Part shown: positions 1 through 64,000 of the stretch, in pieces
Position numbering within the stretch: the stretch's first letter is position 1
Layout of the letters: the number at the start of each line of letters is the position of its first letter
Origin: Anaeromyxobacteraceae bacterium
GTDB taxonomy: Bacteria > Myxococcota > Myxococcia > Myxococcales > Anaeromyxobacteraceae
Reading direction: 5' to 3'
Length of the DNA stretch: 64,000 bases
Assembly (NCBI GenBank): GCA_047602405.1
Contig: JASGHJ010000002.1
Span: 1,344,001 to 1,408,000 of the forward strand
Notes under the pieces: model-generated
Databases searched by the model: none
What the model saw: the letters and a program-made list of their open reading frames with translations, nothing else
What the model was told of the DNA's origin: nothing
Translations under genes and position numbers: made by a program

Positions 1-552
1 CGGCAGCGGGCCCCGGCCCGCGCCGACGACGCCTCGGTGGCGCTCCTCGAGCACGCCGACCCGGACGTGCGCGCCGAGTCGCTCCTCGCGCTCGCCCACG
101 CCGAGCGGCGCGTGCCGGCCGCCTCGCTCCTGAAGCTGCTCTCCGCCCCGCAGGAGAAGCTGCGGATCGCCGCGGCGGTCGCGCTCGAGCACCACGGCGA
201 CGCCGCGGCGGCGCGCGCGGTGGCCGCCGCGCTCACCGAGAAGAAGGGGCTCTCGAACGCGGAGGCCGAGGCGCTCGGCCGGACGCTCGCGAAGCTGCAC
301 CCGGGGGTGGCCGTCCGGCTCTTCGAGGAGTGGCTGGAGGAGAAGAAGGGGCTCCTGTCCGCGCTGAAGGGCGGCCTCGGGCGCGAGTCGGACCCGCTGC
401 GCTGGGCCGCGGTGGCCGGGTTCGGGGTCATGCCGGGCGAGGAGGCCGAGGTCCGCATCCAGGCGGTCGCGCTCAAGGCCGGCCCGGAGCTCAAGCGGCA
501 CTGCGCGGCGACGCTCGCGCGGCGCAGGGCGGAGGGCCGCAGGAATGGATGA
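1..552 (+). CDS. HEAT/PBS-lyase-like repeat protein, C-terminal part (5' end outside window)
   Basis: Frame is open from base 1. Repeated helical motifs (LLEHADPDVRAESLLAL, LRIAAAVAL, LRWAAVAGFG). Overlaps the next gene by 8 nt. Confidence 0.7.
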   Translation, partial: RQRAPARADDASVALLEHADPDVRAESLLALAHAERRVPAASLLKLLSAPQEKLRIAAAVALEHHGDAAAARAVAAALTEKKGLSNAEAEALGRTLAKLHPGVAVRLFEEWLEEKKGLLSALKGGLGRESDPLRWAAVAGFGVMPGEEAEVRIQAVALKAGPELKRHCAATLARRRAEGRRNG

Positions 553-1888
553 GCTGGCGAGGGCACAGGCGGACCTCGGGCGCGCGATCGGCCGCGCCCG
601 CTCCGGTGAGGACCGGGAGCTCGCGAACCAGGTGCGCGAGCGGGGCGAGCAGGTCGCGACCCTGCTCTCCGGCCTCCTCAAGCTGAACCGCGTCCACGCC
701 GCCGACAACCACGCCTTCGACGCGCCGGTGGCCGAGCTCGTCCGGGCGCTCGCGGCGCTCGACGACCTCATCGGCGTCGTCCACCTCGTGACCGTCGAGG
801 ACCAGGTCTACGTCAACGACGTCCGGGTCCGCACCGACGGACGGAGCGGCGCGAAGGAGCTCGGGGCCGAGCTGCGCAAGCACAACGTCGGCGGGGTCTC
901 GTTCCACCGGCCGCTCTCCGACGCCCAGATCCGCAAGCTGGTCTCGGCGTTCGCGGCCGAGCCCAACCCCTCGTCCCCGCGCGCGGCGCTCACCCAGCGG
1001 ATCGTGCGGGAGGGGCTCGCGGTGGTGGAGCTCCAGGGCATCTTCCGCTTCAAGACCCAGCTCGACGAGGGCGAGCGCGACCGCGCGCCCGACCTCGTGG
1101 CGGCGCGGCTGCTCGCGCTCGTCGCGGACGCCTTCGAGGCGGTCGGATTGGGGCGCGCGCTCAACCCGCTGCCGCTCCGGCGGGCGGTGCTGCAGGCCGT
1201 GGAGATCGGCTTCGCGGTCCCGGCGTTCTGGGCGCCCTTCAGCGACCACGCGCCCCACGCGGCGCACGCCGCGGAGGTGGCCTTCGTCGCGCTCGTGACC
1301 GGGCGCGCGGCGGGCTTCCCGGTGGCGTTCCTGCAGGACCTCGGGATCGCCGCGCTCGTCCACGACGCGGGCTACCTCGCGCCCGGGATGGGCGACGACC
1401 TTGCGTCGCTGCACCGCCACGGTGTCGAGGGGGCGCGGGTGCTGCTCCGTCAGCGCGGGTTCCACGAGGCGAAGGTCCGCCGGCTCCGGGCGATCCTCGA
1501 GCACCACCGGGACTTCGCCGGCCCGGCCGGCCCCCCCTCGGCGGCGGGCGCCATCCTGCGGCTCGCCGAGGACTACGTGAACGCCGTGCGGCTCTACGGG
1601 GCGAAGGTGACCCGCGGGCAGGCGCTCTCGGCGGTGGCGCGCGCGGCCGGGACCCTCTACCACCCGGCGCTCGCGCAGGTGATGGTCAACACGCTCGGGA
1701 TGCACCCCCCGGGCACGCTCCTCGAGCTGGGGGACGGGCGCGTCGTCCGCGTCGCGTACCCGCCCGCCTCGCGCGAGCGCTTCGCGCGCCCGGCGGTGCA
1801 GCACACCCAGCCCGGCACCCGCCTGCCGGCGGGGCCGGTGTTCGACCTCGAGCCCGGCGATCAGGTCCGCCGCGCGCTCCCGGGGTAG
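545..1888 (+). CDS. HD-GYP-like metal-dependent phosphohydrolase domain protein (degenerate)
   Basis: LGIAALVHDAG (HD), HGVEGARVL, AILEHH and a C-terminal PPGTLLELGDG motif. No GYP motif visible. Confidence 0.65.
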   Translation: MDELARAQADLGRAIGRARSGEDRELANQVRERGEQVATLLSGLLKLNRVHAADNHAFDAPVAELVRALAALDDLIGVVHLVTVEDQVYVNDVRVRTDGRSGAKELGAELRKHNVGGVSFHRPLSDAQIRKLVSAFAAEPNPSSPRAALTQRIVREGLAVVELQGIFRFKTQLDEGERDRAPDLVAARLLALVADAFEAVGLGRALNPLPLRRAVLQAVEIGFAVPAFWAPFSDHAPHAAHAAEVAFVALVTGRAAGFPVAFLQDLGIAALVHDAGYLAPGMGDDLASLHRHGVEGARVLLRQRGFHEAKVRRLRAILEHHRDFAGPAGPPSAAGAILRLAEDYVNAVRLYGAKVTRGQALSAVARAAGTLYHPALAQVMVNTLGMHPPGTLLELGDGRVVRVAYPPASRERFARPAVQHTQPGTRLPAGPVFDLEPGDQVRRALPG

Positions 1889-2055
1889 GGCGGACGGATC
1901 GCGAGCGATCCGCGCCGGCGTCCGGGCGCACCCGAACGCGAGATGCGAGGGCTGCTGCCGTGAGGCTAGCCTGTCCGAGGATCCCCGGCGCGCGCCCAGG
2001 GCCCGCGAGGAGTGACGGCGACGCGCCGGGCGCCCCCGAGGAAGGGAGCCTCACC

Positions 2056-2451
2056 ATGACGCTGGTCGCGGAGGCGATGCGCCGGGCGTTCACCACCGTG
2101 TCGGCGGACGCCACCGTGGCGGAGGCGAGCCGGCTCGCGGCGCGCGAGGGTGCCGAGCACCTGCTCGTGGTCGAGGCCGACAACCTCGTCGGCATGGTCT
2201 GCTGCACGTGCGATCTCTCGGACGCGCCCGCGGACGAGGCGGTCGCGGATCGGATGACGGTGCCGGTGTTCACCGTCCGTCCGGACGCCTCCCTGGAGGA
2301 GGCGGCGCTCACGATGCGTGACTGCCGGGTCGGGTGCCTGCCGGTCGCGGCCGGCGGGCTCCTGCTCGGCGTGCTCACCGCGGACGACGTCGCGGGCGTG
2401 GCGGTCGCGCCGCCGCGCCCCCGCGCCTGCCACCACCACCGGCGTTCCTGA
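2056..2451 (+). CDS. CBS-domain protein
   Basis: CBS pair (VAEAMRR...TVSADATV; VADRMT...VRPDASLEEAA...VGCLPV). ATG at 2056 follows a GGGAG RBS. Confidence 0.8.
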   Translation: MTLVAEAMRRAFTTVSADATVAEASRLAAREGAEHLLVVEADNLVGMVCCTCDLSDAPADEAVADRMTVPVFTVRPDASLEEAALTMRDCRVGCLPVAAGGLLLGVLTADDVAGVAVAPPRPRACHHHRRS

Positions 2452-2454
2452 TCG

Positions 2455-2470
2455 GGGCGCGGCCCTTGCT
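2455..2470 (+). promoter_or_regulatory. Candidate sigma54 (-24/-12) promoter
   Basis: GGGCGCGGCCCTTGCT = GG-N10-GC, upstream of the CBS gene at 2509. It forms one arm of a hairpin with GCAAGGGCC (~2482-2490). Confidence 0.5.
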
Positions 2471-2508
2471 TTCCCTCCGGTGCAAGGGCCCGGGGGAGGG
2501 GCTGCTCG

Positions 2509-2976
2509 ATGCGCAGGCAGGACGGGGAGGCCGGGGTTCCGTGTCGCGGGGTCACCGCGGCCGTGCGTCGCTACATGACCGCCTCACCCGTGGTCATCGC
2601 GCCCGGCGCGTCGCTCGCCGAGGCGCACGACGTCATGCGATCCCGTCGCATCCGGCACCTGCCCGTGGTGCGCGACGGCGCGCTGGTCGGCGTCGTCTCG
2701 CAGCGCGACGTCTACCTCGTGGAGACGCTCCGCGGCGTCGATCCGGCCGTCGCGTGCGTCGAGGAGGCCATGTCGCCCGACCCGTACGCCGTCTCGCCCG
2801 AGGCGCCGCTCCACGAGGTGGCCCTCGAGATGGCACGCCGTCGCATCGGCTCGGCGATCGTCGTGAGCCGGGGCGCGGTCGTCGGCCTCTTCACGACGGT
2901 GGACGCGCTGGGGGCCCTCGGGGCACTCGCCCGGGGGAGGCTCCCGGGCGGGAGGGCGGAGGGGGCCAGACGATGA
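2509..2976 (+). CDS. CBS-domain protein
   Basis: VRRYMTASPVVI, IRHLPVV, LVGVVSQRD, VEEAMSPDP, IGSAIVV, GLFTTVDAL. Start codon uncertain. Confidence 0.85.
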   Translation: MRRQDGEAGVPCRGVTAAVRRYMTASPVVIAPGASLAEAHDVMRSRRIRHLPVVRDGALVGVVSQRDVYLVETLRGVDPAVACVEEAMSPDPYAVSPEAPLHEVALEMARRRIGSAIVVSRGAVVGLFTTVDALGALGALARGRLPGGRAEGARR

Positions 2977-3065
2977 GGCGAATTGACGCAACTGCTGCAT
3001 CGCGTCGCCCGGAGAGCGCAACTTCCGCGCCCGAAGCGCTCAAAACATCAGTTTCGGCGGACGGC

Positions 3066-3398
3066 ATGAGCCGTGAATCAATGGAGGGCATGGGTCGGAT
3101 CGAGGCAGATGCCCGCGAGGCGCTGCTGCGGAGGCGGCGCTCGCTCAGCCAGGCCGCGATGCCCGCGCACGCCCACGATCCGGAGTCCCGGTGGCTCGAC
3201 TGGGAGGGCCACCCGGCCCCCCCGACCGAGGGCATCCGCCGCGAGCTCGTCGAGATCGAGGCGGCCCTCGCCCGCATCAAGGACGGCCGCTACGGCGTCT
3301 GCCTCGCCTGCGGTGGCCCGATGGGCCTGCAGCGCCTCCGGGCCATCCCCGAGGCGCGCTACTGCCTCGCGTGCAGCGGCCACGGGCCGAACGAGTGA
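3066..3398 (+). CDS. TraR/DksA C4-type zinc-finger protein
   Basis: IEAALARIKDGRYGVCLACG...RLRAIPEARYCLAC. Start chosen among several in-frame ATGs (2973, 3066, 3081, 3090). Confidence 0.85.
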   Translation: MSRESMEGMGRIEADAREALLRRRRSLSQAAMPAHAHDPESRWLDWEGHPAPPTEGIRRELVEIEAALARIKDGRYGVCLACGGPMGLQRLRAIPEARYCLACSGHGPNE

Positions 3399-4066
3399 CC
3401 CCCGCGACGTCGGCGGCGCCGGTCCTCGCCTACGTCCTCGGCGAGGCGCTCTACCTCAACCTGACGAGCGCGTGCACGCTCCGCTGCACGTTCTGCCCGA
3501 AGATCCGCGACGGTGACTTCACCGTGGGTGGCTACGACCTGCGCCTCGACGCCGCGCCCGGCGCCGACGAGGTGTGGGCGGCGGCCTGCGCCGCAGGGCT
3601 GCGTGGCCGCGCGGAGGTGGTGTTCACCGGCTTCGGCGAGCCCACCCGGCGGCTCGAGGTGCTCCTCGAGCTCGTCCGGCGCCTCAAGGCCGCCGGCGTG
3701 CCGCGCGTGCGGCTCGACACCGACGGGCTCGCGAGCCTGCGCGAGGGCGAGGACGTGGTGCCGCGCCTCGCGGCGGCGGGGCTGGACGCGGTGTCGGTCT
3801 CGCTCAACGCGCCCGACGCGACGACCTACGCGCGGCTCTGTCCGAGCGCCCACGGCGAGGCGGCCTGGGACGCGGTCCGGGCGTTCATCCGGAGCGCGGT
3901 CGGGCGCATCCCGGACGTGGCGGCGAGCGCGGTCGCGCACCCGGACGTCCCGGAGGCGGCCTGCCGGCGCGAGGCGGAGGCGCTCGGGGCCCGGTTCCGT
4001 TGGCGCCCCTACGACAGGGTCGGTCGGGACGACGCCTCGAGCCCGGTGCCCCCGTCGCAGCGCTGA
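3395..4066 (+). CDS. Radical SAM protein, TatD-associated type
   Basis: LYLNLTSACTLRCTFC (CxxxCxxC), EVVFTGFGEPT, SVSLNAPD. GTG overlaps the upstream stop. Confidence 0.85.
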   Translation: MTPATSAAPVLAYVLGEALYLNLTSACTLRCTFCPKIRDGDFTVGGYDLRLDAAPGADEVWAAACAAGLRGRAEVVFTGFGEPTRRLEVLLELVRRLKAAGVPRVRLDTDGLASLREGEDVVPRLAAAGLDAVSVSLNAPDATTYARLCPSAHGEAAWDAVRAFIRSAVGRIPDVAASAVAHPDVPEAACRREAEALGARFRWRPYDRVGRDDASSPVPPSQR

Positions 4067-4160
4067 CCCGTGGTGCGCCCCCGGCGGGGCGGCGTGGCGC
4101 CTTTTCCGGCGTGCATCCGGGGGCTTCCGGGACTATTCGAGTGGACGGGCCTCGGGGATC

Positions 4161-4175
4161 TGGTGCATAACGTGC
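4161..4175 (+). promoter_or_regulatory. Possible sigma54 promoter of the NtrC-family gene
   Basis: TGGTGCATAACGTGC = GG-N10-GC, an imperfect match. Confidence 0.35.
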
Positions 4176-4227
4176 GCGGCCCGCATCCTTTGCAGTCCGC
4201 CGCCTTCGCGCGAGCAGGAGAACCGTC

Positions 4228-5652
<1,425 letters not shown>

Positions 5653-5676
5653 TTCCCTCTCCGTCGTCTCTGTCCC

Positions 5677-5983
5677 GTTGGCATGCGTGACCGTGGGGGC
5701 GAAACGCGCCTCCGCGACGGCGCTTGCTCGGACGGGTTTGAGACGGAGCAGATCGCCGGAACCGTTGCCGTTCCAGGGCGGTGATCGGCGGCAGCAGGCC
5801 TGCGGTTGAGTTGCGCGTGACGGCACGGCGCGCTTCGCGCGCCATGCCGCCACACGCCCACATCCCTTGGCCTGCAATGCTGCGATGTGGAGACGGAACC
5901 TCGCCCGTCGCTCGCTGCGCGCCGCTGCGGAGGCGCGTTTCGCCCTTGGGCCGAGCGGACCAAGGTCGGCCGATACTGCTGGG
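5677..5983. ncRNA. Candidate structured non-coding element, copy A (inverted relative to copy B)
   Basis: Imperfect reverse complement of 6063-6369. Perfect 19-bp closing stem 5697-5715/5927-5945 and a long internal hairpin at ~5790-5885. Confidence 0.55.
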
Positions 5984-6062
5984 GTGCAAGTGCGGAACTA
6001 ACGTTGAAGAAGATGAGGCGAACGCGAACGCCCACGCCAAATCGTCAGTCGTTCACCAGGAA

Positions 6063-6369
6063 CCCGGCAGTTTCGGACGCACCATCGTGCTCCACGCCCG
6101 AGAGCCAAACGGGCCTCCGCAGCAGCGCGCAGCGAGCGACGGGCGAGGTCCCGTCACCACATCTCGCATTGCAGGCCAAGGAACCATCGCGCGGGGACGG
6201 CGCCGTGCGCTCGAGCGCACGACGCCGTCACGCGCACATGGTCCGCAGGCCTGCTGCGCGATCACCGCCGTGGAACAGCAACGGTTCCGGCGATCTGTTC
6301 CGTCTCAAACCCGTCCGAGCAAGCGCTGTCGCGGAGGCCCGTTTGGCTCCCACGGACACGTATGCCGAC
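6063..6369. ncRNA. Candidate structured non-coding element, copy B
   Basis: Perfect 19-bp closing stem 6102-6120/6331-6349 with three compensated differences from copy A. Long internal hairpin at ~6164-6261. Confidence 0.55.
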
Positions 6370-6408
6370 AGCAGGAGGCCCGTTTGGCTCCCACGGACAC
6401 GTCTGCCG
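6333..6408 (+). repeat. Tandem direct repeat, 2 x 35 bp (41-bp period)
   Basis: GGAGGCCCGTTTGGCTCCCACGGACACGT(A/C)TGCCG at 6333-6367 and 6374-6408, one mismatch. Confidence 0.9.
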
Positions 6409-6440
6409 GCTGAGGGCGCCCTGGATGGATGGATGGGGGC

Positions 6441-7571
6441 TCACCCGCCCGCCATCACCGGCAGCTTCAGCTCGAACCGGGCGCCGCCGAGGGGCGACTC
6501 GTCGACGTGGATCGTGCCGCCGTGCTGGACGACGATGGCGTGCACGATCGAGAGCCCGAGCCCGGACCCCTTGGCCTTCGTCGTGAAGAACGGCTCGAAC
6601 ACGCGGTCGCGCACGCCCTCCGGGACGCCCGGCCCGTCGTCGTCGAGATCGATGAGGACGTGGGCGCCCGCGTCGGCGGTGGCGTCGGGGTCCGCGGCGA
6701 GGGGGCGGCAGGAGACGCGGACGCGGCCGCCGTCGCCCACGGCCTCGAGGGCGTTCAGGCCGAGGTTCACGAGCACCTGGCGCAGGCGCTCCTCGTCGCC
6801 CGGGATGGGCGGGCAGGGGACGAGGTCGCGATCCAGCTTGACGCCGCGGCGCTCGGCCTCGACCTCGAGGAGATCGAGCACCTTGCGCACCACCGGGACC
6901 ACCTCGACGGGCTTCGGGGCGAAGTCGCGCGGGCGGGCGAACTGGAGGAAGTCCTCCAGGATGTGATCCAGGCGGCGGATCTCGTCGCGCACCAGCGTGA
7001 GCGGCTCGAGGAGCGGGCCCTGAACGTCCCGCTCCATCTTCCGGATGCGGCGCTCGAGCACCGAGAGCTGGAGGGCGGCGGCGTTGAGCGGGTTGCGGAT
7101 CTCGTGGGAGAGGCCCGCGGTCATGGTGCCCACCGCCGCGAGCTTCTCGACCATCTGGGCGCGGCGGGCGAGCTCGCGCTTCTCGCCGTGCAGGCGGACC
7201 TGCCGGAGCGCCTGCTCGACGGTGACGAGGAGCTCCTGGGTGGCGCAGGGCTTCACGAGGTAGGCGCAGGCGCCGGCGCGCACCGCCGCCACGGCGGACT
7301 CGATGGTGGCGAAGCCGGTGAGGAGCACCACCTCGCCGTCGGGCTCGAGCGCCTTGAGGCGCGGGGCGAGGGCGGTGCCGTCGCCGTCGGGGAGCTTGAG
7401 ATCCACGAGCGCGACGTCGAAGCCCTCCGAGGCGGCGGTCAGCGCGCCCGCGCAGGTGCCCGCGCCCTGGACGGCGTAGCCGGCCGAGCTCAGGATCTCC
7501 GAGAGGTTCTCCACCAGCACCTCGTTGTCGTCGACGACGAGGAGCCTCGGGCGCCGCGCGGCCTCGCTCAC
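6441..7571 (-). CDS. Receiver-histidine kinase hybrid (REC-HisKA-HATPase)
   Basis: LLVVDDN, VDLKLPD, SHEIRNPL, NLGLNA, DDGPG, FEPFFTTK, GSGLGL. GTG at 7571 overlaps the upstream stop. Confidence 0.9.
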   Translation of the reverse strand: MSEAARRPRLLVVDDNEVLVENLSEILSSAGYAVQGAGTCAGALTAASEGFDVALVDLKLPDGDGTALAPRLKALEPDGEVVLLTGFATIESAVAAVRAGACAYLVKPCATQELLVTVEQALRQVRLHGEKRELARRAQMVEKLAAVGTMTAGLSHEIRNPLNAAALQLSVLERRIRKMERDVQGPLLEPLTLVRDEIRRLDHILEDFLQFARPRDFAPKPVEVVPVVRKVLDLLEVEAERRGVKLDRDLVPCPPIPGDEERLRQVLVNLGLNALEAVGDGGRVRVSCRPLAADPDATADAGAHVLIDLDDDGPGVPEGVRDRVFEPFFTTKAKGSGLGLSIVHAIVVQHGGTIHVDESPLGGARFELKLPVMAGG

Positions 7572-8278
7572 GTGAGGGTGGACTTCTTCGCGGCGTGGAG
7601 CTTCTCGACCGCGCCGAGGAGCGCGCCGGTGTCGAACGGCTTCTGGAACATCCCGTGGTGCGGGAGCGCGGGCGGGTCGTGCAGCGCGGTCACGACGATG
7701 AGCGGCATGTCCGGGTAGCGGGCGGCGAGCCGCCGGAGCGCCTCGCCGTCCGGGCCGCCCGGGACCCGGAGGTCCACGAGCGCGCAGAGCGGCTGCACCG
7801 GCCCGAGCGCGTCGGCCTCGGCGACCGAGCCGGCGGTGACCGGCGCGAAGCCGCGGGCGCGCAGCGCCTCGGCCACGTTGTCGGAGAGGCGGGCGTCGTC
7901 CTCGACCACGAGCACCACCGCGTCGCGCCGGGCCACCTCGAGGAGCTCCACGAGCCGCTCGACCGGCACCGGCTTCGGCATCACCGCGAGGATGCCCTCC
8001 GCGCGGGCGTTCGCGAGCGCCTCGTCCGAGACGTGGGCGGTGATGACCATCGCCGCCGCCCCGGGATCGATGCGCCGGATCTCGTGCACCACCTCGGCGC
8101 CGCCCATGACGGGCATGCGCATGTCGGTGAGGAGCGCGTCGAACTTCTGCTTGCGGGCCTGGTCGATGGCCTCGGGCCCCGACTCCGCCACGACCACGTC
8201 GTCGCCGCGGTCGCGCAGGATCTCCGCGAGGTTCTCGGCGAAGTCCCGGTTGTCGTCCACGATGAGGTACCGGCGCAT
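7568..8278 (-). CDS. Dual receiver-domain response regulator (probable cognate of the globin-coupled kinase)
   Basis: Two REC domains (LIVDDN...TDMRMP...KP; LVVEDD...VDLRVP...KPF), directly downstream of the globin kinase. Confidence 0.9.
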   Translation of the reverse strand: MRRYLIVDDNRDFAENLAEILRDRGDDVVVAESGPEAIDQARKQKFDALLTDMRMPVMGGAEVVHEIRRIDPGAAAMVITAHVSDEALANARAEGILAVMPKPVPVERLVELLEVARRDAVVLVVEDDARLSDNVAEALRARGFAPVTAGSVAEADALGPVQPLCALVDLRVPGGPDGEALRRLAARYPDMPLIVVTALHDPPALPHHGMFQKPFDTGALLGAVEKLHAAKKSTLT

Positions 8279-8289
8279 CTCGTCCCCCT

Positions 8290-9421
8290 CTAGGCCGGCA
8301 GGCGGATGGTGAACCGCGCCCCGCCCCCCGGCCGTTCGTCATAGGTGATGGTGCCGCCGTGGCGCTCCACGATCCGCTTCACGAGCGCGAGCCCGAGCCC
8401 GATGCCCTTGGCCTTGGTGGTGATGAGGGGCTCGAACAGCCGCCGCCGCGTGGCCGGGTCCACGCCGGGCCCGGTGTCGTCCACCACGAGCTCGATCTGG
8501 GCGTCGGCCCGGCGCCCGCGCACGCCGACGACGCCCTTCGCCCCCGCAGCGTACACCGCGTTCTCGACGAGGTTCACGAGCACCTGGCGCAGCTGCCCCG
8601 CGTCGCCCGACAGGACCGGGAGCTCGGCGAGCTCGAGCTCGAGCGCGACCTCCGGGGGGCGCTTCACCGACTCGACCACGTCGCGCACGAGGGCGTCGAG
8701 CCGGACGTCGGCGCGCGCGAGCGGGCGGTCCCGGATCATGTCGAGCAGGTTCGTGATGATCCCGTTCGCCACCCCGAGCTGCTCGCCGATGCGGTTGATG
8801 TGCTTCGCGGTGCGCTCGTCGACGTCGCCCTTCGACCTCAGGATGTAGAGCGAGGTCTCGATCACGCCGAGCGGGTTGCGCAGGTCGTGGCCGATCGAGC
8901 CCACGAGCTGACCGAAGGTCGAGAGCCGCTCCACCCGCGCCTGCTGGGCGAGCATGTCGTCGCGGTACGTGTGCAGCATGATGGCGAGCTCGAGGTCGAG
9001 GATTCTTGCCGACCGAGGAGCGGAGCTTGTCGAGCGCGTCGCCGTGGAAGTGGGCGCGCGCGACCCGGTCGAGCTCGTCCCGGTGCACGTTCATCGCCCC
9101 GAACATGTAGTGCTGGGGGAGGCCGATGCGGACGTGGATCCGGCCGATCTTGTACCGCTCGTTCCAGTAGTCCTCGTCCCACGGCCCGAGGAGGAGGCGG
9201 TCCAGCCAGGCCACCATCGTGACCTTGAGGTGGCCGACCGAGCTCTCGCCCCCGACGAGGGCCTTCTTCGCCTCCTCGTGGTTGAGGATCCGGTCGTAGA
9301 AGACCTCCGCCATGCGCTGGAACTCCGGCGCGGCGACCGGGTGGAACGCCCGGAGGCGCTCCTCGTCGGCCGTGTCGAAGAGGACGTACCGCTTCAGCTC
9401 CGCGAGCACGGTCTCGGGCAT
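8290..9421 (-). CDS. gchK: Globin-coupled O2-sensor histidine kinase (AfGcHK-like); apparent 1-nt frameshift at 9001-9005
   Basis: N-terminal sensor globin ([26 protein letters not shown]). Removing one base in GATTC restores [18 protein letters not shown] into the GHDLRNPL kinase domain. Confidence 0.9.
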
Positions 9422-9505
9422 CCTCCGGGCTAGATAACCCGGGACCCGGGCGCATTCCAGCGCCTCGGGACCCCGCGGCCCGTGGAGGGGGCGGCCACGA
9501 AGGTG

Positions 9506-9943
9506 TCAGGAGGCCGGGCCGGACCCACCGTCCGCGTGGACGGCCTGGGCGACCAGGTCCAGGTCCCGCACGACGTCGGCGGCGAAGCGCACGAAGTCCG
9601 CCTCCGTGACGATGCCGACGAGCCCGCCCCGGGCGTCGCAGACCGGAAGGCACCCGAACTTCCGCTCGAGCATGAGCTGGGCCGCCTGGGCGAGCCCGGT
9701 ACCCGGCCGGACCGTCTCGACCGCGCGGGTCATGATCTCGCAGACGGGCCGCTCCCTCGGGGAGGGCGCCGCCGCGGCCCGGAGCAGGTCCCGGTGGGTG
9801 ACGAGCCCGACGAGCCGCCCCTCCTGCACGACGGGGAGGTGGCGGATGCCGCCGAGGCGCAGGAGCGACTCCGCGAGCGCGACGTCGTCGGTGGCGCGCA
9901 CCGTGACGAGGTCCCGCGTCATGAAGTCCTCGACCGCGATCAC
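9506..9943 (-). CDS. CBS-domain protein
   Basis: VEDFMTRDLVTV, IRHLPVV, FGCLPV, GIVTEADF. Confidence 0.88.
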   Translation of the reverse strand: MIAVEDFMTRDLVTVRATDDVALAESLLRLGGIRHLPVVQEGRLVGLVTHRDLLRAAAAPSPRERPVCEIMTRAVETVRPGTGLAQAAQLMLERKFGCLPVCDARGGLVGIVTEADFVRFAADVVRDLDLVAQAVHADGGSGPAS

Positions 9944-9947
9944 GGGC

Positions 9948-10370
9948 TCAATGTACCACCAGCACGGGCCGCGGGCTGATGTGCACGAGCCGGTCGGAGG
10001 TGCTGCCGAGGAACATCCGCGCGACCGCGCCGTTGCCCCGGCTCCCGACCACGATCATGCCGACGTCGCTCGCCGCGCCCTCCTCGGCGATCGCCTCGGC
10101 CGGCGAGCCGTAGAGCACCGCGGTGGAGATCTCGAGGCCGGACTCGTCGAGGCTCGAGACCGCCTTCTCGAGCAGCCGGTCGGCGTACGCGCGGTGCTCC
10201 TTCTCGACCTCCGCGATGGTGAGGCCGTAGACGTCCGGGGGCAGGAGGAGCTTCGGGACGACGTGGACGAGCGTGAGCTTCGCCCCGAACCTGAGCGCGA
10301 TGTCGGCGGCCATCCGCGCCGCCTTCTGGGCGGGGTCGGAGCCGTCGATCGCGACGAGGATGCGCTTCAT
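9948..10370 (-). CDS. Universal stress protein (UspA family)
   Basis: MKRILVAIDGS...DVGMIVVGSRG...FLGSTS...PVLVV. Confidence 0.93.
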   Translation of the reverse strand: MKRILVAIDGSDPAQKAARMAADIALRFGAKLTLVHVVPKLLLPPDVYGLTIAEVEKEHRAYADRLLEKAVSSLDESGLEISTAVLYGSPAEAIAEEGAASDVGMIVVGSRGNGAVARMFLGSTSDRLVHISPRPVLVVH

Positions 10371-10541
10371 GGGGACCCCCTCGAGCGAGTTCCAGCGTGG
10401 CTGGATCGTACAAGGAGGATGCCCGGGGGTGGCCGTGGCGCGGCGTCGCTGCGACCGGAGGTCGCACGGGCGCCACGGTCGAAAACAGAACGGCCGGCCG
10501 CGCGGGACGCGCGTCCGGCCGCTCGCCGAGAAGGCCGCGTG

Positions 10542-10757
10542 CTACGCGCTCTTCGTGGTGTCCGACGCCGCCGGCGTGGAGGCCTGGGCGGGCGGCGTGG
10601 CGGCGGGCTTCTGCTCGTCGTCGCCGTTGAAGGACTTCTTGAAGCCGCGGATCGCCTGGCCGAGGCCGGCGCCGAGCTGGGGCAGCTTGCTCGAGCCGAA
10701 CAGCAGCACGATGATCGCGAAGATGAGCAGCAGCTCCGGCATCCTGAGACCGAACAT
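10542..10757 (-). CDS. tatA: Twin-arginine translocase subunit TatA/E
   Basis: ELLLIFAIIVLLFGSSKLPQLGAGLGQAIRGFK. Confidence 0.92.
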   Translation of the reverse strand: MFGLRMPELLLIFAIIVLLFGSSKLPQLGAGLGQAIRGFKKSFNGDDEQKPAATPPAQASTPAASDTTKSA

Positions 10758-10844
10758 TTTCTGACTCTCCGTAGGGCCCGAGTGGCCGGGCGGCGTCGTT
10801 ATAACACGGTGGGGCCGGGCTTTTCTTCCCGACTCACCGCTGCA

Positions 10845-11504
10845 TCATGCAGCGTTGTCTTCCATCGCGAGTGCGGCGAGGCGCCTCGGGTCCAGCACCT
10901 TCAACCCGCGGGTCGCGTCCAGCATCCCGTCGGACTCCAGGCGGGTCAGGCACCGCGAGAGGGTCTCCGGCCGCATCCCGAGCAGGCGCGCCACCACCTG
11001 CTTGCGCACCGCGTTGGGCCGGTCGGCCAGGAACCGGGCGTGCGCGAGGGCGAACCGCGCCACGCGGGACAGGCAGTCGCCCTGGCGCCAGTTCACCTCG
11101 TCGCGCTGCTGGCGAGACTCGGTGAGGAGGAGGTCGAGCACGACGCGCGCGGCGCTCTTCTCGGGCCCGACCCACTGCGAGAGCGCGTCGCCGGCGATGC
11201 CGCAGATCTTCACCCGCGAGAGCGCGCGGACCTCGAACGGCGACGCCTCGTCGTGCATCGCCTCGGTGCACAGGAGCGAGCTCGGTCCGCGGAGCGACAG
11301 GAGGAGCTCCGAGCCCTTCGGGCTCACGGACGAGAGCGAGACGAAGCCCTCCTTCACGAAGTAGACGGTGCGGGGACGCTCGCCCTGGGCGCAGATCGTC
11401 GACCCCGCCTCCCGGGTGGTGGGCGTGAGGCGGCAGCGCCCGCCCTGGGAGGCGATGCCCATCGAGCAGGCGTTGCAGTCGGTGACGGGTGCGTTCGAGA
11501 GCAA
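10845..11504 (-). CDS. Crp/Fnr-family transcriptional regulator with N-terminal Cys cluster
   Basis: CNAC...C...C N-terminus, cNMP-type fold (YFVKEGFV) and HTH (VARLLGMRPETLSR). Confidence 0.85.
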   Translation of the reverse strand: MLSNAPVTDCNACSMGIASQGGRCRLTPTTREAGSTICAQGERPRTVYFVKEGFVSLSSVSPKGSELLLSLRGPSSLLCTEAMHDEASPFEVRALSRVKICGIAGDALSQWVGPEKSAARVVLDLLLTESRQQRDEVNWRQGDCLSRVARFALAHARFLADRPNAVRKQVVARLLGMRPETLSRCLTRLESDGMLDATRGLKVLDPRRLAALAMEDNAA

Positions 11505-11533
11505 GGTCGGGCTCCTTCAGAGCAAGGCGCGTA

Positions 11534-11625
11534 TTGATCGCGTGCAGTTTGCATGAGCCACGCCCGCGAAAAGACGAGGGTTTCCCCTTGATCGGGTGCA
11601 GGGGTTGCGCCTTGGGCCAGATCAA
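11534..11625. promoter_or_regulatory. Fnr/Crp-box-like sites
   Basis: TTGATCGCGTGCAG (11534-11547), TTGATCGGGTGCAG (11588-11601) and TTGGGCCAGATCAA (11612-11625), compared with TTGAT-N4-ATCAA. Confidence 0.5.
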
Positions 11626-11747
11626 GCCGGGGAGGGCGCAACGTTTGCGAAAGGGGGCCCCTTCCGGAGCCATCATTTCGCGGCGCGACCGGGTCTCGGC
11701 ACCCACCGGGTGTCGGCGGCGAGGGCGCCGGGTTAGAACGGCGGACC

Positions 11748-13977
11748 ATGCTCGCCGCCCTCGTCCTCTCCGCCGCGCTCGCGGCGGACGCCCCGCCGAA
11801 CGCCGATCCCTACAACGCCCAGCTCGCCGCGACGTACGGCTTCCGCGCCGGCCGCCCGTACGCGGTCCAGCTCGCGCCGGACGGCAAGACGGCGTGGTTC
11901 CTCCGCTCGGGCCCCCGCTCGCGCGTGGCGACGCTGTTCGAGGTGGAGCTCGCGACCGGCGCGGTGAAGGAGCTCGTGACGCCGGACGCGCTCGGGGGCG
12001 TGAAGGACCCCACCGCCGCCGAGGCCGCCCGCATGGAGCGGACCCGCAGCATCGGCCGCGGCATCACCGGCTTCTTCCCGTCGCCCGACGGCGCGCGGCT
12101 CGGCATCGTCTCGGCGGGCAAGGTCTTCGGGTTCGCCCGGAAGACCGGCGCGCTCTCGCTGCTCGCCGACGGCGTGGTCGACCCGCGCTTCTCGCCCGAC
12201 GGGAAGCTGCTCGCCTACGTGAAGTCGAGGGACGTCTGGGTCCTCGACCTCGCGACCGGCAAGGAGCGGCGGCTGACGCGCGCGGTGGGCCCGAAGGTCT
12301 CGAACGGCCTCCCCGAGTTCGTCGCGCAGGAGGAGATGCACCGGTACGAGGGCTACTGGTGGTCGCCCGACTCGAGGCGGATCGCGTTCGAGGAGGTCGA
12401 CGAGGCGCCGGTCGACACCTGGACGCTCTGCGACCCGGCCCACCCGGAGCGGCCGTGCCAGGCGCTCGCGTACCCCGCCGCGGGCCGCCCGAACGCGCGC
12501 GTCCGGCTCGGCGTGGTGAAGGTGGCGGGCGGCTCGCCGACCTGGGTGCGGTGGGACGACGCCAGGTTCCCGTACCTCACGACGGTGCGGTGGCAGGCGG
12601 GCGGCCCCCTCGCGCTCCTCGTCATGGACCGGCGGCAGCGCGTCGAGCAGCTCCTCTCCGCCGACCCGGTGACCGGCGCGACGTCGCTCCTCCTCGAGGA
12701 GCGCGACGAGGACTGGCTCGTCCTCGACCAGGACTTCCCCGCCTTCCGCCGCGACGGCGCCTTCTACTGGCACACCGACCGGAACGGGGGCGAGGAGGTC
12801 GAGCTGCGCGCGGCCGACGGCGCGCTCGTGCGGAGCGTCGTGCCGCCGTCCGCCGGCTTCGACCGCCTCGCCGGCCACGACCGCGACGCGGACGTGCTCG
12901 CGTTCACGGCGTCGCCGGAGCCCACCCGCTCCGTCGTCATGGCGGTCCGCGCCGCCGGCGAGCCGTTCCTGGTGCCCCTCGGCGACGAACCGGCGAGCCG
13001 CACCGCGAAGCTCTCGGAGCGCGGCGGCGTGCTCGCGGTGACGCGCACGACCTCGCAGGAGCTCTCGCGCGCCGCGATCGTCGCCCTCGACGGGAAGAAG
13101 CTCGCCGACCTCCCCTCGGTGGCCGAGGAGCCGGCGTTCCCCTGGCGGTCGGAGCTCCTGCTCGTGGGCAAGGGCGACCCTGCGGTCGCGGACGGGCAGG
13201 GGCTCTGGACCGCGCTCGTCCTCCCCCGCGTGCCGCGGCCCGGCCCGCTGCCGGTCCTCGTCGACGTGTACGGCGGCCCGAGCGGTCCCTCGGCGGTCCA
13301 CGCGCCGATGCACCTCGCGCAGTGGTTCGCCGACCACGGGTTCGCGGTCGTGCGCGTCGACGGGCGGGGCACCGGGCGCCGCGGGCGCGCGTTCGAGCGC
13401 GCGATCCGGGGGTTCGGGCGCTCCATCCTGGACGATCAGAATCGCCGGCCTGCGCGGCGTCGCGGCGGCCCACCCGGGCCTGCTCGACCTCTCCCGGGTC
13501 GGGATCTTTGGCTGGTCGTTCGGCGGCTACACCGCCGCCCGCGCCGTGCTGGAGCGGCCGGACGTCTTCACGGCCGCGGTGGCGGGCGCGCCGGTCACCG
13601 ACTGGCGCGACTACGACACCTTCTACACCGAGCGTTACATGGGCCTGCCGGACGCCGACCGGGCGGCCTACGACGCGGCGTCGCTCCTGCCGATGGCGCC
13701 GAGGCTCTCCCGGCCGCTGCTCCTCATCCACGGCACCGCCGACGACAACGTCTGGTTCGCGAACTCGCTCAAGCTCGCCGACGCGCTCTTCCGCGCCGCG
13801 CGGCCCTTCGAGCTCCTGCCCGTCGGCGGCGCCACGCACATGGTCCCGGATCCGGTCGCCTCCCGCCGCGTCAAGGAGGCGGAGCTCGAGTTCTTCACGC
13901 GGCACCTCGCGCCCGCCCCGGCGCCCACGGCCGCCTTCGGGAAGCCGCGCGAGGGCGCGAGCGCGTCAACGAACTGA
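11748..13977 (+). CDS. Dipeptidyl-peptidase IV-like S9B peptidase, secreted; apparent frameshift at 13439-13443
   Basis: Signal peptide, propeller motifs (FSPDGK, WWSPDS), VYGGP. Correcting GAATC to GATC gives DDQIAGL...GIFGWSFGGY, HGTADDNV and the catalytic His (GATHM). Confidence 0.9.
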
Positions 13978-14051
13978 CGCGGCCCCGCGCAACCCCGCGA
14001 CGCGGCTCGGGGCTGCTCCCCGGCACCCCGCTTGCTCCCGGGAAGGCCGGG

Positions 14052-15426
14052 ATGGCGCGCCTGACGCTCTGCCTGATCGCGAGGGACGAGGAGCGCCTGC
14101 TCCCCGGCTGCCTCGCGTCGGTCGCCGGCGTGGCCGACGAGGTGGTGCTCGTCGACACGGGCTCCTCCGACCGCACCCGGGAGCTCGCCCGCGCCGCGGG
14201 GGCGAGGGTGCTCGAGCGCCCCTGGGACGACGACTTCGCCGCGCCCCGCAACCTCGCCGCCCGGGCCGCCTCGGGGGAGTGGCTGCTCGTCCTCGACGCG
14301 GACGAGCGGCTCGCGCCCGGCGCGGGCCCGGCCCTCGCCGCGGCGATGGCCCGGCGCGACCTCGACCTCGGCATGGTGCGGCTCCACAACGCCTCGCGCG
14401 AGGACGCCGCGCCGGCGGAGATCCTCTCCGGCCTCGCGCGGCAGGGCCCCCCGGCGCTCCTGCCCCGGCTCGTGAGGAACGCCGGGGAGCCGACCTGGCG
14501 CGGCGCGATCCACGAGAGCCTCGCGGAGTGGCTCTTCGCCCGTGGCGACCGGCGCGCCGAGGTCCCGGTGGACGTCCTGCACCTCGGCTACGCGCCCGGC
14601 CTCGTCCAGGGGCGCGGCAAGCGCGAGCGGAACGTGCAGCTCCTCCGGCGACGCTGCGCGGCCGAGCCGGACGACGTGACGCCGCGGGGCTACCTCGCCC
14701 TCGAGCTCCTCGCGGCCGGCCGGCCGGAGGAGGCCTGGGGGGTGACGGAGGAGGGCTGGAGCCTCCTGCCGCGGCAGCCGGCCCACCGGGACCTCTCCCG
14801 GCTCGCGATCGCGCGCGGGCTCCTCGCCCTGCGCCGCCCGGACCCCGCGGCGGCCCGCGAGGCGGCGGACCGGGCCGAGGCGCGGACCGGCCCCCACCCC
14901 GACCTCGACCACCTCCGCGGCTTCGCGCTCGAGAATCGAGGCCGTCGCCGCGCGCCCGCGCTCGCCCGAGCGCGCGGCGTTGCTCGGGCGGGCCGAGGCC
15001 GCCCTCCGCGCGGCCCTCGCGCGGCTGCGGGCGGGCGCTGCGTTCGAGGTCCTCCTCGCCGCCTCCGAGGCCGGCACCGGGGGCCGCCTCGGCGCGGTCC
15101 TGCTCCTCGCGGGGCGGCCGCGGGACGCGCTCGCGGCCTTCGCGGAGGCGCTCCGGGCGGAGCCGGGGAGCGCCGCGGCGCGCGCCGGGGCGGCGGAGGC
15201 GCTCCTCGAGCTCGGCCAGCCGGCGAAGGCGCTCGAGACGGTGGAGGCGGCGCTCGGCGAGGCGCCGGACGGCTGGATCGTCGCGGCCGCCGCGGCCCAC
15301 GCGCTGGGCGCTGCGGCGGAGGCGCGCGCGTTCCTCGCCGAGGCGGCGCGGCGGAGCGGGATCGGGTTCGACTGCGTGCACCGGCGGGCCCGGCAGGCCG
15401 CCCTCGAGGCCGCGCTCGGCGCTTGA
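14052..15426 (+). CDS. Family 2 glycosyltransferase with TPR-like C-terminus; apparent frameshift at 14933-14937
   Basis: LCLIARDEE, VDTGSSDRT, WDDDFAAPRN, LDADE, GAIHE, HLGY. Correcting GAATC joins the TPR-like ORF 14980-15426. Confidence 0.85.
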
Positions 15427-15480
15427 CCCGGGCCGCCGCCGGACGTACTCCCCGGGCGTCCCCCGTCCCGGAGGCGCCCC

Positions 15481-16639
15481 ATGGCCCGTCCCTTCGCGCC
15501 CGCCGCGCTCGTCGCCCTCGCCGCCCTCGCCGCCTGCGGCGGCGGCGACGCGAAGCCCGGCGGCGACGGCAAGCTCGCCGTGCTCTTCCGCGTGCACGCG
15601 CCGCCGGCCACCCCGGCCGGCGCGACGCTCACCCTCGCCGGCGACTTCAACGGGTGGGATCCCGCCGCGCCGGGCTACGCGCTCGCCGAGGTGTCGCCGG
15701 GCACCCACGAGCTCAGCCTCCGGTTCGCGAAGGGCACGTCCATCGCGTTCAAGGTCACCCGCGGCAGCTGGGCCACCGTCGAGAAGGGCGGGCGCTTCGA
15801 GGAGGTCCAGAACCGGACCTTCGAGATCGTCAGCGACACGACGCTCGACGTCGCGGTGGGCGGGTGGGCGGACCAGCCGCCGGTGGTGGGCGACGTCACG
15901 ACCCTCGCCGTGCCGGGCTTCCTGGGCGGGCGCCAGGTCTGGGTCTACCTCCCGCCGGGCTACGCGACGTCGACCGCCCGCTACCCCGTGCTCTACCTGC
16001 TCGACGGGCAGAACGTCTTCGACGCCCGGACCTCCTTCGCGGGCGAGTGGCGGGTCGACGAGGCGCTCGAGGCGCTCATCCCGGCCGGCGAGGTGGTTCC
16101 CCTCGTCGTCGTCGCGGTCGAGAACGGCGGGGGGAAGCGCATCGCCGAGTACACGCCCTGGCCGGACCCGGACTACCCGGAGGGCGGCGGCGCCGGCGCG
16201 CACCTCACCGCCATCGCCGACGTGCTCGTGCCGTGGGTGGACGCGACCTACCGGACGGTGACGGCGCCGGCGGCGCGCGGCCTCGGCGGGTCCTCGCTCG
16301 GCGGGCTGTTCACGGTGTACGGGCTCCTCGCGCGCCCCGACGTCTTCGGCCGGGGCATGGCGATGTCGTCCTCGATTCTGGTGGGACGGGCGGGAGCTCC
16401 TCGCCTACGTGAACGCGGGGACGAAGCCGGCGGGGGCGCGGCTCTGGACCGACATGGGCGCCGCCGAGTGCAGCGCGTGCATCGGAGACCTGCGGGACCT
16501 CCGGGACGCGCTCGTGGCGAAGGGCTTCGTGCTCGGGGACGATTCCACGGCGGTCGAGGCGCCGGGGGCCTCGCACAACGAGGCGGCCTGGTCCGCCCGG
16601 TTCCCCGACGCGGTGCGCTGGCTTTTCCCGCCGCCGTAG
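15481..16639 (+). CDS. Lipoprotein with CBM20/CBM48-like domain and alpha/beta-hydrolase (esterase) domain; apparent frameshift at 16374-16378
   Basis: Lipobox LAAC, LAGDFNGWDP, FKVTRGSW, YPVLYLLDGQN, GGSSLGG. Correction gives SSSIWWDG...HNEAAWSARF. Confidence 0.82.
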
Positions 16640-16671
16640 CGGGCGGGCGGCCACGGCGGAAAAAGAAACAG

Positions 16672-16698
16672 CGGGGCGGCCCTCTCGGACCGCCCCGC
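16672..16698. terminator. Hairpin between convergent genes
   Basis: CGGGGCGG...CCGCCCCG stem. The adjacent A-rich tract reads as a U-rich tract on the minus strand. Confidence 0.55.
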
Positions 16699-16718
16699 CG
16701 ACCACCCGGTGAGATCGA

Positions 16719-17102
16719 TCAACGCGCCGCGCCTGCGAGCGAGGTCACCGCCTTCTCGAATGCGTCGGCGATGGGTGCGAAGGCCCGCTCCGCATCGCGT
16801 GCGGCCCGAACGTCACGGGAGAGCACCGCGGTGTTGAGGCGGAAGCACACGAAGCGGTACACCTCGGCGAGCTGGTCACACAGCTCGGGGGCCCTGGAGC
16901 GGTCGAGCGTCGCGTGGAGCTCGACGACGATGTCCGTGGCCTTTCCGAGGGCGCGTCCCGCCTCTCCGGACTTGCCGTCCTCCAGGAACGTGGCGCCGTT
17001 GCGGATGTTGCGCAGCGCAGCCTGGAAGAGGAGCACCATCAGGCGCTCCGGAGATGCGGTCTCGCGCTCGGCCTGCGAGTACCTTCTGGCGAACGGGTTC
17101 AT
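16719..17102 (-). CDS. fliS: Flagellin chaperone FliS
   Basis: ETASPERLMVLLF, KATDIVVELHATLD, LAEVYRF. Lies downstream of a flagellin. Confidence 0.92.
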   Translation of the reverse strand: MNPFARRYSQAERETASPERLMVLLFQAALRNIRNGATFLEDGKSGEAGRALGKATDIVVELHATLDRSRAPELCDQLAEVYRFVCFRLNTAVLSRDVRAARDAERAFAPIADAFEKAVTSLAGAAR

Positions 17103-17197
17103 GATCCCACCTGGTCGTCTACTTGCTCGGTCCCTCGCCGCCCGTCACCGGGAGGCGCTGGACCCTCGGACTGCACTGCGTTTCTCGGCTTTCGGAG

Positions 17198-17229
17198 GCC
17201 GCCCCGGGGCGGTCAGGCCCCGGGGCGGC
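17198..17229 (-). terminator. Hairpin after flagellin 2
   Basis: GCCGCCCCGGGGC...GCCCCGGGGCGGC inverted repeat. Confidence 0.55.
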
Positions 17230-17250
17230 TTTCCGGTCACTCAACCTCGG

Positions 17251-18088
17251 TTACTGGCCGAGGAGCTTGAGCGCGAGCTGCGGCTGCTGGTTCGCCTGGG
17301 CGAGGATCGACACGCCGGACTGGGCGAGGATCTGGGAGCGCGACATGCGGCTCGTCTCCTCCGCGATGTCGACGTCCTTGATGCGGGAGTTCGCGGCGGA
17401 CAGCGACTCCGAGAACGCCTGGATGTTCCGGATTCGAGCTCTCGAGGCGGTTGCCGGCGGCGCCCAGGGAGGCGCGGGCGTTCGAGATGGCGGCGAGGGC
17501 GGCGTCGATGGTCGACAGGGCGGCCGAGGCGGTCGCCTTCCCGGCGAGGGAGAGGCCGGTCACGCCGAGGCCGCCGCCCGTCGCCGTCGTCGCGTTGACC
17601 GACGTGAAGCTGATCTTGTCGTTCGCCGAGTTCGCGATGCCGACCTGGAAGTCGAAGGTCGTGCCGGCCGAGGTGAGGAGCTTCGTGCCGTTGTACTCGG
17701 TGGTCTGCGCGATGCGCTCGAGCTCGTCGACGAGCGCGGTCGCCTCCTGCTGGACGTAGCCGCGCTCGGTGTTGCCGATGCCGTCGGAGGCGGACTGCAT
17801 CGCGAGCTCGCGGAGGCGGGTCAGGATGTTGGCCGACTCGCTGAGCGCGGCCTCGGTCGACTGGATGACCGAGAGACCGTCGTTGGCGTTGCGGCCGGCC
17901 TGCGTGTAGCTGCGGATCTGCGCCTCGAGCTTCGTCGAGATGCCGAGGCCGGCGGCGTCGTCGCCGGCCTTCGTGATCCGGTAGCCCGACGACAGCCGGG
18001 ACATCGAGCTGTCGAGGGAGGACTGGGTGCTGCCGAGGTTGCGCTGCGCGTTCAGCGAAGCGATGTTGGTGCGGATCGACAGGGACAT
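17251..18088 (-). CDS. fliC: Flagellin 2 (~278 aa); apparent frameshift at 17431-17435
   Basis: [18 protein letters not shown]...RLSSGYRI. The paralog reads GGATCG where this copy reads GGATTCG; correction restores the ...[14 protein letters not shown] terminus. Confidence 0.95.
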
Positions 18089-18234
18089 GGCGCTTTTCCT
18101 TTAGTTTCGGGCGATGCTCTCGGTCGCCCTTCTCGTGATGTTGTTCGTCACGGTCTCGCGGGTTCTTCAGAGGGCCGGAACTGCCGGGTTACCCACCTCC
18201 GCGCCCGGCAGGAGTTGCCGGGCGACCCCCACCT

Positions 18235-18262
18235 TCATCGGCGGTACGCGTCGGAGGCCCTG
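18235..18262 (-). promoter_or_regulatory. Possible sigma28 promoter of flagellin 2
   Basis: Minus-strand -10 element GCCGATGA; the -35 element is weak. Confidence 0.4.
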
Positions 18263-18510
18263 CGCGAGCGGGCGGCCTGGTTCACGGCACCGGCGAGCCG
18301 GTCGAGCTCGGCCCGGGCGAGCGCCTCGCAGCGCGCGTGCGCGGCGCGCAGCGCCTCGAGGGCGGCGGGGGAGGGCGGCCTGCCCGCGGCGGCGAGGGCC
18401 TGGCAGGCGGCGGCGCCGGCGGCGGTGGCCGTGGCGGCGGCCTCGGCGTCCCCGCGGCGGAGCGCCGCCTCGGCGGCGGTGAGGGCCTCGGCCAGGGCGG
18501 CGGCGCTCAT
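18235..18510 (-). CDS. Small helical protein, FliT-like by position
   Basis: 91-aa Ala-rich helical ORF after fliD and fliS, ending ...SRRASDAYRR. ATGA overlap with the upstream gene. Confidence 0.5.
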   Translation of the reverse strand: MSAAALAEALTAAEAALRRGDAEAAATATAAGAAACQALAAAGRPPSPAALEALRAAHARCEALARAELDRLAGAVNQAARSRRASDAYRR

Positions 18511-18899
18511 GACCGCCGCCTCCGCTCGACGGCCTCGCGGAGGTCGAGGGCACCCGCCGCGGCCTGGAACGCCGCGGCGATCGGCCCGAAGGTCTGCTCC
18601 GCCTCCCGGGCGGCGTCCGCGTCGTGCAGCAGGGCCGCGTCGTTCAGGCGCTGGCAGACCCGGCGGTAGATCGGGGCGAGCGCCGCCGACAGCTCCGGCG
18701 AGCCCTCGCGGTCGAGCGCCGTGTGCAGGTCGACGATGATCCGGGCCGCCTCGCGCAGCGACGCGCCCGCGGCGGCGGGGTGGCCCGCCTCCATCGCGGA
18801 CGCACCCGCGCGGATGTGGCCGAGGGCGGTCTCGAGGAGCAGCGCGGCGAGGCGCGAGGGGCTCGGGTCGCCTGCGGGGCCGTCGGGGGGCGAGGTCAC
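18507..18899 (-). CDS. fliS: FliS-like flagellar chaperone (second copy)
   Basis: PSRLAALLLE, ARIIVDLHTALDRE, LAPIYRRV; similar to 16719-17102. GTGA overlap with the fliD stop. Confidence 0.8.
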   Translation of the reverse strand: MTSPPDGPAGDPSPSRLAALLLETALGHIRAGASAMEAGHPAAAGASLREAARIIVDLHTALDREGSPELSAALAPIYRRVCQRLNDAALLHDADAAREAEQTFGPIAAAFQAAAGALDLREAVERRRRS

Positions 18900-20245
18900 T
18901 TGCCGGAGGACGACGACATCGAGGAGAGGAAGGTGCCCATGCTCTTCAGGTTCGAGACGGTGTTCTCCATCGCCGCGAACTGCTTCTCGAGGGTGAGGCG
19001 GAAGCTGTTGATGTGCAGCTGGATCCGCGCCGCCTGCTCGTCGAGGGAGGTGATGGTCCTGTTGATCCCGGTCTGGCGGTTGACGAGGAGGCCGTCGCCC
19101 GTCCGCGTCTGCGCGGTCACGAGCGCGCCGACGACGTCGGCGAGCCCGGTGTCCTTCGTCGAGAACAGGGCGTTCACCGCCGCGGGGTTGCGCTCGAGCG
19201 CCTTCGAGAGGACGGTCGAGTCGACGCTGAGCTGGCCGTCCTTGCCGGTCTTCACCCCCAGGTCGGCGAGCGTGCGGACGTCGCCGCTCGAGCCGACGGA
19301 GGTGGCCACCAGCGCCTGGAGCTTCGCCTGCAGGGTGCGGACGGTGCTGTCGCCCGCCAGGGTCTTCGTGCGGTCGGTGTCCTTGTCCGGCGTGAGCTGC
19401 TTCTGGACGATCGTGGTGACGGCGTTGTAGGCGTCCACGAACTTCTGGAGCCGGGCCTTCGTCGCCTCGTTGTCGGTCGAGACGACGAGGTCCTCCGCGG
19501 CGCCGCCCTCCTTCTTGAGCGTGAGGGTGGTGCCGGGGATGGCGTCGGAGATGGTGTTGGTCCGGCGCGCGAAGGTGATGTTGTCGACCTTCACGGACGC
19601 GTTCACCGCGGCCTGGACCTGGGCGAGCGCGGGGAGCTTGTTCGTCGAGGTGCCGGTGGGGGTGAAGGTGAGCCCGAGCGCGTCGGCGGCCACGCCGGTC
19701 GTGGGGTAGCCGGTGTCGCGGGCGGTGACGGAGAGGTAGCGGTTCGTGCCGTCGTTGAGGACGACCGCGGAGACCGGGGCGCCGCTCTGGCGGATGAGGA
19801 AGGCGGCGTCCTCGAGGCTCGTGCCGTCGGGGATGACCACCGCGTAGGGGTCGTGATCCGGGACGGTGAGGGTGAAGGTGCCGGCGGCGACCGTGTCGGC
19901 GCTCGCGAACGCGGCGCTCTGGAACTTGGCGGCCTTGGCGAGGGTGAGCACCTGCACCGCGTACCGGCCGGCCACCGTCGAGGAGCCCGGCGCCGCGGTG
20001 AAGACGGTGTTCTCGGAGGAGGACTTCGCGGCCAGGACCCCGTTCGTGTCGAGGTCCTCCGCGGCGGTCTTCAGCGCGGTGAGCTTCGAGATGATCTGGC
20101 CGATCAGGGAGAGCTGGGTCTTGAGGCCGCTCTGCTGCGTCGCGATGTGGGTGAGCGGCTGCGACTCGAGCTGCACGAGCTTGTCGACGATGGACGCCGT
20201 GTCCATGCCGGACGCGAGCCCGCTGACCGAGAACGTGCCTGCCAT
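18896..20245 (-). CDS. fliD: Flagellar filament cap protein FliD
   Basis: SGLASGMDTASIVDKLV, FVDAYN, QFAAMENTVSNL. Confidence 0.95.
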   Translation of the reverse strand: MAGTFSVSGLASGMDTASIVDKLVQLESQPLTHIATQQSGLKTQLSLIGQIISKLTALKTAAEDLDTNGVLAAKSSSENTVFTAAPGSSTVAGRYAVQVLTLAKAAKFQSAAFASADTVAAGTFTLTVPDHDPYAVVIPDGTSLEDAAFLIRQSGAPVSAVVLNDGTNRYLSVTARDTGYPTTGVAADALGLTFTPTGTSTNKLPALAQVQAAVNASVKVDNITFARRTNTISDAIPGTTLTLKKEGGAAEDLVVSTDNEATKARLQKFVDAYNAVTTIVQKQLTPDKDTDRTKTLAGDSTVRTLQAKLQALVATSVGSSGDVRTLADLGVKTGKDGQLSVDSTVLSKALERNPAAVNALFSTKDTGLADVVGALVTAQTRTGDGLLVNRQTGINRTITSLDEQAARIQLHINSFRLTLEKQFAAMENTVSNLKSMGTFLSSMSSSSGK

Positions 20246-20269
20246 CTCTCTCTCTCCCTTCGGCTCCGT

Positions 20270-20298
20270 CCGTCCCCCGGCGAGATGCCGGGGGACGG
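20270..20298 (-). terminator. Hairpin between fliC and fliD
   Basis: CCGTCCCCCGGC-GAGAT-GCCGGGGACGG. Confidence 0.5.
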
Positions 20299-20319
20299 CG
20301 GAGGTGATTCACGCCACGC

Positions 20320-21150
20320 TTACCCGAGGAGCTTCAGGGCGAGCTGCGGCTGCTGGTTGGCCTGCGCCAGCACGGACACGCCGGACTGGGCGAGGATCTG
20401 GGCGCGCGACATGCGGCTCGTCTCCTCCGCGATGTCGACGTCCTTGATGCGGGAGTTCGCGGCGGACAGCGACTCCGCGAACGCCTGGATGTTCCGGATC
20501 GAGCTCTCGAGCCGGTTGCCGGCGGCGCCGAGCGTCGAGCGCGCGTTCGACACGGACGCGAGCGCGGCGTCGATGGTCTGCAGCGCGCCCTGGGCCGAGG
20601 CCTTGGAGGCGAGCGAGAGGCCGGTCACGCCGAGGCCGGTGCCGGTCGCGGTGGTCGCGTTCACGGACGTGAACGTGATCTTGTCGTTCGTCGAGTTCGC
20701 GATGCCGACCTGGAAGTCCAGGGTCTGGCCGCCGGTGAGGAGCTTCGTGCCGTTGTACTCGGTGACCTGGGCGATGCGCTCGAGCTCGTCGACGAGCGAG
20801 GTGGCCTCCTGCTGGACGTAGCCGCGCTCGGTGTTGCCGATGCCGTCCGAGGCGGACTGCATCGCGAGCTCGCGGAGGCGGGTCAGGATGTTGGCCGACT
20901 CGTTGAGCGCGGACTCGGTCGACTGGATGACCGAGAGGCCGTCGTTGGCGTTGCGGGACGCCTGCGCGTAGCTGCGGATCTGCGACTCGAGCTTCGTCGA
21001 GATGCCGAGGCCGGCGGCGTCGTCGCCCGCCTTCGTGATGCGGTAGCCCGACGAGAGGCGCGACATGGAGCTGTCCAGCGTGCCCTGAGTCGAGCTCAGG
21101 TTCCGCTGCGCGTTCAGGGACGCGATGTTGGTACGGATCGACAGGGACAT
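20320..21150 (-). CDS. fliC: Flagellin 1 (276 aa)
   Basis: Canonical flagellin N- and C-terminal domains, AAGGAG RBS. Confidence 0.97.
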   Translation of the reverse strand: MSLSIRTNIASLNAQRNLSSTQGTLDSSMSRLSSGYRITKAGDDAAGLGISTKLESQIRSYAQASRNANDGLSVIQSTESALNESANILTRLRELAMQSASDGIGNTERGYVQQEATSLVDELERIAQVTEYNGTKLLTGGQTLDFQVGIANSTNDKITFTSVNATTATGTGLGVTGLSLASKASAQGALQTIDAALASVSNARSTLGAAGNRLESSIRNIQAFAESLSAANSRIKDVDIAEETSRMSRAQILAQSGVSVLAQANQQPQLALKLLG

Positions 21151-21206
21151 TTACTTCTCCTTGGTCTAGGTCGGGGGCGATGGTTGAGGTCGCCCCTCTA
21201 ACCTGC

Positions 21207-21233
21207 CTTTCGGCTCGACCTGGGAGCCCGATA
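21207..21233 (-). promoter_or_regulatory. Candidate sigma28 promoter of flagellin 1
   Basis: Minus strand TATC-N15-GCCGAAAG, compared with TAAA-N15-GCCGATAA. Confidence 0.55.
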
Positions 21234-21337
21234 AGAGCGGAGCGCGCGAGAAAGGTGGATCCGCAGCCGGCGCAGGGCGACCGAGCGCGCGTAGAGGACG
21301 AGGAGCCCGACGGCCCGCTGACCACCGGCCGAGACCG

Positions 21338-23458
21338 TCACGGCGTTGACGGCGAGGCGGGCCTCTCCCCCTTGGGCCAGCGGTCCACCAGCGCCGCGGC
21401 GGCGTGGCGCCAGCGGAGGAAGGAGTGGCCGCCGTACCGCTCCCCGCCCACCTCCACCTCCAGGTCGTGGGGGAGCCGGCCCCGGACCGCCACCGCCACC
21501 GGCTGCGCACCGCGCGCGAGCCGCCGCACGGCGGGCTCGACGTCCTCGGAGAGGCGCACCGCGAGCACGGTGTTGGGATCCGCCTGCTGGAGCACGGCCC
21601 GCGACTCGCGCAGGTGCTCCTCGAGCTCCTCGACGAAGACGAGCTCGCGCAGCACGCCGCGGTGCGCGTCGGCGTAGAGCACCGCCGCGCGGAGCTCGTC
21701 GACGAGCTGGGCGCGGCACTCGATGACGCTGGGGCCCGCGAGCGAGAACGGCCGCCGCTCGCCGGGGGCGAGCGCGAGGTCGGGGGCGTCGGGGTCGGGC
21801 AGGAAGGCGCGCGGCCGGACCGTGAAGGGATCGAGCGCGTAGCGCCGGACCGTGCGGCCGCGGGGCACGAGCACGCGGCCGCCGGCCTCGAGGGCCACCG
21901 GCACCGCGCGCGGCTCCGCGCCTTCCCGCGCGAGCGCCGCGAGCTGGGCGAGCCGCGCGGCGACCGGGTGCGCCTCGCTGCGGGCGGGGACCACCTCGAC
22001 CGCCCCGCCGTGGAGCGCCTCGCGGACGAGCCGGTCCACCGCCTGGTCCGCGGTGAGGACGCGGGCCGAGGGGCGGCGGCCCGGCGCGAGGGTCACGGCG
22101 AGCGCGCCCGGGAAGCCGAGGAGGCGCGCGGGGCCGCGGTTCAGGGGATCGAACGGGGGCCCGGACGGGACCGCGGGCTCCACGACGAGCAGGAGCGTGC
22201 CGCGCTCGCGCCGCTGCGCGAGCCGCGCGACGAGCGCGCGCCAGGGGGGCTCGGTGAACTCGACCATCGGCTCCGGGACGGCCTGGGCGAGCACGGTGAG
22301 CGCGCGGACGCGGGCCTGCACCGGCGTCGCGCCGCGGCCGAGCACCACCCCGGAGCCCAGGCGGACCTCGTGGAAGGCGCCGCGGCGCTCGAGGGTGGTG
22401 GCGAGCGAGCCCGCCGCGAGGAGCCGCGCGCGCAGGGCGGGCAGGAGCGCCCGGGGGATCTCCGCGCCGATGGCCTCCCGCCACGCGTCGCGCGCGTTCG
22501 GCCCGAGGCCGGTGGAGTGGGTGCGCCGGATCACCGCGGCCGCCGCCATCGACAGCTCGCGGGCGAGGGCCAGCACCTCCGCGGCGTCCCCGCCGGGCGG
22601 GGTGAAGGGGTCGCGGGGCCGGGCGTCGTCCGGGTGGGCGAGCTCGACCGCGCGCTCGAGCGCCTCCCGGTGCCGGGGCACGACCTCGGCCGCCCAGGAG
22701 GCGGCGAGCACCGAGGGATCCGCGAGCCGGCGGGCCGGCACGCCCCGCCGGAGGAGCCGCGCCGCGGCCGAGAGCGGGCCGGAGGTGGGGCCGGAGGAGA
22801 TGAGGGTGAGCGCGAGCGCGGCGAGCGGCGCGGGGATGGTGGTCGCGAGCGAGGCGATGACCGCGGGGTCCACGGCGACGCGGGCGGCCGCCTCGATCGC
22901 GGCCCAGGTGGCGACCGAGAAGCCTCCCGCGAGGAGCGTGCCGCAGAGGGCCAGCCGGTGGAAGACCTCGGCGTCGCGGCCGAGGCGGGCGGCGTCGAGC
23001 ACCCGCACCTCGACCCGCGGCTCCGGCGCGCCCACCGCCGCCATCGTCGCGTGCGCGCGCTCCGCGACCGCGTTGACGTCGGAGAGCCGCGTCCCCGGCA
23101 TGACGAGCACGAGCAGCTCGAGCACGTCGCCGACCGGCGCCGCCAGCACCGCCTCGACGAGCGGGGCGCCGCGCTGGGCCCGGAACGGCGGCGGCAGATC
23201 GAAGGACCGCGCGAGCGCCGGCCAGCTCCGGCGCCAGCGCATCCCGGCCACGCCCGGCGCGTCCGCGCGGAGCCGCCCGCGCTCGAAGCTCGCGTGCAGC
23301 GCGATGGGCAGGAGGCGGGCGGCCCGAAGGGTGCGGGCGTCCGGGAAGCTCTCCTTCAGCCAGTGCCCGCGGCGGCGCAGCACGGCCGTGAGCGCGCGGC
23401 GGAGCGCGGCCCGGTCCTCGAGGGGCCTCCCGGACGGGTTGAGCGTCTGGAAGACCAC
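21338..23458 (-). CDS. Hypothetical protein; N-terminus resembles a degenerate class I adenylate cyclase
   Basis: 706-aa ORF starting 4 nt after the flgL stop. LLPIALH...PGVAG, VEVRVLD and TLLAGG occur in CyaA-like order; the catalytic DxD is not evident. Confidence 0.6.
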   Translation of the reverse strand: MVFQTLNPSGRPLEDRAALRRALTAVLRRRGHWLKESFPDARTLRAARLLPIALHASFERGRLRADAPGVAGMRWRRSWPALARSFDLPPPFRAQRGAPLVEAVLAAPVGDVLELLVLVMPGTRLSDVNAVAERAHATMAAVGAPEPRVEVRVLDAARLGRDAEVFHRLALCGTLLAGGFSVATWAAIEAAARVAVDPAVIASLATTIPAPLAALALTLISSGPTSGPLSAAARLLRRGVPARRLADPSVLAASWAAEVVPRHREALERAVELAHPDDARPRDPFTPPGGDAAEVLALARELSMAAAAVIRRTHSTGLGPNARDAWREAIGAEIPRALLPALRARLLAAGSLATTLERRGAFHEVRLGSGVVLGRGATPVQARVRALTVLAQAVPEPMVEFTEPPWRALVARLAQRRERGTLLLVVEPAVPSGPPFDPLNRGPARLLGFPGALAVTLAPGRRPSARVLTADQAVDRLVREALHGGAVEVVPARSEAHPVAARLAQLAALAREGAEPRAVPVALEAGGRVLVPRGRTVRRYALDPFTVRPRAFLPDPDAPDLALAPGERRPFSLAGPSVIECRAQLVDELRAAVLYADAHRGVLRELVFVEELEEHLRESRAVLQQADPNTVLAVRLSEDVEPAVRRLARGAQPVAVAVRGRLPHDLEVEVGGERYGGHSFLRWRHAAAALVDRWPKGERPASPSTP

Positions 23459-23462
23459 CGGC

Positions 23463-24347
23463 TCACCCCAGCTTCTTCAGGAGCGAGAACTGGAAGCCCT
23501 GCGCGGTGGCGGTGAGCGACGCCTCGAGGGCGCGCTCCGCCCGCGCGAGCTCGCTCGCGGCGGCCACGGCGTCGGCGTCGGTGAGGTGGGAGGCGGCCTT
23601 CGTGGCCTCGTCCCGGCCGGCCTGCGAGGCCGCCACCGCCGCGTCGAGCGTGTTCATCACGTTGCCGGTCTCGGTCCGGGCGCGCGCCACCTGGGCGATG
23701 CCGGTGGTGAGCGTGTCGAGCGCGCCCCTGACGCCCGCGACGTCGTTCGCCCCGAGGGCCGTCGCGAAGCCGGAGAGCACGGTCAGGACGTCCACCCCGC
23801 CGCCGGCGCCCTTCACGGCCACGTCGGCCCGGACGCTCGCGGCGGCGGTCACGCCGGGCGCGATCTCGATCTGCTTCACGCCCGCGTCGCCGAGGTAGTT
23901 CCCGGCGGCGTCGAAGGGGGCCGCGTCGGTCTGGTCGCCGCCGAACACGTAGCGCCCGCCGACCTCGGTGTTGAGGGCGCCGAGGGCGTCCTTCAGCAGC
24001 CCCTGGACCTCGGAGACGGCCGCCGCGCGGTCCGCGGCGCCGTAGGTGCCGGACGAGAGCTGGACCGCGAGCTCCTTCGCGCGGATGAGGGCGGTCCCCA
24101 CCGTGCCGAGCGCCTGGTCGGCGGCGGAGATCTCGTCGGAGGCCCGGGCGGCGGTGGTGGCGATGGCGTCGAGCCGCTCGGCCTTCGCGCGGTCGAGGAC
24201 CGCGAGGCCGGCGGCGCCGGGGTCGTCCTTGGCGCGGGAGACGCGGACGCCGGTGGAGGCGACGCCGATGGCCTTCTCGGCGGCGGCGCTGGCGCGCCCG
24301 CCGTCGCGGGTGGCCCGGTCGAAGATCATGCGGTCGGTCACGCGCAT
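23463..24347 (-). CDS. flgL: Hook-associated protein FlgL
   Basis: MRVTDRM, STGVRVSRAKDDP, NTEVGGRYVFGG, SLLKKLG. Confidence 0.93.
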   Translation of the reverse strand: MRVTDRMIFDRATRDGGRASAAAEKAIGVASTGVRVSRAKDDPGAAGLAVLDRAKAERLDAIATTAARASDEISAADQALGTVGTALIRAKELAVQLSSGTYGAADRAAAVSEVQGLLKDALGALNTEVGGRYVFGGDQTDAAPFDAAGNYLGDAGVKQIEIAPGVTAAASVRADVAVKGAGGGVDVLTVLSGFATALGANDVAGVRGALDTLTTGIAQVARARTETGNVMNTLDAAVAASQAGRDEATKAASHLTDADAVAAASELARAERALEASLTATAQGFQFSLLKKLG

Positions 24348-24357
24348 GTCGGGCTCC

Positions 24358-25755
24358 TCACTTGAGCTGCAGCAGGGTGTCGAAGAGATCGGAGGAGGTC
24401 TGGATGACCTTCGCGATCGCCTCGTACCCGCGCTGCGCCTTCTGGAGGTTGATGAGCTCCTCGTCCACCGAGACGCCGCTCACCGACTCGCGCATCGTCT
24501 GGAGGTGGTCGGCGAGCGAGGCGTGGAGGGTGGCGGCCGCCTCCGCGCCGCGCGAGGCGGCGCCGAAGTCGCTCGTGAGCTTCGCGACGGACTGGGCCGC
24601 GGTGCGGCCGCCCGGGAGGGCGAGGCCCTCGCTGGCGATGAGCTGCTGGAGCGCGCCGGCGTTGCCGGGGAGGCCGGCCGCGCTCGAGGCGGTGGCGAGG
24701 AGCGAGGGGTCGGCGACGATGGCGGCGTTCACCCGGAGCGCGCCGGCGGCGCCCGCCGGGGTGAGCCCCGCGTCGAGGAGCGCCCGGCCGGTGCCCCCGT
24801 CGAGCCCGTACCCGGCGGCGTGGGCCGCGTTCACGGTGGCCGCGAAGTCCCAGGCCAGGGTGTCGAGATCGTTCACCGAGGTGCCGAGGGTCGTGTCCCG
24901 CGCCTCGAGCAGCCCGCCGAGCTCGCCGCCGGCCGTGGAGACGGGCAGGGCGGCCTGCCCGGGCTGGGCGAACCGGAGCGCGAGGTGCCCGCCGTTCGCG
25001 GGGTCGGCGATCACCGACAGCGTGCCGGCGGTGATGCCGGTGACGAGCGCGGTGCCGCCGGGCATGAAGAGCGAGAGGTCGCCCTCGCTCGTCGCCACCG
25101 GCGTCGCGCCGGTGAGCTCCGCGAGGCGATCCACCGCCTTCTGGCGGGCGTCGAGGAGGTCGTTCGGCTCTCCGGCGCCGCCGGCCCGCGCGGCGCGGAT
25201 GTCCCGGTTGTAGAGGGCGACCTGCTTCGTGAGGTCGTTCACCTCGTCGACGTCGCCCTTGAGCTTCGCGTCGACGCCGGAGCGGGCCTCCTCGAGGGAC
25301 GCGCGGGTCGCGTTGAACGCGGTCGCGAGGGTCCGGGCCGAGGCCACCGCCGCGGAGCGGAGCGAGGCGTCGGCCGGGTTCTGGCTGAGCGCGCGGAGCG
25401 CCGTGTAGAAGCCGGAGAGCGCCGAGGCGATGCCGTTGGTGTCGGGGTCGAGCGCCGACACGCCGTCGAGCACCGAGGCCTTCGCCGACGCGCCCGCCGA
25501 GAGCCCGAGCTGCGCGGGCAGCTGCGCCTCGAGGAACCGGTCGCGGGCCTGGGTGATGGTCTGCACCGAGACGCCCCGGCCGATGTAGCCGCCGCTGACC
25601 CGCTCCGCGGGCAGGACCGCCTGCAGCTCGACGCGCTGGCGCGCGTAGCCGGGCGTGTTGGCGTTCTGGAGGTTGTGGGACGCCGTGGCCGCCGCCTGCT
25701 GCTGGGCGGCGAGCGCGGACGCTCCGGAGGTGAGGATCGAGATGAGGTCGCTCAT
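24358..25755 (-). CDS. flgK: Hook-associated protein FlgK
   Basis: HNLQNANTPGYARQ, NDLLDAR, SGVSVDEELINL. Confidence 0.96.
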   Translation of the reverse strand: MSDLISILTSGASALAAQQQAAATASHNLQNANTPGYARQRVELQAVLPAERVSGGYIGRGVSVQTITQARDRFLEAQLPAQLGLSAGASAKASVLDGVSALDPDTNGIASALSGFYTALRALSQNPADASLRSAAVASARTLATAFNATRASLEEARSGVDAKLKGDVDEVNDLTKQVALYNRDIRAARAGGAGEPNDLLDARQKAVDRLAELTGATPVATSEGDLSLFMPGGTALVTGITAGTLSVIADPANGGHLALRFAQPGQAALPVSTAGGELGGLLEARDTTLGTSVNDLDTLAWDFAATVNAAHAAGYGLDGGTGRALLDAGLTPAGAAGALRVNAAIVADPSLLATASSAAGLPGNAGALQQLIASEGLALPGGRTAAQSVAKLTSDFGAASRGAEAAATLHASLADHLQTMRESVSGVSVDEELINLQKAQRGYEAIAKVIQTSSDLFDTLLQLK

Positions 25756-25756
25756 G

Positions 25757-26230
25757 TCAGGCCTTGCTCGAGACCGCTGCCACCGCGCGCGCCGTCGTGG
25801 CGCGCCCCCCTCGCCGGTCGTACGCCGTGGGCGCCGGGGCGAGGGCGGTCAGGTAGCCCTGAACGCAGGCGAGGGCTCTCCCCGCCAGCATCAGGTTCAG
25901 TCGGTCGAGCTCGGCCAGCGCCCCCGCGAGCGCGCGCACGTCCGAGAGGCAGGCCGCGAGGGCCTCGGCCTCCTCGGGCACCTGGAGCTTCAGCCGGCTC
26001 ATCGTGACTTCCGAGAGCCCGAGCTCCGCGGCGGCGCGGGCGAGGGCAGAGGCGAGCCGCGCCTCGAGCGCGGCCACCTCGGCGTTGAACGATGCACGGG
26101 CGGACGCCCCCGCGAACAGCTGGTCGGCGTCCAGGGTCCGGAGGATCTCACGCTCGGTGCGCGCCCGCTCCACCTCGGCCTCGAGGGTCGACCGGAGCCG
26201 TTCGGCGGTGCGCAGCGCTTCGTCGAGCAT
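25757..26230 (-). CDS. flgN: Flagellar export chaperone FlgN
   Basis: Helical protein between flgM and flgK, with LNLML...YDRRG near the C-terminus. Confidence 0.75.
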   Translation of the reverse strand: MLDEALRTAERLRSTLEAEVERARTEREILRTLDADQLFAGASARASFNAEVAALEARLASALARAAAELGLSEVTMSRLKLQVPEEAEALAACLSDVRALAGALAELDRLNLMLAGRALACVQGYLTALAPAPTAYDRRGGRATTARAVAAVSSKA

Positions 26231-26262
26231 GATCTCCTCCGTCGGCGGGTCGGTGCCCGCCG

Positions 26263-26562
26263 CTACTTCCCCAGCATCGCCTGGAGCTGCGCGGTGACCT
26301 CCGCCTCGTCCAGGATGCGCTGGGCGATGCGGGCCGCGTCGGGCTTGAACGTGCCCGAGCGGATGGCGGCCTCGATGCTCTCGAGGCGAACGGCACGGTT
26401 GGAGCTCGCGGCCGAGCGGGCGGCATCCGCCGCCGCGCTCACCTGGGCGGTGGCCTCTGTCGAGACCTTGTCCGCCATCCGCGGGCCCTGCTCCGTCTTC
26501 TTCGTGTCCGGCGACCGGTTCGCGTCTACGCGCCGGACCTCACTCGTGTCCTTGACCTTCAT
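26263..26562 (-). CDS. flgM: Anti-sigma28 factor FlgM
   Basis: DKVS...RLESIEAAIRSGTFKPDAARIAQRIL. Confidence 0.9.
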   Translation of the reverse strand: MKVKDTSEVRRVDANRSPDTKKTEQGPRMADKVSTEATAQVSAAADAARSAASSNRAVRLESIEAAIRSGTFKPDAARIAQRILDEAEVTAQLQAMLGK

Positions 26563-26577
26563 GGCGACCTCCTTCGG

Positions 26578-27324
26578 TCAGGGTCCGGTCCCTGCAACCG
26601 CTTCGGCACGGGCCGCGTAAGTCTTAAGGACACGGGCCGGATCCACGGGTCGGCCACCCACCCGAACCTCGAAGTGCAGGTGCGGACCGGTGGAGCGCCC
26701 GGTCGAACCGACCGTCGCGATTTCCTGGCCCGCTTCCACCTTTTCTCCTGGAGTCACCAGAACTTGTGCCGCGTGGCCGTAGAGCGTGACCACGCCGTTC
26801 CCGTGGTCGATCTCGACGGCGTTGCCGTAGCCGCCCCGGGGGCCGGCGCGCAGGACCAGACCGGCGCCAGGTGTGCGAATGGGCGCACCCTCGGGCGCGC
26901 CGAGGTCCACGCCGTGGTGGTCCGCAGGCTCGGCGGTGAGGGGGTCGATCCGGGCCCCGAAGCGGCTCGTGATGGCTCCCTGGACGGGGGGGCCGGAGAG
27001 CGCGGCCAGCGCGGCGCCGGAGGCCGGCGGGGCCACGGCGGGCGCGAGCGCGCGGGCGGGGCCGGGGAGGGGCCCGGGGGCGGCCGCGCCGCCGGACAGC
27101 GACCGGGTCACCTGGTCGGCGAGGCCGAGGCCGCCGGCCTGGGCGACCGCGTCGGCGAGCGCCTCGGCGAACATGCCGGCGCGCACCGACTTGCCGGCGC
27201 CCTCGCCGCCGTCGAACACGCCGCTCGTCTCGATGACCTGCCGGAGCAGCATCGACTCGAGCTGGCGCGCGGCGTCGCGCAGCCTGGGGTCCGTCCCGCC
27301 CGCGGTGGCGCCCGGGAGCCTCAC
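26578..27324 (-). CDS. flgJ: FlgJ-like rod-binding domain fused to an M23 peptidase
   Basis: Follows flgI. LRDAARQLESMLL...GGLGLAD rod-binding motif; HHGVDL and STGPHLHFEV M23 zinc motifs. Confidence 0.8.
   Translation of the reverse strand: MRLPGATAGGTDPRLRDAARQLESMLLRQVIETSGVFDGGEGAGKSVRAGMFAEALADAVAQAGGLGLADQVTRSLSGGAAAPGPLPGPARALAPAVAPPASGAALAALSGPPVQGAITSRFGARIDPLTAEPADHHGVDLGAPEGAPIRTPGAGLVLRAGPRGGYGNAVEIDHGNGVVTLYGHAAQVLVTPGEKVEAGQEIATVGSTGRSTGPHLHFEVRVGGRPVDPARVLKTYAARAEAVAGTGP
26600..26626 (-). promoter_or_regulatory. Sigma28 promoter of flgM (inside the 3' end of the upstream gene)
   Basis: Minus strand TAAG-N15-GCCGAAGC. Confidence 0.7.
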
Positions 27325-28427
27325 TCGAGCACCTCGATGTCGGCGTCGAGCGCGCCGGCGGCCTTCACGGCCTGCAGGATGGCGATGAGGTCGCGCGGCG
27401 TCGCGCCGAGCAGGTTGAGGGCCTTCGCGAGGTCCTCGACCGTGGCGGTGGCCGGCAGCGCGACCGCGTTCCCGGCCGCCTCGTCGGCGCCGGCGCTGTC
27501 GCGGGAGGCCCGGGTGGTCGTGCCCTGGCCGAAGGGGTTCGGCTGCGAGATCACCGGGGTCTTCTGGACGCGGACCGAGAGGCCACCGTGGGCGATCGCG
27601 ACCGGGCGGAGCTTCACGCCGTCGCCGGCCACGACCGTGCCGGTGCGCTCGGAGACGACCACCCGCGCGCGGTGGTCGGCGTCGACCTCGACGCCCTCCA
27701 CCTCGGCGAGGAAGCCCACGAGGTCGTCCTTGCGGGCGTCCGGCACGGTGAGGGTGACGCCGGCCGGGTCGGTCGCCTTGGCGGTGCCGGCGCCGAGCTT
27801 GCCGTTGAGCGCCGCGGCCATGCGGCTCGCGGTGGTCAGGTCGGAGCGGTGCAGCGAGAGGACGAGCGAACCGCCGGCGAGGGCGCCCTCGACGGCGCGC
27901 TCCACGTTGGCGCCGCCCGGCACGCGGCCGGAGGTGGGGGTGTTCTTCCGGACCGAGGCCCCGGAGGTGCCGGCCTCGAAGCCGCCGACCTGCACCGCGC
28001 CCTGCCCGACCGCGTAGACCTTGCCGTCGCCGCCGGTGAGCGGGGTGACGAGGAGCACGCCGCCCTGCAGCGAGCGCGCGTTGCCCATGGAGGCGACCGT
28101 GACGTCGAGCTTCGCGCCGGGCCGGGCGAAGGGCGGGAGCGTCGCGGTGACCATCACCGCGGCCACGTTGCGGGAGCGCACGTCCTTCGGGTCGATGCGG
28201 ATGCCGAGGCGCCCGAGCATGCCCGCCACCGACTGCGAGGTGAAGAGCACGCGCTCGGTGTCGCCGGAGCCGGCGAGGCCGACCACGAGCCCGTAGCCGT
28301 AGAGCGCGTTGTCGCGCACGCCCACCACGTCGGCGAGCTCCTTCACGCGGGCGGCGCGGGCGGGGCGGGCGGCCGCGAGCGCGGTGGCGGCGGCGAGGAC
28401 GGCGAGGACGCGGACGAGGGCGGGCAT
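27321..28427 (-). CDS. flgI: Flagellar P-ring protein FlgI
   Basis: GVRDNALYGYGLVVGLAGSGD, NVAAVMVTA, DLIAILQAVKAAGAL. Confidence 0.97.
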   Translation of the reverse strand: MPALVRVLAVLAAATALAAARPARAARVKELADVVGVRDNALYGYGLVVGLAGSGDTERVLFTSQSVAGMLGRLGIRIDPKDVRSRNVAAVMVTATLPPFARPGAKLDVTVASMGNARSLQGGVLLVTPLTGGDGKVYAVGQGAVQVGGFEAGTSGASVRKNTPTSGRVPGGANVERAVEGALAGGSLVLSLHRSDLTTASRMAAALNGKLGAGTAKATDPAGVTLTVPDARKDDLVGFLAEVEGVEVDADHRARVVVSERTGTVVAGDGVKLRPVAIAHGGLSVRVQKTPVISQPNPFGQGTTTRASRDSAGADEAAGNAVALPATATVEDLAKALNLLGATPRDLIAILQAVKAAGALDADIEVLE

Positions 28428-28436
28428 GGTGGGCGC

Positions 28437-29111
28437 CTAGAACGGCCAGATCCAGGACCAGAACCGCTGCGCGAAGCCCTGGCGGCCGTTGTCGGTGAGG
28501 ATGCCGCGGCCGGTGAACTCGATCTCGGCGTCGGCCACCTTGGTGGAGGAGACCTGGTTGTCCCCGTCGATGTCGATGGGGCGCACGAGGCCGGAGATGT
28601 AGAAGTGCTGCTCCTCGCTGTTCACGAGGACCACCCGGTGCCCCTCGATGAAGAGGTTGCCGTTCGGCAGGACCTTCCGGACGAGGGAGGGCACCGTGGC
28701 GGTGAGCTTCTCGGTGCGGGCGGTCGAGCCGAGCGCCTTGAGCGCGGTCTCCGTCGAGGCGTCGAGCTTGACCGCCGGGATCGCCGAGGCCGCGTTCAGG
28801 AAGGCGGACACCGCCGCGGCGGTCGAGCTCGAGCGAGACAGGTCGGTGTCGCTCGAGCGCTTCGCGTCGGCGATCTCCTCGACCTTCACGACCACGAGGT
28901 CGTTCTCGCGCAGGGCGCGCGCGTCGGTGAAGAGCAGCGAGGTGTTCCGGCCGTCGCGCCAGAGCGAGCCGGGCGTCGAGGCCTGCTCGGTCTCGGCCGC
29001 GTTCGGCACGGCGTACTCGCGCTGCTTCGGCACGTACTTGCCGACGTGCTCCACGCCGCCGCAGGCGGCGAGGGCGAGCGCGGCGAGCGCGAGGGTGAGC
29101 GGGCGCGTCAT
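28437..29111 (-). CDS. flgH: Flagellar L-ring lipoprotein FlgH
   Basis: Lipobox LAAC, GSLW, VLPNGNLFIEG, GLVRPIDI, C-terminal WPF. Confidence 0.95.
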   Translation of the reverse strand: MTRPLTLALAALALAACGGVEHVGKYVPKQREYAVPNAAETEQASTPGSLWRDGRNTSLLFTDARALRENDLVVVKVEEIADAKRSSDTDLSRSSSTAAAVSAFLNAASAIPAVKLDASTETALKALGSTARTEKLTATVPSLVRKVLPNGNLFIEGHRVVLVNSEEQHFYISGLVRPIDIDGDNQVSSTKVADAEIEFTGRGILTDNGRQGFAQRFWSWIWPF

Positions 29112-29740
29112 GGGGCCTCCAGGGCGATGCGGGCGCCGTCCCAGCGGCCCTCGACGCGGCGGCCGCCGGGGAGGAGCGCGCAGGCCTTGCCGCGGGCGCA
29201 GGCGAGCGCCTTGCCGGTGACGGTGAGCTCGACCCCGCCGGCGCGGACCGCCACGGTGACCGGGTCGCCGGGGCCCGGGCCGACGCGCAGGTCGGCCTCG
29301 TCGAGCACGTCGCCGGCGCGGAGCGGGCGGGCCGCGGTGGCGCCGGCGGGGAGCGCCGGGAGGGGTCGGCGGCCGGCCTCGAGGACGACCTCGGCGGCGA
29401 CGGTGGCCCCGGCGAGCGGCTCGCCGGCGCGGAGGTCGCGGGTCGCGCGCAGCCCGGCCGCGGAGACCCGGACGTCGGCCCACGCCACGCCCGTGCAGCG
29501 CGCGCCCACGGCGTCGCGGCCGTCGAAGCCGAGCGGCACCTGGCCCGAGGCGCCCACGGCGCGCGCGGCGCTCCACGCGGCGGGCACGCAGCCGCGCGGG
29601 GTCGCGCCCGACACGCCGCGCACCTCGGCGCGCGCGCCGGGGACCGCGAGCGCGGCGGCCACGGCGGCCTCGGCCGTGGGGGCGGCCGGGAGGGCGGCGC
29701 AGAGCGCGGCGACGACGGGGAGGGCGGAGAGGGCGATCAC
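29108..29740 (-). CDS. flgA: P-ring formation protein FlgA (SAF-like)
   Basis: Lies between flgG and flgH. RATRDLRAGE, ARPLRAGDVL, GDPVTV...GVELTVTGKAL. Confidence 0.7.
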   Translation of the reverse strand: MIALSALPVVAALCAALPAAPTAEAAVAAALAVPGARAEVRGVSGATPRGCVPAAWSAARAVGASGQVPLGFDGRDAVGARCTGVAWADVRVSAAGLRATRDLRAGEPLAGATVAAEVVLEAGRRPLPALPAGATAARPLRAGDVLDEADLRVGPGPGDPVTVAVRAGGVELTVTGKALACARGKACALLPGGRRVEGRWDGARIALEAP

Positions 29741-29744
29741 GTGG

Positions 29745-30530
29745 CTACCGGAGGTTGGTGAGGCGCTGCAGCATCTGGTCGGCGGTCTGGATGACCTTGG
29801 AGTTGAGCTCGTAGGCGCGCTGGGTGGAGATCATGTCGATCATCTCCTCCACGGCCTTCACGTTCGCGCCCTCGAGCGCGCCCTGCAGGATCGTGCCGGT
29901 GCCCTGCTCGCCGGGCCGCACCTGGATCGCCTCGCCGGAGGCCTCGGTGCGCATGTAGAGGTTCCCGCCCACCGCCTCCAGGCCGCCGGGGTTCGCGAAG
30001 GTGCACAGCTCGAGCTGGCCGATCTCCTCGAACTCCTCCTTCGTGGAGAGGCGGGCGAGGACCGTGCCGTCGTTGCGGATGCGCACCTCGGTGGTGTCGA
30101 GCGGGATGTTGACGTCGGGGTCGACGACCTCGCCGTTCGCGGTCACGAGCCGGCCGGTCGAGTCCATCCGGAAGTTGCCGGCGCGGGTGTAGGCGAGCTC
30201 GCCACCGGGCTTCTGGACGCGGAAGAAGCCGTCGCCCTGGATGGCGAGGTCGAGCTGCTGGCTCGTGTTCTGGATGTCGCCGAGCGAGAAGGTGCGGCTC
30301 GTCGAGCCGGTGCGGACGCCCAGGCCGACCTGCAGGGGGGTGGGCGAGGTGCCGCCGCGGGGGTCGGGCGCCTCGGCGCCGCGCAGCGTCTCGGAGAGGA
30401 GGTCCTCGAACTCGGCGCGCACCCGCTTGAAGGCGGTGGTGTTGGTGTTCGCCAGGTTGTTCGAGATGACGTCCATCTTGAGCTGCTGGGCTTCCATCCC
30501 GGTGGCGGCGGTGTAGAGCGAGCGGAGCAT
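29745..30530 (-). CDS. flgG: Distal rod protein FlgG
   Basis: SLYTAATGM, NNLANTNT, YTRAGNF, LEGANVKAVEEM, QRAYELNSK. Confidence 0.97.
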   Translation of the reverse strand: MLRSLYTAATGMEAQQLKMDVISNNLANTNTTAFKRVRAEFEDLLSETLRGAEAPDPRGGTSPTPLQVGLGVRTGSTSRTFSLGDIQNTSQQLDLAIQGDGFFRVQKPGGELAYTRAGNFRMDSTGRLVTANGEVVDPDVNIPLDTTEVRIRNDGTVLARLSTKEEFEEIGQLELCTFANPGGLEAVGGNLYMRTEASGEAIQVRPGEQGTGTILQGALEGANVKAVEEMIDMISTQRAYELNSKVIQTADQMLQRLTNLR

Positions 30531-30542
30531 GGGGTCCTTTCG

Positions 30543-31248
30543 TCAGCGGACGCGCGCCACCTCGATGGCGCGCTGATCGAGCTGGCGGTACGTCTGGATG
30601 GCCTGCATGGAGGCGTCGTAGGAGCGCTGCGCGTTCACGAGCGCGATGGTCGCCTCGAGGGCGTTGGAGTTGCCGAGCTCGATCTCGCCGATGCGCACGC
30701 CGGCCTCGACCGGCACCGCGCGGCCGCCCTGGCCGGGCGCGAGCATGGAGGGGCCGACCCGGTCGACCGTCCCCTCGAGGCGGGCGAGGGCGAGGTGTGC
30801 GACCTCGGCGTCGTCCGCCCACACCGTGCCCCGGGCGTCGATGCGCGCCGCGCGATCGGGGGAGGGTGATGGGGTTGCCGTCGCGCCCGAGCACCAGGCG
30901 GCCGTCAGAGACGAGACGCCGCGCCCCGTCGAGCGTCAAGCGGCCGTCGCGCGTGTACGCCGTGGCGCCGGCCGGGGTCCTGAGCGTCAGGAAGGCGCCG
31001 TCCTCGGGCACGAGATCCAGGGGGTTGCCGGTGGTGGCGGTGGGGCCGGGGCGCAGGTCGAAGCCGGTGGCGACGGCGGCGGGGTAGTGCTTGTCCTGGG
31101 CCCCGCTGGGCGCCATGAAGGCCTCGAAGGCCGGGCGCGCGGCCTTGAAGCCGGGCGTCTGGGCGTTGGCGAGGTTGTCCGCGACGGAGTCGAGCTGCTC
31201 CTGTCGCGCGACCGCCCCGCACATGCTCACGTAGAGTCCGTCTGCCAT
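30543..31248 (-). CDS. flgF: Rod protein FlgF; apparent frameshift at a G5 run next to GATC (~30854-30862)
   Basis: DNLANAQTPGFK and YTRDGRL in the 5' frame; ELGNSNALE...AQRSYD in the 3' frame. Confidence 0.88.
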
Positions 31249-31272
31249 GCACACACCTCGCGGGGACGCATG

Positions 31273-31288
31273 AGCAAGGGCCGGGCCA
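31273..31288 (-). promoter_or_regulatory. Sigma54 promoter of the flgF operon
   Basis: Minus strand TGGCCCGGCCCTTGCT. Confidence 0.75.
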
Positions 31289-31313
31289 GCGTCGAACCCC
31301 TGGCGGATCGGGC

Positions 31314-31329
31314 TGGCATCCTCGTTGCT
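31314..31329 (+). promoter_or_regulatory. Sigma54 promoter of fliJ (divergent)
   Basis: TGGCATCCTCGTTGCT. Confidence 0.75.
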
Positions 31330-31427
31330 CTGGCGGAGGGGCAGGAGGTGCCCGGCCGAACCGGCCGCGCGGAAGAACGCAGCGTCGCGCGCGGGTGGGC
31401 TTATCGGAAACCGGGCCTCGTGACGTA

Positions 31428-31856
31428 ATGCCCAACGTGGTGCCCAAGACTCGACTCGACCGTTTGGTCCAGCTCCGCGAGCGCACGGAAGACGTGGCGC
31501 TCGAGAACCTCGCCCACGCGCAGTCGAGCCTGGGGCGCGCCTCGGCGCGGCTCGCCGGGCTCCGCCAGGAAGCGAAGCGCGACGGCCGCAGCCGCGGGTC
31601 GGTCGACCTGTGGGCGGTCGAGGAGGGCGCCCACGTCCGCGCCCTCCAGGCGATCCGCACCGCCGAGCGCGAGCTCGCCCAGGCCGTCCGCACCGAGCAG
31701 GTCGCGCGCGTCGGCTACGGGACCGCGTACCGGAGCGCGGAGGTGATCCGCCGGGCGCAGGACAAGAAGCGCACGGAGCTCCTCGACGCGGCCGAGAAGC
31801 GCGAGCAGAGGGCGCTCGACGAGCTCGCCACGCTCCGCTTCAACGCCGGCCCCTGA
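31428..31856 (+). CDS. fliJ: Flagellar export protein FliJ
   Basis: RLDRLVQLRE N-terminus, coiled coil, REQRALDELA C-terminal motif. Confidence 0.8.
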   Translation: MPNVVPKTRLDRLVQLRERTEDVALENLAHAQSSLGRASARLAGLRQEAKRDGRSRGSVDLWAVEEGAHVRALQAIRTAERELAQAVRTEQVARVGYGTAYRSAEVIRRAQDKKRTELLDAAEKREQRALDELATLRFNAGP

Positions 31857-31899
31857 TCGCGCGCCCGCGCGGCGTCCCGGGGTCTCGGGACAGCCGGGT

Positions 31900-33882
31900 G
31901 TGCACCCCTCCCACCCGGCGAACGCGGGTGGAAATCGGCGTCCTCGCCTGATTGACTGCGCTCGGGGGGACGGGCGTCCGACGCGCTCCCCTCCCCCGAC
32001 CGATGACGCTCGCCGCCTGCCTCACGCTTCTTCTCCGTTCGGGGTCGCCTGCTACGTGGCGCTGCTCAGCCGCCAGCTCGCGCGGGCCCCCGGCTGGAAG
32101 GACCTGCGCCACTTCTCGGTGGCGGCGATCGCGTACGCGCTCTACGCGCTGCTCGATCTCCCCACCACCGCGCCGGTGCTCTCCGACCGCGCCGTCTGGT
32201 ACGCCTCCCGCGTGCAGTTCGCGCTGCTGTCGCTGCACAGCTGGGCGTGGGTCCGCTACTCCGCCGCGGTGCTGGACGACTCGAGCCGCCGGGTCGAGCG
32301 CTGGGCCGATCCCCTCCTGCTCGGGCTCGGGATCACGGGGCTCTTCACGCCGTGGTTCCTGCCGGGGGAGGTCGTGGTCACCGGCCTCGCCGCCTTCGGC
32401 CTGCACTACCGCACCGCGGCCTCGAGCACGCTCGGCGGCGTCGCCTACGTCGTCGCGCTCGGCACGCTGGTCGTGCCGATCGTGCGGCTGCGCCGGGCGC
32501 AGCGGCAGGGGCTGCCGAACGCCGGCCTCCAGGTGGGCGCGCTCGTGGTGCTGCTCGTGACCGGGCTGAACGACATCCTGGTCGTGGCGGGCGTCTACCA
32601 GGCGCCCTACCTCGTGAGCGTCGCGTTCCTCCTCCCGATCACCGCGGTGGCGTACGCGCTCACCGAGCGCTTCATCGGCGACGCGAAAGCCCACGTCGAG
32701 CTCCAGCGCGAGCTCGAGCGGCAGGTGAACGAGCGCACCGCGGAGCTCGGCCGCGCGCAGGACGCCCTCCACCGCGCGGAGAAGCTCGCGGCGCTGGGGC
32801 AGTTCGCGGCCGGCGTGGCGCACGAGGTCAACAACCCCGCCGCGGTCATCGCCGCGAACCTGCAGTACCTGACCGCCAACGAGGCCGAGGTCCTCTCGTC
32901 GTCGGGCAAGGACGCCGTCGACGAGTCGCTCCTCTCGGTGACCCGCATCAGCACCATCGTGCGCCAGCTGCTCGACGCGGGCCGGCTCGCGGCGGCCGCC
33001 GAGAGCGCCGGGAGCGTGCGGCTCCGCCCGCTGGGCGACCACGCGCTCTCGGTGGCGCGCGCCCGGTTCGGGCGGCGCGTCCTCGTCACGAACCGGATCC
33101 CGGAGGCGCTCCACGCGCTCGGCCAGGAGACGGTCATCGTGCAGGTGCTCGTGAACCTGATCGTGAACGCGGTGCAGGCGATCGAGCCCCACCGCACCGA
33201 CGGGCACGTCATCGCCTCCGCCGAGGCCGACGGCGATCGGGTCCGGCTCCTCGTCGAGGACAACGGCGCGGGCATGCCGCCGGAGGTGCTCCGGCGCGTG
33301 TTCGAGCCCTTCTTCACCACGAAGGCGTTCGGGGCCGGCACCGGCCTCGGCCTGGCGGTCTCCCGCGGCCTCATCGCCGGCATGGGCGGCGACCTGCGCC
33401 TCGAGAGCGAGGCGGGCAAGGGCACCCGCGCCACCGTGGAGCTGCCGCTCGCGGCGCCGGGCGACGTCGTCGCCGCGCCGCGCGCGGAGCCCGCCCGCGG
33501 CCCGCGGCTCACGATGCTCATCGTGGACGACGAGGCGACCGTGCTCACGTCGCTCCGGCGCCTGCTCGCGCCGGGGTACGAGCTCGACGTCGCGACGGGG
33601 GTCGACGAGGCGCTCGGGCTGCTCGGGCGCACCCGGTTCGACGTGGTGCTGTGCGACGTGATGATGCCCTCGGGAGGTGGGGAGCGGCTCTTCCGGACGC
33701 TGCTCGAGCGCGACCCCGCCGCGGCGCGGCGCGTCGTGTTCTTCACGGGCGGGGCGGTCACGGAGGCGGCGCGGGTGTTCCTGCGCAGCCAGCCCCAGCC
33801 GGTGCTCGAGAAGCCGCTCGACATCGCAGAGCTCGCCCGGGCCGCGGAGCGTCTCCGCACCCCGCAGGGCGACCTGCACTGA
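31900..33882 (+). CDS. Membrane hybrid histidine kinase (multi-TM-HisKA-HATPase-REC)
   Basis: About 7 hydrophobic segments, AHEVNNP, NLIVNA, DNGAG, GTGLGL, LIVDDE...CDVMMP. The true start may be ATG 32003 with a frameshift near 32030. Confidence 0.88.
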   Translation: MHPSHPANAGGNRRPRLIDCARGDGRPTRSPPPTDDARRLPHASSPFGVACYVALLSRQLARAPGWKDLRHFSVAAIAYALYALLDLPTTAPVLSDRAVWYASRVQFALLSLHSWAWVRYSAAVLDDSSRRVERWADPLLLGLGITGLFTPWFLPGEVVVTGLAAFGLHYRTAASSTLGGVAYVVALGTLVVPIVRLRRAQRQGLPNAGLQVGALVVLLVTGLNDILVVAGVYQAPYLVSVAFLLPITAVAYALTERFIGDAKAHVELQRELERQVNERTAELGRAQDALHRAEKLAALGQFAAGVAHEVNNPAAVIAANLQYLTANEAEVLSSSGKDAVDESLLSVTRISTIVRQLLDAGRLAAAAESAGSVRLRPLGDHALSVARARFGRRVLVTNRIPEALHALGQETVIVQVLVNLIVNAVQAIEPHRTDGHVIASAEADGDRVRLLVEDNGAGMPPEVLRRVFEPFFTTKAFGAGTGLGLAVSRGLIAGMGGDLRLESEAGKGTRATVELPLAAPGDVVAAPRAEPARGPRLTMLIVDDEATVLTSLRRLLAPGYELDVATGVDEALGLLGRTRFDVVLCDVMMPSGGGERLFRTLLERDPAAARRVVFFTGGAVTEAARVFLRSQPQPVLEKPLDIAELARAAERLRTPQGDLH

Positions 33883-34016
33883 GTTCTCGGCCCTTAGTGC
33901 CTTGAAATTCCAGGAGTTTCACTCCTCGTGTCGGAGCGTCGAGGTACGTGTGGCTCGCACAGCCACCGTACCCTTCGGTACACGACCCGCGCTGGTGCAG
34001 CGAGGAGCAGCTCCAG

Positions 34017-35240
34017 ATGGACGTCTTCGAGAAGTGCATGGCGATCCCGCCGGGCGTGAAGCTGAAGAACGCGGGGTTCGACGCGTACTACCGCGTGCTG
34101 CAGTCGGCCCCGGACACCGAGGTGGTGGTCGACGGCCGGCGGATGATCATGCTCGGCTCCAACAACTACCTGGGGCTCGCCACCGACCCGCGCGTCAAGC
34201 GCGCCGCCGTCGAGGCGACGGAGCAGTGGGGCGCCGGCACCACCGGCTCCCGCGTCCTGAACGGCACCCTCGAGCTGCACGCCGACGTGGAGCGCAAGCT
34301 CGCGCGCTTCCTCCGGCGCGACGCGGCGCTCTTCTTCACGTCCGGCTACATGGCGAACCTGGGCGTGATCTCGTCGCTCGCCCACCGCGGCGAGTACGTG
34401 ATCGTCGACCGGCGCGCCCACGCGAGCATCCTCGACGGGTGCCGGCTCTCGCTCGCCGAGACGAAGCGGTTCCGGCACAACGACCCGGACGACCTGAGGC
34501 GCGTGCTCGACGCGTGCGGGGACGCCGGCAAGCTCGTGGCGATCGACGGCATCTACTCGATGGAGGGCGACATCGCCCCGCTGCCGCGCATCGTCGAGGC
34601 CTGCCGCGAGTTCGGCGCGCGCATCGTGCTCGACGACGCGCACGGCCTCGGCGTGCTGGGCCGGGACGGCCGCGGCACCGCCGAGCACTTCGGCCTCGAG
34701 GACCAGATCGACGTCGTGGTCGGCACGACCTCGAAGTCGCTCCCCGCCGTCGGCGGGTTCGCGGCCGGCGAGCAGGCGGTCATGGACTACCTGAAGTGGG
34801 GGCAGGTGAACCGGCCGCTCCTCTTCGCGGCGAGCCCGCCCGCCGGCGCCGTCGCGGCCGTGCGCGCGGCGCTCGAGATCCTGGAGCGGGAGCCGGACCT
34901 GCGCCGCCGGCTGTGGGACCACACCCGGCGCGTCCTGCACGCGGTGCGCACGATGGGCTTCGACGTCGGCCACACCGCCACGCCGATCCTCCCGATCAGG
35001 GTCGGCACGATGGAGACCACCTTCGAGATGTGGCGGCAGCTCTCGGAGGAGGGCGTGTTCGTGAACGTGGTGCTGCCGCCGGCGGTGCCGGCGGGCGGGT
35101 GCATCATCCGGATGACGCTCACCGCCGCCCTCTCGAGCGAGCAGATTGACCACGTCCTCGGCGCCCTCGAGCGCGTGGGCAAGCGGCTGGGGCTCATCGG
35201 CGGCGCCGCGCCCGTCGCGAGCGAGCGTAAGGCGGGGTAG
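34017..35240 (+). CDS. PLP-dependent alpha-oxoamine synthase (serine palmitoyltransferase-like)
   Basis: MLGSNNYLGL, GSRVLNGT, HASILDG, YSMEGD, DDAHG, GTTSKS. GAGGAG RBS before ATG 34017. Confidence 0.8.
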   Translation: MDVFEKCMAIPPGVKLKNAGFDAYYRVLQSAPDTEVVVDGRRMIMLGSNNYLGLATDPRVKRAAVEATEQWGAGTTGSRVLNGTLELHADVERKLARFLRRDAALFFTSGYMANLGVISSLAHRGEYVIVDRRAHASILDGCRLSLAETKRFRHNDPDDLRRVLDACGDAGKLVAIDGIYSMEGDIAPLPRIVEACREFGARIVLDDAHGLGVLGRDGRGTAEHFGLEDQIDVVVGTTSKSLPAVGGFAAGEQAVMDYLKWGQVNRPLLFAASPPAGAVAAVRAALEILEREPDLRRRLWDHTRRVLHAVRTMGFDVGHTATPILPIRVGTMETTFEMWRQLSEEGVFVNVVLPPAVPAGGCIIRMTLTAALSSEQIDHVLGALERVGKRLGLIGGAAPVASERKAG

Positions 35241-35302
35241 GCGCTTCACCGGTTGTCGTGGATCAGGGCGCGCCCCCGCGCCGGGGGCGTAGCCTCGTCC
35301 CC

Positions 35303-36172
35303 ATGCGCCTCCCGATCCTCCTCGCCGCGGCCGCGCTCGCCTCCGCCGGCTGCGCGGCCCCCAGCTACGTCGGCCAGACCGGCCGCGTGACGCCGCGCCA
35401 CGCCTTCCGCGGCTCGGTCGGCGCCGGCTACCAGCTCTCCACCGGCGCCGCCTCGGTGGTGAAGGACGGCCGGGACCTCGCGAAGACGCTGAACGACAAG
35501 CGCCGGGCCTGCCCGGACCTGTCCGCCGCGGCCTGCTGGGACGCCGCCGACGTCGAGCCGGTCGTGGACGCGGCCTACCGGTTCGCGCTCGCCGCCCCGC
35601 TCTCCGCCTCGACCGAGGTGGGCCTGCGCTACGGGTTCGCCTCCGGCTTCGACGCGGGGCTGCGCTGGGGCCCGGCCGTGAAGGGGCTCGACGTGGGCTG
35701 GCAGCTCCACGGTCCCCGGGACGCGTCCGACGGCTGGGCCGGGACGGTCCTCCTCGGCTGGTCGAGCCGCAAGCTCGGGGCCCTCGGCACGGCCATCGAG
35801 GACGTGTTCCAGGGCGACGCCTCGCTCACCGACTACGCGCTCACCTACGTGACCGGGTTCGAGTACCGCGAGATTGCCCACGTCTACCTGGGCGGGCGCT
35901 TCCTCGCCTCCCGCTGGAAGGCCCAGATCATCCCCGACATCCCGATCGTCTACGACGGCGGGGAGGTCCAGGCCCGGCTCCTGGGCACGGACGCGAGCGG
36001 GGCCCTCGCGCACTGGGGCGGGTTCGGGGGCGTGGCCCTCGGGTACAAGCGGGTCTGGATCGGCGCCGAGCTCTCCCTCCTGTGGACCTCGGGCTCCGCG
36101 CGGATCATGTTCGAGGACCGCAGCGTGTCCGGCCTCGGCGTGATGCCCTCCGTGTTCCTGTACGCGCAGTAG
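35303..36172 (+). CDS. Hypothetical lipoprotein, possibly an outer-membrane beta-barrel
   Basis: Lipobox SAGC, amphipathic beta-strand pattern rich in Gly and aromatic residues. Confidence 0.6.
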   Translation: MRLPILLAAAALASAGCAAPSYVGQTGRVTPRHAFRGSVGAGYQLSTGAASVVKDGRDLAKTLNDKRRACPDLSAAACWDAADVEPVVDAAYRFALAAPLSASTEVGLRYGFASGFDAGLRWGPAVKGLDVGWQLHGPRDASDGWAGTVLLGWSSRKLGALGTAIEDVFQGDASLTDYALTYVTGFEYREIAHVYLGGRFLASRWKAQIIPDIPIVYDGGEVQARLLGTDASGALAHWGGFGGVALGYKRVWIGAELSLLWTSGSARIMFEDRSVSGLGVMPSVFLYAQ

Positions 36173-36181
36173 ACCGGCCGC

Positions 36182-36868
36182 TCAGCCACCCTGCACGCCG
36201 GCCCGGAGGCGCTTCACGGCGTCGGAGTGCAGCTGGCACACGCGCGGCTCGGAGACCTGGAGGATCTTCGCGATCTCCCGGTAGGTGAGCCCCTCGTCGT
36301 AGTAGAGCGCGAGCAGGATCTGCAGGCGCTCCGGCAGGGCCTGGATCGCCGTCGTCAGCACGCCGCGCAGCTTCGCCTGATCGAGCGCCTCGTCGGCGGG
36401 CACGGAGTCGGGCTGGGGGAGCTCCTCCGGCACCGGCATCGAGGGCTGGACGAGCGTCAGGACCTCGAAGACGTCCTCCAGCGGCAGGTTGAGCGCGCCG
36501 GCGATCTCCTCCGCGGCGGGCTCGCGGCCGAGGGCGTGCGAGAGCCGCGCGCGCTCGCGCTCGACCTTGTCGATGTCCGCGCGCAGGCGGCGGGGGAGGT
36601 GATCCATGCGGCGCATCTCGTCGAGCATCGCGCCGCGGATCCGGTGCTCCACGAAGGTCTCGAACTTCACGTCGCGCGTCGCGTCGTAGCGCCGCGCGGC
36701 CTCGATGAGCCCCATCGCGCCGGCCGACCACAGGTCGTCCGGGGCCACCGCCCGCCCGGTCCGCGCCGACAGCCTGCGGGCGCACCGGTCGAGCAGCGGC
36801 CCGTACCGCTGCACGAGCTCGCGCTCGGAGTCGGACCCTGCGGTCCCGTAGCGGAGCGCGCGGTTCAT
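36182..36868 (-). CDS. fliA: RNA polymerase sigma-28 factor FliA
   Basis: DDLWSAGAMGLIEA, RIRGAMLDEMR, LYYDEGLTYREIA...RVCQLH. Confidence 0.95.
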   Translation of the reverse strand: MNRALRYGTAGSDSERELVQRYGPLLDRCARRLSARTGRAVAPDDLWSAGAMGLIEAARRYDATRDVKFETFVEHRIRGAMLDEMRRMDHLPRRLRADIDKVERERARLSHALGREPAAEEIAGALNLPLEDVFEVLTLVQPSMPVPEELPQPDSVPADEALDQAKLRGVLTTAIQALPERLQILLALYYDEGLTYREIAKILQVSEPRVCQLHSDAVKRLRAGVQGG

Positions 36869-37749
36869 GCGTCGGCCGGGGCCTCCCGCTCGCGCAGGAG
36901 CTGCTGCCAGAAGAGCTTCACGCCGCCGGGGAGGGTGCGGGGCGGCTTCGAGGCGAGGAGGGTCTCGGCGAGCGTCCCGAGCGCGCGGGCGGCGGGCGAG
37001 CGGGGGTAGAGGTCCACGAGGGGCTGCTGGACCTGCAGCGCGCGCTGGAGGTTCTCGTCGCGCGGCACGGAGCCGAGGTACGACAGGCGCGCGGAGAGGA
37101 ACCGCTCGGTCACCTGGGTCAGGCGGCGGAACACGTCGCGGCCCTGGAAGTCGGCGGCCTGGTTCGCGACCACCTGGAAGTGCGAGACGCCCGCCTGCTG
37201 GGAGAGGACCTTCACGGTCGCGTACGCGTCGGAGAGCGAGGTCGGCTCGGGCGAGACCACGAGCAGCGCCTCCTGCGAGGCCCCCGCGAAGAAGAGGACG
37301 TTGTCGCCGATGCCGGCCCCACAGTCGACGAAGACGAGGTCGAACCGGTCGTCGAGCGGATCGAAGGCCGAGACCAGCCGGAGCTTCTGCTCGTCGGTGA
37401 GCTGGGTGAGCTCCTGGATGCCGGAGGAGGCCGAGAGCACCCGCATGCCGTGCGGGCCGGGGGTGAGGACCTCGTCGGCGCTCGCGGCGCCGTCGAGCAG
37501 GTGGCCGAGGTGGTGGGTGGGCGAGAGGCCGAGCACGATGTCGGCGTTCGCGAGGCCGAGGTCGGCGTCGACGAGCAGGACGCGGCGCCCGGCGCGCGCG
37601 GCGAGGACGGCGAGGTTGGCGGCGACGTGCGTCTTGCCGACGCCGCCCTTGCCGCTCGTGACCGCGATCACGCGCAGGGGCGCCGGGGGCCTCCCCACCT
37701 TGTCACGGAGGCTCTGCGCCTGGTCCACCACGGTGCGGCTCCCTTCCAT
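36865..37749 (-). CDS. flhG: MinD-like flagellar number regulator FlhG/FleN
   Basis: DQAQSLR, VTSGKGGVGKT, DADLGLAN, EPTSLSDAYA. Confidence 0.93.
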   Translation of the reverse strand: MEGSRTVVDQAQSLRDKVGRPPAPLRVIAVTSGKGGVGKTHVAANLAVLAARAGRRVLLVDADLGLANADIVLGLSPTHHLGHLLDGAASADEVLTPGPHGMRVLSASSGIQELTQLTDEQKLRLVSAFDPLDDRFDLVFVDCGAGIGDNVLFFAGASQEALLVVSPEPTSLSDAYATVKVLSQQAGVSHFQVVANQAADFQGRDVFRRLTQVTERFLSARLSYLGSVPRDENLQRALQVQQPLVDLYPRSPAARALGTLAETLLASKPPRTLPGGVKLFWQQLLREREAPADA

Positions 37750-37751
37750 GT

Positions 37752-38894
37752 TCACGCCGGCTCCCGGCCCGCCACGAGGTCCACGAGCTGCGGCCCGGTC
37801 AGGGCGTGCAGGTCCTCGGGGACGCGCTGGCCGTCGGCGACGCAGCTCACCGGCCGCTGCACCCGCGCCGACGCCGAGAGGATGCTGCCAGGTCCCGCGG
37901 CCTCGTCCACCTTCGTGACGATCAGCCGGTCGGGGGCGAGCTCGCGGTAGCGGTCGGCGACGGCCGCGAGCTCGTGCGCGCCGGTCGCGGCGGAGACGCA
38001 CAGGTGGAGCTGGACGCGGGGGACGGTGCGGACGAGCGCGGCCTGGCGCGCGACGTCCTCGGGCGCGGACCGGCCGGCGGTGTCGATGAGGACGAGGTCG
38101 GCGTCGTGCAGCCGCTCCATGGCGCGGCCGAGCTCGGCGCGGTCCCGGGCGACGAGCACCGGCACGTTCATGATCTCGCCGTAGCGGGCGAGCTGCTCGG
38201 TGGCGCCGATGCGGTAGGTGTCGAGGGTCACGAAGGCGACGCGCTTCTTCGTCTCGAGCAGCGCGCGCGCCGCGAGCTTCGCGAGGGTGGTGGTCTTGCC
38301 GACGCCGGTCGGGCCGACCGCCGCGAGGACGTGGCGCCCCTCGAGCAGCCAGGGGGCGCGGCAGGGCACGAGCCGCTCGCCCAGGAGATCCTTCACGGTC
38401 TCGAGCAGGCGCGCCGGCTCGGGCGGCACGGAGGCGAGGGCGGAGCGCACGAGGCCCTCGGCGAGGGTCGGCTCGACGCCCCGGCCGACGAGGCGGGCGT
38501 GGAGGGCGGCGCCGGCGGGGGGCAGCTGGAGGTCGCGGCCGGCCTGGGCCTCGCGGGTGACCTGGGCGAGGGCCTTGCGGGCCTCCTCGACGGAGCGGCG
38601 CAGCATGCGGAGCTCGTCGTGGAGGGGGTCGTCCGGGGGCCGGACCACCACCGGCGGGGGCGGCGGCGGCCGCGGTGTGGGTGCGGCGTCCACCTCCGGC
38701 GCCCGCGGCCGGGGGGCCGGCGGGGGCTCGGGGGCGAGGGCGGCCGTGATCTCGACCTCCGGCCGCCGGAAGAGCCCGCCGTCCACCGTGCGCGTCGACA
38801 CGATGACGGCCTCTGGGCCGAAGGCCGCCTTCACCGCCGCGAGGGCCGAGGCGGAATCGGGGGCTCGAAAGGTGCGCATCATCGGCTGCGTCAT
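37752..38894 (-). CDS. flhF: SRP-family GTPase FlhF
   Basis: GPTGVGKTTT, DTYRIGA, DTAGRS, TKVDE, GQRVPEDL. Confidence 0.95.
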   Translation of the reverse strand: MTQPMMRTFRAPDSASALAAVKAAFGPEAVIVSTRTVDGGLFRRPEVEITAALAPEPPPAPRPRAPEVDAAPTPRPPPPPPVVVRPPDDPLHDELRMLRRSVEEARKALAQVTREAQAGRDLQLPPAGAALHARLVGRGVEPTLAEGLVRSALASVPPEPARLLETVKDLLGERLVPCRAPWLLEGRHVLAAVGPTGVGKTTTLAKLAARALLETKKRVAFVTLDTYRIGATEQLARYGEIMNVPVLVARDRAELGRAMERLHDADLVLIDTAGRSAPEDVARQAALVRTVPRVQLHLCVSAATGAHELAAVADRYRELAPDRLIVTKVDEAAGPGSILSASARVQRPVSCVADGQRVPEDLHALTGPQLVDLVAGREPA

Positions 38895-38929
38895 CGGGTT
38901 GGCTCCGGGCTGCTCCGGGGGCTACCGAT

Positions 38930-38945
38930 TGCAAGGGCCCTGCCG
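38930..38945 (-). promoter_or_regulatory. Sigma54 promoter of flhF-flhG-fliA
   Basis: Minus strand CGGCAGGGCCCTTGCA. Confidence 0.7.
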
Positions 38946-38971
38946 CAGGTCCTTCTGACGGGGCCGCGGCG

Positions 38972-41056
38972 TCACGCCGCGAGGGCCCCCTGCGCCTGGA
39001 TGGTGCCCGCCGGCTCCACGGTGGTCCCGGGTACGAGCTCCCGGGCGGTCACCACGAGGACGTCGGGCACGAAGCGGCTCGCGAACTCGAACAGCGGCCG
39101 CCGGAGGTCGGGGGGCGCGAGCAGCACGACCGGCTGGCCCGCCGCGGCGAGCTGCGTCGCGCGGCCCTCGAGCGAGGCGACCAGGCGGCGGGCGGTCTCG
39201 ACGTCGGGCGCGAGCGCCGCCTCGCCGTCGGACGCGCCGAGGGTCTGCCGGAGGACCTCCTCGGTCGGGCGGTCGAGGGTGAGGGCCCGGATCGTGCCGT
39301 CGGGGCCCACCGCCCGGGCGGTGATGCTCCTCGCGAGCCGGCGGCGCGCCGACTCCACGAGGTAGCCCGTGTCCTTGGAGCGGGGCGCCGCGTCGGCCAC
39401 CGCCTCGAGCACCGTGCGGAGGTCGCGCACCGAGACGCCCTCGCGGAGCAGGCCGCGGACGACGCGGACGAGCTCGCCGAGCGTGAGGGTGCCGGGCACC
39501 ACGTCCTCCACGAGCTTCGGCGCCTCGCGCCCGAGCACGCCGATGAGCTCCTGCACCTCCTGGCGGCCGACGAGCTCGTGGGCGTTCCGGCGGAGCAGCT
39601 CGGAGACGTGGGTGGTGATGACCGAGGCGGCGTCGACGAGGGTGAGCCCCATGGCCTCGGCGCGGGGCCGGTCGGAGGGCGTGATCCAGATCGCCGGCAG
39701 GCCGAAGGCCGGGTCCATGCCGCGCAGGCCCTCGATGGCGGGCGCGTCGCCGCTCGGGTCGAGCGCCATGAGGCGGTCGAGGTGGGCGGTGCCCTTGCCG
39801 ATCTCGAGGCCGCGCAGGAGCAGGCGGTACCCGGTGCCCTCGAGGCGCAGGTTGTCGCGCAGGTGGACCGAGGGCAGGACGATGCCGAGGTCGGTCGCGA
39901 GCTGGCGCCGCAGCGCCGTGACGCGGCCGGGGAGCTCGCCGCCCTTGTCGAGGTCGATGAGGCCGACGAGCGAGAAGCCCACCTCGAGCTCGAGGGTGTC
40001 GAGGGCGAGGAGGTCCTGGACCCGCTCCGGCGCGCCCTTCTGGTCCTCGCGGGGCCGGACCGGCTGGGCGGCGGCGGCCTCCTGGGCGGCCTTCGCGCGG
40101 CGGGAGGCGAGGAGCATCGCGCCCGCCACCGAGGCGAACGCGAGGAGCGGCATCCCGGGGAGCAGGCCGATGGCGATCAGCACGATCGCGGAGGTGCGCA
40201 GGACGCCGGGCTTCCCGAACAGCTGGGTGCCGACCTGCGTGCCGAGGTCGGTGCCGGCGGCGCGGGTCACGACCACGCCGGCCGCGGTCGAGACGAGGAG
40301 GGCGGGGATTTGGGTGACGAGGCCGTCGCCGATGGTCAGGAGCGAGTAGGTCTCGGCGGCCTGGGCGAGCCCCATGTGATCGCGCAGGAGGCCGGCCACG
40401 AGCCCGCCCACCAGGTTGACGCCGGTGATGGCGAGGCCGGCCATCGCGTCGCCGCGGACGAACTTCGAGGCGCCGTCCATCGCGCCGAAGAACTCGGCCT
40501 CCCGCTCCAGCTCGCGGCGGCGGGTCTTCGCCTCGCGGTCGTCGATGGCGCCCGAGGCGAGGTCGGCGTCGATCGACATCTGCTTGCCGGGCATCGCGTC
40601 GAGGGTGAACCGGGCGGCGACCTCGGAGACGCGGTTCGAGCCCTTCGTGATGACCGAGAAGTTCACGATCATCAGGATGAGGAAGATGACGAGGCCCACC
40701 ACCAGGCTGCCGCCGACCGCGAACCGGCCGAAGGTCTCGATGAGGTGACCCGCCGCGCCGGTGCCCTCGCCGCCGTGCAGGAGGATGTTGCGGGTCGTCG
40801 CCACCGAGAGGGCGAGGCGGAACAGGGTGATGATGAGGAGGAGGGAGGGGAAGACCGAGAAGTCCATCGCGCGGGTGAGGCCGAGCGCGATGAGGAGCAT
40901 CAGCACCGACAGGCCGATGGAGAGGGTGAGGAAGACGTCCAGCCCGGCGGCCGGCACCGGGACGATCATGATCGCGACGGTGGCGAGCACCGCGAAGGCG
41001 ATCAGCATCTCGTTGCGGGCGGCGCTGGGCGCCTGCGGGGCGTTCGGCGTGCTCAT
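38972..41056 (-). CDS. flhA: Flagellar export gate FlhA
   Basis: FSVFPSLLL, EVAARFTLDAMPGKQMSIDADL, FFGAMDGASKFVRGD. Confidence 0.97.
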   Translation of the reverse strand: MSTPNAPQAPSAARNEMLIAFAVLATVAIMIVPVPAAGLDVFLTLSIGLSVLMLLIALGLTRAMDFSVFPSLLLIITLFRLALSVATTRNILLHGGEGTGAAGHLIETFGRFAVGGSLVVGLVIFLILMIVNFSVITKGSNRVSEVAARFTLDAMPGKQMSIDADLASGAIDDREAKTRRRELEREAEFFGAMDGASKFVRGDAMAGLAITGVNLVGGLVAGLLRDHMGLAQAAETYSLLTIGDGLVTQIPALLVSTAAGVVVTRAAGTDLGTQVGTQLFGKPGVLRTSAIVLIAIGLLPGMPLLAFASVAGAMLLASRRAKAAQEAAAAQPVRPREDQKGAPERVQDLLALDTLELEVGFSLVGLIDLDKGGELPGRVTALRRQLATDLGIVLPSVHLRDNLRLEGTGYRLLLRGLEIGKGTAHLDRLMALDPSGDAPAIEGLRGMDPAFGLPAIWITPSDRPRAEAMGLTLVDAASVITTHVSELLRRNAHELVGRQEVQELIGVLGREAPKLVEDVVPGTLTLGELVRVVRGLLREGVSVRDLRTVLEAVADAAPRSKDTGYLVESARRRLARSITARAVGPDGTIRALTLDRPTEEVLRQTLGASDGEAALAPDVETARRLVASLEGRATQLAAAGQPVVLLAPPDLRRPLFEFASRFVPDVLVVTARELVPGTTVEPAGTIQAQGALAA

Positions 41057-42123
41057 GCGGAGGCTCCTGCGCCGGGGCGACGGCCCGTGACGCGGTAGAC
41101 GAAGGCGAGGACGGCGGCGACCGCCTTGTAGGTCTGGGCGGGGATCTCGCGGCCGACCTTGACCTTCCGGTAGAGGAGGCGCGCGAGCGGGATGTCCTCG
41201 ACGATCGGGATCCCGTTCTCGCGGGCGAGCTCGCGCATGTACTCGGCGGCCTGCCCCTTGCCCTTGCAGGTGACGCGCGGCGCGCGGGCCTCGTCCTTGC
41301 GGTAGCGGATGGCGATGGCGATGTGCGTCGGGTTGACGACGAGCGCGTCCGCCCGCGGGACCTCCTTGCGGGCGAGGTTGCGGATGAACTCGCGGTGCTT
41401 CTTCTTGCGCTTGCCCTTGATGAGGGGGTCGCCCTCGTCCTCCCGGAACTCGCGCTTCGTCTCCTCCTTCGTCATCCGCATCTTCTTCGCGTAGCGCCAG
41501 CGCGACAGGGCGAGCTCGCCGATCGCGAGCACCACCGCGACGAGGAGCACCGGCCGGGCGACCGCGACGAGCAGGCGGACGATGGCGGAGAGCTGGTCGG
41601 GGAGGTCGGTGCGCAGCAGGGTGTCGAGCTGTGGGGCGTTGCGCTTCACCGCGCCCCACGCGACCCAGGCGATGAGCGTCACCTTCGAGGCCGCGAGCCC
41701 GACGTCGAGGAGGAACTCGGCCTTGAACATCCGGCCGAAGCTGGGGAGGTTGAAGACGCGCGAGAGGTCGGGGAAGACCCGCTCGCCCCAGAAGCCGCCC
41801 TTCGTCTGCACGATCGAGACGAGGACGGTGCCAAACGCCGCCGCCGCGCACACGCCCACCGCCGCGGCGACCGGCCGGACGGCGAGCTGGGGCAGATCCC
41901 CGAACGGCATCCGGTCCACCTGGCCCGCGACGCTCGCCATGAGCGCCGACAGGCCGCCGCGCAGGGTGCCCGCGAGCCCGAAGAGCGCGAGCAGCCCGCA
42001 GCCGAGCCCGGCGACCACGACGATGTCGTGGCCCATCGGGATCGAGCCCTCCTCCCAGGCGCGCCCGAGCCGTTGCCCGCTCGCGGGTTCGGTCTTCTGT
42101 TCCTGGTCGACCTCTTCGTCCAT
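41053..42123 (-). CDS. flhB: Flagellar export switch protein FlhB
   Basis: EQKTEPAS, MTKEETKRE...EGDP, NPTH autocleavage motif. Confidence 0.96.
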   Translation of the reverse strand: MDEEVDQEQKTEPASGQRLGRAWEEGSIPMGHDIVVVAGLGCGLLALFGLAGTLRGGLSALMASVAGQVDRMPFGDLPQLAVRPVAAAVGVCAAAAFGTVLVSIVQTKGGFWGERVFPDLSRVFNLPSFGRMFKAEFLLDVGLAASKVTLIAWVAWGAVKRNAPQLDTLLRTDLPDQLSAIVRLLVAVARPVLLVAVVLAIGELALSRWRYAKKMRMTKEETKREFREDEGDPLIKGKRKKKHREFIRNLARKEVPRADALVVNPTHIAIAIRYRKDEARAPRVTCKGKGQAAEYMRELARENGIPIVEDIPLARLLYRKVKVGREIPAQTYKAVAAVLAFVYRVTGRRPGAGASA

Positions 42124-42138
42124 GCCCGCTGGCTCCGG

Positions 42139-42882
42139 CTAGCCCTGGAACGCGGCGATCGCGGCCCGCGCCGCCAGCTCGGCGATCGACGGGGCGGTGA
42201 GGTAGAGCGCGATGCCGCCCGCCAGGATCGCGATTGAGAACCCCACGTTGGAGAGGTTGAGCTGGGGGGCCATGCGGGTGAGGAGCCCCATCACGAGGTG
42301 GCCCACGAGGACCGCCCCGAGGATCGGGAAGGCGAGGCGGACCGCGAGCGCGATGGCGACGACGGCCTGGCCGACGGCGTGCCAGGCGAGGGTGCCGAGG
42401 TCGGCGTGGGTCCCCGGCGGCCAGACCGCGACCGAGCGGGCGAGCCAGACCACCGCCTCGCGGTGGATGCCGAGCGCGACGGCGGCGCCCTGCGCGCCGA
42501 TGAAGAGGGTCTGCGAGACGGCGGAGGACTCGGCGCCGGTGAGCGGGTCGACGAGGGCCGAGAAGCCCAGGCCGGCGGAGAGGCCCGCGAGGTGGCCGGC
42601 CGCGAGCGCGGCCTCGAGGGCCCAGCGGGCGGTGAGCCCCGCGAGCAGCCCGAGCACGGTCTCGGAGGCGGCGGCGCCGGCGAGGCCGAGGATCGTCGCC
42701 GGCGGCGCGACGGCCGGCGAGCCGGCCCCCGCGTGCACGGCGAGCGCGAGCGCGAAGGCGATGGAAAGCCGGATCCGCTGCGGCACGACCCGGGCGGCGA
42801 GGATGGGCGCGGTCGAGCACAGCGCCGCGGTCCTCAGGAGGACGAGGCCGAACCCATACGCGGCGGCGATGGGCGCGTCCAC
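42139..42882 (-). CDS. fliR: FliR
   Basis: Multi-TM protein; GLGFSALVDP, RMAPQLN. Confidence 0.93.
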   Translation of the reverse strand: MDAPIAAAYGFGLVLLRTAALCSTAPILAARVVPQRIRLSIAFALALAVHAGAGSPAVAPPATILGLAGAAASETVLGLLAGLTARWALEAALAAGHLAGLSAGLGFSALVDPLTGAESSAVSQTLFIGAQGAAVALGIHREAVVWLARSVAVWPPGTHADLGTLAWHAVGQAVVAIALAVRLAFPILGAVLVGHLVMGLLTRMAPQLNLSNVGFSIAILAGGIALYLTAPSIAELAARAAIAAFQG

Positions 42883-42885
42883 GCG

Positions 42886-43149
42886 CTAGCCCCCCGACAT
42901 CCGGGCGATGGCCTGGGCGAGGAAGCCCGACAGGCGCTCCATCATCCAGCCGCCGAAGAGCCAGATCACGGTGAGCGCCGCGGCGGCGCGGGGCAGGAAC
43001 CCGACGGCGGTGTCGTTGATCTGGGTGGCGGCCTGCAGCACGCCGAGCACCAGGCCCACGAGCAGCATGGTCACGAACACCGGGGCGCCCACGGTCGCGA
43101 GCAGGACGAAGCCCTCGCGGAGCAGCCCGGCGGGGAGGTCGCCGCTCAC
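42886..43149 (-). CDS. fliQ: FliQ
   Basis: GVLQAATQIND...FLPR. Confidence 0.94.
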   Translation of the reverse strand: MSGDLPAGLLREGFVLLATVGAPVFVTMLLVGLVLGVLQAATQINDTAVGFLPRAAAALTVIWLFGGWMMERLSGFLAQAIARMSGG

Positions 43150-43865
43150 GCGAAGCTCCGGGCCAGCGAGGCGATGACGAGCCGCCAGCCGTCGGCCATG
43201 ACGAACAGGGCGACCTTCACCGGCAGCGCGATGAGGGTGGGGGGGACCATCATCATGCCCATCGACATGAGGAGCGCGGAGACGAGGAGGTCCACGAGGA
43301 GCAGCGGGACGTACAGGAAGAGCCCCATCCGGAAGGCGGTGGTGAGCTCGGAGACCATGAACGCCGGCATGCAGATCGACATCGGCACGGTCTCGCCGGC
43401 GCCCTGGGGCCGCTCGGTGCGGGAGAGCTCGTAGAAGAGCGCGAGGTCCTGCTCGCGGGTCTGCCGCAGCATGAACTCGCGGACCGGGCCGGAGGCCTTC
43501 TGGAGCGCCTCCTCGTGGCCCATGCGGTCCTCGAGGTACGGGCCGAGCGCGTCCGCGTACACGCGGTTCGCGGTGGGCGCCATCACGAAGAAGGAGAGGA
43601 CGAGCGCGAGCCCGACCACCACCTGGTTGGGCGGCAGCTGCGGCACGCCCAGCGCCTGGCGGAGGAAGGAGAGCACGATGATGATGCGGGTGAAGCTCGT
43701 GACCGAGACGAGGAGCGCCGTCGCGAACGACAGCGCGGTCATGAGGAGGAACAGCTTCACCGGCGCGGAGCCGCCGCCGTTCACCGCGATCGAGATCGCC
43801 TGGTCGGCGATCGGGGCGGAGCCGACCGGCCCGGCGGCGAGGAGGAGCGGCAGCGCGGCGGTCAC
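43146..43865 (-). CDS. fliP: FliP
   Basis: TSFTRIIIV, PPNQV, PAFMVSEL, MGMMMVPP, DGW. Confidence 0.96.
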   Translation of the reverse strand: MTAALPLLLAAGPVGSAPIADQAISIAVNGGGSAPVKLFLLMTALSFATALLVSVTSFTRIIIVLSFLRQALGVPQLPPNQVVVGLALVLSFFVMAPTANRVYADALGPYLEDRMGHEEALQKASGPVREFMLRQTREQDLALFYELSRTERPQGAGETVPMSICMPAFMVSELTTAFRMGLFLYVPLLLVDLLVSALLMSMGMMMVPPTLIALPVKVALFVMADGWRLVIASLARSFA

Positions 43866-44395
43866 CGGACGCTCCCGGTGAGGCCGCGGGCGAGCTTCTG
43901 GCGGAGCTCCTGGTCCTCGGAGGACTCGGCGAGGAGCGCCTCGAAGGCGGGCGAGCGCGGGTCGGCCTTCCTGCGGCGGTGCGGCACGAGGCGGGTCGCG
44001 ATGTCGACGAGCGCGGCGCCGGGGCGGGCGGGCGCGGGCGGCGCGGCCTCGGCGAGCTCCGCGGCGCGGAGCGAGACGAGCTCGGGCGGCTCGGCGGCCC
44101 CGGCGTGCTGGGCGCGCAGGAGCGCGATGCCGGCGTCGGTCGAGCCGAGGAGCAGGAGCTCGTCGCCGAGCCGGGCGAGGACCAGGCTCCGCTTCGGGCC
44201 GAGCGACGCCGACTCCAGGATCTGGAGGCGGCGGGTGGGCGCGCCGCGGCGCCGCCGCAGGACGACCACGGCGGCCGCGAGCAGGAGGAGGACCGCGACC
44301 GGGCCGAGCAGCGAGGCCCAGCCGGGGAGGGCGGCCGCGGCGGGCTGCGCGAGCCCCTGGAGCGCGGCGGCGGGGGCGGGGAGGGGAACGGACAC
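43862..44395 (-). CDS. fliO: FliO
   Basis: TM segment then LGPKRSLVL...LLLGST; lies between fliN and fliP. Confidence 0.85.
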   Translation of the reverse strand: MSVPLPAPAAALQGLAQPAAAALPGWASLLGPVAVLLLLAAAVVVLRRRRGAPTRRLQILESASLGPKRSLVLARLGDELLLLGSTDAGIALLRAQHAGAAEPPELVSLRAAELAEAAPPAPARPGAALVDIATRLVPHRRRKADPRSPAFEALLAESSEDQELRQKLARGLTGSVR

Positions 44396-44405
44396 GGCTC
44401 GGCTC

Positions 44406-44705
44406 CTAGCGGAGGCGCTGGATGCGCTCCTGCGGCGACACGATGTCGGTGATGCGGATGCCGAACTTGTCGTTCACGACGACGGCCTCGCCCCGGGCCA
44501 CGAGCCGCCCGTTGACGAGGATGTCCAGCGCCTCGCCGGCGACCTTGTCCAGCTCGATGACCGAGCCCGGGCCGAGCTGCAGGAGGTCCTGGATCGTCAT
44601 GCGGGTGCGGCCCAGCTCGACGTTCACCTCGAGGGGGACGTCGAGCAGCATGTCGAGGCGGCGGGAGGAGGAACCTTCGGGCTTGGGAGGCGTCTGCTCG
44701 GCCAT
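44406..44705 (-). CDS. fliN: Motor switch protein FliN
   Basis: LDVPLEVNVELGR, GSVIELDK, GEAVVV...FGIRI. Confidence 0.96.
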   Translation of the reverse strand: MAEQTPPKPEGSSSRRLDMLLDVPLEVNVELGRTRMTIQDLLQLGPGSVIELDKVAGEALDILVNGRLVARGEAVVVNDKFGIRITDIVSPQERIQRLR

Positions 44706-44718
44706 GGCGAGGGGGCTC

Positions 44719-45723
44719 CTAGTGCATGAGCGTCGACGGCGTCTGGGCCGGCGCGCGGAGGGGCTGGTCGACGATCATGGCGATGCTGCCGCCGGAGACC
44801 GTGGGGGTGGCGCGGAGCTTCTCGCGCCCCTGGACGATGACCGGCACGGGCCGGCCCTCGTCGGTGTCGAGGAGGACGACGTCGCCCACCTGGAGATCGA
44901 GCATCCGCGCGAACGGGATCCGGGTGCGCCCGTAGAGGCCGCGGACCTCGACGGCCACCTGCTCCACCTCGCGCGCGAGCGCCTCGGCGAACTTCTCGTC
45001 GGCGCGCTGCGAGAGGCGGCGGGGCGAGGCGAGCTTCTGCTTCGCGGACTCGACCGCGGCGAAGGGGATCACGAGCTGGAGCCGGCCCTCGAGGCCGCCC
45101 TTCAGCTCGAAGCCGGAGACGATGCCGACGTCGGTCGGCGGCGCGATGGTCGCCATGCGCGGGTCGAGCTCGAAGCGCAGCACCTCCGGCTGGAAGGGCA
45201 GCACCGGGGCCCAGGCCTGGGCCATCGCGTCGGTGAGGATCAGGAGCAGCCGGCGGAGCACGAGCTGCTCGACGCTGGTGAGCTCCCGGCGCTGGTCGCC
45301 GTTCTGCTCGGGCGTGCGCGGCTTGCGGTCGCCGAGCGCCGCGCCGAGGAGCGCCTCGCCCAGGCCCGGCTCGAGCACCGCGAGCGCGAAGCCGTGCGCC
45401 GAGCCGAGCCCGAGGATGCAGACCGAGGCGGGCGGGGCGAGGAGCGGGACGAGGTCGGCGAACTTGAGGAGGGTGGCGGGGGTGCTCGTCACCCGCATGG
45501 CCACGCGGGTGCGGCCGGCGAGCCCGATGCCCAGCATCGAGGCCACCTGCTCGTTGATCGCGTCGAGCGTGGGCATCTGCCCGCGGATGATGCGGTCCTG
45601 GCTGGTGAGGTCGTAGGGGACGACCTGCGAGCGCTGGACGCGCTCGGTCTCGGTCGAGACCTTGCCGTCCTGGATGGCGCTCATGAGCGCCTTGATCTCG
45701 TCGGGGGTCAGCGTGGCGGGCAT
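44719..45723 (-). CDS. fliM: Motor switch protein FliM
   Basis: LTPDEIKALM (CheY-binding peptide), YDLTSQDR, RELTSVE, C-terminal SpoA domain. Confidence 0.94.
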   Translation of the reverse strand: MPATLTPDEIKALMSAIQDGKVSTETERVQRSQVVPYDLTSQDRIIRGQMPTLDAINEQVASMLGIGLAGRTRVAMRVTSTPATLLKFADLVPLLAPPASVCILGLGSAHGFALAVLEPGLGEALLGAALGDRKPRTPEQNGDQRRELTSVEQLVLRRLLLILTDAMAQAWAPVLPFQPEVLRFELDPRMATIAPPTDVGIVSGFELKGGLEGRLQLVIPFAAVESAKQKLASPRRLSQRADEKFAEALAREVEQVAVEVRGLYGRTRIPFARMLDLQVGDVVLLDTDEGRPVPVIVQGREKLRATPTVSGGSIAMIVDQPLRAPAQTPSTLMH

Positions 45724-45733
45724 GGCGCGCGGC

Positions 45734-46282
45734 TCACTGGATGACGAGGTCGGTCACGTAGAGCGCGTTGATCTTCACGCCCGGGGCGAGCTCGGGGAGG
45801 CGCTCCTCGAGGGCCTTCTTGGTGCGCGCGATGGCCTCGCCGCCGCGCAGCTCCTCGAGGGTCCGGTCGGACAGGTAGAGGAGGAACCCGTCGCGCACGC
45901 GCGGCATGAGGAGCGTGAACTTGTTCTTGTCCTCCTCGGCCGCGACCTCGACCTCGAAGGAGAGGCGCGCGTACCGGTCGGACTCGACGTTCCGGAGGTG
46001 CACGACGAAGTCGGCGAGCTTCACGGTGGGGCCGGGGGGAGCCTCCTTGCCGTCCTTGCCCTTCTCGCCGCCCTTCCCCTCGCCCTCCTTGCCGTGCTCG
46101 GCGGCCTTGTCGTCGGGCTTCGTCTCCGGGTGGCTGCCGCCACCGCCCCTCAGCAGGAACACCGCGAGCACCGCCGCCACGAGGACGACGTTCACGATGA
46201 GCAGGATGGGGACGAGCTTCGACCCGCCGCCGGCCCCGACGCCCGCCGCCTTCTCGATGTCCTTGTCCGCTTCTTCGGCCAT
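45734..46282 (-). CDS. fliL: FliL
   Basis: Single TM, FVVHL, PRVRD, LYVTDLVIQ. AGGAG RBS before ATG 46282. Confidence 0.92.
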   Translation of the reverse strand: MAEEADKDIEKAAGVGAGGGSKLVPILLIVNVVLVAAVLAVFLLRGGGGSHPETKPDDKAAEHGKEGEGKGGEKGKDGKEAPPGPTVKLADFVVHLRNVESDRYARLSFEVEVAAEEDKNKFTLLMPRVRDGFLLYLSDRTLEELRGGEAIARTKKALEERLPELAPGVKINALYVTDLVIQ

Positions 46283-46304
46283 GGAGTCTCCTGCAGCGGC
46301 CAAA

Positions 46305-46320
46305 AGCAAGGGCCGTGCCT
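46305..46320 (-). promoter_or_regulatory. Sigma54 promoter of the fliL-flhA operon
   Basis: Minus strand AGGCACGGCCCTTGCT. Confidence 0.8.
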
Positions 46321-46423
46321 CCATGATTCCTGAAGCGTGTCGGGTGCTTGGGGCTCCGTCAGCGGCGTGGCGACGGGGGCGCGGCGGCGCGCCGGCGCGC
46401 CGGCGTCAGGCGGCTGACTCGCG

Positions 46424-47287
46424 TCAGTCGTAGAGGCCGGTGACGCGCTCCCGCAGGTTCTTCGTGAGCGTCCGGAGGATGTCGTCGGAGATGCCGATGA
46501 CCGAGCGGCCGATCATGACGAGGGCGTCGTTGTCCTCCTCGTCGACGCGGCCGGCGTAGATCCCCGACTTCTTGGAGAGCGCGTTCGCGAAGCAGACCGC
46601 GTTCGCGAGCGACTGCCGGTTCGCCTGGTCGTACTCGCCCGCCGCCTTGATGCAGGCGATGATCGGCGGGGGCAGCGCCCACTTCTCGGCGAGCACCACG
46701 GCCACCGGCCGGTGGACCTTGCCGATGACCTCCAGCCACTCGCCGGAGTCGATCCAGCCGCGCTGGTAGACCTCGGTGAGCTGCCGCTCGAGCTCGAGCA
46801 GGATGGTCGCCACGACGGGCTTGCCGACGTCGTGGAGCAGGCCGGCGAGGTAGGCCGAGTCGGAGTCCTGGGCCCCGGTGAGCGCGAGCACGTCGCGCGC
46901 GAGCATGCCGACCGCGACCGAGTGCTCCCACAGCACCCTGAGCTGCTCGTTGATCTGGGGGTTCTTCGAGACGAAGACCTTCTGGGCGGAGGCCTCGACG
47001 AGGAGCGTCTTCAGCGTCTTCGTCCCGAGGCGGGCGAGCGCCTCGGTGAGGGTGATCTTCTTGCCGCCGCCGAAGGCGGCGCTGGTGGCCATCCGCAGGG
47101 TCCGGGCCGCCAGCACCGGGTCCTTCTCCATCACCGCGGCGGCCTCCCTCATGCCGGCGTCGGGATCCCGGAGGACCTCGTTCACCTTCATCGCCACCGC
47201 AGGCATGGTGGGCAGGACGAGCTGGTCGGACTGGATCTTCTTGGTGAGGATCCCCTCCAGCTCCGCCGCCAGCTTCTCCGCGCTCAT
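46424..47287 (-). CDS. HDOD-domain protein
   Basis: LPTMP, DPVLAARTLR, LWEHS, AGLLHDVGK, WALP. Confidence 0.92.
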   Translation of the reverse strand: MSAEKLAAELEGILTKKIQSDQLVLPTMPAVAMKVNEVLRDPDAGMREAAAVMEKDPVLAARTLRMATSAAFGGGKKITLTEALARLGTKTLKTLLVEASAQKVFVSKNPQINEQLRVLWEHSVAVGMLARDVLALTGAQDSDSAYLAGLLHDVGKPVVATILLELERQLTEVYQRGWIDSGEWLEVIGKVHRPVAVVLAEKWALPPPIIACIKAAGEYDQANRQSLANAVCFANALSKKSGIYAGRVDEEDNDALVMIGRSVIGISDDILRTLTKNLRERVTGLYD

Positions 47288-47351
47288 GGCTGCACCTTAA
47301 ACCACGGCGCACGCTTCCGTGCGAGGTGCACCCGGTCGAACCGGGCGCACC

Positions 47352-48530
47352 TCACGCCGCCGCGCCGGTCTTCGCCTCCTGGAGCGTGCCGAAGAGCTTC
47401 AGGTCCTTCGTCTCCTCGTAGGCGCCGAGGATCTTGCGCATGTCGGCCGGGCCCACGAGGGAGAGCGTCATCCCGAACTCCTTCGACTTCGACGACACCT
47501 CGTTCACGAACTTGGGCAGGCGGTCGCCCTCCATCGGCGGAGCGCCCACGTCCAGCACGACCTCGTCGTAGCAGGCGGCCGCCACCTTCTCGAGGGCCTC
47601 CTCGAAGACGTTGTTGAGCCGGTTGTAGAACCGCTCGACGCGGTCGGCCTTGCCGGTGAACGGCGCGATCTTGAGGACGTTGTCCTCGACCGTCAGGAAG
47701 TCCTGGTTGTCGAAGTACTGCTGGAGGAAGTCGTCGATCGCCTCGGGCCGGAAGGGCTTGTACATCACGTCGTCGAAGCCCTGGTCCTTCAGCTCCTTCG
47801 TCGCGTCGTTCGCGGTGCGCAGCGCGAGCGCGAGCACGGCGGCGTGCGGCTGGAGCACGCGGATCTGCTGGCCGAGGACCTGGCTGTTGACGTCCGGGAT
47901 CTCGGTGTCGATGAGGATGATCTTGTAGACGCGGTCCCGGCAGGACGCGAGGGCGGACTGCGCGCTCGTGAAGCCGGCCAGCGTCACGTGGGTGGGGACC
48001 ATGGAGCGGAGCTTGCGCTGCACGTTCTCCATGTCGTCCACCACCAGGATGTCGACGAAGCGGCCGGCGGCGGTGGGCGCCACGGTCGCGCCGCTCAGCG
48101 AGGCCGCCTCCGCGGGGGCGGCGGCCGGGCCGGGCGCGGCGGCGGACTGGACGATCTGGTCCACGCCGGGCTCCCCCTGGAGCACCGACAGCACCTTCGC
48201 GCGGAGCTCCTCCGGCTTGAAGGGCTTCAGGATGTAGTCGGAGATGCCGGCCTTCATCGCGCCGGCGACGATGGTCCGCTTGGACTCCGAGGTGAGCATG
48301 ATGACGGGGGTCTTGTTGCCGGACTCCCGCATCTTCTGCAGCATCGTCGGGCCGTCCATGTTCGGCATCGTCACGTCCAGGAGGACGAGGTCCACCGTGG
48401 TGTTCGCGAGCTGCTCGAGCCCCTGGATGCCGTCCTCGGCCTCGATGACGTCGAAGCCGAGCTCCTTCACCTGCTTGCCGACGATCGTGCGGACCGCGCG
48501 GCTGTCGTCCACCGTCAGGATGGCGGGCAT
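47352..48530 (-). CDS. Response regulator: two REC domains plus a C-terminal STAS-like domain
   Basis: ILTVDDS...LDVTMP...KPF; ILVVDD...IDTEIP...KPF. The C-terminus (EVVLDV...LSLVG...LKLFGTLQEA) looks STAS-like. Confidence 0.82.
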   Translation of the reverse strand: MPAILTVDDSRAVRTIVGKQVKELGFDVIEAEDGIQGLEQLANTTVDLVLLDVTMPNMDGPTMLQKMRESGNKTPVIMLTSESKRTIVAGAMKAGISDYILKPFKPEELRAKVLSVLQGEPGVDQIVQSAAAPGPAAAPAEAASLSGATVAPTAAGRFVDILVVDDMENVQRKLRSMVPTHVTLAGFTSAQSALASCRDRVYKIILIDTEIPDVNSQVLGQQIRVLQPHAAVLALALRTANDATKELKDQGFDDVMYKPFRPEAIDDFLQQYFDNQDFLTVEDNVLKIAPFTGKADRVERFYNRLNNVFEEALEKVAAACYDEVVLDVGAPPMEGDRLPKFVNEVSSKSKEFGMTLSLVGPADMRKILGAYEETKDLKLFGTLQEAKTGAAA

Positions 48531-48545
48531 GGTTCCTTTCCTCCG

Positions 48546-49001
48546 TTACTCGACGATGCCTTCGAAGACCCAGAGGACGAGGTTCACCTTCTCGGCCTTG
48601 AGCACGACCGGGTCCTGGTCGGGGGGCGGTCCCGGGACGGGGGGCTGCCCCTCCGGCACCACGCGAGGCAGGCCCAGCGCCTGCTCGAGCTTGAGCTGCG
48701 ACTTGAGGAGCCCGGCGGTCATGTTCACGAGCTCGCAGAGCGCGTCGGACATCATGTCGTCGGAGACGTCGGCGTCGGCGACCTGGAACATCTTGGCCGA
48801 GAGCTGGTTGCAGCCGGGCTGGTCCGAGGACAGCCCGACGGTCAGCGGCCGGGCGCCGGGGATGGGCAGGACGGCCGCGCGCCAGACGAGGTGCGACCAC
48901 GGCGACCGGTCGGCGTCCGGGTGAAAGGTGAGCCCCAGCATGGTCTGGGTCACCCCGGACACGACCTGTGCCAGCTTGTCGGGTGGTGGGAGCATCGACA
49001 T
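48546..49001 (-). CDS. cheX: CheX-like phosphatase
   Basis: DALCELVNMTAG (ExxN), LGLP. Start at ATG 49001. Confidence 0.75.
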   Translation of the reverse strand: MSMLPPPDKLAQVVSGVTQTMLGLTFHPDADRSPWSHLVWRAAVLPIPGARPLTVGLSSDQPGCNQLSAKMFQVADADVSDDMMSDALCELVNMTAGLLKSQLKLEQALGLPRVVPEGQPPVPGPPPDQDPVVLKAEKVNLVLWVFEGIVE

Positions 49002-49056
49002 GTCGTTCTCGCAGGCGCCGCGGGTGAGGTGCTGGACCGCTCGGCCGGAGTGCTGG

Positions 49057-49072
49057 TGCAAGCACCACGCCT
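49057..49072 (-). promoter_or_regulatory. Sigma54 promoter of cheX-like/REC/HDOD genes
   Basis: Minus strand AGGCGTGGTGCTTGCA. Confidence 0.6.
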
Positions 49073-49294
49073 CTCCTCCCTGTCCCCCGATTCGCCCGCA
49101 AAAGCCCGCGCTGGCGGGGGCGGATGCCCCTGGAACGGGCCCGTCCGACGCGCGCGGAGGGGTCGAAACCGGGTGTCCGCCGTGACCCTGGTGCGCCCGG
49201 ACCCGGCCCGACCCCTCGGTCGAAAGGGCCGGCGGAGGGCCCGGGTTTCGCGGCTGGTGGCCTGAATCGGCTGGGGTGGCCTGCCACCCGGCCA

Positions 49295-49310
49295 CGGCAC
49301 GGACGCTGCA
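49295..49310 (+). promoter_or_regulatory. Sigma54 promoter of the che operon
   Basis: CGGCACGGACGCTGCA. Confidence 0.6.
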
Positions 49311-49343
49311 AAACGACCGGGCCGAAAGGACGGTCACCGTCGC

Positions 49344-49706
49344 ATGCAGATCCTCGTCGTGGACGACTCGAAGGCGATGCGCAGCATCGTGATGCGCGCG
49401 GTCCGGCAGGCAGGGTACGACAGCGTCACCTTCGTCGAGGCCACCAACGGCGCCGAGGCGCTGAAGGTGATCCGGGGGGGTGCGCCGAACCTCGTCCTGG
49501 CGGACTGGAACATGCCGGAGATGAGCGGCATCGACCTGCTCCGCGCGCTCCGTGCCGAGGGCAACAACGTCAAGCTCGGCTTCGTGACCTCGGAGAGCGA
49601 CCCCGCCATGCGGGACATGGCCTTCCAGGCCGGCGCCTCCTTCATGCTCACGAAGCCCTTCACCCCGGACGCCTTCAAGGCCGTGCTGGGGCCGGTGCTC
49701 GCATGA
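49344..49706 (+). CDS. cheY: CheY-like single-domain response regulator
   Basis: ILVVDDS, ADWNMP, VTSE, KPFT. Confidence 0.9.
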   Translation: MQILVVDDSKAMRSIVMRAVRQAGYDSVTFVEATNGAEALKVIRGGAPNLVLADWNMPEMSGIDLLRALRAEGNNVKLGFVTSESDPAMRDMAFQAGASFMLTKPFTPDAFKAVLGPVLA

Positions 49707-50194
49707 CCACGGCCACCGCCGAGAGGCCGGCGCTCGCCGCCTGGCTGGCGGACCTCGAGGCCGCCTTCGAGGAGACGGCGAAGGGCGCGCTCGGCATCGA
49801 GGCCGTCGAGGTCCTCGGCCGCGCCGACCACCCGCTGCCCGGGCAGCACGGCTCCTACCTCGGGCTCATCGGGCCGCTGGGCGCCGTGCAGATCGGGCTG
49901 GCGGGCGACGAGGCCACCTGCCAGCTGCTCGCGAAGGCGCTGCTCGCGATGGGCCCGGACGACCCGGCGCTCTCGCCCGCCGAGGTCGCCGACGCGGTGT
50001 CCGAGATCGTCAACATCGTCGCGGGGGCGTTCAAGACGCGCGTCCGCGACCGCGCGCCGCAGCTCACGATGGGGCTGCCGACCTTCTTCCACGGCGGCGT
50101 CCAGGAGACCGAGCGCACCGCGGTGCGGACCGCCGAGCTCCGCGCCGGCGAGATGTCCGTCACCCTCCTGCTGGTCCATCCGCGAGGGACCTGA
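49703..50194 (+). CDS. cheX: CheX-like phosphatase
   Basis: DAVSEIVNIVAG, MGLP. ATGA overlap with cheY. Confidence 0.75.
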   Translation: MTTATAERPALAAWLADLEAAFEETAKGALGIEAVEVLGRADHPLPGQHGSYLGLIGPLGAVQIGLAGDEATCQLLAKALLAMGPDDPALSPAEVADAVSEIVNIVAGAFKTRVRDRAPQLTMGLPTFFHGGVQETERTAVRTAELRAGEMSVTLLLVHPRGT

Positions 50195-50206
50195 GGCCAG
50201 GCGTCG

Positions 50207-50683
50207 ATGCAGATCGTCCCGCTGCCACCCCCGACCGAGCTCGAGAAGCTCCTCTCCGGGCTGCTCATGCGCAACGTCAAGGTCGCCAAGACCCCGGGCG
50301 TCGCGCCGGCGCAGCCCTGCACCGTCGCCCTCTTCAAGACCGAGGACCCCGTGCTCGAGGTCGCGGTGGTCTGCGACGTGCCCCTCGCGGCGTCGCTCGC
50401 GGCCGCCCTGTCGGTCGTCCCGGTCGGCGCCGTGAAGGACGCGGTGGCGGCCGGCACGCTCGACGACTCGCTGCGCGACAACTTCGCCGAGGTCATGAAC
50501 GTCCTCGCCCGCTTCCTCTCCACGGGCTCGGGGCGCCGCTTCGCGCTGAGCCGGGTGCTCTGCCCGCCCGATCCGGTCGAGGCCGCGGTCCTCGCGGCCG
50601 CGGAGGGCTCGGACGAGCGGCGGGAGCTCGCCGCCGACGTCCCCGGCTACACCCGCGGCCAGATCGCCTTCTGCACGCTCTAG
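50207..50683 (+). CDS. Chemotaxis-associated protein with a CheC/CheX-like ExxN motif
   Basis: DNFAEVMNVL; located within the che operon. Confidence 0.6.
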   Translation: MQIVPLPPPTELEKLLSGLLMRNVKVAKTPGVAPAQPCTVALFKTEDPVLEVAVVCDVPLAASLAAALSVVPVGAVKDAVAAGTLDDSLRDNFAEVMNVLARFLSTGSGRRFALSRVLCPPDPVEAAVLAAAEGSDERRELAADVPGYTRGQIAFCTL

Positions 50684-50693
50684 GAGCCTCGCC

Positions 50694-52827
50694 ATGGGAT
50701 CCAAGTCGCCAGCCGAGTTGCTCGAGGCCCTCGCCGCCGCCGTGGTGGAGGCCGATCCGGACGAGAAGCGCTCCGTCGACGACGTGCGCACCGCGCTCGT
50801 GATGGCCCAGGACGCCGAGGCCTTGCCCCAGGCCGTGGCCGACGAGGTGGTCGAGCTCGTGAGCGGGCTCTCGACCGACCCGGGCGACGCGCTCAGGCGG
50901 CTGGGGGAGCTGCTCGGGGAGGGCGGCGGCGCACCGAAGCCCGCGCCGCAGCTGTCGGGCGCGGCCAGCGCCTCCCGCGACGCCGAGACCATCGAGCTCA
51001 TCGGGGACTTCCTCGAGGAGGGCACCGAGGGGCTCGCCCGCGCCGACGAGATGCTGCTCGCGATCGAGAAGAGCGGCCCCGACTCGGACAAGACCCACGC
51101 GCTCTTCCGCGTGTTCCACACGATCAAGGGCGTCGCCGGCTTCCTCGAGCTCTCCGAGATCGTCTCGCTCGCGCACATCACCGAGACGCTCCTCAACCAG
51201 GTCCGCGAGGGCAAGCAGGTCCTCGAGGGCGTGGCCTTCGACGTGGTGTTCGAGTCGACCGCCGCCCTGCGCCGGCTGCTCGAGTCGCTCCGCAAGGCGG
51301 TGGACGCGCAGACCGCGCTCCACCCCGACCCCGAGGTGCCCGGCCTCGTCGCCCGCATCGAGGCGGCGATCGCGCCGGACGGCGAGGAGGGCCCGGCCTC
51401 GCAGCAACCGCCCGGCTTCGTCACGAAGAAGACCGCGGACTACTTCGTCCGCAAGCCCGCCGAGGCGGCGGCCGCGGAGGTCGGCGCGGTGGCCCCGGTG
51501 ACCCCGGCCGCGCCCGCGCTCCCGGCGGTGCCCGCCGCCCCCGCGGCCCCGACCCCGCCGTCCGCTCCCCAGGGCGCGGCGGGGCAGGGCGGTGGCTCCT
51601 CCGGCAGCGGCGAGGGTGCCCAGCTCCGCGAGACGGTCAAGGTCGATTCTCGAGCGCGTCGACTCGATGGTCGAGATGATCGGCGAGCTCATCATCGTCG
51701 AGTCGATGGTGATCCACGCCCCCGAGATCGGGAAGATCGGGTCGCTCAAGCTCCGCAACTACCTGAACCAGCTCTCCAAGATCAGCCGCGACCTGCAGAA
51801 CGTCGCGATGCGGATGCGCATGGTCCCGGTCCGCGGCGCGTTCCAGAAGATGGCGCGCCTCGTGCGCGATCTCTCCCGCAAGACCGGCAAGGACGTCGTC
51901 CTCGAGCAGTCGGGCGAGGACACCGAGATGGACCGCAGCATGGTCGAGCGCATCGAGGACCCGCTCGTCCACCTCGTGCGCAACTCGATGGACCACGGCA
52001 TCGAGTCCGCCGCCGACCGGGTCGCCGCCGGCAAGCCCGCCCGCGCCACGGTGCGCCTCTCCGCGTACCACGAGGGCGGCTCGATCGTGGTCGAGCTGAC
52101 CGACGACGGCCGCGGCCTCAACCGCGAGAAGATCCTGAAGAAGGCGGTCGAGAAGGGGCTCGTGGAGAGCGGCAAGGACCTCACCGACGCCGAGGTCCAC
52201 GCGCTGATCTTCCTGCCCGGCTTCTCCACCGCCGCCCAGGTCACCGAGATCTCCGGCCGCGGCGTCGGCATGGACGTCGTGAAGCGGAACATCGAGGGCA
52301 TGCGCGGCCGCGTCACCGTCACCTCGCGGCCGGGGCAGGGCACCACCTTCCGGATGGTGCTGCCCCTCACGCTCGCGATCATCGACGGCATGCTGGTCGC
52401 CTGCGGGACCGAGAAGTACATCGTGCCCAGCCTCTCGATCGTCGAGTCGCTGCGCCCGACCGAGGACATGATCTCCCGGGCCGCCGGGCGCGGCGAGATC
52501 ATCAACGTGCGCGGCGAGATCCTCCCGCTCCTGCGCCTGCACCAGCTCCTCCAGATGACCGGCGAGGAGCGGGCGGTCACCGACTCCCACGTGGTGGTGG
52601 TCGAGGGGCTCGGCAAGAAGGTGGGCCTCGTCGTCGACGACGTCCTCACCCAGCAGCAGGTCGTCATCAAGCCGCTCGGCAGCGGCATGGGCGACACCGA
52701 CTTCCTCTCCGGCGCGGCGATCCTCTCCGACGGGCGCGTCGGCCTGATCCTCAACGTGGACCGGCTCGCGATCCTCGCCTCGCTGAGCGGCAGCCGCGCC
52801 CGCGAGGCCCGCGCCGTGGGCGCCTGA
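50694..52827 (+). CDS. cheA: Chemotaxis kinase CheA; apparent frameshift at 51645-51649
   Basis: Hpt LFRVFHTIKG. Correction restores KVDLERVDS...GELII, HLVRNSMDHG, SGRGVGMDVV and the CheW domain. Confidence 0.95.
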
Positions 52828-52837
52828 CGGGGCGACC

Positions 52838-53653
52838 ATGGAAGCCGAGACCTTCCAGGCCTTCCAGGAGCTCGCCTACTCGAAGGCGGGGATCTTCCTC
52901 CGCCAGGGGAAGGCGGCGCTCGTCCAGGCGCGGCTCGCGAAGCGGCTGCGGGAGCTCGGCCTCGGCAGCGAGCGCGAGTACCTCGGGCGGCTCAAGGGCG
53001 AGGGCGGCGACGAGGAGCTCGTGCTCTTCCTCGACGCCATCTCCACCAACTTCACCAAGTTCTTTCGAGAGAACGACCACTTCGAGTCGCTGAAGGAGCA
53101 CGTCTCGGCCCTGCGCAAGGCCGGCCAGCGCCGCTTCCGCTTCTGGTCCTCGGCCTGCTCGTCGGGCGAGGAGCCGTATACCGCCGCGATGGTCCTCGAC
53201 CCGATCCTCGAGGGCTGCGACTGGAAGATCCTCGCCACCGACATCTCCACCCGCGTGCTCGCCCGGGCCGCGGACGGCGTCTACAACGAGGAGGAGATGG
53301 AGCCGGTGGCCGAGCCGCTCCGGCAGCGGTTCTTCCAGCTCGCGCCCGCAGGCGGCGATGGCGCGCGGCGGTACGAGGTGAAGCAGAAGCTCAAGGAGCG
53401 GATCGTCTTCCGCCGGCTCAACCTCGCGGCGCGCCCGTACCCGATGAGCGGCCCGCTCGACACGATCTTCTGCCGGAACGTGATGATCTACTTCGACCGG
53501 CCCATGCGCGAGGGGCTGGTGCGGGAGTTCGAGCGGCTGCTCAGGCCGGGGTCGCCGCTCTACATCGGCCACTCCGAGACCCTGAACGGCATCCCCACGC
53601 GGCTGCGGACCGAGCGTCCCTCGATCTACCGGCAGCCCGAGGAGGCGCGGTGA
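52838..53653 (+). CDS. cheR: Chemotaxis methyltransferase CheR
   Basis: TNFTKFFRE, WSSACSSGEEPY, ATDIS, FCRNVMIYF, GHSE. Confidence 0.96.
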   Translation: MEAETFQAFQELAYSKAGIFLRQGKAALVQARLAKRLRELGLGSEREYLGRLKGEGGDEELVLFLDAISTNFTKFFRENDHFESLKEHVSALRKAGQRRFRFWSSACSSGEEPYTAAMVLDPILEGCDWKILATDISTRVLARAADGVYNEEEMEPVAEPLRQRFFQLAPAGGDGARRYEVKQKLKERIVFRRLNLAARPYPMSGPLDTIFCRNVMIYFDRPMREGLVREFERLLRPGSPLYIGHSETLNGIPTRLRTERPSIYRQPEEAR

Positions 53654-54129
53654 ACCTCATCACGGTCGGCATCGGCGGCCTCGAGGTGAGCGACGACCGG
53701 GGGTCGGTCATCATCACGCACGGCCTGGGGTCCTGCATCGCGGTGGTGCTCTACGACCCGATCCGCAAGGCGGGCGGGATGCTGCACTTCCAGCTCCCCG
53801 CCGCGCAGCTCTCGCCCGAGCGCGCCCGGCAGTCGCCGGGGACCTTCGCGGACACCGGGATCCCGCTGCTCTTCGAGAAGATGTATGCCCTGGGCAGCCA
53901 GAAGCGGAACATCGTGGTGAAGGCGGCCGGGGGCGGTAACTTCCACGGGGACTCGGGCACCTTCGACATCGGGAAGCGGAATCACACGACGATGCGGAAG
54001 ATCTTCTGGAAGGCGCAGGTGCTGGTCGCCGCCGAGGACGTGGGCGGCAACCGGTCGCGCACGGTCCGGCTGTTCCTGGACACCGGGCAGGTGACGGTCC
54101 AGTCCGGTTCCGAGGTCTTTCCGCTGTGA
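53650..54129 (+). CDS. cheD: Chemoreceptor glutamine deamidase CheD
   Basis: GLGSCIAV, GGMLHFQLP, IGKRN, EDVGG. Confidence 0.94.
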   Translation: MNLITVGIGGLEVSDDRGSVIITHGLGSCIAVVLYDPIRKAGGMLHFQLPAAQLSPERARQSPGTFADTGIPLLFEKMYALGSQKRNIVVKAAGGGNFHGDSGTFDIGKRNHTTMRKIFWKAQVLVAAEDVGGNRSRTVRLFLDTGQVTVQSGSEVFPL

Positions 54130-54545
54130 GCAGTGGTGCGGAGGCGAACGTGGCTCTCGACTTGCTGATCGTGGACGACTCGCCGGTGACGCGGAAGATG
54201 GTCCGCCGTGCCGTGGGCCTGGCGGGGCTGGAGATCGCGACGGTGCACGAGGCCGGCAACGGCCAGGAGGCCCTCGCGCAGCTCCAGCAGCACCGCGTGG
54301 ACCTGGTGCTCGCGGACATCAACATGCCGGTGATGAACGGCATGGAGCTCGTGGAGCGCATGAGCCAGGACCCGGGCCTCTCGAAGGTGCCGGTGGTCAT
54401 CGTGGCGACGCCCATGAGCGAGCAGCGCGTGGAGCGGCTCCTCGACATCGGGGCGCGCGCGTACCTCGCGAAGCCGTTCCGCCCCGAGGCCCTGCGCGAT
54501 CTCGTGGTGGAGATCCTGGGAGAGAAGGGGAACGCCCATGCATGA
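54126..54545 (+). CDS. cheY: CheY-like response regulator
   Basis: LIVDDS, ADINMP, KPF. Confidence 0.85.
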   Translation: MSSGAEANVALDLLIVDDSPVTRKMVRRAVGLAGLEIATVHEAGNGQEALAQLQQHRVDLVLADINMPVMNGMELVERMSQDPGLSKVPVVIVATPMSEQRVERLLDIGARAYLAKPFRPEALRDLVVEILGEKGNAHA

Positions 54546-55005
54546 GCCCACCCCGGACTTGCTCGCCGACGTCCTCGGGAGCGTGCTCCAGGACTCGGCC
54601 TTCATCTTCGCCGAGCCGGTGGACGAGCCCGAGCCGTTCGAGGCGCAGGTGTGCGCGGCCGAGCTCGCGTTCGACTCGGTGCGCGGCGGCGTGCTCCGCC
54701 TCGTCACGACCCCCCGCGGCTGCGTCGAGATCGCCGCCAACATGCTGGGGCTCGACGCCTCGGACCCGGAGGCCCAGGAGCAGGCCCGCCCCGCCCTCGC
54801 CGAGGTCCTGAACGTGGTCGGCGGCGCCTTCGTCACCCGCTTCTTCGGGACCAAGGTGCCGAGCCAGCTCGGGCTGCCCGCCACCCAGGTGCTCGACCGG
54901 CTCACCGAGCGGCGGCGCACCTGCGTGACCGTGCTCCGGCTCGAGAGCGGCGACCCGGTGATGCTCGAGCTCGACCTCGAGCCCGCCGCGCAGGCGCTGG
55001 CGTAG
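54538..55005 (+). CDS. cheX: CheX-like protein
   Basis: EIAANMLG, ALAEVLNVVGG, LGLP. Confidence 0.7.
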   Translation: MHEPTPDLLADVLGSVLQDSAFIFAEPVDEPEPFEAQVCAAELAFDSVRGGVLRLVTTPRGCVEIAANMLGLDASDPEAQEQARPALAEVLNVVGGAFVTRFFGTKVPSQLGLPATQVLDRLTERRRTCVTVLRLESGDPVMLELDLEPAAQALA

Positions 55006-55047
55006 CGCCCGGGGCCGGGCCGCCGGCCGCGCGCCGGGCCCGGGACC

Positions 55048-57322
55048 TCACCCCGCCGCGCCCGTGCGCACCACCCGGGCGAGCGTCGCCTGGAGCTCGG
55101 CGAGCGTGAACGGCTTCGCGAGCTTGGGCTGCGGTGCCGCCTCGAGCGCCTCCACGAGCTCGGCGCCGAACGCGCCACCGGTCATGAAGACGAACCGCCG
55201 CGCGACCCCCGGTACGCGCGCCTCGAGCGCCCGCGCGAGGGCGAGCCCGTCGAGCTCCGGCATCATCACGTCGCAGAGGATCGCGTCGAACCTCGCCCCG
55301 GCCGCGAGCAGGTCGAGGGCCGCCCGGGACGACGAGAGCGTGGTCACCTCGTGGTCGGAGGCGAGGAGCCGGGTGAGCGCGCTCGCCGCGAGCGGCTCGT
55401 CGTCCACCACCAGGACCTTCGGGCGCACCGCGGGAACGGGGCGCGGCGGCGTGACGGCGACCCGCGCCGGGGCGGCCTCCCCGGCGTGGGCGGGGAGGGT
55501 CACGCGGAAGGTGGAGCCGCGCCCCTCGGCGCTCTCGACCGAGATGGTGCCGCCGGCCGCGGTCACGATGGCGTGGCAGATCGAGAGGCCGAGCCCCATG
55601 CCCTCGCCGACGCCGCGGGTGGTGAAGAACGGGTCGAAGATCCGCTGCCGGAGCTCGTCGGACATCCCGCGGCCGTTGTCGGAGACCTCCAGCACCGCGA
55701 GGCCCGGCTCCTCGCGCGTGACCACCCGGATCTCGTTCCGATCGGACGGCGCCGCGGGGAGCGCCTGGCTGGCGTTCACGAGGAGGTTGATGACGACCTG
55801 GCCGAGCTTCGCCTCGGCGACGAGCACCGCCGGGGCGCGGCCGAGCGCCCGGATCACCCGCGCGCGGTGGCGGAGCTGGTTGCCGGTGACCCGCAGCGCG
55901 AACTCCACCGCGTCCTCGAGCCGGGTGGGCGCGTCGGGCTCGCCGCGCTCGCCGCGGCTGAAGAGGCTCAGGTCCCGCACGAGCAGGCGGATGCGCTCGG
56001 CTCCCATCACCGCCTCGTCGAGCGCGCGCAGCACCTCGGCGTGCGCCTCGTCGGGCGCGGCGCCCTCCTGCGGCTCCAGGCGCTGCCGCACGAAGGAGAG
56101 GTTGGACAGCACGAACGCGAGCGGGTTGTTGATCTCGTGCGCCATCCCCGCCGCCATCGTCCCGAGCGCGGCCATCCGCTCGGTGAGCATGAGGCGGGCC
56201 TCGAGCGCGCGGCGCTGGCCGACGTCCTGGTGCAGGGCCACCACGCCGAGCAGGGCGCCGTCCTCGCCGGTGAGCGGGACCGCCACGACCTCGACGTCGA
56301 GGGGGCGGCCGTCGGCGGCGCGCAGGCGGACGTGGCGGGTGACGCGCCCCTCGTCGCGAACGGCCTCGACGAGGTCGAGGGTGTAGTCCCCGGTCTCGGC
56401 GACCTCGAGCAGGGACTCGAGCCGCTTCCCGACCGCCTCCGCCCGGGGGACGCCGAAGAGCCGCGCGGCCGCGGGGTTCCAGTCGGCGATCGCGCCCTCG
56501 AGATCGAGCACCACCGCGCCGTCGGAGAGGCTCTCGAACATGAGCGCCTGGCGCCGGAGCTGCTGCTCGATGGACTTGCGGTGGGTGACGTCCTGCACGG
56601 TCCCCGCGACGCGCGGCGGCCCCTCGTCGGACGCCGCGAGGGCCTGGCCGTGCAGCCAGGCCCAGGCCTCGGGCTGACCGGGCGCCCGCAGGCGGATTCT
56701 CGAGGTGGAGCGCCTCGCCGCCCGGGGTCGCCCGGACGAGGGCCTGCCGCAGGCGCGGCCGGTCCTCCGCCGCCACGAGCTCCCACGCGTCGCGGCCGCC
56801 CGTGGGCAGCGGCGCCCCGGCGATCCGCCACGCCTCGTGGGAGAGGACGAACGCGTCGGAGGAGGCCTCCCACTCGAAGGTGCCCACGCCGCCGGCGGCC
56901 ACCGCCTGGCGCAGCCGGATCTCGCTGTCGTCGGGCTGCGAGCGGAGCGAGAAGCGCAGCACCGTCCCGGTGCCGATCTGGACGCGGTCGCCCTCGCCGA
57001 GCGGCGCGGTCGACACGCGCAGGCCGTTCACGAACGTCCCGTTCAGGGAGCCGAGGTCGGTGATGACGTACCCGCCGCCGGGCTGGCGGTCCACCCGCGC
57101 GTGCCGGCGGGACACGCCCGTGTCGTCGAGCGCGATGCCGACGGCGCGGTCGCGCCCGAGCACCACGTCGTCGCCGTCGAGGTGGTGGACGCGACCGATG
57201 GCGCCCGCGAGCGGGGAGGCGATCACCACGAGGCACGGGCGCGCCTCCGCCCGGACCCGGGGCGACGGGGTGGCGTCGTCCGCGTCCGTGGAGCCGACCT
57301 GCGTCCTGTCGCGCTCGTCCAT
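55048..57322 (-). CDS. FHA-PAS-PAS-HisKA-HATPase-REC hybrid kinase; apparent frameshift at 56695-56699
   Basis: FHA motifs LGR, GVSRRHA, SLNGTFVNG; PAS motifs GTFEW and WNPAAARLFG; AHEINNPL; CDVMMP. Correction gives HLEIRL. Confidence 0.88.
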
Positions 57323-57556
57323 GCCGGACCGAGCGTAGCGGCTCCGCGCGCCGGAGCAAACCCACGTTCCCCCGATGTTCCCCTGTGGGTGAAGCGCCGA
57401 TGGAGACCGACAGTGCACGTCTCACCGGCGCTCGCGCGCGCGGGCTCGCCGCGGCGGTGCCGGTCTCGGGCGGGAGGGTGCGGCGCTCCGCGCGCCCGTG
57501 GCGCCGCGGTGCCCACCCGTACGGAACGGGACGGTCGGCGCCCCTCGGGGCGGCGC

Positions 57557-61508
<3,952 letters not shown>

Positions 61509-61532
61509 CGAGGCCTCCGGTGCGCCCGGGCG

Positions 61533-62081
61533 CTAGTTCGTGGTGGCCCGGTTGAGCTCCCGGACCTCGTCGTTCGAGAGGATGCGGGCGATGTCGAGCA
61601 GGAACACGATGCGCTTCTCGTGCTTGCCGACGCCGAGGATGAAGTCGTCCTCGATGGCCGCGTGGCCGAGCGAGGGGGCGGGCTCGATCTGGGCGGCGTC
61701 GATGGTGAGCACCTCGAGCACCTGGTCGACGAGGAGGCCCATGGTGAGGGGGCGGCCGTCGACCGTGCACTGGACCACGATGATGACGGTCTGGTCGGTG
61801 GCCTCGCAGGCCTGCATCCCGAACTTCAGGCGCAGGTCGACGACGGGGATCACCTTGCCGCGCAGGTTGATGACGCCGCGGATGAAGTCGCGGGTGCGGG
61901 GCACCCGGGTGATCTCCATGAGCCCGATGATCTCGCGCACCTTGAGGATCTCGAGGCCGTACTCCTCGCGGGCGAGCTGGAAGGTCATGTACTTGCCGGC
62001 GAGGCGGCGGCCGAGCTCGGCGGCGCGGCTCTCCTGGCCGGCGGTGGCGCTCTGGGGGGCCGTCACGGTTTCCTGGTTCAC
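61533..62081 (-). CDS. cheW: CheW
   Basis: YGLEILKVREII, GVINLRGKVIPVVDLR. Confidence 0.96.
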   Translation of the reverse strand: MNQETVTAPQSATAGQESRAAELGRRLAGKYMTFQLAREEYGLEILKVREIIGLMEITRVPRTRDFIRGVINLRGKVIPVVDLRLKFGMQACEATDQTVIIVVQCTVDGRPLTMGLLVDQVLEVLTIDAAQIEPAPSLGHAAIEDDFILGVGKHEKRIVFLLDIARILSNDEVRELNRATTN

Positions 62082-62139
62082 GGTGTCTCCTCCTGCCCGG
62101 GGCCGGTTCGGTGCGGCGCTCGGGGGCGTGGACCCCTAG

Positions 62140-62155
62140 AGCAGGCGACGTGCCA
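62140..62155 (-). promoter_or_regulatory. Sigma54 promoter of cheW-mcp-cheB
   Basis: Minus strand TGGCACGTCGCCTGCT. Confidence 0.7.
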
Positions 62156-62296
62156 CGTGCGCTCCGGGCTCGCCCGTGCAACCCCGCGAGAATCGGGGCG
62201 TTTAAGGTGGGTGCCTGCCGCGGGCCGCCGGGTGCGCGAGGGTCCGGATCAACCCGGGTCGGGGGCGGGACACACCGAACCGCCCGCGCGGGTTCC

Positions 62297-63073
62297 CTAC
62301 TGCAGGCCCGCGCCCAGCATGTCGTCGCCCGGCTCGATCTCGATGACGAGCTCGATGCGACGGTTCTTCGCGCGCCCCGCCTCCGAGTCGCCGTCGGTGA
62401 GCGGGTGCGAGGAGCCGAGGCCGACCGCGGAGAGGAGCTGCGGGCGGGCGTGGTGCGCCGCCTCGACGTAGCTCACCACCGTCGCGGCCCGGGCCGCGGA
62501 GAGGTCCCAGTTGTTCCGCCAGCGGTCGCCGCCGACCGGCGTCTCGTCGGTGTGGCCCTCGACGCGCAGCTGCTTCTGCAGCGGCACGAGCTCGGCCGCG
62601 ATGGCGTCGAGGATCGGGAGCGCCTGGGGCCGGAGCACCGCCTGGCCGGCGTCGAAGAACTCGGTCGCCGCGAGGCGCACGGTGAGGCGCCGCCCCTCGA
62701 CCAGGATCGACACCGCCGCCTGCTGCTGCTGCTCGATCACGAAGGGGCGGATCCGCTTCTCGAGCTTCTTGCGGAGGTTCTCGATCTGCTTCTTCTCGGG
62801 GTCGGGGTTCTGCGAGCCCGACTTGAGCGCGGGGCCGCCGCCCTCGGAGGGCGGCCCGTCGAAGATGGGCAGCGCGCCGGTGCCGCCGGTGCCGGCCATG
62901 TGCATGGCCCACTTGATGGAGTCGGCGGCCTGGGTCAGCCGCTTGTTGTCCACGCGGGAGACCGCGTACATGACGACGAAGAACGCGAACAGGAGCGTCA
63001 TGAAGTCCGCGTACGAGACGAGCCAGCGCTCGTGGTTCTCGTGCTCCTCGTGCTTGTGCTTCTTCTTCGACAT
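62297..63073 (-). CDS. motB: Flagellar stator MotB
   Basis: WLVSYADFMTLLFAFF, VEGHTD, NWDLSAARA, NRRIE. Confidence 0.96.
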   Translation of the reverse strand: MSKKKHKHEEHENHERWLVSYADFMTLLFAFFVVMYAVSRVDNKRLTQAADSIKWAMHMAGTGGTGALPIFDGPPSEGGGPALKSGSQNPDPEKKQIENLRKKLEKRIRPFVIEQQQQAAVSILVEGRRLTVRLAATEFFDAGQAVLRPQALPILDAIAAELVPLQKQLRVEGHTDETPVGGDRWRNNWDLSAARAATVVSYVEAAHHARPQLLSAVGLGSSHPLTDGDSEAGRAKNRRIELVIEIEPGDDMLGAGLQ

Positions 63074-63081
63074 GCGCGTCC

Positions 63082-63861
63082 CTAGGCCGCCTTCTTCTTC
63101 TCGTCCTCGCCGCCGCCCTCTTCGCCCGTCCAGGCCCGCAGCTTCTCCTCGAGCACGCGCGGGTTGATGCCCTCCTGGATCGACAGCACGCCCTCGGCGA
63201 TGAGCGTCTTGCGCTCCTTCTCGGCGGTGAGCTTGCGCTTGATCTTGTTGGCGAAGGGCAGGAAGAAGATGTTCGCCGCGCCGACGCCGTAGATGGTGGC
63301 CACGAAGGCCGTCGCGATGCCGCCGCCCAGCTTCGACGGGTCGTTCAGGTTCTCCATCACGTGGATGAGGCCGAGCACGGCGCCGAGGATGCCGATGGTC
63401 GGCGCGAAGCCGCCCGCGGTCTCCCAGACCTTCGCGCCGATCTGGTTCTCCTCGAAGTCGGCCTCGATGGCGGCCTCGAGCGTGTCGCGGGTCACGCTCG
63501 CGTCCACGCCGTCCACCACGAACTGCAGCGCCCGGCGGAGGAAGGGGTCGGAGACCTCGGCGAGCTTGCCCTCGAGCGCGAGCACGCCGTCGCGGCGGGC
63601 GACGCCCGCGTACTCGACGATCTGCTTCGCGAGCGGGGCGAGCTCGATCTTCGGGCTCTTGAACGCGAGCCCGAGGTTCCTCATGCCGACCTTCAGGTCG
63701 TGCATCGGGTAGGCGACCATCACGGCGCCGGTGGTGCCGCCGAAGATGATCAGCGCGGCGGTGGCCTGGAGGATCGAGCCGATGTGGCCGCCCTCGAGGT
63801 GCTGCCCGAGGAGGATCAGGCCGAGCGCGACGACGACGCCGCCGATGGTGGCGAGATCCAT
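63082..63861 (-). CDS. motA: Flagellar stator MotA
   Basis: ARRDGVLALE, GGFAPTIGILGAVLGLI, AFVATIYG. Confidence 0.96.
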   Translation of the reverse strand: MDLATIGGVVVALGLILLGQHLEGGHIGSILQATAALIIFGGTTGAVMVAYPMHDLKVGMRNLGLAFKSPKIELAPLAKQIVEYAGVARRDGVLALEGKLAEVSDPFLRRALQFVVDGVDASVTRDTLEAAIEADFEENQIGAKVWETAGGFAPTIGILGAVLGLIHVMENLNDPSKLGGGIATAFVATIYGVGAANIFFLPFANKIKRKLTAEKERKTLIAEGVLSIQEGINPRVLEEKLRAWTGEEGGGEDEKKKAA

Positions 63862-63864
63862 GGC

Positions 63865-64000
63865 TCACTCCTCCGGCGGCGTCGCCGGCCCGGGCGCCGG
63901 GGGCGCCGGGCGCGGGAACGGGACGACGTCGCCGGGGCCCTTGCGCTCGGGTCCGGCGAAGCAGCGCCGCTTGTAGGCCACGGTACGTTCCACCACCACC
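63865..64000 (-). CDS. flbD: FlbD-family flagellar protein, 3' end (truncated by window edge)
   Basis: Minus frame VVVERTVAYKRR...PEE-stop directly upstream of motA, the typical position and C-terminal motif for FlbD. Confidence 0.65.
   Translation of the reverse strand, partial: VVVERTVAYKRRCFAGPERKGPGDVVPFPRPAPPAPGPATPPEE

Follow-up and report, generated by a model that had tools for sequence, protein, structure and literature searches.

The question raised by this locus is what kind of element occupies the gap between two convergent signalling genes and how it came to be there. The window, that is, the whole 64,000-nucleotide stretch of DNA that was analysed, comes from the genome of an Anaeromyxobacteraceae bacterium (G000 below), and the inter-stop gap of 788 bp holds two inverted non-coding copies of one sequence, here called arms. 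A preliminary description made from the sequence had proposed three readings: 6S-like RNAs, retron-like RNAs, or a non-autonomous MITE/REP-like element. The features of the locus are as follows, F1 being the family to which the two arms belong and F2 to F4 its sister families.

4396..5652, plus strand: left flanking gene, a sigma-54-dependent response regulator (NtrC/AtoC-like), stop toward arm A
5677..6005: arm A (left; stem type A; modules A-X-R-t), likely folded strand minus, read from the spacer outward
5677..5698, plus strand: outer terminal motif of arm A, which includes a REP-like GTGG (5693-5696); the folded strand reads CCCCACGG-N-(A/C)-CG here, a motif common to F2-F4
5697..5945, minus strand: closing stem of arm A, with 27-nt arms, 5697-5723 pairing with 5919-5945
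5832..5838, minus strand: apex of arm A, GCGAAGC, a C-GAA-G DNA mini-hairpin
5994..6005, plus strand: inner-end site of arm A, homologous to the IS1111 target TGAA[CT]AACGGT, with 2 mismatches, unoccupied
6006..6040: unique spacer, about 35 bp
6041..6369: arm B (right; stem type B; modules B-X-Q-s), likely folded strand plus
6102-6128 with 6323-6349: closing stem of arm B, with 27-nt arms
6211-6214: apex of arm B, TCGA
6374..6414, plus strand: tandem duplicate (88%) of the outer 41 bp of arm B
6441..7571, minus strand: right flanking gene, a receiver-histidine kinase hybrid, stop toward arm B

The arms are 81% identical over 310 bp, with matching segments of 111 nt (91%), 83 nt (83%) and 44 nt (80%). 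The inverted non-coding arrangement between convergent operons had thus been recognised correctly, whereas the extent given for the copies (5677-5983 and 6063-6369, with a spacer of about 80 bp) was too short, as homology reaches further inward. The perfect 19-bp stem core attributed to each copy, with its three compensated differences, is present and lies within the 27-nt stem arms, and the apices TTC (5834-5836) and TCGA, the GGAAC/GTTCC hairpin and the GCGAAGC on the minus strand of arm A were all found in the sequence. The closing stem of arm A surrounds one side hairpin and a long central hairpin. Fold z-scores against shuffled sequences were -3.3 for the plus and -6.4 for the minus strand of arm A, and -8.4 and -8.2 for the plus and minus strands of arm B. 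Two features had escaped the preliminary description: the duplication at the outer end of arm B, of a kind that recurs as outer-end stutters at other F1 loci, and the multicopy status of the element.

The G000 genome (6.16 Mb, 2 contigs, 98% complete) contains 31 F1 arms at 16 loci, arranged as 15 inverted pairs, of which the window pair is one, and one solo arm; all are intergenic. The arms are 318-338 bp long (about 325 bp) and conserved along their whole length. A conserved reading frame was ruled out, as the frames shift among copies. Full-length matches were found in 2 of the 37 genomes of the genus, G000 and its relative G010; the F1 profile gave no score to three more short, weak matches within the genus or to one from beyond it. 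Wider searches were exact-pattern or BLAST scans, by which diverged relatives are missed: among 185,579 genomes the F1 pattern yielded 31 stretches, only three loci of which scored, all in Anaeromyxobacter sp., while metagenome contigs yielded 42 stretches, none scoring. Viral contigs gave no match to an F1 or an F3 pattern, and no F1 copy was seen in the scan of plasmids and phages. Scoring relied on nhmmer profiles (from an alignment of 349 columns) and not on a covariance model, so remote structural homologues may be missed.

The placement of F1 is strongly biased. All 15 pairs lie between convergent genes, compared with 842 of 5109 junctions (16.5%; p 2e-12) in a background taken from our own crude gene calls, and the outer end of each of the 31 arms, the solo arm included, points toward a stop codon. 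The pairs are heterodimers: 14 of 15 combine exactly one B-type arm with an A or C arm (permutation p 0.0015), and partner arms are 69% alike, compared with 74% for random arms. The spacers at other loci measure 30-236 bp and are often made of short repeats. One spacer type is common to the loci at 980k, 2411k and 2508k and another to those at 2877k and 3365k, the flanks being unrelated, so that the pair appears to be the unit that is copied. The spacers are also strand-asymmetric, G-rich on the inward strand of each arm, and carry short stutter repeats (e.g. C1:2051476-2051711, C2:3293452-3293621); this stutter-built structure suggests slippage or end-joining synthesis.

Comparison with G010, which is 96% identical over the left flanking gene, reveals that F1 loci are present or absent between close relatives. 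The junction corresponding to that of the window is a 77-bp gap with no arms, which holds a terminator-like hairpin. Of eight orthologous junctions examined in G010, including this one, five were empty and three filled; the three F1 loci of G010 all occupy junctions orthologous to G000 loci, with differing alleles or deletions. The empty sites are not clean pre-insertion sites and one retains a short stretch resembling a B end, so some of them may be losses. No end-adjacent direct repeat was found in the 14 pairs inspected for target-site duplication, the longest shared words being 3-6 nt in arbitrary places.

For the analysis of the fold, 32 arms were aligned in 349 columns: 29 of the 31 from G000 (two truncated arms omitted) and three from G010 (three truncated arms omitted). 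RNAalifold predicted 68 pairs, 21 of them with compensatory changes. Over 54 named pairs, 99% of 1728 cells pair and 18 pairs have changed on both sides, although the arms are related copies and such counts overstate the number of independent events; none of 500 shuffles and no slid control approached the observed pairing value. The suggestion that structure is under selection, originally made from two copies, is well supported across the family. Each arm is a mosaic of nested modules, namely an outer stem (A, B or C), a second stem (X or Y), a middle module (P, Q or R) and an apical one (s, t or u). The 5' and 3' halves of every module match in every arm, four apparent half mismatches being intermediate alleles in which pairing is kept. 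Since different modules occur in all four gamete types among the arms while their halves remain matched, recombination swaps nested units with pairing intact. In two arms one module has been replaced by a piece of a short Ssn-type hairpin family. Mismatches inside the stems are conserved at columns 84/313 and 170/189.

The account that we favour, with modest confidence, is that F1 is an oversized REPIN/BIME-like, non-autonomous single-stranded DNA (ssDNA) element with a trans-acting mobiliser. Each arm of about 325 bp would fold as an ssDNA rod when the DNA is single-stranded; a strand-specific ssDNA-cutting enzyme encoded elsewhere, either a HUH/RAYT-type transposase or an Ssn-type GIY-YIG nuclease, might cut near the outer-end motif; and the pair would be copied as one unit to junctions between convergent genes, where least harm is done. 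The copies may then exchange modules, mispaired recombinants being purged if the fold is needed for copying.

In being multicopy, extragenic inverted doublets, the F1 loci agree with REP/REPIN/BIME sequences, and the REP-like part of the MITE/REP proposal fits best of the earlier readings. Available excerpts on REPINs and BIMEs (PMC3116915, PMC3733652, PMC6006769, PMC8266576) describe extragenic, non-autonomous inverted doublets, mosaic heterodimers of the y-z type and tandem duplications, all of which are seen in F1, as are conserved stem mismatches, a GTGG-like foot in most arms and targeting by IS110/IS1111 elements; the F1 stem mismatches resemble the REP bulge that TnpA-REP needs according to the excerpted part of PMC8266576. 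In contrast to the REPs and BIMEs of these excerpts, the foot is not an invariant GT(A/G)G, as GTGG occurs in 20 of 32 F1 arms along with seven other variants, and it is found on the other strand from the one favoured for folding. With a branched rod of 270 nt in each arm, F1 exceeds the 20-40-nt REP hairpin that they describe about tenfold in length, and unlike REPINs as portrayed there, F1 has no repeat-flanked RAYT at the Y1 loci searched, is low in copy number (16 loci), shuffles nested modules and has sister families that enclose genes. The variable foot, the size and the missing cognate RAYT place F1 outside this class, which it resembles in its workings. The plain MITE part of the proposal did not survive, since each supposed terminal repeat is itself a 270-nt rod; the absence of target-site duplications and of clean empty sites also separates F1 from classical DDE MITEs.

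It is unlikely, in our estimate, that F1 arms are instead 3'-end elements that the host tolerates or has domesticated, as terminators for both directions, as stabilisers of mRNA or as absorbers of the supercoiling between converging polymerases, and that were spread by host recombination and break repair only, their variable spacers and cargo being repair scars at a cruciform. Several observations agree with such a role: the orientation of every outer end, even that of the solo arm, toward a stop codon, the terminator-like hairpin in the empty G010 junction, the low likeness of partners, as expected if perfect long palindromes are unstable, the stutter-filled spacers, the presence of a Ku gene in G000 and the lack of an enzyme gene near any arm. 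Recombination alone, however, leaves the arrival at new, non-homologous junctions unexplained, and it would have to account for four non-alignable families with one common outer-end motif; moreover, no U-tract terminator was found in the arms.

Under the favoured account the folded molecule would be DNA, and the strand and chemistry of the fold also bear on another reading, that the arms encode structured non-coding RNAs in pairs, 6S-like rods that would be transcribed from the spacer toward the flanking genes, antisense to their 3' ends, and would have been duplicated genome-wide. On the strand leading outward from the spacer, G-T exceeds A-C (108 compared with 47 cells; 17 compared with 5 column types), which for an RNA means that G-U wobbles favour the outward-reading strand, although folding energies favour this strand in only 21-22 of the 32 arms. 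This modest asymmetry tells the two strands apart but is as compatible with RNA as with DNA. Internal loops and side hairpins give the rod an RNA-like look, and about 60 nt between the stem and the spacer are partly conserved but unpaired. The apex points the other way. It is C-GNA-G on the outward strand in 26 of 32 arms (14 GCA, 11 GAA and 1 GTA), the others being TTCA (3), TCGA (2, including arm B of the window) and TGC (1). According to the excerpt of PMC13037366, GNA is the only three-base loop that gives an extra-stable DNA mini-hairpin, and the RNA counterpart of a related GAAA hairpin melts far lower than the DNA form. A GNA triloop in which the middle base is free to vary is characteristic of DNA.

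Neither a sigma-70 promoter nor, by eye, a sigma-54 promoter was found in the arms, the GG-to-GC spacing of the latter being 8-9 and not 10. From the DNA-type apex and the missing sigma-70 site, the folded molecule is likely ssDNA rather than RNA, as far as sequence can indicate. A search of Rfam gave 17 sub-threshold hits, mostly to miRNA hairpins, with none at the gathering score and no 6S or msr match at E<=10. Sequencing data add little: no run contained half of the element's words, a 269-nt contig of depth 2 from a soil RNA library that matches 6188-6370 is neither evidence of transcription nor independent support, and one DNA sequencing run with arm pieces gives no independent support either. 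Its 31 copies and its restriction to 2 of 37 genomes of the genus, with presence or absence among close relatives, also set F1 apart from 6S RNA. We therefore regard transcribed 6S-like rods, which had headed the earlier proposals, as distinctly unlikely.

The mobiliser supposed for a REPIN-like F1 was sought among the ssDNA-processing enzymes of the genome. G000 encodes several Y1/HUH proteins, among them those at C2:1013k, 1325k, 2439k and 3137k, the type at C2:2524k and one at C1:1420k, and no arm-like sequence was detected beside its 11 Y1 loci or its GIY-YIG locus, the nearest Y1 gene being 13.6 kb away from an arm. Likewise, none of the arm families was found beside 30 Y1, 10 GIY-YIG and 28 RT loci of G000 and its relatives (best E 0.06). 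The check for RAYT genes recommended earlier was also negative, no RAYT flanked by arms being present at the 11 Y1 loci of G000 or at 30 Y1 loci of six relatives, where gaps in the metagenome-assembled genomes leave room for one. Three diverged short Y1/HUH genes are located at G000:C2:1013.5k, 1325.3k and 2439.0k, with the motif CATCTTGAATTCGGCAGA in the flanks of two of them.

A small GIY-YIG nuclease gene lies amid arrays of short hairpins in a layout similar to that of Ssn systems (G000:C1:1892.5-1893.6k, L193; in G010, L187 and L194). These short hairpins often have GNA-type loops and number from about 3 to 485 hits across the 37 genomes of the genus, being abundant in many genomes without giant arms. 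They occur at 4 of 16 F1 loci, compared with 83 of 842 convergent junctions, and at 18 of 52 F3 ends, a count that has no background figure. The hairpin-flanked small gene recalls the Ssn GIY-YIG nucleases with NTS/SRM hairpins in the excerpted account of PMC11893778, and its short hairpins resemble the F1 arms in their GNA-type loops. None of the 32 arms contains the published SRM motif, however; they exceed the hairpins described there tenfold in size, and no arm is adjacent to the nuclease gene.

Reverse transcriptases offer no candidate. A single group II intron accounts for all 8 RVT_1 hits in G000, and the one hit in G010 is of like size. The intron (484-aa RT) is present in 7 full copies and 1 partial copy, at or beside start codons (e.g. 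G000:C2:768981-770919), and was rejected as a mobiliser, as it inserts at sites other than those of F1.

A 1.47-kb IS1111-type element sits between the arms at 4 of the 16 F1 loci of G000 (L030-L033; G000:C2:480.6-482.1k, 980.6-982.1k, 1994.0-1995.5k and 2508.4-2509.9k). Its assignment to IS1111 follows from a DEDD transposase (NF033542, 254 bits against a cut-off of 140), sub-terminal inverted repeats and a downstream non-coding region of 279 nt. Each of the four copies interrupts one and the same sequence, TGAA[CT]AACGGT, at the inner end of an arm, and the conserved spacer-proximal sequence of the arms is the IS1111 target. No empty exact target is left in the 6.16 Mb genome, and the three sites with one mismatch are all F1 inner ends. 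Two segments of the downstream region match the two sides of the target site. Six related IS copies from other genomes were compared, and in 5 of them the guide segments covary with differing targets (the sixth, L174, could not be resolved), a natural reprogramming of guides to other targets within the same bacterial family. The guide of the F1-associated element is thus predicted to be programmed to the F1 inner end.

Members of the IS1111 family are known to target REPs (excerpts of PMC1525189 and PMC11187229), and the seekRNA-guided elements in the excerpt of PMC11187229 include ISPa11 on REPs and ISKpn4 on attC. The element found here shares with them the sub-terminal inverted repeats, specificity for a repeat and a non-coding region in which two segments match the target, and differs from those described in the excerpt in that the repeat whose inner end it targets had not been described before. 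Because only 4 of 16 loci carry a copy and related IS copies occupy unrelated sites, it is regarded as a passenger and not the mobiliser; its copies are also near-identical in diverged arms, and a mobilising role for IS110 (IS1111) was rejected.

Three further arm families were recognised. F2, which cannot be aligned to F1, occupies 13 loci in G000, every one of them flanked by convergent genes; it comprises 20 full arms and 2 partial ones and has no evident GNA apex. F3 was reached through the IS relatives and occurs in five other genomes of the genus (G006, G009, G011, G016 and G019; loci L275-L310 for F3 and F4); a strict F3 pattern matches 4 of 363 genomes of the order. Its arms are rods of about 325 nt, 29 of 42 carry a GNA loop in their central part, and in two genomes a related IS1111 lies in the apex region. 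F4 is a fourth arm type, the partner of F3 at several loci. The profiles of F1-F4 do not cross-match (best E 0.027), while the outer ends of all four carry on the folded strand a CCC(C)ACGG-N-A(A/C)CG-like motif, looser in F2. Hot spots common to F1 and F3 were rejected, as the 26 mapped F3 sites include one that is also occupied by F1, which is about chance level.

Some sister loci enclose genes. Among 36 F3 loci fetched, partly for their wide gaps, 13 inter-arm gaps were visible, of which 9 measured 367-1661 bp, most of them lower in GC than the host. Five of nine enclosed ORFs match Pfam families (TIR_2, AAA_15, DUF4276, DUF7832 and Stig1), 7 of 8 inserts are without counterpart in G000, and in two genomes that share a right flank the F3 arms enclose inserts unrelated to each other. 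Within the F3/F4 set, a TIR-domain gene and AAA ATPase plus DUF4276 genes are found. The F2 locus L096 (G000:C2:278072-279650) holds a 225-aa ORF of 63% GC between a full and a partial arm of the same orientation, in a cassette-like layout.

These enclosed genes speak for regarding F1 as a gene-capture platform, in which the inner ends would be attC-like ssDNA recombination sites, inverted and giant, and the window copy an empty slot. Integron attC sites stand in direct orientation and are 57-141 bp long. F1 arms differ from them in being inverted and about 325 bp long, without conserved R boxes and without an IntI. The likeness to attC, which the excerpts of PMC11187229 and PMC8266576 mention, consists in a folded ssDNA with conserved irregularities, small foreign or defence genes beside the hairpin (in F2 and F3) and IS1111 parasites, members of IS1111 targeting attC too. 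Against gene capture, no F1 locus encloses any gene except the IS, the best integron integrase score in G000 (TIGR02249) is 84 against a cut-off of 265, no RYYYAAC/GTTRRRY pair brackets the arms, and some F3 inserts resemble frameshifted fragments, which are also expected from passive repair. For F1 itself this platform seems very doubtful. A wider proposal covers all the families: Anaeromyxobacter may harbour an undescribed integron-like gene-capture class of at least four giant inverted ssDNA hairpin families with one end motif, which would swap modules as folded units, sit at convergent junctions and exchange foreign and defence genes through an ssDNA recombinase or nuclease. This we consider speculative, and unlikely.

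The retron-like reading, in the form of retroposed msr-msd copies like the msDNA-like repeats of Nannocystis exedens, is the most improbable of all: the layout of a closing stem, short hairpins and a long hairpin and the size resemble a myxobacterial retron transcript (Mx162, 241 nt) in the excerpt of PMC6868368, which also reports msr/msd repeats in a myxobacterium with no nearby RT, and a GNA apex would suit msDNA, but the genome encodes no retron RT, the priming motif (of the TAGC/CAGC/GAGC type in that excerpt) lies just inside the stem, as CAGC/GAGC, in the 20 X-type arms only and is absent from the 12 Y-type arms, the closing stem and apex favour the same strand where a retron needs an RNA stem and a DNA hairpin on opposite strands, and retroposition does not predict inverted heterodimer pairs.

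We found no description of these elements in the literature, where repeat catalogues in supplements may bear on their novelty; F1 itself, the end motif common to four families, the DNA-type apex, the programmed IS1111 and the cargo are new. The spread of REPs and REPINs is mechanistically unexplained, and in the units known so far too little sequence is available for their history to be read from it. F1 arms are long enough to show module-by-module recombination with pairing preserved, and with them the ideas that an ssDNA fold is selected and that folded substrates recombine become open to direct test. The repeat-programmed IS1111 would be a natural case of an RNA-guided recombinase that has specialised on a second selfish element. 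If the cargo of the sister families is actively captured, these loci would represent a way of acquiring genes at convergent junctions that escapes annotation entirely.

Two minor observations concern the neighbouring genes of the window. The receiver domain of the left flanking regulator extends upstream of its listed start at 4396 (4200-4396, plus strand), with no common in-frame start codon. On the minus strand, 8290-9421 encodes a protoglobin-like domain and a histidine kinase in two frames, shifted near 9000, and probably represents a single gene, the shift being due either to an indel in the assembly or to a true frameshift.
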